DNA from: an uncultured Muribaculaceae bacterium
GTDB lineage: Bacteria; Bacillota_I; Bacilli_A; RF39; UBA660
Assembly (NCBI GenBank): GCA_964430695.1
Contig: CAYSFO010000002.1
Span: forward strand, 1-60,281
Direction: 5' to 3'
DNA length: 60,281 nucleotides
Shown here: positions 1-60,281 of the stretch, piece after piece
Numbering within the stretch: position 1 is the stretch's first letter
Layout of the letters: the number at the start of each line of letters is the position of its first letter
Made by a program: the position numbers and the translations under genes
The notes under the pieces: model-generated
The model's input: the letters and a program-made list of their open reading frames with translations, nothing else
What the model was told of the DNA's origin: nothing
Database searches by the model: none

Positions 1-249
1 ATCTGTTGGTCTACCTTCTCTTTTAATAAATCCACCAGGAATTTTACCTACAGAATATAACTTTTCTTGGTATAAAACGGTTAAAGGAAAGAAATCTGCC
101 GTAATGGTATTTTTTCCCATGACACATACAGATAAAATAACTGTATCCCCGTATCTTACAAGTACTGAACCATTTGCTTGTTTGGCTAATTCTCCTGTTT
201 CAACAACTAATTCTCTTCCTAAAAAATCTAATTTAAATACTTTTTTCAT
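1..249 (-). CDS. pnp: polynucleotide phosphorylase, N-terminal fragment (gene runs off left edge)
   Basis: Absent from the ORF track because truncated. Translation from ATG at 249 gives [40 protein letters not shown]...[16 protein letters not shown], a typical PNPase N-terminus. GGAGGT SD lies upstream. rpsO-pnp synteny is conserved. Confidence 0.85.
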
Positions 250-263
250 CACTACCTCCAAAA

Positions 264-297
264 TGCAAAAAAGGCACTTTAAAAAACAAGTGCCTTA
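264..297 (-). terminator. intrinsic terminator/attenuator between rpsO and pnp
   Basis: 9-bp stem AAGGCACUU/AAGUGCCUU (271-279 with 288-296) followed by a U-run on the minus strand. Overlaps the rpsO stop codon. Confidence 0.6.
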
Positions 298-564
298 TTT
301 TCTTATATTTAATTTTTCGATTAAGTTTCTATATGCAACTACATCGTTTTCTTTTAAATAGTCTAATAATTTTCTTCTTTTACCAACCATCATTAAAAGT
401 CCTCTTTTAGAATGAAAATCATGGATATGCACTTTTAAGTGTTCTGTTAAGCTATTAATCTTCTTTGTAAGAATAGCTACTTGTACTTCTGTAGATCCAC
501 AATCACGCTCATTTTTACCAAATTCTTTAATGATTTTAGCTTTTTCTTCTTTTGTAATAGACAT
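295..564 (-). CDS. rpsO: 30S ribosomal protein S15
   Basis: 89 aa. [16 protein letters not shown]...[23 protein letters not shown] is the canonical S15 sequence. Confidence 0.95.
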
Positions 565-645
565 TTCTTTTCCTCCTTTTTAATAATCGGTTTAAACTGA
601 GTTAGAATTTGAGGAACTTTCTAACCAAGAATAAACTTCCTATTC

Positions 646-674
646 ATTATATTATGAACAATTCTAAAAATCAA
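646..674 (-). promoter_or_regulatory. sigmaA-type promoter of rpsO
   Basis: Minus strand TTGATT (674-669), 17-nt spacer, TATAAT (651-646). An ~80-nt leader follows with alternative hairpins (UUAGAA/UUCUAA), possibly an S15 autoregulatory leader. Confidence 0.55.
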
Positions 675-685
675 TGCTTTTTTCG

Positions 686-1195
686 TTACTTTCTTGTTAA
701 ATCTTCCTCGTTTTCCAAACGTAATTTATTTAATTCGTCAAAAAATAAATTGTCAATATGCAAACTAGACATAAAATCAGTATCTATAAAGCCCACCATT
801 CTTTTTACAAAGGCCTTTTTTAATTTTAATCCTTCTTCATAAGTAAAACATTCTATAATGAGTGGCAACCAATATGGAATCATACCAATAGCACCATTTT
901 CAATTTCAGTTATATAGCTATCAATACCATATTCTCTTATAAAAGTAACGCGTGTTAAAAATTCATTTAAATTTGTAGGAAGATACTTAGATATTTCTAT
1001 ATCATAAATTTGATTTAAGTCTTCGCTATAATCAATTGCTCTTTCTATATCTAACATAGAAATTATATGGGCATTTAATATTTTATCATGATAAGTTTCC
1101 CCATTTAGTGCACATTGTTCATAAGTAAATATATTTCCATTATATATTTTATTATAAATGACTTCAGCTATTCTCCTTGTTTCTATATCTACCAT
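686..1195 (-). CDS. hypothetical protein (169 aa), orphan at the position normally held by ribF
   Basis: Long ORF flanked by the truB terminator upstream and the rpsO promoter downstream. No recognisable motifs. Confidence 0.55.
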   Translation of the reverse strand: MVDIETRRIAEVIYNKIYNGNIFTYEQCALNGETYHDKILNAHIISMLDIERAIDYSEDLNQIYDIEISKYLPTNLNEFLTRVTFIREYGIDSYITEIENGAIGMIPYWLPLIIECFTYEEGLKLKKAFVKRMVGFIDTDFMSSLHIDNLFFDELNKLRLENEEDLTRK

Positions 1196-1283
1196 AAAAA
1201 ATTCCTTTCTAATCTATTATAGGGAAAGTAATTGTATACTACCATAAACAAAAATAAAATACAAACCTTAATTTTGTCATCAT

Positions 1284-1311
1284 ATAAAAATAAGTCCAAT
1301 TCGGACTTGTT
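1284..1311 (-). terminator. intrinsic terminator after truB
   Basis: AAGUCC-N5-GGACUU stem (1292-1297 with 1303-1308) followed by AUUUUUAU on the minus strand. Confidence 0.55.
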
Positions 1312-1314
1312 TTA

Positions 1315-2157
1315 TTATATTAAGCGAAAATAAGATGTATAAACATTAACTGTTTTTTGATAAATAGCAATAATTTTTTTATCATATTCTAAAAACAAAT
1401 AGGCATCACTTCTATTTAATTCTAGAGATGCACCATTCTTAACTTTAAAAAATTCTTCTTCCTTTAATTTATAATGAGGATAATTAAATAAATCTTCTAC
1501 TGTTAATAACTTATTTTCAAAATTAGCAGCATCTTGTAAAGAAATAGAACTATTTATTGTAAATAAACCCTGTCTCGTTCTTTTTAAACTACTCATTGTT
1601 CCAAGTATACCCATTTTTTCACATATATCTCGAATTAAACTACGAATATAAGTTCCTTTAGAAACAACAACTCGAAATGTTATTTCATCCCCTTCATTTT
1701 TTAAAAGTTCGATTTCATTTATCTCAATTTCTCGTTTAGGAAGATTGACTTCTTCTCCGTTTCTTGCATATTCATATAACTTTTTACCATTTATTTTTAC
1801 TGCTGCATATTTTGGTACTTCTTGCATACTTTTTCCTAAAAATGAATCTAATGTGTTCATAAGTACTTGAGTATCCACACTTGTATTTTCATTCTTTTCT
1901 AGAACAGTTCCTGTATTATCCAACGTATCTGTTTTTATCCCTAATTTTATAGTAGCAATATATTCTTTATCATAACAGGTAATTTTATCCACTAACTTTG
2001 TATATTTTCCAATACAAATGACTAAAACACCAGTAGCCATTGGATCAAGGGTACCTGTATGCCCAACTTTTTTCGTATTTAATTGCTTACTTATAATATT
2101 TACAACGTCACGACTCGTATACCCACTTTCTTTGTTGATAACTAGAATTCCATTCAT
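1315..2157 (-). CDS. truB: tRNA pseudouridine(55) synthase TruB
   Basis: 280 aa. N-terminal GILVINKESGYTSRDVV...VGHTGTLDPMATGVL catalytic-Asp motif. Synteny with rbfA. Confidence 0.93.
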   Translation of the reverse strand: MNGILVINKESGYTSRDVVNIISKQLNTKKVGHTGTLDPMATGVLVICIGKYTKLVDKITCYDKEYIATIKLGIKTDTLDNTGTVLEKNENTSVDTQVLMNTLDSFLGKSMQEVPKYAAVKINGKKLYEYARNGEEVNLPKREIEINEIELLKNEGDEITFRVVVSKGTYIRSLIRDICEKMGILGTMSSLKRTRQGLFTINSSISLQDAANFENKLLTVEDLFNYPHYKLKEEEFFKVKNGASLELNRSDAYLFLEYDKKIIAIYQKTVNVYTSYFRLI

Positions 2158-2169
2158 ATATTGCTCATT

Positions 2170-2664
2170 TCATTTTAAAGAAGGTAGTTCTTTTAATTCT
2201 AATGCTTGTTGCCATAAAGATTCTATTTCTGCTTTAATTTCCTCGCATTGATATTGCATTTTTCTTTTGTCCAAATCGCTCATTTTAGAATTTCTTACTT
2301 CTAGTGTATATTTCAAACTTTTTAAGCTTAAAATACGTTTGTCAATAACTACCAACAATCCAGCCATATCTTTATCATACAAATCTTCTTTTCTAAAAAG
2401 GATTTCTTCTTCCCCTTCCCAATGAAGATTGTTTTCATTTAAAAAGTGTAGAAGAAATATAATACTAATTAAACTAATATGGCTTCTGGGAGATTGAAGA
2501 TACTCTAGTATACTTTTGCTCAATAAATCCCCCACAAAATAAACGTTATCAGCCATTAAAGTTGTCTGTGTAGAAAAAGGAATTGTATCTAAAGGATATA
2601 AATGTAAGGAATGTATTGGCGTGGTCCTATTTATCTGTTTCATTAAAATTTTCCTCTCCTTCAT
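2170..2664 (-). CDS. hypothetical protein (up to 164 aa; start uncertain)
   Basis: ORF between rbfA and truB. The first ATG overlaps the rbfA 3' end by 38 nt; alternative ATGs at 2643 and 2556. No recognisable motif. Confidence 0.4.
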   Translation of the reverse strand: MKERKILMKQINRTTPIHSLHLYPLDTIPFSTQTTLMADNVYFVGDLLSKSILEYLQSPRSHISLISIIFLLHFLNENNLHWEGEEEILFRKEDLYDKDMAGLLVVIDKRILSLKSLKYTLEVRNSKMSDLDKRKMQYQCEEIKAEIESLWQQALELKELPSLK

Positions 2665-2995
2665 GAATTTCTTTTAAAATACGTTCTATTTTATCTCCAT
2701 AAGCAATGGATTCATCATAAATGAATTTTAATTTAGGTGTATTTCGTAAATCCATTTTTTCTGCAACTTGAAGACGAATAAAAGAGGATGCTTCTTCCAT
2801 TTCGTGCTCTAATTCACTATGCGTTTTTTCACTTAAGCTAGTAAAATATACTTTGGCAGAAGATAAGTCAGGTGCAACATCACAACCCGTGATGGTAATG
2901 GTTTTCATAAGTGCATCTCTTGCTTCTTCTTGCAAGATTTCACTAATGACACGAATCATTTCTGATGCAATACGTTTCATTTTAATACTACTCAT
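2627..2995 (-). CDS. rbfA: ribosome-binding factor A
   Basis: 122 aa. RIASEMIRVISEIL...ITGCDVAPDLSSAKVYF pattern typical of RbfA. 4-nt overlap with infB. Confidence 0.9.
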   Translation of the reverse strand: MSSIKMKRIASEMIRVISEILQEEARDALMKTITITGCDVAPDLSSAKVYFTSLSEKTHSELEHEMEEASSFIRLQVAEKMDLRNTPKLKFIYDESIAYGDKIERILKEIHEGEENFNETDK

Positions 2996-5106
2996 GAACG
3001 TTCCACCTCAACCATTTCGTAAACTTCTATTGTGTCTGCTTCTTTTATATCACTAAAGTTTTCTAACGTGATTCCACATTCAAAACCTTTTTTCACTTCT
3101 TTTACCGTATCTTTTTCTCTTTGGACACTTGCTATTTTACCGTCATAAATCACGATGCCATCACGAATTACTCTTGCTAATGCTCCATTTTTAATAATTC
3201 CTTCTGTTACATAAGAACCTGCAATATTACCCACTTTAGAGAATTTAAATATTTTACGTATTGTTGCACTACCAAGTTCCTTCTCTTCAAACTCAGGATC
3301 TAACATACCTTTCATTGCTAGTTCCATTTCTTCAACAACTTTATAAATAATGGTATATAAACGAATTTCTACATTGTATTCTTTTGCCACTTCTTTGGTA
3401 ATATTTGATGGACTTACATTAAATCCAATGATAATTGCATTACTAGCATTGGCAAGTACAACATCACTTTCCGTAATAGTTCCAATACCACTACGAATGA
3501 CTTTTACTTTCACAGATTCAATGTCAATTTTTTCTAATGCGTTACGAACTGCTTCTTCACTACCTCTAACGTCTGCTTTTAACACAACATTAATTTCTTT
3601 TTGACCAGCATTGATTTTATTAAATAAATCATCTAAAGTTAAACTTGTACGATTCATTCTTGCATCTCTTGCCGCTGTTGCACGTTTATCAGCAATTGTC
3701 TTTGCTTCACTTTCTGTTTCAAATGCCATAAATTTATCTCCAGCACTTGGATTGTCAGAAAGTCCTGTAATTTCAACTGGTGTAGAAGGTCCAGCACTTA
3801 CAATAGATTCCCCTAAATCATTTTTCATCGTACGAATCTTACCTGAACAAGTTCCAACAACAACTGGATCTCCTAAACGTAAAGTACCATTTTGAATTAA
3901 CAAGGAAGCAACTCCACCAATATTTTTATCCAATCGGCTCTCAATAACAGAACCAACAGCATAACGATTTGGATTGGCTTTTAAATCACTTACTTCACTA
4001 ATGGTTTGAATGGTTTCAAGAAGTAAATCAATTCCCTCACCTGTATGGGCTGAAATATCAACAAATGGATATTCTCCACCCCATTCTTCTGGTGTAATTC
4101 CTGCTTCACTCATCTCTTGGCGAATTCTCTCTTTATTCGCTTCTGGTTTATCTATTTTATTAACAGCAACTACAATAGGAACATTTGCTGCTTTCGCATG
4201 GTCAATTGCTTCTTTTGTTTGAGGCATTACCCCGTCATCTGCAGCAACAATGATAATAACAATATCAGTTACACTTGCCCCACGCGCACGCATTTCCGTA
4301 AATGCAGCATGTCCTGGAGTATCAATGAATGTGATTTTACTTCCATTATGTTCTACTTGATAAGCACCAATATGTTGCGTGATACCACCAAATTCGCTTT
4401 CGGTTACCTTAGAGTGTCTAATATAATCAAGTAAACTTGTTTTTCCATGGTCAACATGTCCCATAATCGTAACTACTGGAGGACGGGGTTCCAAATCACT
4501 CTCATTATCTGTAATTTCATATTCTTCAAAATTGGCAACATCTTGCGTTTCTTCCATTTTTAATGTCTTGTTATAATCCATAGCAATTAAAGAAGCATTT
4601 TCAAAATCAATCGCTTGGTTAAGACTTACCATTAATCCTAAACCAATTAACTTTTTAATTACATCATTAGCATTGACATCAAGAGCATCAGAAAGTTCTT
4701 TCACACTCATATTTTCTTTGTAAAGAACAATACTTTCATCCACGGTGTTTTTCATTAGTTTTTCTTTATGTTTATACATTTCCTTACGTTTAGACATATA
4801 TTCTTCTTTACTACTTGCTATCTGACTCTTCTTCTTTAATTTTTGTTTTTTCTCACCATCATTGATTGCAGCTAATTTACTACTTTCCATAATCTCTTCT
4901 ACAACTTCATCAATGTCATCATTATCCTCTAAAGTAGCTTCTGTATCTGTGCTAATTAAGCTAATAGCATTATCTAAAATAATAACATCATCTTCACTTA
5001 ATTCATCACTAGCGTTTTTTACTTCTATTCCTAATTCTCTCGCTTTTTTTAATACTTCTGCAACAGATAAATCCATACTTACTGCATATTCACTTACACT
5101 CATCAT
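2992..5106 (-). CDS. infB: translation initiation factor IF-2
   Basis: 704 aa. GTPase motifs [17 protein letters not shown]. Conserved C-terminal domains. Confidence 0.97.
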
Positions 5107-5381
5107 TTGACTTCACCTTCCTTTTCTAATAAATTAATCATTTCATCATACAAACTATCCGGTATACTGATTTCTAAAGTTCTATCTAATATTTTATTTT
5201 TTCGAGCTTTGTTTATGACATCTTTCTCTTTTTTTAGATAAGCGCCTTTGCCATTTGCTTTTGAAGTTTCATCGATTTTAACTTCTCCTTCTGGTGTTCT
5301 AACAATTCTTAAAAGCTCTCTTTTTTCAAATCTTTCTCGTGTAACTACACACATACGTAAAGGTATTTTCTTTTGTTTCAT
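5103..5381 (-). CDS. ylxR: YlxR/RnpM family RNA-binding protein (DUF448)
   Basis: 92 aa. PLRMCVVTRE...GKGAYL motif. Sits between nusA and infB and overlaps the infB start by 4 nt. Confidence 0.85.
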   Translation of the reverse strand: MKQKKIPLRMCVVTRERFEKRELLRIVRTPEGEVKIDETSKANGKGAYLKKEKDVINKARKNKILDRTLEISIPDSLYDEMINLLEKEGEVK

Positions 5382-5404
5382 TTATGATACCTCCTTATAA
5401 TTTT

Positions 5405-5809
5405 TTATTTTTCCAAGATTGCTGTAACTTCTATTTCAATTTTTGAACCGCTTCTTACAAATCCTCCCACTTCTACCATAGTAGAAACTGGCATTGCATT
5501 TTTAAAATATTCTGCTCTTATAGGAGATACGATTTCAAAATCATGAATATCTTTTAAGTAAATTACTGCTTTTACAACGTTATCTAAAGTAGCTCCAGCT
5601 TGTTTTAAAATATCGTTAATTTCTTCAAATACCAATCTTGTTTGTTCTGCTACATCCTCGGTTGCAACTTCGTTGATTTCACCTTTAGGTGCTTGAACTC
5701 CTGAAACAAAAATCAAATAAGCATTTCCTATATCAATTTTTTTAGCTGGAGTATATACTCCTTTCATTACATATCCTTCAGGTTTTATATTTTCAATCAT
5801 ATTATTCAC
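5405..5809 (-). CDS. RidA/YjgF family reactive-intermediate deaminase-like protein
   Basis: 134 aa. VSGVQ...VEQTRLVFEEINDILKQAGATLDNVVKAVIYL...VEVGGF...IEIEV pattern of the YjgF/RidA fold. 8-nt overlap with the nusA 3' end. Confidence 0.8.
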   Translation of the reverse strand: MNNMIENIKPEGYVMKGVYTPAKKIDIGNAYLIFVSGVQAPKGEINEVATEDVAEQTRLVFEEINDILKQAGATLDNVVKAVIYLKDIHDFEIVSPIRAEYFKNAMPVSTMVEVGGFVRSGSKIEIEVTAILEK

Positions 5810-6920
5810 CTTTATTGCCTTCTTCGTTAATTTGAGATAATGTTTTTATTTCAATTTTGTATTTCGTTAGACGACTAGCAAGTTTAATATTGCTTCCTTT
5901 TTTACCAATTGCTAAACTTAAATTTTCATCATTTACAATAGCAAGTGCCTCTTTTTTCATAGGGTCTGTAATATTAACAATGACGTCTTTCGCAGGAGAT
6001 AAGGCATTTTTAATAAATTCTGTTGGGTCTTCATTATATAGAACTAAATCAATACGTTCTCCATTTAATTCTTTTAAAATACTAGCAATTCTACTTCCTC
6101 TTTCTCCAATACAAGCTCCAATCGGATCTATTTTTTCATTAGTAGAATAAACAGCTACTTTGCTACGAATTCCTGCATCTCTTACACAAGCATACAACTG
6201 AATCGTTCCATCGGCAAGTTCTGGGATTTCCGTTTCAAATAATCTACGTACAAATCCATAATGTTTTCGACTTAGTAAAATAAGTGGCCCTTTTGTGGTA
6301 GCTTCTACTTTGGTTACATATACTTTTATACTTGAGCCCATTTTCACTTCTTCCTCTGGTATCATTTCGCCTTTTGGAAGGATTCCACGGGTTCTACCTA
6401 GATCAACATAGTAGTTTTTGGCATCTTCCATTGCAAGCATTCCTACCATCATTTCGCCTTCTTTATCTTGGAATTCTTCAATAATACTGTTTCTTTCTGC
6501 TTCACGAATTTTTTGATTGATGACTTGTTTAGCTGTTGATGTTGCCACTCTACCAAAATCTTTTGGAGTTACTTCTTTTTCAATTGTCTCTCCTACTTTG
6601 ATGCCTGGAACAATTTCTTCAGCATCTTCAAGTAGAATTTGAGCGTCTTCATTGATTTCAGGTGGAATTCTTGTTACATTTCCATCTTCATCCACTTCTT
6701 CACTACCTTCATCATAATCATCCACAACAACTAAATAAGAAAATACTTTAATTTCTCCTGTTTCACGATTGATATCAACTCTTACGTTTGTTTTTGAATC
6801 AAAATTCTTTTTATATGCTGTTGCAAGAGCAAGTTCCATAGCTTCTAATACTACTTCACGACTGATGTTTTTCTCTTCTACAATATGGTCAAGTGCCTTT
6901 AAAAACTCTTCTGCATTCAT
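5802..6920 (-). CDS. nusA: transcription termination/antitermination factor NusA
   Basis: 372 aa. N-terminal domain, S1 domain and two KH domains (ACIGERGSRI, AIGKKGSNIKLAS). Confidence 0.95.
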   Translation of the reverse strand: MNAEEFLKALDHIVEEKNISREVVLEAMELALATAYKKNFDSKTNVRVDINRETGEIKVFSYLVVVDDYDEGSEEVDEDGNVTRIPPEINEDAQILLEDAEEIVPGIKVGETIEKEVTPKDFGRVATSTAKQVINQKIREAERNSIIEEFQDKEGEMMVGMLAMEDAKNYYVDLGRTRGILPKGEMIPEEEVKMGSSIKVYVTKVEATTKGPLILLSRKHYGFVRRLFETEIPELADGTIQLYACVRDAGIRSKVAVYSTNEKIDPIGACIGERGSRIASILKELNGERIDLVLYNEDPTEFIKNALSPAKDVIVNITDPMKKEALAIVNDENLSLAIGKKGSNIKLASRLTKYKIEIKTLSQINEEGNKGE

Positions 6921-7177
6921 TATTCATTCCCTCTTTCTTTACTTAAAACATCTAATATATATTCTTCTTCTATTAAATCCAATTCGTCTAATATCGGATT
7001 AATCATATTCGTAGCCATTACAATGGTGTCTAAATCAATTCCGCCCGTTTTATCAAGTACGATACGTAAAAAATTATAATTTCCTTCTTTTTCATACGTA
7101 ATACTATCTACGATAATCTCTTCTTTTTTTAAAACCTCTTCTATACTCTTTCTTATAGTATCTAAAGTTTTTTCCAT
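6920..7177 (-). CDS. rimP: ribosome maturation factor RimP, short form (N-terminal domain only)
   Basis: 85 aa. The position immediately upstream of nusA and the ...FLRIVLDKTGGIDLD...ILDVLSKERG pattern match the RimP N-domain. The C-terminal domain is absent and the last base is shared with the nusA start. Confidence 0.65.
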   Translation of the reverse strand: MEKTLDTIRKSIEEVLKKEEIIVDSITYEKEGNYNFLRIVLDKTGGIDLDTIVMATNMINPILDELDLIEEEYILDVLSKERGNE

Positions 7178-7199
7178 ACATCACCTCAATCAATAATAA

Positions 7200-7221
7200 A
7201 AGTGGGATTTTCTGCCCACTT
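7200..7221 (-). promoter_or_regulatory. terminator-like hairpin in the rimP-nusA leader
   Basis: AAGUGGG-N8-CCCACUU followed by UUUAUUAUU, just upstream of the rimP SD (minus strand). Confidence 0.35.
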
Positions 7222-7320
7222 AAATCTGTTACACATATTCTAACACATGTTTTTTTAAAATAAAAGCATAATTTTGTTTATTTAGGTTAATTTTAGGAAA
7301 AAATAGTACTAGGTGATACT

Positions 7321-7836
7321 ATGGAACTATTCTTTTTATGTTTAAAAATCTTTTTAGCCAGAATTTTAGATGTTTCTATTGGCACGGTTCGAACCATGTT
7401 AATGGTAAAAGGAAAAACATTATTTATGGCTATTCTTGCTTTTTTTGAAGTTTTTATTTGGTTTATTATTGCTAGAGAAGCACTTATCACGGATGTAAAA
7501 AGTTTTTTTATTCCCATCTCTTATTCTTTTGGATATGCAACAGGTACATTGATAGGTTCTTTTATATCTAATACTTTTATTAAAGGAATTGTTGGTGTAC
7601 AAGTAGTTATTGAAAAAGGAAATAAAGCACTGCTTACCGCAATTCGTAAACACGGCTATGCTGTTTCTGTTATCGATTTAAAAGATGATTACAACGGAAA
7701 TAAAAGAAATATGTTATATTTTCAAATCAATAATCGAAATTTAAAAAAGCTAATTGCTTTAATTAAAAAGTACGATGCTAATGCATTTATTGTAGTAAAT
7801 GATACAAAAGCAGTACAAAATGGGTTTATTAAATAA
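7321..7836 (+). CDS. UPF0316 family membrane protein (DUF2179 C-terminal domain)
   Basis: 171 aa. N-terminal RILDVSIGTVRTMLMVKGK plus 3 TM helices, then a soluble C-terminal domain, as in B. subtilis YebE-type proteins. Confidence 0.75.
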   Translation: MELFFLCLKIFLARILDVSIGTVRTMLMVKGKTLFMAILAFFEVFIWFIIAREALITDVKSFFIPISYSFGYATGTLIGSFISNTFIKGIVGVQVVIEKGNKALLTAIRKHGYAVSVIDLKDDYNGNKRNMLYFQINNRNLKKLIALIKKYDANAFIVVNDTKAVQNGFIK

Positions 7837-7873
7837 AAAAAGGAAGCATTATTTCATGTTTCCTTATTAATAT

Positions 7874-10800
7874 TTACTTTTTTGCTAAAAGTAAAGCTTT
7901 TCCGGCACATCTATCTACATTTTTTGCTAAATGATGATATTTATTTCCATTAGCTACAAATTGTATTTTAAATTCACCAGTAATAGAATACTTAGCAGTA
8001 CCTGCAGATTTAAACTCAACATAGTCATTGTTTCTTATTCCATTATATAAGGCATCATTCATTGCTCTTAGTACTTCTGGTTGTATTTCTGCTCGAGTAA
8101 ACGCAGCGGCTTTACTTGCATCCCAAACTGTAAATTGTCCAGGTGCTGAGACTACAGCAAGAAGAGAGTCTGCATAAGAATAACGTCCATCTTCCATACG
8201 ATTTAAAATGACAGATGTAACTCCTAAAGCATCTTCATAACTTCCATCTAAAGATTCTTGTTGTACTACATATGCTACTTGTAAAAATTCTTCTTCCGAA
8301 ACAGTGTAAGTTGTATTTTCCATAGTTAAATGATATCCTGCAACAATTTCATTGACATCATATGGAACGATTTCAACATCACTTAATATTTCTTGTCCCA
8401 CATTTATAGTTTCTTCCTCTAGTTGAGTTTCTTCTACAGATGCAATAGGTTCTTCTGATACTTCAGCCTCTGCTTGGGTTTCTTCTATAATTTCTTCTTC
8501 ATCTAGATTTTCATTTACTATTTCTTTAGTTTCGGGTTCTTCTGGTTCTTCTTCATTCGTTTTAGAAGTTTCTTCACTACTAGCTATATCCATACTTGCA
8601 AGTTGTACATCTCCATTAGCAATGCCTAATTCTGTTTCTATAGTTACTATTTCGTCAACAGGTTTAGTAAGTTTTGGTTCTTTAGGAGGTTCTTCTATAT
8701 CTCCCTCCGCATTACTTTTACCCTCTTTTATATCATCTTTTGCACTTGCTAAATCTATTTCTCCTTCCACTAGATCAGGAATCATTTCTTCTACTATAGT
8801 AACACCACTTTCTTCTTGTTTTTCCTGTATTTCAGGAACGAAATCTGTACTTATGGCATCTAAGATCGTAGCATTTTCTTCTTTTTGATTTTCCGGAATC
8901 ATTACATCGGCAAATAAAATTTCTAAATCATTTATATTATTTATCTCAGTTACAGTACTATTTCTAGAAGAAGTTGTTGTATTTTCCATTTCCACTGTAT
9001 TTTCTAAAACCGGTTTAGATTCTGCCGTATTTGTAACATTTGATTTGCTTAGAGTTGAAGTAGCTAAAATCGCAACAGCCGCAACAGCAGCCGTTGCCAC
9101 TGCAATCTTCTTATTTACTTTAAATAGTTCATCATTCTCTTTTGGCGTTACATTATCAAGTTCTAAGTAAGCATCCATTATTTTTTCAAAGATTTTTTTA
9201 TATTTTCTATCAAATCTATAAATTCCTATTTCGCTAATATATTGAACACCATGTTTAACTGGTTTATCACATATAGCATCTAATGCTTGTATATAACATG
9301 CTTTTTTAATAGCAATAATTTTAGAATGTAGTGTTTCTTTTGGTTCTTCTACTTCTATTTGTTCTTCCGTTTGATGAGCAAATGCATTATCAAAATAAGG
9401 TTTTCTTTCGATAAATGTTTTTTCGGCATTCATCATTAATTTTGTTGTTTTTAGGGCATTATAATTATCATTATACTGCTTTTTATCCAATGCATTAATA
9501 GAAACTATTTTATTTCCATAATAAACGGTTGCTCTTTCTCCAGTAATTGGTTTAGTTATAATATTTTGAAGTATATATTCAAAATATGAAATTCTTTCTT
9601 CTAAAGATAATTTATTAATTTGCTTCCAATCAATACCTACATAAACTTGATTTTTTTCTGTTAATTTTCTTTCTGCTTCTTTTGCACTTATATATTCTTC
9701 ACAGCATTCATTAAAGTCTTCTTCATCAAATGCATTAATCATAACTGTAAATTTACCAACAGGTATAGGTTTAGCATCTATTTTTGGTGCATTTATAAAC
9801 ATTAGAATTAGATTTCCAAAGTAATTAATTCTTTCTTTTAAAGGCATCTTTTCTGCTTTTTCCCAATCAATAGTGAAAGATGGTTGAGGTTTTAGATATT
9901 CTTCTTTAGCTGCCTCATATTCACGATAACAAATCGTAAATATTTCTTCATCAATGGCATTAATTTTTTGTGTTAATTTTCCAATGGTTACTTCTATTAC
10001 TTCACTTGGATGTAGTTCTGCTTCTTTTACTATTTTAGAAAGTAAATCTAAAAAGTAGTCTGCTTTTTCTTCTGATGATAATGTATTAACATGCTCCCAA
10101 TCAATAGTAACAGATGGTTTTTTGTACTTCTTGATTTGAGCAGCAAATATTTTTTGGGCTTTTTCAAATTTAGATAAACATGTACTAAATCCTTTTTTAG
10201 CAATAACACTTATTCTGTCAAATGTTGGTTGTACTTTTGCTCTGATATATTCTATCGAATTTGCAAATGAAATTTTTTTAATTCTAGAAAGGGCATTTGT
10301 AAAAGGATTTTCTTTTTGATGTAGGAAGAAATACGATAAATCGCTTTCTGGAGTTATTAATTTTTCTGTTATTCCTACTTTGGTTGTTTCAAGAGTTACG
10401 TTTTCTAAAGATTTAGATCTTTTTTTATCTTCTTCTTTTTTCTTGTTTTCTTCTAATAACTCTTTAGCTTTTTTATATTCAGCTAAACTTGTTTTAAATA
10501 CTTCTGCGTCTCTTTTATTTATTGTACATATTGTAGAACCTATTTGTAACGAAATAGGATTTTTTGGATTTGTTTTAGCATTATTTATAATAGATGTTCC
10601 TAGGTCATCAAAATAAGCTATTTTTTCTTCTAAAGATAATCTGCTAACATATTTCCAGTCTATAGAAACAGATGGTTTTTGTAGTTTTTTTACTTTTGCA
10701 ATAAATATTTTTTGGGCTTTTTCAAATTTAGATAAACATGTACTAAATCCTTTTCTAGCAATAACACTTATTCTATCAAATGTTGGTTGTACTTTTGCTC

Positions 10801-12049
10801 TAATATATGCGATTGAACTTGCAAATGCAATGGTTTTTATTTTAGAAACAACTTTGGTAAAAGGATTCTCTTTTTGATGTAGGAAGAAATAGGATAAATC
10901 ATCTTCTGGAACTTCTAATTCTTCTGCTATTTTTACCTTGATGGTTTCAAGAGCAACATTTTCTAAAGATTTAGAGTTTTTTGTTTCTTCTTTTTTTCTT
11001 TTCTCTGCTAATAATTCTTTGGCCTTTTTATATTCAGCTAAACTTGTTTTAAATACTTCTGCGTCTCTTTCATTTATTGTACATATTGTAGAACCTATTT
11101 GTAGTTTAACAGGTTTTTTTGGATTTTGTTTGGATTCATTAATAATAGATGTTCCTAGGTCATCAAAATATGTCATTCTTTCTTCTAAAGATAAGGCTTT
11201 TACATATTCCCAATCAATAGAAACAGATGGTTTCTTTTCTTCGTCTAATTGTTCTTTGGCCTTTTTGAATTCAGTTAAACTTGTTTTAAATACTTCTTTA
11301 TCTCTTTTATTTACTGTACAAATGGTAGAACCTATTTGTAGCTTAACAGGTTTTTTTGGATTTTGTTTGGCTTCATTAATAATAAGGGTTCCTAGGTCAT
11401 CAAAATATGTCATTCTTTCTTCTAAAGATAAGGTTTCAATGTATTTCCAATCAATAGAAACTGAAGGTATATTGTGTTCAATGGCATAATTTTCTTCATA
11501 AAAAGATAATAATTGTTCTACTTGCTTTAATTCCCCTAATAGAGATGTATATTTTGCATAAAAATCACTAGAAATACTAATACTTTTTTTATCTTCTTTA
11601 CGATAAGAAGGAACTAAGCGTTTTTTTCCACGTTCTTTTGTTATTTGCTCTAATGATGCTACTAATTCTTCTTTTCGATTATTTAATTTTATAGCTATTT
11701 TTTCAATGGTTTCACTTACTGTTAAAATCTCTTTTGTTATGGATGCTAAAGCAACTTGTTCTTCTTCTACTTTCTTTTTGGTAGTTGTAAATTCTTTTAA
11801 AACTGATTGACGTTCTTTGGCTATAGTAGATAATTGCTCACTTAAAACAACGGTATTTTCTTCAAGTGACTTTACTTGTAATAATTTAATTTTCTTTTTG
11901 GAATTGGAAAGAGCTAGAGAAATTTCCTCTAGTTTTTTATTTAAACTATCTATTTTTTCCTTTTTCTCTATGGCTTGTTTTTCTTTTCCTTTTAAAACAT
12001 TGATTTTATTCATCCAATCTTCAAAAAATAATTCAAAATCTTTTGACAT
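7874..12049 (-). CDS. 1391-aa bitopic envelope protein: coiled coil, six ~79-aa repeats, TM helix, acidic linker, SleB-type (Hydrolase_2) cell-wall hydrolase domain
   Basis: SD AAAGGGGGA before the ATG at 12049 and no signal peptide. Repeats carry SIDW..LSLEER..YF..L. Single hydrophobic helix VATAAVAAVAILATSTL (about 9050-9115). Glu-rich linker. C-terminal ...GVTSVILNRMEDGRY...APGQFTVW... resembles SleB/CwlJ-type hydrolases. Confidence 0.8.
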   Translation of the reverse strand: MSKDFELFFEDWMNKINVLKGKEKQAIEKKEKIDSLNKKLEEISLALSNSKKKIKLLQVKSLEENTVVLSEQLSTIAKERQSVLKEFTTTKKKVEEEQVALASITKEILTVSETIEKIAIKLNNRKEELVASLEQITKERGKKRLVPSYRKEDKKSISISSDFYAKYTSLLGELKQVEQLLSFYEENYAIEHNIPSVSIDWKYIETLSLEERMTYFDDLGTLIINEAKQNPKKPVKLQIGSTICTVNKRDKEVFKTSLTEFKKAKEQLDEEKKPSVSIDWEYVKALSLEERMTYFDDLGTSIINESKQNPKKPVKLQIGSTICTINERDAEVFKTSLAEYKKAKELLAEKRKKEETKNSKSLENVALETIKVKIAEELEVPEDDLSYFFLHQKENPFTKVVSKIKTIAFASSIAYIRAKVQPTFDRISVIARKGFSTCLSKFEKAQKIFIAKVKKLQKPSVSIDWKYVSRLSLEEKIAYFDDLGTSIINNAKTNPKNPISLQIGSTICTINKRDAEVFKTSLAEYKKAKELLEENKKKEEDKKRSKSLENVTLETTKVGITEKLITPESDLSYFFLHQKENPFTNALSRIKKISFANSIEYIRAKVQPTFDRISVIAKKGFSTCLSKFEKAQKIFAAQIKKYKKPSVTIDWEHVNTLSSEEKADYFLDLLSKIVKEAELHPSEVIEVTIGKLTQKINAIDEEIFTICYREYEAAKEEYLKPQPSFTIDWEKAEKMPLKERINYFGNLILMFINAPKIDAKPIPVGKFTVMINAFDEEDFNECCEEYISAKEAERKLTEKNQVYVGIDWKQINKLSLEERISYFEYILQNIITKPITGERATVYYGNKIVSINALDKKQYNDNYNALKTTKLMMNAEKTFIERKPYFDNAFAHQTEEQIEVEEPKETLHSKIIAIKKACYIQALDAICDKPVKHGVQYISEIGIYRFDRKYKKIFEKIMDAYLELDNVTPKENDELFKVNKKIAVATAAVAAVAILATSTLSKSNVTNTAESKPVLENTVEMENTTTSSRNSTVTEINNINDLEILFADVMIPENQKEENATILDAISTDFVPEIQEKQEESGVTIVEEMIPDLVEGEIDLASAKDDIKEGKSNAEGDIEEPPKEPKLTKPVDEIVTIETELGIANGDVQLASMDIASSEETSKTNEEEPEEPETKEIVNENLDEEEIIEETQAEAEVSEEPIASVEETQLEEETINVGQEILSDVEIVPYDVNEIVAGYHLTMENTTYTVSEEEFLQVAYVVQQESLDGSYEDALGVTSVILNRMEDGRYSYADSLLAVVSAPGQFTVWDASKAAAFTRAEIQPEVLRAMNDALYNGIRNNDYVEFKSAGTAKYSITGEFKIQFVANGNKYHHLAKNVDRCAGKALLLAKK
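10118..11230 (-). repeat. two tandem in-frame coding repeats of 558 and 555 bp inside the 1391-aa gene
   Basis: Pro codons of the KPSVSIDW motif lie at 10115-10117, 10673-10675 and 11228-11230. The units are visibly near-identical at DNA level. The plus-strand shadow ORFs (10380.., 10938..) mirror each other. Confidence 0.85.
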
Positions 12050-12157
12050 ATAAAATCCCCCTTTTCATGAAACGCAAGTAATTATTTCTTCTTTAAGTTT
12101 CTACTAATTACCCCTTTTTACCGTAAAAAACCAAAATCGTTTCATACAACGAGGAAT

Positions 12158-12186
12158 ACAATACCATATTTACAACTGCTTGTCAA
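12158..12186 (-). promoter_or_regulatory. strong sigmaA-type promoter of the 1391-aa gene
   Basis: Minus strand TTGACA (12186-12181), 17 nt, TGgTATTGT extended -10 (12163-12158). Preceded by two direct GTCTAAAAAA(A)CA repeats (12188-12212). Confidence 0.6.
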
Positions 12187-12221
12187 CTGTTTTTTTAGAC
12201 TGTTTTTTAGACTTTATGTCC

Positions 12222-12251
12222 AAAGGAAAAGAGCGCTGATAAATAGCACTC
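12222..12251 (-). terminator. intrinsic terminator after the secreted Cys-repeat protein gene
   Basis: GAGUGCU-N7-AGCGCUC stem (one G-U pair) followed by UUUUCCUUU on the minus strand. Confidence 0.5.
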
Positions 12252-12262
12252 ATTACTACTTT

Positions 12263-13870
12263 TTAACCGATTTCAATTAGGTATGGATTTTCTCTGCTTC
12301 CATCTCCGTTTAAGTATTTTACACTAGAACTTAGATGAAAAGTAGGATATACATCGATATCGACAACGGTATTATCATGATTAGTATTAGCACTTTCCAT
12401 AAACAAACGACCATTCCGTTCGATATAGAATGCAGGAGCCAACCCAGGATAACCAGAAGTGATAGTCCATTTCCCTCTCAGAGAACTATACAACCAATCG
12501 TTATCTCTACAATCTGGTATAACACTTCCATACCATGAGTCCAAACTTGTTACTAAACATATATTTCTACTTGTTGTACTTCCTCCACTTGTAGCATATC
12601 CATAATCACTTGGATATATTAATCCTATTTTGGCTACTGTTGCTATAGTACTTTTTGCATCTCCCCCACCTGTGTTTCCTCTTTCGTTTCCATAACAAAT
12701 AACTGTCTCAAATTCATTTGATTGGTGATTATAAGCTCCGAGATACCACTTGGTATTATCTATATATTTTTGATAGCTACTAATACTATTCCAGTAAGTT
12801 TGGTTTAATGTGACTGTATTTAGTATACTTTTCGTCCAATCATTACTCGAACTACCATTACTTCCACTCCAGTAATCACTTTTATATCTAGTGGCCTTGA
12901 TCAGTTTTACCCTATATTCATAAGGTCCGTTTTCGCTACTTTGGGTTGGGATTACTCCTATAATTCTGTATAATTGACCTTCTGTACAACTTCCACTTGC
13001 TTCTAGGCAGACATAGTTATTTGGGTTTGCCCCTGTATATCTGTAATCGATTGTTGCATTTGCTCCTGTTTGATACGTTTCTTCATGTTCCTGTTTTATA
13101 ATACTTTCATCTGTTTCAGATAAAGCAATTAGGTAATTACTGAATGTTATTGGTGTTGTTCCAAACTTAATGTCACATTTCATTCCTTCTTCATATTGAG
13201 TAATAATTGGCTCCCATTTGCTTTCATCAAATCCTGCACTTCCCTTTGCACATGTTGTTATTCCATTATAATAATATTCTTGACTTGGTTTATTTTCCAC
13301 TTTATTATTATCTAAGTAATAACTAAAGATATTATTCTTGGTTTGGAATTTAACTTCACAACTTGTATTTTCATTTATTCCTGTTACTACTGGTTTCCAG
13401 TTTGTTGCATCCCAATTTCCTGTTCCATTTGTACAACTCATACTTACATAGATATCCTCATTCTCTTTTGTTGGGAATTCTTTTGCTTCTGCTTCATTTA
13501 TTGTTATATGATAGATACTTTCAAAATCTAAACTACATTTTACTTTTGTACTTGTGATATTTCCTATATTAATAGACCATGTACTATAATTCCATGTTCC
13601 TTCTGCTCCTTCACAGGTTGTTTTTACACGGTATTCTCTTCCTTCGGGTACTGATTCAACTGCTTCTCCATCTAATGTCATTGCAAGTTGTACATCTCCA
13701 CTTACAAAATCAGGTATTCTTCCCTTTAGTACATTAAATTCTAGTTTTTCTTCGTATAATGCAAAGGTTCTATATAAAGTGATTCCTCCTACAATTAGTA
13801 ATATTCCTATGATAGATGCTATTACTATCCTTTTTTGTTTTTTATTTCTATCAAATTTTTTTAGTTTCAT
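12263..13870 (-). CDS. secreted/membrane-anchored protein with three Cys-bounded ~55-aa repeats and a C-terminal lectin-like domain
   Basis: AAGGAG SD before the ATG at 13870 (MKLKKFDRNKKQKRIVIASIIGILLIVGG signal anchor). Repeats have the pattern C..G.G.W....W.P.......C...F. The C-terminus (IGLIYPSDYGYA...WTITSG...GDGSRENPYLI) resembles the C-termini of the right-edge paralogues. Confidence 0.7.
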   Translation of the reverse strand: MKLKKFDRNKKQKRIVIASIIGILLIVGGITLYRTFALYEEKLEFNVLKGRIPDFVSGDVQLAMTLDGEAVESVPEGREYRVKTTCEGAEGTWNYSTWSINIGNITSTKVKCSLDFESIYHITINEAEAKEFPTKENEDIYVSMSCTNGTGNWDATNWKPVVTGINENTSCEVKFQTKNNIFSYYLDNNKVENKPSQEYYYNGITTCAKGSAGFDESKWEPIITQYEEGMKCDIKFGTTPITFSNYLIALSETDESIIKQEHEETYQTGANATIDYRYTGANPNNYVCLEASGSCTEGQLYRIIGVIPTQSSENGPYEYRVKLIKATRYKSDYWSGSNGSSSNDWTKSILNTVTLNQTYWNSISSYQKYIDNTKWYLGAYNHQSNEFETVICYGNERGNTGGGDAKSTIATVAKIGLIYPSDYGYATSGGSTTSRNICLVTSLDSWYGSVIPDCRDNDWLYSSLRGKWTITSGYPGLAPAFYIERNGRLFMESANTNHDNTVVDIDVYPTFHLSSSVKYLNGDGSRENPYLIEIG

Positions 13871-13976
13871 TTTTATTCTCCTTATATTTAAAGGATAACA
13901 CAACTTGCTCGTATTTGTAAACAGTTTTATTTATTATATATCTTTTAATGTGAAAATTGTATTGGTGAGTAGCCCT

Positions 13977-14435
13977 ATGAATTATCAAAGATTGAGTGAA
14001 TTAAGAAAATATAATGATTGGTCACAAAGTGTTGTTGCTGATAAAGTAGGTGTCAGTCGTTCTGTTTATGCTGCATATGAGCTTGGAATTCGAATTATTC
14101 CTTTAAAGCATTTATATGTTCTTGCCAAAATTTATAATGTCCCTATAGATTATTTGGTTAATCTAACTGATCATGATGAAGAAGTTGATATCTATAATAT
14201 TAGCGAATTAAATAAAGAAGAAATTGGAAATAAAATTAAAGAAATACGTCAAGAATTTCATTTGACTTTGCGTAATTTAGCGAGTGTCTTAAATACTACT
14301 TCTTCTACTATATCTGCTTATGAAACAGGAAAAACCCTTATATTAACTGCTTTTGCCGTTCAAATATGCCAAAAATATCACATTTCTTTAGATTGGTTAT
14401 GTGGTCGAACAGAACATAAATATCTTAATAAGTAG
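13977..14435 (+). CDS. XRE-family transcriptional regulator with two HTH domains
   Basis: Start moved to the ATG at 13977 (MNYQRLSELRKYNDWSQSVVADKVGVSRSVYAAYELG...). A second HTH follows (LTLRNLASVLNTTSSTISAYETG). Divergent from the gene at 12263-13870. Confidence 0.8.
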   Translation: MNYQRLSELRKYNDWSQSVVADKVGVSRSVYAAYELGIRIIPLKHLYVLAKIYNVPIDYLVNLTDHDEEVDIYNISELNKEEIGNKIKEIRQEFHLTLRNLASVLNTTSSTISAYETGKTLILTAFAVQICQKYHISLDWLCGRTEHKYLNK

Positions 14436-14462
14436 GTTTTTGAACAAAAAAACAATTAAAAA

Positions 14463-14481
14463 AGTACAATTAATTTGTACT
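14463..14481. terminator. bidirectional hairpin between convergent XRE and PFOR genes
   Basis: AGTACA-N7-TGTACT flanked by an A-run and a T-run. Overlaps the PFOR stop codon. Confidence 0.45.
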
Positions 14482-17400
14482 CTTTTCTTTGTAATAATTA
14501 TAACGTTTTATCGCATTTTCCTTATTCATTTCTAATAGTTCTTTTGCAAGTTGTTCATCTTTGATTTTCAAAGAATGGTATCTAGTTTCGTTATCTAAGA
14601 AATTCTCATATGCATCAAAGTTTGGTTCTTTAGAATCTAAGTATAATTTTTCTTCTGTTGGATTATAACGCATTAATAGTTGATACCCTACTTGTACAGC
14701 TAAAATTTGCTCGTTTGTGGTGCAAGATAATCCACCTTTTATACCGTGTTCAACACATGGGCAGTAAGCGATAACGATAGCAGGTCCTTGATGGTTTTCT
14801 GCTTCTTTTAAAGTTTTAATCGTCTGCTGCATATCAGCACCTAAACAAATACTTCCCACGTAACAATTTGGATAACACATAGCAATTTTAAATAAGTCTT
14901 TTTTACCGTTCTTTTTACCAAAGTCAGCAAATTCCGCGACTGCCCCAATTTTCGAAGATTTAGACATTTGTCCACCCGTATTGGAATATACTTCGGTGTC
15001 TAAAACTAAAATTTTAACATTTTCATTACTTGATAAAACATGATCGATTCCACCAAATCCTATATCGTATGCCCAACCATCTCCACCAATCGCCCAAACA
15101 CTGCGAGCAGGAACATATTCGAGTAAATCTTTTAAATCTTTTGGAATTTCTAATTCTTTTAGCTCTTCTTTCAGTTGATAAGTAATATCAAAATCATTTT
15201 GATTATTCAACCAAGTTTCAAATTTTTCTTTTACCCCATTATCAACAGATGCTAAAGAGACTTTCATAATGTTTTCAATTTGTTTTCTCTTTTGTTGGTA
15301 AGATAGATGCATTCCTAGAGCAAATTCCGCATTGTCTTCAAATAAAGAATTGGCCCATGGAATACTATAAGGTGTACTCGGAATACTTCCTCCATAAATA
15401 CTTGAACATCCTGTTGCATTAGCAATGATTAATTTTTTGCCTACCAGTTGCGTAAGGAGACGAATATAAGATGTTTCTCCACAACCAGCACAGGCTCCTG
15501 AAAATTCAAAGTAAGGTTTTACAAAGCTTAAATCTTTTACAGTATTTTTGTTAGTACTTTCTGGATTTTCATATTCATTAAAGTAATACTCGCTTTGTTC
15601 TTGTAGTTTTTGATTATACTCTCCAAATTCTAAAGCTTTCTTTCCCTTTAAGCCAGGACAAACATTGATACATAGGCCACAACTGGTACAATCCGCTTCA
15701 CTTATACTTACTAAGAAGTTATATTTATCGTTTCCAAGCATTGGTTTTCCTATGGTTTTATCTTCTGTTTTAAAGGAACGAATTACACTATGTGGACAAA
15801 CAAAGCTACAACGACCACACTCGATACAATTTTCTGGAATCCATTTTGCTACTTTATCGGCAATTTTGCGTTTTTCTAATTTAGATAGGCCACCTTTAAA
15901 TGTTCCATTTGCTACTTCCATCAGCTCACTTACAGGTAGTTCATATCCTAAACGGTCGTTTATTTTTTCAAATAAAGTTCTTTCTTTTTCTTTGATATAG
16001 CCCTCACTAGTTAATTGTAAGGGATATAAATTATCAAAGGCTTTTTTTATGGCATTTTTATTATTTTCTATGACTTCTTCTCCCTTGTTTTTGAAAGAGG
16101 CTTCAATTGTTTCACTTACTAGATCAATAGAATGGTCAATTCCTATTAGTTTTAAAATCACAACTTCCATGATTTTATTAATTTTACCTTTTACTTTGTT
16201 TTCTTCCGCAAGTTTACTTGCATTTATTGCTAAAACTTGAATGTTTCTTTCTTTTATAATTTCTTTATCTTTTTTGCTTATTTTTTCCTCTAGCTGTTTT
16301 GGATTTATAGTATTAATTAAAAGGATGCCCTCTTTTTTTATATTTTTTAACATTTCAAAACGTTTAAAGTATTCGTCTTTGGTCACAACGACTAAATCAG
16401 GACTTGTCACATAAAATGGTGAATGAAATTCTTTGTTTTTAATACGAAGATTAGATACTGTAACTCCACCACTTTTTTTGGAGTCATATTCAAAGTAGCC
16501 ATCGACAGGAAGTTCTAGTTTTGAAGAGGCAATGCTTAAAATGTCTTTGCTTGCACTTACCATTCCATCACTACCAAAACCATAGATTAGAATTTCTTTG
16601 GCATCTAAATCTAGATTATATTCATACTGTTTTAAACTTAAATTAGTTACATCATCTACAATACCAATTGTAAAGTTTTCTTTCACTTCCCCCTCCAACA
16701 TTTTAAATACACTATAAATATTACTTGGTGTAGTATTTTTACTAGATAGTCCAAAACGTCCTCCAACAATTTCTATATCCGTATCTTTTAGAGCAGATAA
16801 AATATCTAAATATAAAGGTTCTCCTGTGCTTCCTGCCTCTTTGGTACGGTCTAATACAGCGATTTTTTTAACTGATGTGGGTAAGACATTTTTTAAGTAT
16901 TCTTTACTAAATGGGCGATATAAGTGTACTTCTATTACACCTAAATGAGCACCTTTTTTGTTTTCTTCTTCTACCACTAATTTAATGGTATCTACAACAC
17001 TGCCCATAGCAATAATGATATGTTCGGCATTTGGACTACCATAGTAATTAAATGGTTTGATATTCGTGTGCGTAATCTCATTTACTTTTTCCATATATTC
17101 TGCCACAATAGCAGGCATTGCGTTATAAGCACTGTTCCTTGCTTCTACTGATTGAAAGTAAATATCTTCATTAGAAGCTAAACCTTTTTCGATATTATTA
17201 TCTACATTAAGCATTCGATTTTTAAATTCGTTTATCTTAGCGTAATCAATTAATTTTAAGAAGGCATTTTCATCAATTTCTTCTATAGTATGTAATTCAT
17301 GGCTTGTTCTAAAACCGTCAAAAAAATGTAAGAAAGGAAGTGAGCCTTTAATACTAGATAGATGAGCAACAGCACTTAAAGCTCTTACATCTTCTATATT

Positions 17401-17823
17401 TGTAGAGGCTAACATACAAAAACCAGTTGCTCTTGTTGCATAAACGTCACTATGGTCTCCAAAAATAGATAACGCGTGTGTTGCTACTGTACGAGAAGCC
17501 ACATGAATAACACCTGGTAACATTTCACCCGCCATTTTATACATATTTGGAATCATTAATAGTAGTCCTTGACTGGCTGTAAAAGTCGTTGCTAAAGACC
17601 CTGTAAGTAAAGCCCCATGCATGGCACCAGCAGCTCCTGCTTCACTTTGCATTTCCACGAGTTCTACCTTGCTATTAAAAAGGTTTAATTTATCGGTATG
17701 ATTTAAAAAATCAATATTTGAAGCCATTGGACTTGATGGGGTAATCGGATAAATTGATGCTACCTCACTAAATAAATATGCCATATTGGAGCACATTTTA
17801 TTGGCGTCCATTACTTTTTTCAT
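14470..17823 (-). CDS. nifJ: pyruvate:ferredoxin (flavodoxin) oxidoreductase
   Basis: About 1117 aa. Two 4Fe-4S ferredoxin motifs (CIECGRCSFVCP, CTSCGLCINVCP) and the TPP-binding region GGDGWAYDIG. Start set at the second ATG (17823), 6 nt after GGAGG. Confidence 0.95.
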   Translation of the reverse strand: MKKVMDANKMCSNMAYLFSEVASIYPITPSSPMASNIDFLNHTDKLNLFNSKVELVEMQSEAGAAGAMHGALLTGSLATTFTASQGLLLMIPNMYKMAGEMLPGVIHVASRTVATHALSIFGDHSDVYATRATGFCMLASTNIEDVRALSAVAHLSSIKGSLPFLHFFDGFRTSHELHTIEEIDENAFLKLIDYAKINEFKNRMLNVDNNIEKGLASNEDIYFQSVEARNSAYNAMPAIVAEYMEKVNEITHTNIKPFNYYGSPNAEHIIIAMGSVVDTIKLVVEEENKKGAHLGVIEVHLYRPFSKEYLKNVLPTSVKKIAVLDRTKEAGSTGEPLYLDILSALKDTDIEIVGGRFGLSSKNTTPSNIYSVFKMLEGEVKENFTIGIVDDVTNLSLKQYEYNLDLDAKEILIYGFGSDGMVSASKDILSIASSKLELPVDGYFEYDSKKSGGVTVSNLRIKNKEFHSPFYVTSPDLVVVTKDEYFKRFEMLKNIKKEGILLINTINPKQLEEKISKKDKEIIKERNIQVLAINASKLAEENKVKGKINKIMEVVILKLIGIDHSIDLVSETIEASFKNKGEEVIENNKNAIKKAFDNLYPLQLTSEGYIKEKERTLFEKINDRLGYELPVSELMEVANGTFKGGLSKLEKRKIADKVAKWIPENCIECGRCSFVCPHSVIRSFKTEDKTIGKPMLGNDKYNFLVSISEADCTSCGLCINVCPGLKGKKALEFGEYNQKLQEQSEYYFNEYENPESTNKNTVKDLSFVKPYFEFSGACAGCGETSYIRLLTQLVGKKLIIANATGCSSIYGGSIPSTPYSIPWANSLFEDNAEFALGMHLSYQQKRKQIENIMKVSLASVDNGVKEKFETWLNNQNDFDITYQLKEELKELEIPKDLKDLLEYVPARSVWAIGGDGWAYDIGFGGIDHVLSSNENVKILVLDTEVYSNTGGQMSKSSKIGAVAEFADFGKKNGKKDLFKIAMCYPNCYVGSICLGADMQQTIKTLKEAENHQGPAIVIAYCPCVEHGIKGGLSCTTNEQILAVQVGYQLLMRYNPTEEKLYLDSKEPNFDAYENFLDNETRYHSLKIKDEQLAKELLEMNKENAIKRYNYYKEKSTN

Positions 17824-17951
17824 ATGCATCCTCCCTCATTTTTTTCATTATAGCACTTATTTTATACAATTATGTAAAATAATGAAATAATTCTATTCAA
17901 AAACCTTATTTCTGTTTTATAATTAGAGTATACTAGATAGGAGATTAAAAA

Positions 17952-18248
17952 ATGTTTGATACAAAGAAAAGAATGGAAGAATTAGCGATTAGCTTTGATT
18001 ATTATGTGAATAACTATAGTCAATATAAGCAACAGTATTCCACATTACAGGAGCAAAATAAAGAAGAGACAAAAGAAGCTATCGAACTTGCAGAAAAAGC
18101 ACAAATTTCTTTGAATATTATTAATAGTATTCAAATGCAAATAAAAGAATTATCACAAAGAATCCGTGATATGGAATTAGAAAATGGTCTAGAGCCAACT
18201 ATTAGTGCACTGGATGAACCAACGGAAGATCCAAAACCAGGAAGATAA
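17952..18248 (+). CDS. hypothetical coiled-coil protein (98 aa)
   Basis: AGGAG SD. Glu/Gln/Lys-rich heptad-like sequence. No recognisable domain. Confidence 0.5.
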   Translation: MFDTKKRMEELAISFDYYVNNYSQYKQQYSTLQEQNKEETKEAIELAEKAQISLNIINSIQMQIKELSQRIRDMELENGLEPTISALDEPTEDPKPGR

Positions 18249-18262
18249 AAGATTCTAAAAAT

Positions 18263-28111: not shown

Positions 28112-30225
28112 GACTCTCGATCTCCTTCCATAAGTAAGATAGTTAAAATAACATTTATCATATAGTAAGCACTTTTCCAAGTGTTGATAGAAGATACGCC
28201 TTCTTGTCTTTCTTGCATTTTTACAGAAACTTCTTTTATTTTATAGCCTTGTTTAATAGCATCTACATTCGAAATTGGTTCTGGATATTCTGTGGGATAG
28301 TGATTTGTATATAATGCAATTAAATCTTTGTTGATTGCTCTAAAGCCACTTGTTGTATCATATATTTTTTTATTTGTTTTCTGTTTTATCACGATAGAAA
28401 TAAGTTTAATTCCAATTCTTCTTGCAACGGATGATTTAAAACCTTCACTTTCTTTCTCTAAAAATCTAGAACCAATGACTAAGTCCGCTTCATTTTTTCT
28501 TAATGGTTCAATTAATTTTTCGACATAAGCTACATCGTGTTGCCCATCTCCATCATATTGAATAGCAATATCATAATTGTTTTCATAAGCGTATTTATAC
28601 CCTGTTTGTACAGCTCCACCAATTCCTAGATTATGGATTAAATCCACATGCGGAATGTTATTCCTATCCAAGATTTCAGCCGTTTTATCAACACTACCAT
28701 CATTTATGACAAGACAATCATAATTCGTTTTATTCTTCCGATTAAATGCAATAATTTTATCGTACGTATTTTTGATATTTTTTTCTTCATTATAGGCAGG
28801 AATGATTAATAAAATTTTACTTTTTTTCGTGATGTGATTTTCAATTTTTCTTGGCTTTTTTTCTTCTTCTTTTTCACTAAATAATAATATTCCAAAGGCA
28901 ATAAAGGAAATTGGCAAGACCATCATCATGTATCTTGTAAAAGAGGCAGCTCCCTCAAATTCGGTTTTATTAAATAGACAGAGAGCAGTAAGTAAGACTA
29001 TTCCATAATAAAGAAATTGAGCAAGAATACAGAAAAAAGCAAATTCAAGTTTTTCTGTTTTCTTTCTTTTTATTAGAAAATAGAATGCTAGGAAAAGTAC
29101 AAGAATTGGTATGATAAATATCATTTGGTTGTTAGAAGCAAAACCATTTTCAAACATTCCTTCCAAACTTGCTTTAAAGAATGTAACCATATTCTGTATA
29201 TTTAATCTTGAAGTTAAATTTTCAAATACAGGTGCAGATGAGACAGGGTTTCCATATTTTCCTGCCCTTGCAATCGGTATATTGTCTATATTTATTTTAT
29301 ACATCAAATTCCAACTTAAAAAGATGCAAATAAATGGTAATATTTCAAAAATCATTTTCTTTATACTGCCTCTTTTTTTGAAAAGGAAGTATAGATTGAC
29401 ACATAGAATAATACCCATTATATGATAAGGAGATTCTCTTCTCGTTATACAAGCAGAAATTAAAAATAGAAAAGCTAAAATACCTTCTGATTTCGCTGGT
29501 GTTTCTTTCGTTTTATACGATATATATAAATATAAGCCGATAAGCAAAAAGAGTGCATAGTATACATTATTATAAAATGTGATGTAGTATAAAAAATTTT
29601 CTCCACTTGATAGTAAAAATAGCATGGAAACAAGAGCAGAAATATGTCTATTCACTCTATGAGTTCTTAATTCGAAATAAATGAATAGAGAGCTTAAAAT
29701 ATAAAATATACTTCCAAAAATTCTAGGATTACTTAATGAAAAGTTTGTAAAAGAATAGGATAAAGTCCCTAGAACATAGGTCATTGGAGCAAATAAGAAA
29801 TACATATAATTTACGTCTTTACTCACAACAATCGCCTTCGAAACATATTGATATACTCTTAATTCATCCCAATTGTTAAAATTAATAAACGTAGATGAAG
29901 TGATTAAAACAAAGCGATATCCAAGATATAAAAGAAACAAAATATAATAAATAGGAATCTGTTTTAAATCATTTGTAATGTTTCTTTTTTCTTTTTTTAT
30001 GATTAATTTTGCCACGCAAAGAACGGATACAATTCCTGTTATCCAGAGAAATAACACATTATTATAAAAAATATGGAGATATCCTAGAAATAAAAATAGA
30101 AAAGAATGAACTCCAATTGCCATTAATAAAGGAAAGATGATAATTCTTGACATCTTTGGCTTTGTATCTATCACTAAATATAAAGATAGTCCCATTATAT
30201 ACAATAAAACAATTAATGTTAACAT
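28108..30225 (-). CDS. fusion protein: N-terminal polytopic (GT-C-like) membrane domain + C-terminal DPM1/GtrB-like GT2 domain
   Basis: About 705 aa. About 450 aa of TM helices, then KILLIIPAYNEEKNI...INDGSVDKT...YDGDGQHD GT2 catalytic motifs. Start set at the ATG at 30225, 8 nt after GAGGAG. Confidence 0.75.
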   Translation of the reverse strand: MLTLIVLLYIMGLSLYLVIDTKPKMSRIIIFPLLMAIGVHSFLFLFLGYLHIFYNNVLFLWITGIVSVLCVAKLIIKKEKRNITNDLKQIPIYYILFLLYLGYRFVLITSSTFINFNNWDELRVYQYVSKAIVVSKDVNYMYFLFAPMTYVLGTLSYSFTNFSLSNPRIFGSIFYILSSLFIYFELRTHRVNRHISALVSMLFLLSSGENFLYYITFYNNVYYALFLLIGLYLYISYKTKETPAKSEGILAFLFLISACITRRESPYHIMGIILCVNLYFLFKKRGSIKKMIFEILPFICIFLSWNLMYKINIDNIPIARAGKYGNPVSSAPVFENLTSRLNIQNMVTFFKASLEGMFENGFASNNQMIFIIPILVLFLAFYFLIKRKKTEKLEFAFFCILAQFLYYGIVLLTALCLFNKTEFEGAASFTRYMMMVLPISFIAFGILLFSEKEEEKKPRKIENHITKKSKILLIIPAYNEEKNIKNTYDKIIAFNRKNKTNYDCLVINDGSVDKTAEILDRNNIPHVDLIHNLGIGGAVQTGYKYAYENNYDIAIQYDGDGQHDVAYVEKLIEPLRKNEADLVIGSRFLEKESEGFKSSVARRIGIKLISIVIKQKTNKKIYDTTSGFRAINKDLIALYTNHYPTEYPEPISNVDAIKQGYKIKEVSVKMQERQEGVSSINTWKSAYYMINVILTILLMEGDRES

Positions 30226-30230
30226 ACACT

Positions 30231-31097
30231 TCACTCCTCTATTTGTTGTAATTCACTAATTTTTTGATTTACAAATAGAGAATCACACGCTTCGTTTCTT
30301 AAACAAACATTATAATGATAAATAGCTTTTTCATACTCTTCTTTTTCGGTATAAATAGCTCCAAGATTGCTATTTAGGGTATCATTAATAAAATCAACAT
30401 TTTCTAAATAAAACATGGAATATTCTATCGCCTTTTCGTTTTCGTTTTTTATATATAAATCGTTGGCAAAATTAAGCATTAAATCAATAGAAGAAAAATT
30501 CCAATGTTCTGTAATTGAATATTTTACCATTTCTATTAAATTTTGAAAAATTGTACTTTCTTCCCCAAATTGTTTATAAACAGTATATAAACTTAAATCA
30601 TAACTATTGATTTCTTTTAAAATATAATTGTTTTTATCCACCACTTTGTACAAAGTATAATCATGCGTTGAGGTTTCATTAAATATGTTTGTCTCTTTTC
30701 CTAAAAGTAAAATATAATCCCATTGTTCATTCTCAAATTGCACTTTCCAATAACTTTTTTCACTCAACGGAATACAACAATCTTCTGTATCATACATCGT
30801 CATAGGAAATACTTTATCTCTTAAATATAAATAACCAATGCCAAACTCTTCATAGGGAGAAGTTTCATTGTTGAATAAAAGGGTGATTGTTTTGTTATCT
30901 TTATCTGGTATATCTTTTAATAATAAGTCGGTTACATAATCTAAAACATAATAATAGGTATCATTATTAAAACTCTTGTAGCGATAATCTAATATTGCCT
31001 TTGCCGTTGTATTATTACATAGATGAATCCATTGAAAAATAACTAATCCTGCGAGTAGAATTATTGAAATAGAAATATAAACTTTATGTTTTTTCAT
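30231..31097 (-). CDS. membrane-anchored hypothetical protein with TPR-like C-terminus
   Basis: N-terminal TM helix (VYISISIILLAGLVIF). C-terminal ...NLGAIYTEKEEYEKAIYHYNVCL resembles a TPR unit. Start at 31097 (AGGTGAAGGT SD) or 31118. Confidence 0.5.
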   Translation of the reverse strand: MKKHKVYISISIILLAGLVIFQWIHLCNNTTAKAILDYRYKSFNNDTYYYVLDYVTDLLLKDIPDKDNKTITLLFNNETSPYEEFGIGYLYLRDKVFPMTMYDTEDCCIPLSEKSYWKVQFENEQWDYILLLGKETNIFNETSTHDYTLYKVVDKNNYILKEINSYDLSLYTVYKQFGEESTIFQNLIEMVKYSITEHWNFSSIDLMLNFANDLYIKNENEKAIEYSMFYLENVDFINDTLNSNLGAIYTEKEEYEKAIYHYNVCLRNEACDSLFVNQKISELQQIEE

Positions 31098-31110
31098 ACC
31101 TTCACCTACT

Positions 31111-33039
31111 TTATACATCTAGATTCCAAGCCTTTTTTAAAAAATCTTCTCTTTCTTTAATATTCTTTTTTTGTATTTTATTATACCTTACTATTTTAGC
31201 ATATTCTTCATGAATTTTGACAATTTCCTCAAAATGCTTTTGTTTTTTGGTATTTGAGGTAACATTGTTTCCATGAACACGATAAAAATTGCAGGCTTTA
31301 TTGATATAAGAAATCTTTCCTTTTTCAAAAACACCTAAATAGAAACGCCAGTCTCCTACTTGTTTGTATTTCGTTGCTTCTTTGAAGGCAAGAGAGTAAT
31401 CTTCTTTTTTAAAGATAACAGAAGATACATTCGCAATCGTACAATTAATGTAAGCATAGTTTTTAATTTCGTCTTTACCATTCACAACAAAAGATTGATC
31501 CCAATGGCCACTTTGCAAAACATCGATATCTGATTTGCATGATCTCATAAAAATACTACCTTCTGTATTTATCATAGCCGTATCTACATAAGATAATACA
31601 ATATTAGAATCCATTTCTAGTTTTTTGAATTGCAATTTTAAAAACTCGTCTGTACAATAATCGTCTGCTTCTGCAATCCAAACATATTCACTTTTTGCTA
31701 ACTTAAAACCTTTTTCCCATTGTTTAAAGACACATTTGCTATTTTTTTCGTTATATACCTTTTTAATATTTATATAAGGACTTAAAGATTCTACAATCTT
31801 ATCAATTACTTCTCTGCTATTATCTGTTGAACAATCATCTAAAATTATGATTTCATTGACTTTATATTTTTGGTAAAGAATAGAATACAATCTTTGATAC
31901 ATAAAATGAGCGTAGTTATAATTAGGAATAACAACCGAAACGGTTTTTCGATTGTATCTATCTTTTTGTCTTTTGGCTTCAAAAATCAAATCTTCTAAAG
32001 TGATATCTTTTTTTATTACAGGTATGCTTTGTATTTTTTTATAAATTCTATATAAAGACATAATAAAACTTGTTGAATAACTAAAGCCATTACAGTTTAA
32101 TTTAGCAATTGTTTTATAATAAAGTCTATTTTTAGGGGTGTTATTTTCTAAAAACTGCCAGAAAAGAGGGTTCTGTCTCATTTGATATTTTTTAGAAAGT
32201 TTACTAAATTTTTTTAAAAATCTTGCTCTTGTAAAATAATTATCTTCCTTAATTGGAACATATAAGAAAAACTCTATAATTTGATGAAAGATAATCGCTT
32301 GCATAAATTTTTCAAAACTAGGATTTTTCTTTATTCTTTCTTCTAACATAGAAAGGGATTTAAAAATATCAAATCTTTTTTCTGACAAAGGCGAATTTTG
32401 AACAGAAGATGCATGTTGCACATAATTGTATTTGGTCTTATTCGTGTAGGCGATTTTTTTGCAGTTGGCAAGAATTGCAATTATTGAAGCAATATCTTCA
32501 TTCATGATTCCTTCCGCAAAAGGATATTTCTTAAGTAATTGTCTCTTGATAATTTTATTACATGGAGATGCAGCAAATCCAGTATCAATGAAATTATATT
32601 TCGTTACTTTTCCGTTACAAGAGGGAAACAATAACTCTTTGTTTTCTTCTTCATAAACACAATTGATATCACATACAACGACATCAGCACTCGCTTTTTT
32701 TAAAACAGATAACATTTCTTTATAATAATTGTCGTCAATAAAGTCATCGGAATCAATAAAAGAAATATAATCATATTTTGCTATTTCAATTGCTCTATTT
32801 CTAGAATATCCCGCTCCACTGTTTTTTTCATTTTTCCTATAGACGATATTTAACTTTGTCTTCTTTCTATATTCTGTAATTACTTTTTCTGTATTATCGG
32901 TAGAGCAGTCATCTACTAAAATAATTTCATAATTCTTTCCAATATTTTGTTTTTCTATAGAATCCAAGCAACTACTTATATATTCTTCTACATTATAACA
33001 AGGAATAATAATTGAAATTCCCATACTTTCTTTTTTCAT
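31111..33039 (-). CDS. dual-domain GT2 glycosyltransferase
   Basis: 642 aa with two GT-A modules (ISIIIPCYNVEEYI...VDDCSTDNT and VSVVIPNYNYAHF...LDDCSTDNS). Confidence 0.85.
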   Translation of the reverse strand: MKKESMGISIIIPCYNVEEYISSCLDSIEKQNIGKNYEIILVDDCSTDNTEKVITEYRKKTKLNIVYRKNEKNSGAGYSRNRAIEIAKYDYISFIDSDDFIDDNYYKEMLSVLKKASADVVVCDINCVYEEENKELLFPSCNGKVTKYNFIDTGFAASPCNKIIKRQLLKKYPFAEGIMNEDIASIIAILANCKKIAYTNKTKYNYVQHASSVQNSPLSEKRFDIFKSLSMLEERIKKNPSFEKFMQAIIFHQIIEFFLYVPIKEDNYFTRARFLKKFSKLSKKYQMRQNPLFWQFLENNTPKNRLYYKTIAKLNCNGFSYSTSFIMSLYRIYKKIQSIPVIKKDITLEDLIFEAKRQKDRYNRKTVSVVIPNYNYAHFMYQRLYSILYQKYKVNEIIILDDCSTDNSREVIDKIVESLSPYINIKKVYNEKNSKCVFKQWEKGFKLAKSEYVWIAEADDYCTDEFLKLQFKKLEMDSNIVLSYVDTAMINTEGSIFMRSCKSDIDVLQSGHWDQSFVVNGKDEIKNYAYINCTIANVSSVIFKKEDYSLAFKEATKYKQVGDWRFYLGVFEKGKISYINKACNFYRVHGNNVTSNTKKQKHFEEIVKIHEEYAKIVRYNKIQKKNIKEREDFLKKAWNLDV

Positions 33040-33055
33040 AAAAAACCTCCTACTC

Positions 33056-33895
33056 CTATTTAGAAACCATATATTTTTTTAACTTTGTTAATGAATCTAT
33101 CTTGTATTTATTTTTAAAATACAATCTTTTTCTTTTATTTCTTATACTCTTCTCTGTTGCTTTTCCTTCTAAATGATAAACAACTATTGATGGATCATAT
33201 ACACTGACTAAACCATCTTTTTTCATTCTTTGATAAAGGAATTCTTCTTCATGAAATAAAAATGTATCTGGGAGAAAAGCATCTTTATATTGATCAATAT
33301 ATTTTTTAGAAAAAATAAGACAACAGCCATGTAAAGCCACTTCATATTCTTTTTTATTTCCGTTATGATCGTATTCTTTTTTAAAACAATTTTTGAGCAG
33401 ATAAATATTTAATAAAAAATAAAGAAAGGGTTGACGATAGATTTTATCTAACTTTTGATAATACTTTAACTTGTTTTCTACTTCCTCTAAAGTTTTATAG
33501 ACAGGAAATGGATTCCAAGACAAATAATTATCGGATAAAATTTTTGGACCAAGCATATCAAAATGATCTTTTTTATCCATTTTATAAATTTGTTCAATAA
33601 AATCTTCTTGTTTAATTAAACAATCGCTGTTTAGACAACAAATAAAATCGCAATTTGCATTCTTTTTTAAATACTCTATTCCTTTATTATTTCCTTTAGC
33701 AAATCCTAAATTTTTTTGATTAACGATTACTTTGTCGCTTATTTTTTTTAACAATTTTACTTCACTTTCTTTTAATGTATTGTTATCAACAACGACAATA
33801 TTAATTTTTCTTTTTGTTTTTAATCTCTTAATATAGTCAATACACTCCACTGTTAACTCAAAAGAATTATAATTTAATATAACAAAACCAAACAT
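33056..33895 (-). CDS. GT2 family glycosyltransferase (rhamnosyltransferase-like)
   Basis: 279 aa. FGFVILNYNSFELTVECI...VVDNNT pattern. Confidence 0.8.
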   Translation of the reverse strand: MFGFVILNYNSFELTVECIDYIKRLKTKRKINIVVVDNNTLKESEVKLLKKISDKVIVNQKNLGFAKGNNKGIEYLKKNANCDFICCLNSDCLIKQEDFIEQIYKMDKKDHFDMLGPKILSDNYLSWNPFPVYKTLEEVENKLKYYQKLDKIYRQPFLYFLLNIYLLKNCFKKEYDHNGNKKEYEVALHGCCLIFSKKYIDQYKDAFLPDTFLFHEEEFLYQRMKKDGLVSVYDPSIVVYHLEGKATEKSIRNKRKRLYFKNKYKIDSLTKLKKYMVSK

Positions 33896-33939
33896 GAACT
33901 ACTTACCTTTCTATTTTTATTTATTGACACCAAAGAATC

Positions 33940-34728
33940 TTAAACCTCTTCTGCAAATCCTTTTTGCAATTTATTAAATATCTTAAATCCTATCCATACT
34001 AAAATCAAACTGATTCCAAATGTAAGCAAAAGTTGTTTTAAATCAGGCATCGTTTGATAATATAGAATATCACGATAGCCAATAATGATAGAAGCTAAAG
34101 GATTTATTTTAATTAACCATTCAAATTTACTTCCAGAAAAAAGACTAGCAGAATAAAGAATAGGTGTGGCATAAAATAGCATATTGACAAAAAAGTTAAT
34201 GATATATTCTGCATCTCTTACATATATTTCAATTGCACTTGTAATTAAAATAATTCCCAGTTGTATCAAGTATTGAATGAGCAATATAATTGGTAAAAAT
34301 ACAATATACATACTAAAGCCAATCCCACTACATAGTAAAAAGATGAATATAATCAAACAAGAAATAAGAAAATTAATTAGACCACTTGTATCCACAGCAA
34401 TCGGTAAAATTTCTCTTGGAAAATACACTTTTTTAATAATCCCAGCATTGGCCAAAATCACAGTCGTTCCTTGCATAATGGTGTTGGTAAAATAAGTCCA
34501 TGGAAGGATTCCAATAATGATAAAAGTAACATAATGAGGTTCGGTACTTTTTAAAATGAAGGGAAAAACAATTGCATAAATGAGTGCCGTTAGTAAAGGA
34601 TTGACAAATGACCATAATACGCCTAGAAATGATGCTTTGTATTTTCCTCTTATTTCCTTTTTTACGTTGCTTTTTAATAAAAGTCGATAATTATATAGAT
34701 TTTCTATCAATTCCTTCATTTTATCCAC
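33940..34728 (-). CDS. ABC-2 type polysaccharide/teichoic acid export permease (TagG/Wzm-like)
   Basis: 262 aa with 6 TM helices. EIRGKYKASFLGVLWSFVNPLL signature. 8-nt overlap with the ATPase gene. Confidence 0.85.
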   Translation of the reverse strand: MDKMKELIENLYNYRLLLKSNVKKEIRGKYKASFLGVLWSFVNPLLTALIYAIVFPFILKSTEPHYVTFIIIGILPWTYFTNTIMQGTTVILANAGIIKKVYFPREILPIAVDTSGLINFLISCLIIFIFLLCSGIGFSMYIVFLPIILLIQYLIQLGIILITSAIEIYVRDAEYIINFFVNMLFYATPILYSASLFSGSKFEWLIKINPLASIIIGYRDILYYQTMPDLKQLLLTFGISLILVWIGFKIFNKLQKGFAEEV

Positions 34729-35452
34729 ACACCTTTATGTATTCATCGATTACTTTTTTTATTTTTCCATCGATTTTGATTTTCCCTTCATGAATCCAAA
34801 TTCCACGATCACATAATGTTTTTAGTGAATCCAAACTATGGCTAACAATCACAATCGTTTTATTATTTTGTTTTAATTCTTCTAACTTTTCAAAACATTT
34901 TTCTTGGAAATGTTGGTCTCCAACGGCTAGAATTTCATCAATCAAAAGAATTTCGGCATCTACGTTAATTGCGATGGAAAAAGCAAGACGCATATACTGT
35001 CCACTGGAATAAGTTCTTACAGGACTATCAATTATTTCTCCTAGTTCCGAAAAAGAAATGATATCGTCAAGTCTTTCATTAATCTCTTTTTCTGTCAAAC
35101 CAAAAATAGATGCATTGAAGTAAATATTTTCTCTTCCTGTAAAATCGGGATGAAAACCAGCACCAAGTTCTAGTAAAGAAGTTATTTTTCCGTGCGTTTT
35201 TATTGTGCCTTTTGTAGGGTAGATAATCTTACTCATCATTTTTAATAGTGTTGATTTTCCACTTCCATTTACGCCGATTAAGGCAACGGTTTCTCCTTTT
35301 TGGATGTTCACAGAAATAGAATTTAATATCGTTCTTTCTTCTGCTTTTTTCTTATTCCAAAAAACTAATCTTTCTTTTAATGTACTAGGCTTATCGTAAT
35401 ATAATTTAAATCGTTTGGTTACCCCTTTAATTTCAATGGCATTATCTTTCAT
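34721..35452 (-). CDS. polysaccharide/teichoic acid export ATP-binding protein (TagH/Wzt-like, short form)
   Basis: 243 aa. Walker A GVNGSGKST, signature YSSGQYMRLAF, Walker B LLIDE. Confidence 0.9.
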   Translation of the reverse strand: MKDNAIEIKGVTKRFKLYYDKPSTLKERLVFWNKKKAEERTILNSISVNIQKGETVALIGVNGSGKSTLLKMMSKIIYPTKGTIKTHGKITSLLELGAGFHPDFTGRENIYFNASIFGLTEKEINERLDDIISFSELGEIIDSPVRTYSSGQYMRLAFSIAINVDAEILLIDEILAVGDQHFQEKCFEKLEELKQNNKTIVIVSHSLDSLKTLCDRGIWIHEGKIKIDGKIKKVIDEYIKVCG

Positions 35453-35531
35453 AATTCACCTTTCTTCTCTTAATCTCTATATAAGAATAACATTATTTTG
35501 TTAATTTACCAAATTTTTACTATTCTCTTTC

Positions 35532-36593
35532 TTATTTTTCTCCAATTTCTTTAAATAATTTATCTAATTGTTGCGTAATGTTCTCATTATACTCTATTAA
35601 TGAATCAAATGTTTTTTTAGGCTGTTTTTTATACGTTTTTAAGAATTTTAAAATATCTGTCGTTCCTTCTACGAAAGGACAATATTTTTCTAAATACTTT
35701 GGAAATAGTACATCTAATCCAATCGATTTGGCCTCTAAAAGAACCATTCCTTGTCCTTCATATCTACTTGCTAAATAAAATAAATCCATACATTTTAGAT
35801 ACTGATAAGGATTCCTCTGACTTCCAAGAAAAGTAACTTTATCTATTAGGTTAAGCTTTTGCGTAATTTTTTCTAAATTTTTTCTTTCTTCTCCATCCCC
35901 AATGATATAAAGATGAAAATCCGTTCTATATTTTGTTAATTCTTTCATTGTGGTAAGCATAATATCGATTCCTTTTTGGTGACATAGTCTTCCATTCGTC
36001 ACAATATTTATTAGGGAATCATTTACTTTCAAATGACAATTTTCTTTCATTTTCTTTTTTATTTCTTCGGTATTTATGTAGTTGGGGATAACATAATACT
36101 TTTGTAATTCACTAAAGTGAAGTTTTTTAAAGGCATCCATAGCTCCTTGTGAAACCGCACAGATGGCATCAAAAAAGTCATATTTCTTTTTAAAGAAAAA
36201 ATAGAGTATTTTATATTTTCGTTCTTCCCTCATCTTAATCGGAATATCATTATGTACCCAAATGCAACGCATTTTTGCTTTTATCTTTAAAGCAGCGACT
36301 GCTGTATGTAATTGATAAGAATCAAAGTCAATCGCTACATCATATTCTTCATTTGGTAAATGGGGATTATAAAGTTCATAGGCTAGTTTAAAAGGTATAA
36401 ATTTTAAAAAAAACGGAGATTTTTTTATACGTATAACATTTGTAGAATCTGGTACTTCAAAGAACTTTGCATCTCCAAAAACATATAAATCTACTTCGTA
36501 TTTCTTTTTATTTAACTGATAAATCATATTCACAGCAGATTTTTCAATTCCACCAAATTTAAGTTCGTTTATAAATATTGCTATTTTTTTCAT
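35532..36593 (-). CDS. GT4 family glycosyltransferase
   Basis: 353 aa. C-terminal ...LASRYEGQGMVLLEAKSIG (E-x7-E) motif. Confidence 0.85.
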   Translation of the reverse strand: MKKIAIFINELKFGGIEKSAVNMIYQLNKKKYEVDLYVFGDAKFFEVPDSTNVIRIKKSPFFLKFIPFKLAYELYNPHLPNEEYDVAIDFDSYQLHTAVAALKIKAKMRCIWVHNDIPIKMREERKYKILYFFFKKKYDFFDAICAVSQGAMDAFKKLHFSELQKYYVIPNYINTEEIKKKMKENCHLKVNDSLINIVTNGRLCHQKGIDIMLTTMKELTKYRTDFHLYIIGDGEERKNLEKITQKLNLIDKVTFLGSQRNPYQYLKCMDLFYLASRYEGQGMVLLEAKSIGLDVLFPKYLEKYCPFVEGTTDILKFLKTYKKQPKKTFDSLIEYNENITQQLDKLFKEIGEK

Positions 36594-36606
36594 ACTTATT
36601 TTCTCC

Positions 36607-37089
36607 TTAATGGGTATCTATAAAATTTTCAATAAGATTTACCATGTTTTTTGTGTTGCTTTTATATTTTTGTGGTTTAAAGTTTTTTGCTTTTTTTAAG
36701 GCGCTTTCTAACGATTCTGGATTGTTTAAAGGAATAATGTAACCAAGATCACTAAATTTTTTTACAATTTCTATTTGATGATCATTTCCATGTTCTTTAT
36801 ACTTTGAAAGTCTTGGACAGACAATACCAACTTTGTTATATTTTAAAATGTCCATTATCGTTCCTACCCCTCCATGGGCAATGACGAGATTTGCTTTTTT
36901 TATGTATTCAGTAAATTCATCAATACTTAGGTATTTCACTATTTTCATCTTATCGGAGACGATTTTCGTACAACCACATTGTACAATCACTTCTTCTTTA
37001 ATAGTTCCTTTTTCAATTTCTTTCTCGACAGCTTTGATTAAACGGTCAAAGGGAACATCTTGGGTTCCTACGGTAACAAATATCAATAA
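36607..37089 (-). CDS. Alg13-like glycosyltransferase subunit (GT28 C-terminal domain; PssE/Cps14G-like)
   Basis: (M)IFVTVGTQDVPFDRL N-terminus typical of the family. Probable TTG start at 37089 after GGGGGTGG, overlapping the upstream stop. Confidence 0.7.
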   Translation of the reverse strand, partial: LLIFVTVGTQDVPFDRLIKAVEKEIEKGTIKEEVIVQCGCTKIVSDKMKIVKYLSIDEFTEYIKKANLVIAHGGVGTIMDILKYNKVGIVCPRLSKYKEHGNDHQIEIVKKFSDLGYIIPLNNPESLESALKKAKNFKPQKYKSNTKNMVNLIENFIDTH

Positions 37090-38042
37090 ATCCACCCCCC
37101 ATAAGTTGCATTTTCGTACAATTCTAGCATGGATTCCCATTGCACAATAAATAAGTCCGCAAATTTATATACTAAAGAACCTGTTACTGTTTTAGCACTA
37201 CTATTGGCAAACGTTTCAATATAAATCACTTTCTTTTTTAATAGATGGGCAATGCAACACATAGGGCCTGCACTATGGGCACCTGTTGTAATGATAAAAT
37301 CAGGTTTAAAACAAAGATAATAATAAAGACTTTTAAAACAATTCAAAAGTAACTTAAAAGGATAAATCAGTTTTTGTCTTTTTGTTCCATACGTTAAATA
37401 GTTTACGACTCTCTTCCCATACTTTTCACGTAAATCTTTATTGGTTGGTGTGCTTTCTGTAACTAACATAAATGGATATTTAGTAAACATATCTTTTAAC
37501 ATAAGCATTTCATTTAAATGTCCACCCGTAGAAGATATAAAAAGTACACGTTTTATTGACCTTTTTTCTAGTTCTTTTAAAAGGGGTAGCCAATCTTTTT
37601 TTATACCATTCGCCATGTATGCAACTTTCATTCCGAGTTCTTCCTTGTATATTTTTTCTACTTCTTTTTTATTTACAACAATCTTATCAAAATAAGTTGT
37701 GGCAAAGATAAGTTTTCTTTTGTACTGTTCAGTTGAAAGCTGGTTTTCTATGGCTATTTTTACAATATTTTTTTGTCTTAAAAATTTATTTACTAATTTG
37801 GTTTCATAGATTCCAGACGTGATACAATAATTGGAATCAAGTTTTTTCAATTTTCTTTTCAAAGATGATTTTTTTAAATATAATACATTTTTGTTTGAAC
37901 TTAAAAATGATTCTTTCTCTTTTTGTTCAAAGGTTATCAATAATTCAATTTCATAATCTTTTTCCAATAATTTTACCAAAGAAGTAATATATGCAAAATC
38001 ATTTCTTTTTCCTAAGAGTATTGTGATTTTTTTCATAGACAC
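37083..38042 (-). CDS. Alg14-like subunit (PssD/Cps14F-like) with an ~160-aa N-terminal extension
   Basis: C-terminal half VLFISSTGGHLNEM...TTGAHSAGPMC...IYIETFA matches Alg14-like proteins. The N-terminal half is unrecognised. Confidence 0.7.
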   Translation of the reverse strand: MSMKKITILLGKRNDFAYITSLVKLLEKDYEIELLITFEQKEKESFLSSNKNVLYLKKSSLKRKLKKLDSNYCITSGIYETKLVNKFLRQKNIVKIAIENQLSTEQYKRKLIFATTYFDKIVVNKKEVEKIYKEELGMKVAYMANGIKKDWLPLLKELEKRSIKRVLFISSTGGHLNEMLMLKDMFTKYPFMLVTESTPTNKDLREKYGKRVVNYLTYGTKRQKLIYPFKLLLNCFKSLYYYLCFKPDFIITTGAHSAGPMCCIAHLLKKKVIYIETFANSSAKTVTGSLVYKFADLFIVQWESMLELYENATYGGWIY

Positions 38043-38047
38043 CTCGT

Positions 38048-38902
38048 TTAAGACCTAAATAGACTTTCAATTTCCAAACCAAATAAATAAATATAATAAA
38101 ATATTCTTAAAATAAATAATTTAAAAACATTCATTTCATTGACATACTTCTCATAATAGTATTGACTCTCTTTTAATATTTTAAATTTATTTATTCTATT
38201 TATATTTTTATCTACACTTTGTGATAAAGCATGAATAACGTGTACTCGGTTATCGACATAAGTAGCAAAGCCTGCTTCTTTTAGCTTTTTTCCTAAAATA
38301 TTTTCTTCATAATATAAAAATGTATTTTCATCAAAAAGACCAATTGCTTCTACTACTTCTTTTTTTATTATAAAAAAACATCCTTTTACTACATCCACTT
38401 TTGTTAAATCCGTTTCGTAATCTTCTTTTTTATAACTTAAAATCGTAGTCTCAAAAGCTCTAAAAAATGGAATATTAGCAATTAATTCTGATATAAAGGT
38501 TGGTAATTTCCATCCTCTTGAAATACTTTTAGGTTCTTTTATTACGGGAGCAATTACAGCAATATCTTTTCTTTCTAAATCACTCACTAAAGTTTGAATC
38601 TCTTTTTCTGCTACAATAATATCAGGGTTTGAAATGATAATGTTATCCACTTCATAATTATCGATTAAATACTTGATTCCTACATTGTTACCAGCAGCGT
38701 AGCCTTTATTTTCTTTTGCTTCTACAATTTTAATTTTTTTGTTTTCAAATTTCTTTAATTTTGCAACTGAATCATCTGTACTTTTATTATCCACTACAAT
38801 AATATAGTTTAAGACTTTATATTTTTTTATATCTTCTAATATTAGTGCTGTATTTTCGCTATCATTATAGTTTAATATTACAATTCCATTTTTCATATTC
38901 AA
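38048..38902 (-). CDS. GT2 family glycosyltransferase
   Basis: 284 aa. GIVILNYNDSENT...VVDNKSTDDS motifs. Confidence 0.85.
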   Translation of the reverse strand: MNMKNGIVILNYNDSENTALILEDIKKYKVLNYIIVVDNKSTDDSVAKLKKFENKKIKIVEAKENKGYAAGNNVGIKYLIDNYEVDNIIISNPDIIVAEKEIQTLVSDLERKDIAVIAPVIKEPKSISRGWKLPTFISELIANIPFFRAFETTILSYKKEDYETDLTKVDVVKGCFFIIKKEVVEAIGLFDENTFLYYEENILGKKLKEAGFATYVDNRVHVIHALSQSVDKNINRINKFKILKESQYYYEKYVNEMNVFKLFILRIFYYIYLFGLEIESLFRS

Positions 38903-39141
38903 CCTCTGTATTTATTTTACCACAATTTCACATAAATAAAAGCGTTACAAGAGAAAAGAAAAATATAATTGGAGGTTTATTAAATGTATTATTTTATGAT
39001 ACTAACCTCTCTATTAGAAAGTCACAATGTGTGACAAGTAATTTGATTTTAAACAAATAAAAAAACTTAGAGAGTATCTAAGAAATTTCATATAAATAAA
39101 AAAGACCATAATTTTATCAAATAAAATCACGGCTTTAATAT

Positions 39142-39516
39142 TTATCTACGCATATCATTTGCTTCTTCCAACGGATCAATGTGTTGATACATCTCTTCTG
39201 GCATAGGACTTAAAGCAAATGAGTCTCCAAAAACTCTTTTTTGTCCATCTAAATATTCTTTTGCTTCTTGTTCATTATTTATAATTGCATCCTGTCCCAC
39301 ACCATTTAATTAAGGATATCTTCCTAATACATATGATTGAGCAATTCTCATTACACGAGGGATTTGATGTGAATATATTGTATCATTTGATAAATAATTT
39401 AAAATTTTATACACATTATCCATATCAGTCAGTAATCGCCCACTTGTAATAGTTAAAACTGTTCCCAAATCAAAATTTTTTTCGTTCATATTAACCTCTT
39501 TTTTATATAATATCAT
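39142..39516 (-). pseudogene. small conserved-looking gene interrupted by an in-frame TAA
   Basis: The ORF at 39313-39516 (FDLGTVLTITSGRLLTDMDNVYKILNYLSNDTIYSHQIPR...) stops at TAA 39310-39312. The same frame then stays open for 55 more codons to TAA 39142-39144. Confidence 0.45.
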
Positions 39517-39663
39517 ATATTTTTGAATTTTTTTATAAAATTTAATTTAATTTTCTTGATTCTATTTTTTTGTTCCAATTTGACTTGTAGCAACTTTATT
39601 TATAATAAAAAAGGAAATTGCAAATTTACGGTGTATATATGTTAATAGGAGGTTAAAAAAATC

Positions 39664-40518
39664 ATGGAGGACAAAGATAAAAAATTCTACACTGCTCGTT
39701 CCGATAGAGGTTTTAAAGAAATATTTTTAAAAGAAACAAATCGTGATCTTTTAATAAAACTATTAGAAACTATTTTGCATGTAGAAATACATTCCGTCGT
39801 AGAAGAAAATATTGAAAGGAATCAAAGAAATTTAGGAGTTAGAAGAAAAAATCTAGATGTTTTAATAGATACAAATCAAGGATTAATTGGCATTGAAGTG
39901 AATTCTTACTATAAAGACTATTTACATGTTAGAAATTTTGCATTTCTATGTGATATTTATTCGCATTATACATTAGTTGGTGAAGAATATACAGAAGATA
40001 TTCAAATTATGCAAATTAATTTTTCTTACGACATTGGGAATAAAGATAATAAATTGTTTAGAGAGTATTATGTTCAAGATAACGAACAAGAAAAATTTGT
40101 GAATAATTGTACAATTCTAGAACTGAATATGGACAACATTATGAAATTTTGGTATTCTAAGGACAAGAAAAAGATAAATGAGTATAAGTATTTAATTATG
40201 TTAGATTTAGAATTAAATGACTTAAAACGTTTATCAAATAATGATAAGTTGGTGAATAAATTTATGGATAATTTAGAAGAATTAAATGAAGACCCAGTAT
40301 TTCGCGAATATATGACTAAAGAAGAAGACATGAGAAAGTGTCATAATTCAGATTTAAGAATCGCACGTGAGGAAGGTATTAAAGAAGGAACTAAACAAGC
40401 AAATGTGGAAACGGCTAAGAAAATGATTTCTAAAGACAAAACTATTGAAGAAATACAAGAATTTATTGATTTATCTCTTGAGGAAATTGAAAAGCTAAAA
40501 GAAAACTTGTCTGCATAA
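39664..40518 (+). CDS. Rpn-family / PD-(D/E)XK nuclease-type putative transposase
   Basis: 284 aa. N-terminal ...RSDRGFKEIF...LDVLIDTNQGLIGIEVN... nuclease-core pattern and a C-terminal helical repeat (EGIKEGTKQANVETAKKMI...EEIQEFIDLSLEEIEKL) typical of this family. TTGACT-17-TAATAA promoter upstream. Confidence 0.7.
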   Translation: MEDKDKKFYTARSDRGFKEIFLKETNRDLLIKLLETILHVEIHSVVEENIERNQRNLGVRRKNLDVLIDTNQGLIGIEVNSYYKDYLHVRNFAFLCDIYSHYTLVGEEYTEDIQIMQINFSYDIGNKDNKLFREYYVQDNEQEKFVNNCTILELNMDNIMKFWYSKDKKKINEYKYLIMLDLELNDLKRLSNNDKLVNKFMDNLEELNEDPVFREYMTKEEDMRKCHNSDLRIAREEGIKEGTKQANVETAKKMISKDKTIEEIQEFIDLSLEEIEKLKENLSA

Positions 40519-40623
40519 AAAAGAAAAGCAAATAGAGACTTCCTTTATTCATCAATAGTTAAGATAAATTTTAAGAAGAATATGAATAAAGTTAGTTTTC
40601 TTCTTTCTTTTTTAATTCTTCTT

Positions 40624-41826
40624 TTAATTATTTTCGTTATTTTTTACTCTATTCAATAAAAATAAAAGAGCAACATAAATAGCTACCATAGGTTGTATTA
40701 GTACATGGCCTGAAAATAAAGACATAAGAACAAATAAAACAAAGCTAAATCTGTAATATCCATTTAGTTTAATCTTTTTAAGGCTTGGGGCTAAAAGAGT
40801 AATCCATACCAAAAATCCTAGAATACCAATACTATAAAAAATATCAAATATATCTATTTCTATATCTTTTAAAACCGTCACCGTGTCTTCTCCTAAACCA
40901 AAAACCATTCCTAGCGCATTTTGATTCCTATAATTTTCATGTACATTTTTTAAGAAAGATAGTCGCATAGAAAAGATAATTTTATCTATCGAATCAATAC
41001 ATAAAGCATCTTTTACCGTATAAATTTCATGATAATTTAAAGTAACTTGCAAATTATTATACACAGGAAGTTTTGGGATCAAAATTACTCCTATTCCCAT
41101 CCCAAATACTATCGTAATACAAAGCAAGATCTGGCTACTTTTCTTCCAGGTTTTAAATTTTAAAATTATGAATCTTAATAAATACAATCCTAGTACCAAA
41201 ATCACTCCAAGAAACATTGTTTTTGTACTTAGTAATACAGTTACACCAAAGAGTTCAAGAAAAAATAGAACTTTTAACAATTTACTTTTATTCTGTATGA
41301 TGTAGTTGTAAACAATAGGCAAAAGTCCTAACAAAATGGCACTAATTTCATTTCCCGCATAAAATAACCCTATATATCCTCTTTTATCATCAGCAGCCGC
41401 ATATATATCAAATCCAATTCCTAAAAAGTAAGGAATTATAATTAAATTTAAATAAATAAAATATAAAATTGTTATCAATTTATCATCTATTGTTTTATTA
41501 CTATATTGATTAAAAAATAAGATTAATAAAGGCAAGTAAAAGATTTTAATAATGTTAAATATTTCTGTAAGTAAATGATTTTCTGTAAAAAATATAGTAT
41601 ACATCATAGCTAAAAAGGAATAGAGTAAAAATATAAATAATAATTTTCTATTTTCTTTCTTTTTAAACAAATAAATAAAAATAATAAAAAGAAAGAACCC
41701 TCTTATAAGAGTACCGATAGAGAAAAAATTTAGATTATTTCTAATTTGCAAGGAAGTAATTACATCTAATACAGGTTGTAAAAACAAAAAGATGATTAAG
41801 CATTTATTTAATTTTTCTTTATTCAT
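40624..41826 (-). CDS. O-antigen ligase/polymerase-like (Wzy-type) membrane protein
   Basis: 400 aa, about 10-12 TM helices. Clearly paralogous to the N-terminal half of the 745-aa protein at 43791-46022. Confidence 0.55.
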   Translation of the reverse strand: MNKEKLNKCLIIFLFLQPVLDVITSLQIRNNLNFFSIGTLIRGFFLFIIFIYLFKKKENRKLLFIFLLYSFLAMMYTIFFTENHLLTEIFNIIKIFYLPLLILFFNQYSNKTIDDKLITILYFIYLNLIIIPYFLGIGFDIYAAADDKRGYIGLFYAGNEISAILLGLLPIVYNYIIQNKSKLLKVLFFLELFGVTVLLSTKTMFLGVILVLGLYLLRFIILKFKTWKKSSQILLCITIVFGMGIGVILIPKLPVYNNLQVTLNYHEIYTVKDALCIDSIDKIIFSMRLSFLKNVHENYRNQNALGMVFGLGEDTVTVLKDIEIDIFDIFYSIGILGFLVWITLLAPSLKKIKLNGYYRFSFVLFVLMSLFSGHVLIQPMVAIYVALLFLLNRVKNNENN

Positions 41827-41841
41827 AAAATACCGCCACTC

Positions 41842-43695
41842 CTATAAACTTTCTATTCTTTTTAATATCAGTTGATTATTCTCAATAACTATTTCATACA
41901 ACGTTTTTTCTTGTATGGAATCATTTGTTAAAAAATGATATGCATTCATAAACTCTTCATCAATAGTAAAAGTATACAAATACTTATACTTTTTCATATT
42001 ATCATAATAAGCACTATAAAACAGTTCTTCTGTACTCCCACCATTCGTGAGAAGCGTATAATCTGCTCTATTTGTACTTACTTTATTAGAAAAGTAATTG
42101 ATAAAGTACATTGCACCATTTTTCTCTACTTGATCTATTATGTATACTTTATCTAATTCCTTTGCATATTGATCAATGAATTCGCTAGCCTGTTTATATT
42201 CATCAAAATCATGATTATTTAGTAAAATTAAATCTGGTCTTATTTTAGCATAAGCCATTGGTTCTATTACAATAGCTATAGCAAAAATTATTACAATGTA
42301 TCGTAATTGCTCTTTTGTTTTTAAATTATTAAATTTTATATAAATAAAGAATAGGGTATAAAAACAAATTAAAATGTATGTTGACATATATCGATCAAAA
42401 GAAGCAAGTATTGGCCCTTCATATTCTCCAAACGAATAAACATATAAAAGTAGCATTAATAACATATAGCCAAAGAATCCAAGAAATAACGTAATACTTA
42501 AAGCAATCATATTTTTTATTTTTATTTTTTCTTTCAATTTCTTATACAATATATAAATTGTAAATAATAAGACGATTCCAAATTGAATATAACTCATTTG
42601 TACTTTAGAATTTAGAATTGATTTATTAAAAATAGCATACGAATAATTCTTAATCGTTTCTCTTTGCCAATCTTCTCCACTACTTCCTTTAGCAATGGAT
42701 AAAAAGGTACTTGGATTCATATCACTTATATTAAATTGTCTTTGTATTCCTAAATGATTTATGTAATTATTCCATAAAAACAAACTAGCTAAAGGCAAGA
42801 TAATAAGTAACAAACAGGTTATAAAAATTCGTTTATAATTCCATTTGTATTTGTTCATAACTGCGTGAATAATGAACAAAAATAAAATCATTAAATAAAA
42901 AGCAATCGCTACTTGTTTTAATAACAATAAAAATATACAAGAAATAGAGAAAAGAATGATTTCTATCCAATTAAATTCATGATTTTTAAAAATATGAAAT
43001 AATAAGTAAGCCACAAAAAATGCAAGGACATAATCTGTATAAATGCTGTTAATTACAATCGCCGTATCAAAAAGTAATGTTAATAAATACATAAGAATTA
43101 GAGAAATACTTGTCTTAAAAATTGCTTCTTTATAAGTACATTTTTCATATTGTAAACAAGATAAAATCAAACTACCTTCGAATAAATGCATACATCTTAT
43201 TAAATATACCTCTCGAAATTTCCCTGATAAAATCGTATAGAACAGTTCCATTAAACTCATGATTGGAGGATAGTCTTTGTGGACAAGTAAATTAGAAGTT
43301 TCTACAGAATAAAAACTATTTAATCGAAACATTTCTTTGACCATTTTTCCCCAATGAGATAATTCATCCCAGTGCGTAAAGAATCGGTTGAAATCAAAAA
43401 GAAATACAATAAAATAAAGAAGGAGAAAAGCAAATACTCCTTTAGTAATATATTTTTCTTTTATTGTTTTTAAACTTTCTTTCTTTATAAGAATTTTTAT
43501 TGGAAATAAGAAAGAAAATAAAATACATGCAAAAAATCCTATATAAAATGTTTTAAATAAAAATTGACTTAAAAATAAAACAAGAGCACTAATAATAAAA
43601 GTGAAAGGTAATACTCTTTCAAATTTTGTTTTCATAAGGGACATTAAAGAATAAGTAAAAAACAAAATGTACAATAAAGGAAAAAGAAATCCCAT
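41842..43695 (-). CDS. polytopic membrane protein with C-terminal soluble domain (possible GT-C-like)
   Basis: 617 aa with many TM helices and an HWDELSHWGK motif after TM3. No confident family assignment. Confidence 0.45.
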   Translation of the reverse strand: MGFLFPLLYILFFTYSLMSLMKTKFERVLPFTFIISALVLFLSQFLFKTFYIGFFACILFSFLFPIKILIKKESLKTIKEKYITKGVFAFLLLYFIVFLFDFNRFFTHWDELSHWGKMVKEMFRLNSFYSVETSNLLVHKDYPPIMSLMELFYTILSGKFREVYLIRCMHLFEGSLILSCLQYEKCTYKEAIFKTSISLILMYLLTLLFDTAIVINSIYTDYVLAFFVAYLLFHIFKNHEFNWIEIILFSISCIFLLLLKQVAIAFYLMILFLFIIHAVMNKYKWNYKRIFITCLLLIILPLASLFLWNNYINHLGIQRQFNISDMNPSTFLSIAKGSSGEDWQRETIKNYSYAIFNKSILNSKVQMSYIQFGIVLLFTIYILYKKLKEKIKIKNMIALSITLFLGFFGYMLLMLLLYVYSFGEYEGPILASFDRYMSTYILICFYTLFFIYIKFNNLKTKEQLRYIVIIFAIAIVIEPMAYAKIRPDLILLNNHDFDEYKQASEFIDQYAKELDKVYIIDQVEKNGAMYFINYFSNKVSTNRADYTLLTNGGSTEELFYSAYYDNMKKYKYLYTFTIDEEFMNAYHFLTNDSIQEKTLYEIVIENNQLILKRIESL

Positions 43696-43741
43696 AAGAT
43701 CACATCCGCTTAAATTGTAGCATTCGCTATATTAAATGTAA

Positions 43742-43771
43742 AGAAAAAAGAAAGTCGCTTTAAAGGACTTT
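43742..43771 (-). terminator. intrinsic terminator after the Wzy-like/GT4 fusion gene
   Basis: AAAGUC-N9-GACUUU followed by CUUUUUUCU. A TTTACA-17-TACAAT promoter follows for the next gene. Confidence 0.45.
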
Positions 43772-43790
43772 GCTTAACATCTAAATCTAT

Positions 43791-46022
43791 CTATTTTTGA
43801 AAAACTTTGATTATACTATCTTTTGTATTTTGTAAGCTAAATTCTTCACTCGTAATACGTGCTTCTTTTATAAGCCTATTTTTATCTTTCTTTTTCATAT
43901 TTAATACTTCTTCTATTTTTATAGACAATTCTTTGTAATCATCTGCATGAAATAGTAAACCATTCTTATTCTCTTCTAAATAATGGCTAAACTTGTCGCT
44001 AGCAATTACTAAGGTTTGACAAGCCATTACCTCTAAACATGTAAGTTCTAGACTCTCACTTTTCTTTTTCGAAGGAAAAATAAAAGCTTCTACACTATTA
44101 TAAATATTGACTAAATCGTCTTGCTCCGCAAATGGTTTTCTTTCTATTCTTTTTTGTAATCTATATTTTTGAATCAATTCATTTAATGTTTCTTCTTCTT
44201 TTCCACTTCCTATAATTAAGAATTTAATATCTTTTAATTCTTTCTTTTTATTTAACTTATTAATCGCTTGGATGAAAGTATCATATCCCATCTCTTTTTC
44301 AATAGGAAAGATATAGCCGAAATATTTTATTTTTCCATCCAAACCTGCTTTTTTCTTTGCCGTTCTTTTCTCTAATTTTATAAATTTTCCTGTGTCAACT
44401 CCATCTATTGCATAAACAACGATTTTATTTTTTGGCATGTGATACTCTTTCATTAAAGCTTTTTCACAATCTTTTGAAGGAGTTACAACCATATCTGCAT
44501 GTTTTAAGAAAAATTTATTAAGTCTTAGATCCTTTTCTGATGCAGCGACCATATTATTTTTGGAAATATTTAAAACAAGTTTAGTATTTTTCGAAGTCAT
44601 TATTGGAACGATTACTCCAGTTGTTGCATGTGAAATAAAAGGGACATAAATATAATCATAGTTTTCAAATAATGCTTTTAAAAATGAAATTCCATATAAT
44701 TTTACATAAGAAATAAATTTCTTTAAATTTCCTTCTATTTTGGGTATAGCTACCAAATCAACGACGAAATCATTTCCATTCAATACCTCATATGTATTTT
44801 TTACAAATAGACCATACTCTGTATATTCTTTACTCGGATATATACTACTTACCATTAAAATATCTTTTTTCATACGCCCATTATCGTTTTTAGAAACTAA
44901 ACATAATAAAGCTAAAAAAGTAGACACAAATGGACTCATGAATACATGTCCCATAAAGAAAGCTATAAGAAATAATAAAGCAAAAGTATACTTATAGTCG
45001 TTTTTTAATTGCATATTTTTTAAAACATAAACAAAGAAAATCAAATAGAAAAGCATACCAATCATTCCGATTGTATAAAAAATTGTAAAGATGTCCATTT
45101 CTATCTTTGGAATACTTTCTAATTTTGTATGACTAAAGCCCAACATTTTTTCTAAAGAATTTCCATTTAAATATACTTGATTTACGTCTTGTAATCTAGA
45201 AAATCGACCATGAAAAATGATATTATCAATATTTTCCTGTTGATTTAATGGTATCGTAAAATTAGGAATATCTATTTTTGGAAGATAAACAAGAATTGAG
45301 GAAAAAATAACTGCTATAAAAAGTAAAGACTCTAGATAATTCTTTTTTATAAATAAAACTATTTTTTCTCTCTTTGTAATAAGGAAATAAAGTAATAATG
45401 CGATTATACTTAAATAAAGTGTTTTTGTTCCCATAACAAAGAAAGCTAGTAGAATAAGTATAGTATAAATACCTTTTAACAAATAGCTATTACTTTCTAC
45501 CAAGTAAGCAAAAGCAATTGGTAAAAGAATAATAAATACATTTGTAAGTTCATTCCCTTCATGAAAATAAGAGATATATAAATTATTAGCAGGAATTATT
45601 TTATTCATATTATGCCCCACTCCTATAAAATAAGGGATTAAACATAATAGTAAATAGAATAAAAAGACAATTGTAAGTGTTTTTTTAGTTATTTTTTCAT
45701 TTTTATAATTTGTAAAAAATAGAATTAAAATTGGTAGATAAAAAATCTTGATTACATTTATAATATTCGAAAAAAAATTTACATTCATAGTTAACGTGTG
45801 AATACAATAAACAACAAAATAAATTCCTAAAAATGCAAAGATTTTTCTATGCGATGTATCTTTTAACAAATAAAGAACTGCATATCCTAAAAAAATCCCT
45901 TTAATGAATAATTCTATAGGAATACTTAATCCATTCCAGGTACAAATTGCTGCGAAAAAGTCTATAAATGGTAATAGCAAAATAAAGATATGCATAATAT
46001 TTAATTTTTTTAATTTTGTCAT
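43791..46022 (-). CDS. fusion protein: N-terminal Wzy/O-antigen-ligase-like membrane domain + C-terminal GT4 glycosyltransferase
   Basis: About 743 aa. TM-rich N-terminal ~380 aa, then a GT-B module ending ...FPSKKKSESLELTCLEVMACQT (E-x7-E). Start set at the ATG at 46022, 7 nt after GAGGTG. Confidence 0.75.
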   Translation of the reverse strand: MTKLKKLNIMHIFILLLPFIDFFAAICTWNGLSIPIELFIKGIFLGYAVLYLLKDTSHRKIFAFLGIYFVVYCIHTLTMNVNFFSNIINVIKIFYLPILILFFTNYKNEKITKKTLTIVFLFYLLLCLIPYFIGVGHNMNKIIPANNLYISYFHEGNELTNVFIILLPIAFAYLVESNSYLLKGIYTILILLAFFVMGTKTLYLSIIALLLYFLITKREKIVLFIKKNYLESLLFIAVIFSSILVYLPKIDIPNFTIPLNQQENIDNIIFHGRFSRLQDVNQVYLNGNSLEKMLGFSHTKLESIPKIEMDIFTIFYTIGMIGMLFYLIFFVYVLKNMQLKNDYKYTFALLFLIAFFMGHVFMSPFVSTFLALLCLVSKNDNGRMKKDILMVSSIYPSKEYTEYGLFVKNTYEVLNGNDFVVDLVAIPKIEGNLKKFISYVKLYGISFLKALFENYDYIYVPFISHATTGVIVPIMTSKNTKLVLNISKNNMVAASEKDLRLNKFFLKHADMVVTPSKDCEKALMKEYHMPKNKIVVYAIDGVDTGKFIKLEKRTAKKKAGLDGKIKYFGYIFPIEKEMGYDTFIQAINKLNKKKELKDIKFLIIGSGKEEETLNELIQKYRLQKRIERKPFAEQDDLVNIYNSVEAFIFPSKKKSESLELTCLEVMACQTLVIASDKFSHYLEENKNGLLFHADDYKELSIKIEEVLNMKKKDKNRLIKEARITSEEFSLQNTKDSIIKVFQK

Positions 46023-46186
46023 ATCCATTCACCTCGTTCTTTTTTATTATAACGTATAATGTCGAAAAAATAAATTCTTTACAATTTATCTAAACTGCAA
46101 ATTTTTAAGTACGAATTAAGAGAATTGTTTTAAGCAAATTTTAAAAATGAAAAACTTTTCTTATTCTAATTTTTAAAATTCGTAAT

Positions 46187-46215
46187 TTGTTTTTGTTTTT
46201 AAAAATTGCTATCTT
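46187..46215 (+). promoter_or_regulatory. promoter of peptide gene B
   Basis: TTGTTT (46187-46192), 17 nt, TATCTT (46210-46215). Predicted start G46222 (GCGAGG...). Confidence 0.45.
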
Positions 46216-46283
46216 GTTATTGCGAGGCGCAATGTACTAGCGTTTGCCACCTTAAAAGCAAAAATGAAACGAGGTGGTTACTT

Positions 46284-46352
46284 ATGAAGAAAAAGGATTT
46301 TTTAATCACTGCTCTTCTTGTAATAATTATTCTATTAATCATTTTTGATTAA
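46284..46352 (+). CDS. 22-aa hydrophobic peptide, candidate type I toxin (copy B)
   Basis: MKKKDFLITALLVIIILLIIFD. SD GAGGTGG (46271-46277). 18 of 22 residues identical to copy A. Confidence 0.6.
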   Translation: MKKKDFLITALLVIIILLIIFD

Positions 46353-46366
46353 TTTATAACTCTTTA

Positions 46367-46379
46367 GGGGGTTTTGGAA
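46367..46379 (+). repeat. GGGGGTTTTGGAA motif, copy 2 of 3
   Basis: Exact 13-mer at the same position relative to the peptide stop codon as in copy A. Confidence 0.8.
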
Positions 46380-46447
46380 TAAAAAAAACACTATCCTGTA
46401 AAAGGAAAGTGCCAGCTTTGGCAAGCATTTATACAAGTGTCTCGCTT
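46380..46447 (-). ncRNA. candidate antitoxin sRNA B (~68 nt)
   Basis: Minus-strand promoter TTTACA-17-TATTAT (46482-46454). Start A46447 (AAGCGAGACAC...). Terminator CACUUUCC-N7-GGAUAGUG (46411-46389) plus a U8 run. Confidence 0.5.
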
Positions 46448-46469
46448 AAATAAATAATAATATAATTTG

Positions 46470-46919
46470 CTATAAATGTAAAGGTGCTGAAGATATCTTT
46501 TTCTTTTTAAACACAAATATTTTACTAAAAATGTAGTTAGCAATCGTTACAACCGCTTGGCTTATCAATTTTCCAATCGTGTCACTTCCTGATAAAAGTG
46601 TGACATAAACAAACATGATTGCCATATCCATTAAAAGCGTCAGGATACGGGAAGCAAAAAAACTTATCACTTCTTTTAAATAATGATTGGATTTACTTTT
46701 GAATACAAAAATACGATTTGTTATATAAGCAAAAGTTACTGCAAAAAGCCAAGATATAATATTTGCCACTTGTATTTCTAAAGCATTTTTAGGATCTAAG
46801 AAAGTATGGACACAAATAAAATAAGTTGCTAAACTAACAATCGTTGTTAAAACTCCAACAATAAGATAATTAACTATTTCTTCATATTTTTTATATATGC
46901 TTTTTACTTTTTGAAACAT
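46470..46919 (-). CDS. gtrA: GtrA family membrane protein
   Basis: 149 aa with 4 TM helices. ...VNYLIVGVLTTIVSLATYF... N-terminus typical of GtrA-like proteins. Overlaps the 3' end of the TagO gene. Confidence 0.85.
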   Translation of the reverse strand: MFQKVKSIYKKYEEIVNYLIVGVLTTIVSLATYFICVHTFLDPKNALEIQVANIISWLFAVTFAYITNRIFVFKSKSNHYLKEVISFFASRILTLLMDMAIMFVYVTLLSGSDTIGKLISQAVVTIANYIFSKIFVFKKKKISSAPLHL

Positions 46920-47964
46920 TTTTTTTCTCCTTACTACGTTTGAATAAAATATCAGTTTTTAAAACAATGAATAAGAAGATAATCATTAAACCAATATAAA
47001 TAAACATAGCATAATAGGTATCTCCTAATGCATAGAAAATAGATAAACCAGCAAATAAAATATCAATAGCATAAATCAGTAATAAGGAAGAACGAGTTGA
47101 AAATTGCATTTTTAATAATTGATGATGTAAATGTTGTTTGTCAGGTGTATTAAAGGGATTTTGTCCTTTTAATATCCTTCTTATTATCGAAAATGCGACA
47201 TCTATAAATGGAGTTGCTAAGATAATTAAAGGAATAATTAATGACGTAAATGTGGCTGTTTTATACCCAAGTAAAGCTGTTACAGCAATAATAAAACCTA
47301 AAAAGTTGCTCCCCGTGTCTCCTACATAAATTCTAGCAGGGGGAAAGTTATATACTAAAAATCCTAAAGTTGAACCAAGCATTATCAAAGCAAGTGTAGT
47401 ATCTAACCCTTCTTTTGCATTCATAATAAATGCAATAATAGAAATTGTTAAAAAATAAATAGAACTAATTCCAGAGGATAATCCATCTAATCCATCCGAT
47501 AGGTTAATGGCGTTTATAATGGCAATAATCAGAATAATTGTGATTATAGAATTCCATGGTTCGATAATCGTTAAGTTTAAACCTAAAACACTTACAAAAT
47601 CTAGAGAGATTTGTCCATAAAAAACAATTATTGCTGCTGCTATAATTTGGGCTAATAATTGATGCTTTGCTTTTAAAGGATTTATATCATCAATCATCCC
47701 CATTATAATCAGCAAGAAACTTCCAATAAGAATAGATAACATTTGCACACTACTTCGTGCATATAACATATACCCTAACAAAAAGGAAAAGAAAATAGCT
47801 AGTCCTCCAAGTGTAGGCATTGGAACTTTATTAAGACGTCTTTCATTAGGATAGTCTAAAGCTTTCACATGACGTGCAATACGTTCAACAATAGGTGTTA
47901 CAATTAAACTACATAAAAATGTAACAAATACAATAATGTAGACATTATGACCGTTAACAAACAT
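46891..47964 (-). CDS. tagO: UDP-GlcNAc:undecaprenyl-phosphate GlcNAc-1-phosphate transferase (TagO/WecA, MraY-like)
   Basis: 357 aa. MIDDINPL, NLSDGLDGL and VGDTGSNFLG motifs of the polyprenyl-phosphate N-acetylhexosamine-1-P transferase family. Confidence 0.9.
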   Translation of the reverse strand: MFVNGHNVYIIVFVTFLCSLIVTPIVERIARHVKALDYPNERRLNKVPMPTLGGLAIFFSFLLGYMLYARSSVQMLSILIGSFLLIIMGMIDDINPLKAKHQLLAQIIAAAIIVFYGQISLDFVSVLGLNLTIIEPWNSIITIILIIAIINAINLSDGLDGLSSGISSIYFLTISIIAFIMNAKEGLDTTLALIMLGSTLGFLVYNFPPARIYVGDTGSNFLGFIIAVTALLGYKTATFTSLIIPLIILATPFIDVAFSIIRRILKGQNPFNTPDKQHLHHQLLKMQFSTRSSLLLIYAIDILFAGLSIFYALGDTYYAMFIYIGLMIIFLFIVLKTDILFKRSKEKKNVSKSKKHI

Positions 47965-48063
47965 AGAATCACTTCCATTTTTATTATAACTGAATTAAAG
48001 AAAAAAATGAAGAAAAATGAATTTGTTTCTTTGCTTTCCTTACTTTTTAGAGGAAGTTTTGAA

Positions 48064-48096
48064 ATAAAAAACCATCCTTTATTTTGAAAGGAAGGT
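48064..48096 (-). terminator. intrinsic terminator after the cohesin-like gene
   Basis: ACCUUCCUUU-N6-AAAGGAUGGU (one mismatch) followed by UUUUUUAU. Confidence 0.55.
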
Positions 48097-48116
48097 ATTT
48101 ATATAATGCAAAGAAA

Positions 48117-49571
48117 TTATTCCGTCTTATTCTTCACTTTTTTTGTACGTTTTTCTTTCTTCTTTTTCTCTTTTTTTCTATTCTCTAAAATATTGTACAT
48201 GTCATCATTTGACTCAATTACTTGCTCTGTTTCTAATATTTCTGTTTCTTTATTTTTTGATTGCTTTTCTTTTTTATGTATTTTCTTCTTTTTACCCTTC
48301 TTTTTTAATAAACAAAGGATTAATAAAAAGGCAAATATTAGTCCACCACCAAAGGCGATGCAAGCATAAAGATAAATCTTTTGATCTTCTTTTAATGCAT
48401 TAATTTCTTCTTGGTTCCAAATTTGAAAAGTTTGTCCTTTTGTATCATAACTATAATAGTCATACTCTCCTGTTTCTATATTCATTCCATAAACAACGAC
48501 AAATCGACTATTTTCACTATATTTATAACAAGGAACTTCAACGGCATTTATAGTAATTGTTCCCTTCTCATAATTCGCTATTTTTTCAGGGAAATCCGTT
48601 AAGTATAGACTTAGTGTATTTGAATTAAACTCATTATAAATTTTATATTCATTCTTTTCTTTATCATAGATAGCAAGTAAAATATTTCCTGATTCGTCTT
48701 TTAAGCCCACTAAAGTAAAACCATTTGCTTCATTTTTAAAAGCAGGTACTTCAATTTCTCCGATTGTAATTGTAGTATCTTCATAAGCTAGTGGTTTGGT
48801 AATAATATCTACACGTTTTATTACTACATAATTTTGATTGCCTATTTTTACAGTAATTGGATTTAAGTCTTCCACTTCTATATTGACAACATAAGTTTTG
48901 GTACTACCATTTTGGGCAGCAACTACAATTTCAAAACGGTTATTTCCTTCTACAACTTCATGTTCTCCATCTCCACTTATTGTTGCGGTATTATCATTTT
49001 TTGTTGCTATAATATTTACGCTCGTAACATCTGATGGAATTGATAAATTGTATTCCAAAGTATCTTTATTAAATTCTGGGGTTAATTCATATCCTTGTAC
49101 ACCTAATGCTTTTAAATTATTATCTTTACTATAAGTCGCCTCTAGCTCTGCTTGTGTCATTAGTCGCATAGAAAGACCACTAGAAGATAAAGACATTTGA
49201 CTTAAGTCTGAGAATGCATATGCTGCATAACTATTAACAGAAACTTTTGTAGAACCGCTTTTTAATACTTTAAAAGTAAAGGTATAGCTTTTTGACTTTA
49301 TCGCTGATGAGGAAGAAGCAACCATAGAAGTTCCATTTCCTTCTGCACTACTACTAACTAATGATAAATAAGATTTATCATAACTTAAATCCATTTGCCA
49401 ACTTCCTATTACCGCACTGTTACTAGAAAGTGTAACTGTAACCTTAACATTATTTCCAACAACGGCTGTGCCAGATCCTGTTACTCGTATTGTTCCACTC
49501 GCAGCATTCGTTATGATGGGAAATAGCAATAAGGTTACTAATCCTAAAAGTGCAATTTTAATTTTTTTCAT
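48117..49571 (-). CDS. membrane-anchored surface protein: signal peptide, cohesin-like domain, cadherin-like beta-sandwich domain, TM helix, Lys-rich cytoplasmic tail
   Basis: 484 aa. Signal peptide ...PIITNA. VGNNVKVTVTLSSNSAVIGSWQMDLSYDKSYLSLVS resembles type I cohesins. LKALGVQGYELTPEFNKDTLEYNLSIP...TYVVNIEV is a cadherin-like module. C-terminal TM helix plus KKKGKKKK tail. Confidence 0.65.
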   Translation of the reverse strand: MKKIKIALLGLVTLLLFPIITNAASGTIRVTGSGTAVVGNNVKVTVTLSSNSAVIGSWQMDLSYDKSYLSLVSSSAEGNGTSMVASSSSAIKSKSYTFTFKVLKSGSTKVSVNSYAAYAFSDLSQMSLSSSGLSMRLMTQAELEATYSKDNNLKALGVQGYELTPEFNKDTLEYNLSIPSDVTSVNIIATKNDNTATISGDGEHEVVEGNNRFEIVVAAQNGSTKTYVVNIEVEDLNPITVKIGNQNYVVIKRVDIITKPLAYEDTTITIGEIEVPAFKNEANGFTLVGLKDESGNILLAIYDKEKNEYKIYNEFNSNTLSLYLTDFPEKIANYEKGTITINAVEVPCYKYSENSRFVVVYGMNIETGEYDYYSYDTKGQTFQIWNQEEINALKEDQKIYLYACIAFGGGLIFAFLLILCLLKKKGKKKKIHKKEKQSKNKETEILETEQVIESNDDMYNILENRKKEKKKKEKRTKKVKNKTE

Positions 49572-49579
49572 AATTCCTC

Positions 49580-51292
49580 CTATTGATTAATTGTATATAA
49601 TCCTAAAATATTTTTTTGAATTTGTAATAAATCTAATGCATTGATTGTTCCATCTCCTGATGTATCTCCAGCTAAGAAAGTAGCACCAGATAAGGAGTAA
49701 GAACCTAAAATATTTTTTTGCACTTGCAATAAATCTAGAGCATTGATTGTTCCATCTCCTGATGTATCTCCTTTGACTACTGCTTGTAGCACTTCCGTAG
49801 TAGAACTGTTTGAAACGGAAACTTTAAATCCTGTTCCAATTGTACCAGATTCTACACGAGATCCACTGGCATTTGTTACAAAAATATTGGAACTACCACT
49901 TACTGCTTGCAAGGAACTTATAATTGTCGACACATCAGTACCGGCAGGTATTCCCGCCATATAACCATTTGTATATTTATATCCACTGGAAGTAACAATG
50001 GTACTTATTGGTAAAGAATTAGCATTACTTGAATCATCCCCCGATGCTCCACTATTACTATTGGTAATCGTCGCATTCATATTGTTATATATAGGGATAT
50101 AAAACGTAAATCCAAGATTTAATATCTGTAATGTACTATAAGAAGAATAGGTCGTTTTAGATTCATCACTCGGAGCAGAAATATTAGTCATATATTGATG
50201 AATATAAAGATTACTAGATACTGAAGGAGCAACATTAAATTTTTGCAAATAAGTTGTATATTGCCCTACATCAATATAATTAGAAGCTAATAATTTAGCG
50301 GCTCCTTGAATCGCCAAAAGAGGGGTCGTCCATCCACGTTGTTCCGCATAAGCAATACCACAATTTGTAGCTCCTGTACTCGTTGCACAAGAATCATTGA
50401 TTCCATAATTAAAGAAATTATAGACACCATGCGTTCCACTATATAAATCTTGCAAACTGTTACTTGTTCCTAACTCTTTATTCATCCTTGAAGCTAAGAA
50501 AATAGGACTTACGTTTGTACTACTTCCTGCACTCGTTGTAATTGATGCTAAATCAACGCCTCTATTTAAATTATATTTATAAAATTCACTACTTCCAATA
50601 ATTGCCTTTACTCCTGTTGGATAATAACTAGAAATAGCAGAATCATATTTTAAATAATTAAATTGAAATATATATTTTTCATCAAACCAGTTTCTTGGAT
50701 CCATATAAAGTGCAACAGCTGTTTGACTGGCTGGATACCAAGACTTTGCATAATCTCCATTACAAGAAGTATCTATATAATTATAATTAGTCGAAGAAGC
50801 AAACGAAATATAACTTTTCTTACAGGCACTTTCTTTTTCAACAGCAGTAGACCAATCCAGATTTGTTACTATCGGTTGAAAATTCCAATTGGGATATTTC
50901 TCTTTTAAACTACATAACCCTGCCCAATAACTAGAAGGAAAACCTAAATTTGATAAATTTCTTTCACAATCGGTTGTTGGTGCTAATCCATCTGTAGAAA
51001 CCGCAACAACACTAAGTAAAGTCGAACAAACATAACCTGTTGTGCTATCATTATAAACAATTTTATACCATCCAGGACTACAGCCAGTACCTGTATATAC
51101 ATTATTATCCGCTAAATAATATTTAGAACCAGATTTTAAAGTTGTAATTTCAGAAGTATTTGTTCCAGGAGAAACTCTTAAACTCGCATTGTTATAAGTC
51201 ACTATTGCAACTTTTGAACTCGCCGATACTTTTGGCAAAGCTAAGAAAAATGCAAATAGAAAACAAAGTGCCAGTATCATTTTTTTTTGCAT
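49580..51292 (-). CDS. secreted peptidoglycan hydrolase: SH3b-like domain, GH73-like glucosaminidase domain, C-terminal type I dockerin
   Basis: Start set at MQKKMILALCFLF (AGGTGAAG SD). ...SPIFLASRMNKELGTS...YNFFNYG...GQYTTYLQKFNV resembles GH73 autolysins. The C-terminus carries two GDTSGDGTINALDLLQ(V/I)QKNILG Ca-binding dockerin repeats (49583-49780). Confidence 0.7.
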   Translation of the reverse strand: MQKKMILALCFLFAFFLALPKVSASSKVAIVTYNNASLRVSPGTNTSEITTLKSGSKYYLADNNVYTGTGCSPGWYKIVYNDSTTGYVCSTLLSVVAVSTDGLAPTTDCERNLSNLGFPSSYWAGLCSLKEKYPNWNFQPIVTNLDWSTAVEKESACKKSYISFASSTNYNYIDTSCNGDYAKSWYPASQTAVALYMDPRNWFDEKYIFQFNYLKYDSAISSYYPTGVKAIIGSSEFYKYNLNRGVDLASITTSAGSSTNVSPIFLASRMNKELGTSNSLQDLYSGTHGVYNFFNYGINDSCATSTGATNCGIAYAEQRGWTTPLLAIQGAAKLLASNYIDVGQYTTYLQKFNVAPSVSSNLYIHQYMTNISAPSDESKTTYSSYSTLQILNLGFTFYIPIYNNMNATITNSNSGASGDDSSNANSLPISTIVTSSGYKYTNGYMAGIPAGTDVSTIISSLQAVSGSSNIFVTNASGSRVESGTIGTGFKVSVSNSSTTEVLQAVVKGDTSGDGTINALDLLQVQKNILGSYSLSGATFLAGDTSGDGTINALDLLQIQKNILGLYTINQ

Positions 51293-51441
51293 TTTTTCTT
51301 CACCTACCTTTATCTTTTTATTTAGTATAACATTTTTCGACATTATTTTAAAGTATAAGTTCTATTTGTAAAGTAAATGATTATTGTATTTATCTTTCAT
51401 TTCATTATATAATAATAAAATAAGAGAGGATATGACAACGA

Positions 51442-53412
51442 ATGAAAATACTATGGAAAAAAATTAAAAATGCCAATCGATTTGCTTTAGCCATTTATCT
51501 TTTGTCCAATATATTATATTTTATTGGATATGTTTTATTCGCTAAATGTCTGCTTAATTTAGTAGGTATTGAAACTTTTATTCGTGTTCTTTTCCTTATC
51601 GTGTCCCTTCTTTGGTTGATGGTTTATTTCTTATTTGGTTTATCCACTATGCTTGTAAGAAAATATAAAAAATTTATTGTTCTTACGATAATTCAACTTA
51701 TTTTATTTATTGCCATGCTTTTTGTATCTATCTTTATCAATAAGATTTATAGCAAACTAGAAATGATTTCTTCTCAAGAATATACACTTTATACAACAAA
51801 TTTAATTGCTTTAAATAAAACAGAGTTAACAAATACTAGTAAATTAGGAATGATTGATAATAATGAGGACATTGAAGGATATGTTCTTGCAAACAGTTTA
51901 AAAGCAAAAGAAAATTTAAAACAAAATGTAACCTATTATGATGATTATTACTCTATGCTAATTGCTCTATATAAGGGAGAAGTTGATGCTATCTTTGTTT
52001 CTAGTAATTATGCCATCATTTTTAGTAGTGAAGAATCTTATGAAAATATTGCCCAAGAAACAAAAGTATTATTTACCTATAGTGAAGAAATGAAAACAAA
52101 AACAATTACTAATACTAATAAGAAACTAACAGAACCCTTTACTATTCTTTTAATGGGTGTGGATTCTGCAACCGATGGACTAAATGCCAATGCGGCTTTT
52201 AACGGAGATACTTTAATGCTTATTACATTTAATCCAAATACTTTAACGGCAACTATGTTTAGTATTCCAAGAGATACTTATGTCCCCATTGCTTGTAATA
52301 ACAATCGTTCTCATAAGATTAATTCCTCTGCTGCTTACGGAACAGAATGTGTCGTTAATACCGTTCAAAATCTAGTAGATATTAATATTGATTACTATGC
52401 CAAAATTAATTTCAATGGTGTGATTGATTTAGTTAATGCTTTAGGTGGAATCGATGTTGATGTTGAAGAACCAGACTATAACACTTATGTTAAACGATAT
52501 GGACAGGGTAGATTATGTGAAAGTAATTCTTTTAGAGATATGAACAATTTAGTTTGTATGAATACGGGAATGCAACATTTAAACGGAGAACAAGCACTTG
52601 CTTATGCTCGTAACCGTCATGGCTTTTTAACAAGTGACCTAGCTCGTAACAAACACCAACAACAAATTGTTGAAGCCATTGCAAAACAAGTATTAAAGAT
52701 TCGAAACTTTAGTGATTTTGAAAAATTACTAGAAGTCGTTGGTAAAAATATTGCAACAAATTTATCAACAACGCAAATGCTTTCTTTTTATCAAACCATT
52801 AAAAACATGTTTGTAGAGGGATTGAAAGGAAAAGATTTTATTTCCATCCAAAAGACATATTTAGAAGTTTATAATTTACCTATTATAGCCAGTGGTTTAA
52901 CATTATCAGCACTTGGATATTATGATGATAGTTTAAAGGCGATTAAAGAGGCCTTAGAAGTAAATTTAGGTATTAAAAAAGAGGAAATGATTAAAACATT
53001 TGCTTATGATTACAATGAAGAATACACCTCTCCTATTGTTGGTAAAGGATTAACGGGTGGAAAACTCGAAAGCACTATTCCAAACTTAAAAGGAAACACG
53101 GTAAGTTTTGCACAAGAATGGGCAGCAAATAATAACATAAATTTAAATGTTGAATTCACTTGTAGTACAGATACTCCTGGTTTAATTGGAGATCAAAGTG
53201 TAAGTGCTGGGATTTCTATGAAAAGTATCTCTTCTCTAACAATTTATGTAAATGAATTTTGTAGTGATTCAACTGCATCAAATAATAGCCATACAAATAC
53301 GAATAATGCTGATGATAATACAAATAATAATAATAAAGAGGATGAGGATGAAGAAATTATAAATACGATTCCTGGAAGTCCATCCAATAAAAATGATAAA
53401 GAAGATGAATAA
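51442..53412 (+). CDS. LytR-CpsA-Psr (LCP) family glycopolymer ligase with PASTA-like domain and Asn/Asp-rich tail
   Basis: 656 aa. N-terminal TM helices. LCP core FTILLMGVDS...GDTLMLITF...SIPRDTYV...INFNGVIDLVNALGGIDV. PASTA-like IPNLKGNTVSFAQEWAANNNINLNVEF...LTIYV. Confidence 0.85.
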   Translation: MKILWKKIKNANRFALAIYLLSNILYFIGYVLFAKCLLNLVGIETFIRVLFLIVSLLWLMVYFLFGLSTMLVRKYKKFIVLTIIQLILFIAMLFVSIFINKIYSKLEMISSQEYTLYTTNLIALNKTELTNTSKLGMIDNNEDIEGYVLANSLKAKENLKQNVTYYDDYYSMLIALYKGEVDAIFVSSNYAIIFSSEESYENIAQETKVLFTYSEEMKTKTITNTNKKLTEPFTILLMGVDSATDGLNANAAFNGDTLMLITFNPNTLTATMFSIPRDTYVPIACNNNRSHKINSSAAYGTECVVNTVQNLVDINIDYYAKINFNGVIDLVNALGGIDVDVEEPDYNTYVKRYGQGRLCESNSFRDMNNLVCMNTGMQHLNGEQALAYARNRHGFLTSDLARNKHQQQIVEAIAKQVLKIRNFSDFEKLLEVVGKNIATNLSTTQMLSFYQTIKNMFVEGLKGKDFISIQKTYLEVYNLPIIASGLTLSALGYYDDSLKAIKEALEVNLGIKKEEMIKTFAYDYNEEYTSPIVGKGLTGGKLESTIPNLKGNTVSFAQEWAANNNINLNVEFTCSTDTPGLIGDQSVSAGISMKSISSLTIYVNEFCSDSTASNNSHTNTNNADDNTNNNNKEDEDEEIINTIPGSPSNKNDKEDE

Positions 53413-53479
53413 AGAATCATCTCTTTTCATTTGTAAAACCACTGTAGGTTTGCTATTATAAAGCAAAGGAGATTCATAA

Positions 53480-54013
53480 ATGAAAGAATATACAAAGAAT
53501 CAATTACAACGTTTCAGAATTGCACTTATTTTAAGTAGCAAAAAAAGAAATCAATATATTATAAAGCATAAAATATTTAAAGAGATTGGAGACAATTTTT
53601 TCTTTCAACCAAGATTTATTCCCACAGATCCAAAACTCATTAAATTTCATAATAATGATATTATTACTAGTAATGTTACTTTTGTAAACCATGATATATT
53701 TCACCTCGGATTAAGTAAATTAGGAAAAGGAGAATTTTATTATAAAATTGGTTGTATAGAAGTGATGGATAATGTTTTTATAGGTTGCAATAGTACGATA
53801 TTAAGTAATATAAGAATTGGTCCGAATGCTATTATTGCTGCAGGCAGTGTTGTTACAAAAGACGTTCCCCCAAATAGTGTAGTTGCAGGAGTACCTGCCA
53901 AAGTCATTGGAACTTTTGATGATTATATAAAGAAAAGATTAGAAACAAATCGACTTTATACTTATGATGCCCTTTGGACTATGTTTGAAAAAGAAAAAAA
54001 CAACGGGAATTAA
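53480..54013 (+). CDS. hexapeptide-repeat O-acetyltransferase
   Basis: 177 aa. ...IGCNSTILSNIRIGPNAIIAAGSVVTKDVPPNSVVAGVPAKVIG left-handed beta-helix motif. Confidence 0.75.
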   Translation: MKEYTKNQLQRFRIALILSSKKRNQYIIKHKIFKEIGDNFFFQPRFIPTDPKLIKFHNNDIITSNVTFVNHDIFHLGLSKLGKGEFYYKIGCIEVMDNVFIGCNSTILSNIRIGPNAIIAAGSVVTKDVPPNSVVAGVPAKVIGTFDDYIKKRLETNRLYTYDALWTMFEKEKNNGN

Positions 54014-54468
54014 TTCTCGTTATTTTCTTGTATTCTGTGTTGAATACCTGAAATTTGTAACTTTCTTGCTAAATTGTTACTAGCATAAGACTCTATGACA
54101 CTTATTTTTTCTTCTAATGTTTCCTCAGGATTATGTAATGTTTCATATACAAATAAATCCATATTTTCTATTCCTTCTACTTTAGGAATTTCTGCTTGTA
54201 TTTCACGTGGAGCATCATGATCTATAGTACCAACGATTACATAAACAGGCGCTTCGTCTTTAAATGCTAAATAAGCTTCTGTTATACTATTGTCTTTATT
54301 TTTTATTCTTCCTAAGAAAAGAGGATTATAATATGTTTCTACTGGTAAACCTTCTACATCAAAATGAGTAAAGTTTTTTGTAAATTCAGTATCCTCTTGT
54401 TCTGGTACTATTTCACCATACTCTCTTCCATGTTTTTTAAGATATTTTTGTCTCCAACTGTTTGACAT
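54010..54468 (-). CDS. hypothetical protein (about 152 aa)
   Basis: ORF downstream of tsaD. Start set at the ATG at 54468 after GGGTGG. No recognisable motif. Confidence 0.45.
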   Translation of the reverse strand: MSNSWRQKYLKKHGREYGEIVPEQEDTEFTKNFTHFDVEGLPVETYYNPLFLGRIKNKDNSITEAYLAFKDEAPVYVIVGTIDHDAPREIQAEIPKVEGIENMDLFVYETLHNPEETLEEKISVIESYASNNLARKLQISGIQHRIQENNEN

Positions 54469-54500
54469 TTTAAACCACCCTAATTTCAATATTACTATAT

Positions 54501-55514
54501 TTAATCAGAATTGGCAATTGTTGTTTGGCTTTTCGCATTTAAAGAAAAATCAGCAAATTCTTTTCTCTTAAATAATGGATAAGCGGCAGCTCCTATCATT
54601 GCCGCATTATCTGTACAATATTTTTTATTTGGAATATTTAAGTTCACATTATATTTATCAGCAACTTTTTTTATTTCATCTCTTAAATTATTACTAGCAG
54701 CAACTCCCCCTGCAATAATCAATTCTTTCACTTCTATATTTTTTAGAGCAAGTTCTACTTTTCTTGCCAATTCATCAAAAGCAACCGTTTGAAAACTACA
54801 AGCTAAGTCAGCCTTTCTTATTTCATTTCCTCTTTGGCGTTCATTATGTACTAAATTAATGATGGCGCTTTTTAAACCGCTAAAACTAAAATTATACGTA
54901 TTATCATTTACTGGTTTTGGAAGTGAATAGGTAGGTTTACCCTCAAGAGCTAACTTTTCAACATTGGGCCCTCCAGGATATTTCAAATCCAGTACTCTTG
55001 CTACTTTATCAAAACACTCTCCTATTGCATCATCTAAAGTGCTTCCAAGAATCTTAAATTTGTAATCATCTTCCATTAAAATTAAATCGGTATGTCCCCC
55101 ACTAACAGCTAAAGCAAGAAGAGGAAAAGTAAGCTTATTTTCAATGGCATTTGCGTAAATATGTCCAATGGTATGATTAACCGCAATTAAAGGTTTTTTA
55201 TAAACAAAAGCTAAGGTTTTAGCAAACTCTACTCCAACCAGCAAACTTCCAAGCAAACCAGGAGCATATGTTACAGCAATTGCATCAACTTCTTCTAAAG
55301 TGATTTTACTTTTTTTCATGGTTTCTTCTAAGACGAGAGTTATGTTTTCTGTATGCATACGAGAGGCGATTTCTGGAACGACTCCTCCATATTCGGCATG
55401 CGTATCCATTTGTGTAAGCACTGTAAAAGAATCAATAAAACAACCATTTTTCACTATTGCCATACTTGTTTCATCGCAGGAAGATTCAATTGCTAAAATA
55501 TATACATCTTTCAT
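54501..55514 (-). CDS. tsaD: tRNA N6-adenosine threonylcarbamoyltransferase TsaD
   Basis: 337 aa. ILAIESSCDETS...NHTIGHIYA...SGGHT motifs. Confidence 0.95.
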   Translation of the reverse strand: MKDVYILAIESSCDETSMAIVKNGCFIDSFTVLTQMDTHAEYGGVVPEIASRMHTENITLVLEETMKKSKITLEEVDAIAVTYAPGLLGSLLVGVEFAKTLAFVYKKPLIAVNHTIGHIYANAIENKLTFPLLALAVSGGHTDLILMEDDYKFKILGSTLDDAIGECFDKVARVLDLKYPGGPNVEKLALEGKPTYSLPKPVNDNTYNFSFSGLKSAIINLVHNERQRGNEIRKADLACSFQTVAFDELARKVELALKNIEVKELIIAGGVAASNNLRDEIKKVADKYNVNLNIPNKKYCTDNAAMIGAAAYPLFKRKEFADFSLNAKSQTTIANSD

Positions 55515-55939
55515 TTTTCAAACCTTCTTCCCATTAAATAAGCATCCTCTGTATCATAATACTCTTTACGTACATGGATAATAGAAAATCCAAATTTTTC
55601 ATATAGAGAAATAGCTGCTTCATTACTTTTACGTACTTCTAACGTAATCATTTTTACACTTTCTTTTAAATCTGTAATCATATAATCTAATAAACAACTC
55701 GCTATTTTTTGATGACGATATTCTTTATCCACAATAATATCTAAAATATCTGCTGTACTTTCTAATTCTGTATACATGATAAATCCAATCACTTTTTTAT
55801 CTTTTTCATAAACTAAAATTTTTGTATATTTATTATTATAAATTTCTAAAAGATCATTTGTTTTAGAAAAATTCTCTGTGATTTCATTTCCTAATTTATA
55901 AATCTCTTCAATATCTGAAATAGTAAAACTTCTAATCAT
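55511..55939 (-). CDS. rimI: ribosomal-protein-alanine N-acetyltransferase (GNAT)
   Basis: 142 aa GNAT fold (...IVDKEYRHQKIASCLL...) located between tsaB and tsaD. Confidence 0.8.
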   Translation of the reverse strand: MIRSFTISDIEEIYKLGNEITENFSKTNDLLEIYNNKYTKILVYEKDKKVIGFIMYTELESTADILDIIVDKEYRHQKIASCLLDYMITDLKESVKMITLEVRKSNEAAISLYEKFGFSIIHVRKEYYDTEDAYLMGRRFEK

Positions 55940-56502
55940 TTTTGAACCTCTATCTTTTTTACATATAATGGATTTACTGCATGAGGATTTATACTCTCTA
56001 TTTTTTTAGCAAACTTTTTTACTTTTAAATAATCAATCTCTATATTTTCTATATAATTTTCTTTATTGTGAATCGCATTGTATTCACTATTTTTTAAATA
56101 GTTGTATTCCTCTAATAAAGTATTTTCTTTACTAAAATGTCCTATAAATACACCATTTTTTTCTCTTTCTACAATATGAACTTCTTCATGGGTAAAAGAG
56201 ACTGCTTTAATCAGTAAGCTAGACATCACTTTAACCGGTATTTGTAATGTATAAGCTAGCGTTTTCGCAATCGTGACACCAATTCTTACTCCTGTAAATG
56301 AACCTGGACCATTTACAACGATAATATCCTTTACTTCTTTTACATCTATACTTGCTTCTTTTAAAGTATCTATAATAATTGGCATCGTTGTTATACTATG
56401 ATTAAAATTTGATTCTATTTCTTTTCTTTTTATAATTTTATCTTCCTTATATAAAATTATATTAATGTACCCACTATGTGTATCTATATACAATGTATAC
56501 AT
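55936..56502 (-). CDS. tsaB: tRNA threonylcarbamoyladenosine biosynthesis protein TsaB
   Basis: 188 aa. ...IVVNGPGSFTGVRIGVTIAKTLA motif. Confidence 0.85.
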   Translation of the reverse strand: MYTLYIDTHSGYINIILYKEDKIIKRKEIESNFNHSITTMPIIIDTLKEASIDVKEVKDIIVVNGPGSFTGVRIGVTIAKTLAYTLQIPVKVMSSLLIKAVSFTHEEVHIVEREKNGVFIGHFSKENTLLEEYNYLKNSEYNAIHNKENYIENIEIDYLKVKKFAKKIESINPHAVNPLYVKKIEVQK

Positions 56503-56554
56503 AAAAACCCTCCCTTTTTTTAGTTACATAAAAAAACTCGTTTATCGAGTTCTA

Positions 56555-60281: not shown

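Follow-up and report, generated by a model that had tools for sequence, protein, structure and literature searches.

What is a gene for a hydrophobic peptide of 22 residues doing opposite a convergent antisense RNA gene, twice over, in the chromosome of an uncultured gut bacterium? The question is raised by module B, one of two such units in the window (the whole 60,281-nt stretch of DNA analysed here). The initial annotation had described it as a second copy of a peptide/small RNA unit. The analysis points to a chromosomal type I toxin–antitoxin-like cassette with a 3'-overlapping antisense RNA as the probable answer, and the parts on which this reading draws are as follows.

~46175-46482: module B, with the peptide gene on the + strand and the antisense RNA gene on the - strand
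46175-46189, +: palindrome-like element AAAATT-CGT-AATTTG, conserved, overlapping the -35 of the peptide-gene promoter
46187-46215, +: predicted sigma-70-type peptide promoter, TTGTTT (46187-46192), 17 nt, TATCTT (46210-46215), then GCGAG from 46222
46222-46445, +: predicted peptide (putative toxin) mRNA core; it runs from the predicted start through the closing-helix 3' strand, and the true 3' end lies further downstream
46222-46248, +: 5' strand of the closing helix P1, GCGAGGCGCAAUGUACUAGCGUUUGCC, cofolded with 46420-46445
46246-46252, +: anti-Shine–Dalgarno GCCACCU, pairing with 46272-46278 in the minimum free energy (MFE) fold of every copy
46272-46278, +: Shine–Dalgarno (SD) core AGGUGGU, 5 nt upstream of the AUG
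46284-46352, +: peptide ORF, 22 residues, MKKKDFLITALLVIIILLIIFD, with a charged N-terminus and then 16 hydrophobic residues
46367-46379, +: GGGGGUUUUGGAA motif in the 3' UTR, SD-like
46420-46445, +: 3' strand of P1, GGCAAGCAUUUAUACAAGUGUCUCGC, also template of the 5' domain of the small RNA
46447-46381, -: predicted antisense RNA of ~67 nt, putative antitoxin, with 5' domain SL1, terminator SL2 (46411-46389) and then U8
46482-46454, -: antisense promoter TTTACA-17-TATTAT, overlapping the last codons of a GtrA-like gene
~20240-20540, +: module A, paralogue of module B, identified by alignment, fold, promoter scan and covariance model
20278-20502, +: mRNA core of module A
20335-20403, +: ORF of module A
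20504-20429, -: antisense RNA of module A
20539-20511, -: antisense promoter of module A, TTTACT-17-TATTAT, called by consensus scan

Paralogy, promoters and coding selection

The paralogy of modules A and B is confirmed by alignment and by the family profile, and every coordinate and sequence statement of the initial annotation that was checked holds. The two copies align with a mean column identity of 83% over ~360 nt (75% in the transcript core), and the profile matches both with E = 1e-42 to 1e-46. A 20-mer and a 15-mer common to A and B are matched in full at these two places only, where shuffles expect 0.03-0.08; the similarity is therefore not a matter of chance. The predicted starts of the two RNAs are indeed spaced 226 nt apart in B and 227 nt apart in A. 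A related third module, module C, which the initial annotation had not described, is located at 57060-57430; it also contains the 13-mer GGGGGUUUUGGAA, there upstream of the SD.

Conservation extends from ~50 nt upstream of the mRNA start to the antisense -35, and both promoters are included in it. These limits, and an orientation relative to the adjacent genes that differs from locus to locus, point to an autonomous unit. The plus-strand promoter has the sequence that had been claimed for it, with a predicted start at 46222. In B it agrees with the consensus at only 8 of 12 positions, too few for the scan to call it, and is supported by positional conservation in homologues, all of which have a -10-like hexamer at equal distance from the GAG start. 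The AAATT-N3-4-ATTTG arrangement of the palindrome-like element recurs in the 12-sequence extended alignment, and the element at 46175-46189 may possibly be an operator or an UP element. The minus-strand promoter was called independently by the consensus scan (10 of 12 positions); its -35 (CTTTAC) and -10 are conserved in homologues, and conservation ends right after the -35.

The 22-codon ORF is under purifying selection. Four of the 22 residues of its product are different in copy A (MSKKDFLITILLLIIILLIIFG), and the synonymous differences reported at codons 4, 11 and 18 are present. The argument for selection on the peptide itself, which had been built on these two copies, is upheld across 14 distinct ORF sequences by the codon-position pattern (15, 6 and 21 of 21 sites variable at positions 1, 2 and 3) and by a pN/pS of ~0.26 (pN 0.17, pS 0.65). 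The family consensus reads MSKKDFLILILLVIIILLILFx, and an SD AGGUGG(U) is found 3-6 nt from the start codon across the family. Type I toxin genes typically encode small hydrophobic peptides (<60 residues) behind a ribosome-binding site, and the 22-residue peptide of module B contains an uninterrupted run of 16 hydrophobic residues. In one homologous locus (L005) the ATG is directly followed by TAA while the RNA elements are intact; GTG starts occur in L002 and L016, and the SD of L008 is mutated. Such variants are of the inactivating or weakening kind expected of a harmful product, and the destroyed start codon of L005 gives an indirect hint of toxicity.

A predicted closed mRNA and its putative antisense RNA

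The mRNA core of module B folds with an MFE of -64.3 kcal/mol (z = -5.0, 200 shuffles); its reverse complement reaches -47.3 kcal/mol (z = -2.5), and the core of module A has z = -4.6. One element, P1, is absent from the initial annotation. It is a helix of 22-23 bp which pairs the first ~27 nt of the mRNA with its last ~26 nt, with the GCGAG start common to both RNAs as one end. The cofold of 46222-46248 with 46420-46445 has an energy of -27.9 kcal/mol, compared with -12.8 +/- 2.3 for a shuffled partner. Across the family, P1a is 99.2% paired, and wherever a pair varies (5 pairs) the change is a wobble change confined to the 5' side. The consensus structure as a whole is 96.6% paired versus 25-43% when the partners are slid by 1-3 columns, and the observed covariation score was reached by 0 of 500 shuffles. 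The invariance of GUGUCUCGC and GGGGGUUUUGG among genome-scan matches is imposed by the search pattern; GGCAAGCAC and GUGUCUCGC are nevertheless retained in L021, a copy found without requiring either. No consistent intramolecular partner of GGGGGUUUUGG was found across copies, and the search for a conserved plus-strand terminator downstream of P1 returned only weak, inconsistent AU-rich hairpins.

A local hairpin, formed by GCCAC(Y)U and AGGUGGU, covers the SD in all 17 copies. As described, the anti-SD of module B (CCACCT, 46247-46252) matches this copy's own SD (AGGTGG, 46272-46277), while copy A has GCCGTTC/GAATGGT, so that two pairs have changed on both sides. The predicted mRNA displays both the SD sequestration and the 5'-3' pairing by which type I toxin mRNAs prevent translation from starting too early. 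The wider claim that compensatory changes preserve every helix is upheld with one qualification. Between A and B the changes are two-sided in the SD hairpin (2 pairs) and in the small RNA terminator (1 pair), but in the long closing helix the differences are one-sided, with pairing preserved through G-U wobble, and for this helix the claim overstates the case.

The antisense RNA is matched by covariance model R1 at 46377-46447 (-) with 67.7 bits (E = 9e-15), and a search with the same model found one copy per module and no orphan copies. In the family its length is 66-80 nt, as defined by the conserved promoter and the covarying terminator. The arms of the latter have changed together as reported (CACUUUCC/GGAUAGUG in B versus GCACCUUCC/GGAUGGUGC in A), with one C-G to U-A replacement compensated on both sides; 4 terminator pairs show two-sided changes across the family. 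Folding predicts both SL1 and SL2 in 13 of the 14 copies, with two-sided changes at 7 of 18 pairs, and one invariant pair is of the G-U type and specific to the minus-strand RNA. In B, SL1 is weakened by a C-to-U change, and the fold of the antisense RNA is not clearly better than shuffles (z = -1.85).

Judged by sequence, this is an antisense gene of type I layout, with its own promoter and terminator and a product complementary to the mRNA. Complementarity is exact; it begins ~28 nt beyond the stop codon, spans the 3' UTR and includes the 3' strand of P1, leaving the ORF uncovered. Since the 5' domain of the small RNA is complementary to this strand, it constitutes a Watson–Crick-perfect version of the wobble-rich mRNA 5' end. 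Predicted duplexes between small RNA and mRNA have energies of -52 to -54 kcal/mol for cognate and -44 kcal/mol for non-cognate A/B pairs. Pairing with the translation start region (the 5' 75 nt of the mRNA) is no better than with shuffles, with -19.5 versus -24.3 +/- 3.8 for A and -24.7 versus -22.0 +/- 4.2 for B.

Given the sequence anatomy, conservation, coding selection and strand-specific structures observed here, we infer transcription, the direction of regulation, the nucleases and the toxicity of module B as follows. The plus strand would yield an mRNA of at least 224 nt encoding the peptide with its single hydrophobic helix. The local SD hairpin and P1 would keep this mRNA untranslated and stable, with P1 hiding both ends from exonucleases; a 5'-3' helix that makes the mRNA compact, inert and stable is a general type I feature (PMC8594479). 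From the convergent promoter, the ~67-nt antisense RNA with its hairpins SL1 and SL2 would be produced and would compete successfully with the mRNA 5' end for the P1 3' strand, thereby opening the closed mRNA and forming a duplex of ~67 bp. RNase III-type cleavage and exonucleases could then destroy the duplexed mRNA, and no peptide would be made. Upon loss of the antisense RNA, or processing of the mRNA, the peptide would presumably insert into the membrane. To our knowledge, a control logic in which the antisense RNA displaces the mRNA 5' end from an end-joining helix is undescribed for any type I system.

Distribution, genomic setting and rival readings

Sixteen further copies were recovered from 11 other assemblies, mostly mouse-gut metagenome-assembled genomes (MAGs) titled uncultured Bacilli or Tenericutes. 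Fifteen of these true homologues come from the genome scan and one, L021, from the metagenome scan, in which the ORF-plus-motif pattern gave 12 matches, 1 of them real. Two copies each were recovered from 5 of the 10 genome-scan MAGs, as in the window. The family, which the initial annotation had not described, is conserved in divergent uncultured gut Bacilli, with syntenic positions, and has so far been found only in uncultured gut bacteria. An exact-protein look-up of the GtrA-like neighbour returned a single 3.2-kb public contig.

Rfam gave no match in the whole window at the gathering threshold, and permissive scans (E up to 10) around A and B returned chance-level matches only (e.g., RsaD with 21.8 bits versus a gathering score of 50). 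The window has no RNAII-like Rfam match, no tRNA and no tmRNA. Scans of the peptide against Pfam and NCBIfam (E up to 10) revealed no toxin-family match, including Fst and Ibs, and the family is absent from PHROGs. Viral contigs searched with a two-block DNA pattern gave 0 matches, and plasmid and phage records searched by blastn in distant mode gave none. In the searchable literature no description of the family was found, and queries with peptide fragments returned only OCR noise. The family is thus new to Rfam, Pfam, NCBIfam, PHROGs, the plasmid and phage records and searchable papers, and on the favoured reading it is a new member of the type I toxin–antitoxin-like systems. It is now fully defined in uncultured gut Bacilli with respect to peptide, mRNA structure, antisense RNA and both promoters, and alignments A2, A3 and A4 together with covariance model R1 can be used for its annotation.

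The genomic setting bears on what the peptide is for. In the window, a 26-kb glycan gene cluster has module A on one side and module B on the other, and the cassette retains its position across genera. Module B is flanked on one side by a GT1/O-antigen-ligase-like gene and on the other by a GT4 (WecA-like) gene, in L007 as well as in the window, with the flanking protein only 47% identical; module A and L002 both adjoin a gene for a DUF6020 membrane protein, likewise 47% identical. Other copies are near genes for FemAB, an epimerase, phosphatidylserine decarboxylase and ABC transporters. Neither the neighbouring genes nor the blastn search of plasmid and phage records revealed a link to plasmids, phages or mobile genes. 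Syntenic sites at such flanking identity, free of a mobile link, are explained by a small housekeeping protein as readily as by a selfish toxin cassette, if not more so. With this deep synteny beside envelope genes, a non-toxic small membrane regulator is a serious rival, if an unlikely one: the same anatomy would serve a membrane protein that modulates an envelope process such as glycopolymer synthesis or export, with the antisense RNA and the closed mRNA setting its dose. The strong purifying selection on the peptide suits this proposal as well. However, a double translation lock, a perfectly complementary convergent RNA, several cross-reactive copies per genome and a copy such as L005, whose start codon is destroyed while the RNA parts persist, are all typical of toxin cassettes. 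Moreover, neighbours such as RecO, peptide deformylase, an EngB-like GTPase and a histidine kinase are not related to the envelope.

Two further readings have fared less well. The plus-strand RNA might act mainly as a regulatory or structural RNA through its conserved ends or the GGGGGUUUUGGAA motif, with coding as a secondary role (dual-function RNA). Conservation of the P1 3' strand and of the 13-nt motif exceeds that of the ORF, and the motif recurs in module C at a different position, but this nucleotide invariance is partly imposed by the search patterns, while the codon-position pattern and pN/pS mark selection on the peptide itself; no trans target was found, and the complementarity between antisense RNA and start region does not exceed that of shuffles. 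We regard this reading as highly improbable. Still less credible is the absence of any gene pair, with the unit being a miniature inverted-repeat transposable element or the terminators and read-through of flanking operons: imperfect inverted repeats of ~26 nt at the unit ends, several copies per genome, antisense terminators lying just downstream of minus-strand genes in the window and a short public contig that stops at the module edge are all in its favour, but conservation is not bounded by the repeats and reaches into both promoters, the repeats pair via G-U wobble on one strand only, the ORF is under coding selection, only 1-2 copies were recovered per genome with at least two positions syntenic, and all orientations relative to the neighbouring genes occur.

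The type I-like cassette remains the preferred reading. A more specific form of it, which we put forward tentatively, is a vertically inherited family whose antisense RNA imitates the mRNA 5' end, displaces it from the end-joining helix and thereby "uncaps" a cyclised mRNA for decay, and which is perhaps tied to envelope glycan loci instead of mobile DNA. That the cassette has stayed at these envelope-gene junctions, although flanking identity has fallen to 47%, raises the question of why chromosomes keep such cassettes.

Comparison with known type I systems

Type I toxin mRNAs, above all those of Gram-positive bacteria, are characterised by SD sequestration, long-distance 5'-3' pairing and antisense RNAs on the 3' side (PMC8594479). 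In txpA/RatA and bsrG/SR4 of Bacillus subtilis (also bsrE/SR5 and yonT/SR6), as here, a hydrophobic peptide gene faces a convergent small RNA gene whose product perfectly complements the 3' part of the toxin mRNA, and the SD is within a helix. RNase III decay of the 3'-overlapping pair has been documented for txpA/RatA (PMC3531473) and for bsrG/SR4 (PMC3834814). The antisense RNAs of these families overlap the ORF (T1TAdb paper), whereas the overlap in the modules described here is confined to the 3' UTR, ending ~28 nt past the stop codon. The peptide is also shorter, without detectable homology to those toxins, the modules are located outside prophages, and the target includes the 3' strand of the end-joining helix. 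We know of no description of such targeting for pairs of the txpA/RatA and bsrG/SR4 type. Membership in either family was rejected, as no protein family matched and no Rfam family reached its gathering score.

Fst/RNAII (par of pAD1) and SprA1/SprA1as share with module B the Gram-positive host, convergent transcription and a 3'-side antisense RNA that stays off the ORF. In these systems the functional contact is made outside the overlap, between the 5' regions, via direct repeats (T1TAdb paper). The repeats of the present modules are inverted, and the small RNA therefore resembles the mRNA 5' end instead of complementing it. An Fst/SprA1-like assignment was likewise rejected, given the lack of an Fst-type peptide match and of direct repeats and a start-region pairing no better than that of shuffles.

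The Ibs/Sib systems of E. coli comprise hydrophobic peptides of 18-19 residues whose gene is present several times in the chromosome, every copy paired with an antisense RNA of its own. The resemblance lies in the very short hydrophobic peptide and in the multiple chromosomal copies that each carry an antisense RNA; the 22-residue peptide of module B would be one of the shortest toxin candidates from Gram-positive-type bacteria. Sib RNA extends across its entire ORF (T1TAdb paper), whereas none of the ORF is covered here.

Lastly, a long-distance helix joining the mRNA ends is also found in hok/sok and aapA1/IsoA1. In these systems of Gram-negative hosts, the antisense RNA binds the 5' part of the 3'-processed mRNA. 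The present family differs in that it has no peptide homology to them, a separate local hairpin covers the SD, and what the antisense RNA complements is the closing helix itself, on its 3' strand, a target that raises a testable question as to how the cassette works.

Anatomy of modules A and B and their coding sequence

Module B, a 22-codon peptide ORF facing a small antisense RNA gene, is confirmed where the initial annotation had placed it (46187-46482), and its description as a second copy of module A holds, with a mean column identity of 83% over ~360 nt of alignment. Identity is 75% across the transcript core, and the longest words common to both modules match in full at these two places only (shuffles expect 0.03-0.08). 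The cassette represented by the two copies is real, well delimited and conserved. Both promoters, the predicted start, the ORF and the anti-SD pairing of module B were read in the sequence as annotated, and its minus-strand promoter and the equivalent one in module A were also called independently by a consensus scan.

Features of the modules (window coordinates)
20234-20249 (A) and 46175-46189 (B): palindrome-like element, conserved in homologues
20335-20403, plus strand: ORF of module A, read in the sequence
46187-46192 and 46210-46215, plus strand: promoter of module B, TTGTTT and TATCTT with a 17-nt spacer
46222, plus strand: GCGAG, predicted start downstream of that promoter
46247-46252, plus strand: CCACCT, able to pair with AGGTGG at 46272-46277
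46284-46352, plus strand: ORF of module B, encoding MKKKDFLITALLVIIILLIIFD
46482-46454, minus strand: promoter TTTACA-17-TATTAT, followed by AAGCGAGACAC
20418-20430 (A), 46367-46379 (B) and 57170-57182 (module C): 13-mer GGGGGTTTTGGAA

As had been reported, peptides A and B differ at 4 of 22 residues, with synonymous differences at codons 4, 11 and 18. All peptides of the family have 22 residues (consensus MSKKDFLILILLVIIILLILFx) except at two loci: in L007 (3826-4041), loss of the stop codon gives a 34-residue product reading through a G-rich motif, and in L005 (6899-7106) the start region ATG TAA leaves a dead ORF in an otherwise intact module. A GTG start codon occurs in L002 and L016, and the Shine–Dalgarno sequence (SD) of L008 carries a G-to-A mutation; these three variants and that of L005 are predicted to weaken expression. 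Among 14 distinct ORF sequences, the first, second and third codon positions vary at 15, 6 and 21 of 21 sites, pN averages 0.17 and pS 0.65, and the remaining two reading frames of the region are full of stops. Judged from sequence, the 22-residue ORF is under selection as a coding sequence. The peptide is without a family match at meaningful E-values in Pfam, NCBIfam and PHROGs. Codons 5-8 also contain a 5-bp hairpin (GAUUUUUUAAUC; columns 83-96 of the plus-strand core alignment, window 46296-46307), which covaries in 6 sequences by a two-sided change (GAU/AUC versus GAC/GUU) coupling a synonymous Asp codon (GAU to GAC) with Ile-to-Val (AUC to GUU).

Distribution, genomic setting and a related third module

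A two-block DNA pattern run on a collection of species-representative genomes matched 18 places. Three of these (L010, L013, L015) are chance matches in high-GC genomes; the other 15 of the 18 are full-length homologues spread over 10 MAGs, five of which yielded two copies each. The carriers are mostly titled uncultured Bacilli or uncultured Tenericutes, several of them from a mouse-gut catalogue, with Muribaculaceae (n = 2) and Ruminococcus (n = 1) as the other titles. The contigs of L003, L004, L007 and L019 (CAYMVR01, CAZIDI01), from MAGs titled 'uncultured Muribaculaceae', bear low-GC Firmicutes-type genes as in the Bacilli/Tenericutes MAGs, including FemAB and a WecA-like GT4; misassigned titles or mixed bins are the probable explanation. 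A second pattern, applied to metagenomes, yielded one additional true copy, L021, which retains GGCAAGCAC and GUGUCUCGC though the pattern left the RNA ends free. The family was not found in searches of viral contigs, plasmid records and phage records.

At ~28% GC, the window is a GC-poor piece of chromosome; PFOR and numerous cell-envelope genes are found on it, almost all in minus-strand orientation. Module A has the gene of a DUF6020 membrane protein on one side and a GT2 glycosyltransferase gene on the other; module B is flanked by the genes of a GT1/O-antigen-ligase-like and a GtrA-like protein, the latter followed by a GT4 (WecA-like) protein. L007 occupies the same gene junction as module B and L002 adjoins the same DUF6020 gene as module A, at a flanking protein identity of only 47%. 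The modules and their syntenic copies are 63-73% identical, and unconstrained intergenic DNA is not expected to remain alignable at such flanking-protein identity. The remaining copies adjoin unrelated housekeeping genes in all relative orientations, and no mobile-element gene was seen beside any of the copies. Paralogues of the same genome are often mutual nearest relatives by identity, which, together with the synteny of loci, suggests gene conversion between copies.

The same-strand modules A and B bracket ~26 kb (20240-46482) of minus-strand cell-envelope glycan genes, including GT2, GT1/O-antigen-ligase-like, GtrA-like and GT4, and an LCP-PASTA protein is encoded further along (51442-53412). 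On the minus strand, a 587-residue protein (49580-51343) ends in two dockerin-like repeats of GDTSGDGTINALDLLQ(V/I)QKNILG and adjoins a 484-residue protein (48117-49571) with a cadherin-like domain (PF12733); the pair hints at a possible cell-surface assembly system beside the glycan genes. The sole public contig encoding an identical GtrA-like protein, L001 (Logan SRR9335148_74636), stops 31 nt past that gene, where module B begins to adjoin it, a picture that an assembly break in a repeat would give.

The family profile also detected (E = 0.0013) a third, related module C (57060-57430, plus strand), which shares 83% identity with an L012 copy (1530-1900, minus strand) on a contig that holds an A/B-type module as well. 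Its ORF (57200-57286) encodes the 28-residue MNKEYVLILVYVLLVIIIMLIVVILRLV downstream of the SD AGGAGGAGG; on its minus strand are the convergent promoter TTGTAA-16-TATAAT and a hairpin resembling a terminator, whose U run ends beside the stop codon. The SD-like 13-mer GGGGGTTTTGGAA lies 12-20 nt past the stop codon in A and B and 5 nt upstream of the SD in C, and across copies no consistent pairing partner was found for it. Just upstream of the C-type ORF of L012, the alignment shows the 3'-terminal half of an A/B-like ORF together with the 13-mer. This suggests an origin of module C by tandem duplication, with decay of the first ORF.

Structure of the two RNAs

Conservation starts ~50 nt upstream of the plus-strand start and stops exactly at the minus-strand −35 (CTTTAC on that strand), so that both promoters are part of the unit. 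In aligned homologues, the palindrome-like AAATT-N3-4-ATTTG and the −35 of the peptide-gene promoter overlap; L002, L003 and L018 have an ACAGA...TCTGT inverted repeat, followed by a T run, in its place or ahead of it. The element could serve as an operator, a UP element or an insulating terminator. The cassette also includes a GGGGGUUUUGGAA motif.

Folded from the predicted start through the end of the conserved block, the plus-strand RNA reaches −64.3 kcal/mol in B (z = −5.0 versus shuffles) and −66.4 kcal/mol in A (z = −4.6); the reverse complement of B is weaker (−47.3 kcal/mol, z = −2.5). Every copy has two elements, an end-to-end helix (P1) and a local SD hairpin. P1 pairs the first ~27 nt with the last ~26 nt, with cofold energies of −18 to −30 kcal/mol versus −8 to −13 for shuffled partners. 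Its terminal part, P1a (GYGAGRYRY with GUGUCUCGC), is separated by a variable internal loop from the inner P1b (...CUUGCC with GGCAAG...). P1a is 99.2% paired in the 17-sequence alignment; five of its eight pairs vary, every time on the 5' side (A/G opposite U, or C/U opposite G). Because GUGUCUCGC, a word of the P1 3' strand, and GGGGGUUUUGG belonged to the genome search pattern, their invariance among genome hits is partly by construction, a constraint of which L021 and GGCAAGCAC are free. The SD hairpin GCCAC(Y)U:AGGUGGU is present in 17 of 17 copies, 3-6 nt upstream of the start codon, with two two-sided changes in copy A. The consensus structure as a whole is 96.6% paired (25-43% with partners slid), and none of 500 shuffles reached the observed covariation score. 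No conserved plus-strand terminator was found downstream of P1 across copies.

The predicted minus-strand RNA (66-80 nt) comprises a 5' stem-loop, SL1 (GCGAG-A-CACUN...NAGUG-CUUGC), with an invariant G-U pair formable on this strand only, and SL2, a G+C-rich terminator followed by a U run. In 13 of 14 copies the fold of lowest energy consists of SL1 and SL2, and two-sided changes occur at 7 of the 18 consensus pairs. A covariance model built on these RNAs detects a single copy in each module and no orphan copies. Module B has the weakest member: its SL1 is broken by a C-to-U change, and its fold is not clearly above shuffles (z = −1.85).

Proposed mechanism and relation to known systems

The most fitting description of the cassette is a new type I toxin-antitoxin-like module family of uncultured gut Bacilli, with the peptide as putative toxin; its function and toxicity we infer. 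A small hydrophobic ORF, SD sequestration and 5'-3' pairing are type I hallmarks, and an antisense RNA on the 3' side is a Gram-positive one (PMC8594479). The main rival keeps the same anatomy and makes the peptide a small, non-toxic membrane regulator that acts on an envelope process in controlled dose; this reading is unlikely but nonetheless retains real weight. A dual-function RNA is improbable, and a repeat element or terminator artefact, poorly supported, is more improbable still in view of the coding selection of the ORF, the strand-specific wobble pairing, the conserved promoters and the synteny of loci.

The unusual design feature of this toxin-antitoxin-like cassette is 5'-end mimicry by the antisense RNA. 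The mRNA 5' end pairs with the P1 3' strand through many wobbles, and the minus-strand RNA is the exact complement of that strand, so that its 5' domain is a Watson–Crick-perfect version of the mRNA 5' end; the small-RNA model weakly matches the 5' leader of several mRNAs (E = 0.3-0.9). Since the minus-strand RNA ends ~28 nt past the stop codon, it covers the 3' UTR only. Its complementarity to the translation start region is not beyond that of shuffles, so an Fst- or SprA1-like contact is unlikely. Beyond sequence anatomy, every step of the mechanism is our inference. The antisense RNA would invade P1, perhaps from the SL1 loop, whose complement sits within the P1 internal loop in many copies, and would free the mRNA 5' end; the ~67-bp duplex thus formed would be removed by double-strand-specific and exonucleolytic RNases, as documented for txpA/RatA (PMC3531473) and bsrG/SR4 (PMC3834814). 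The SD hairpin is kept in folds without the P1 3' strand, so opening P1 alone should not switch translation on. Predicted P1-region duplexes of −44 kcal/mol for non-cognate A/B pairs versus −52 to −54 for cognate ones make cross-neutralisation likely.

None of the tests applied places the module in the Fst/RNAII, SprA1, TxpA/RatA, BsrG/SR4, Ibs or Hok families. In its working, the proposed cassette would be closest to the 3'-overlap pairs of B. subtilis, from which it differs in that its overlap leaves out the ORF, its target takes in the 3' strand of the closing helix, and it resides stably in the chromosome and is not a prophage gene.
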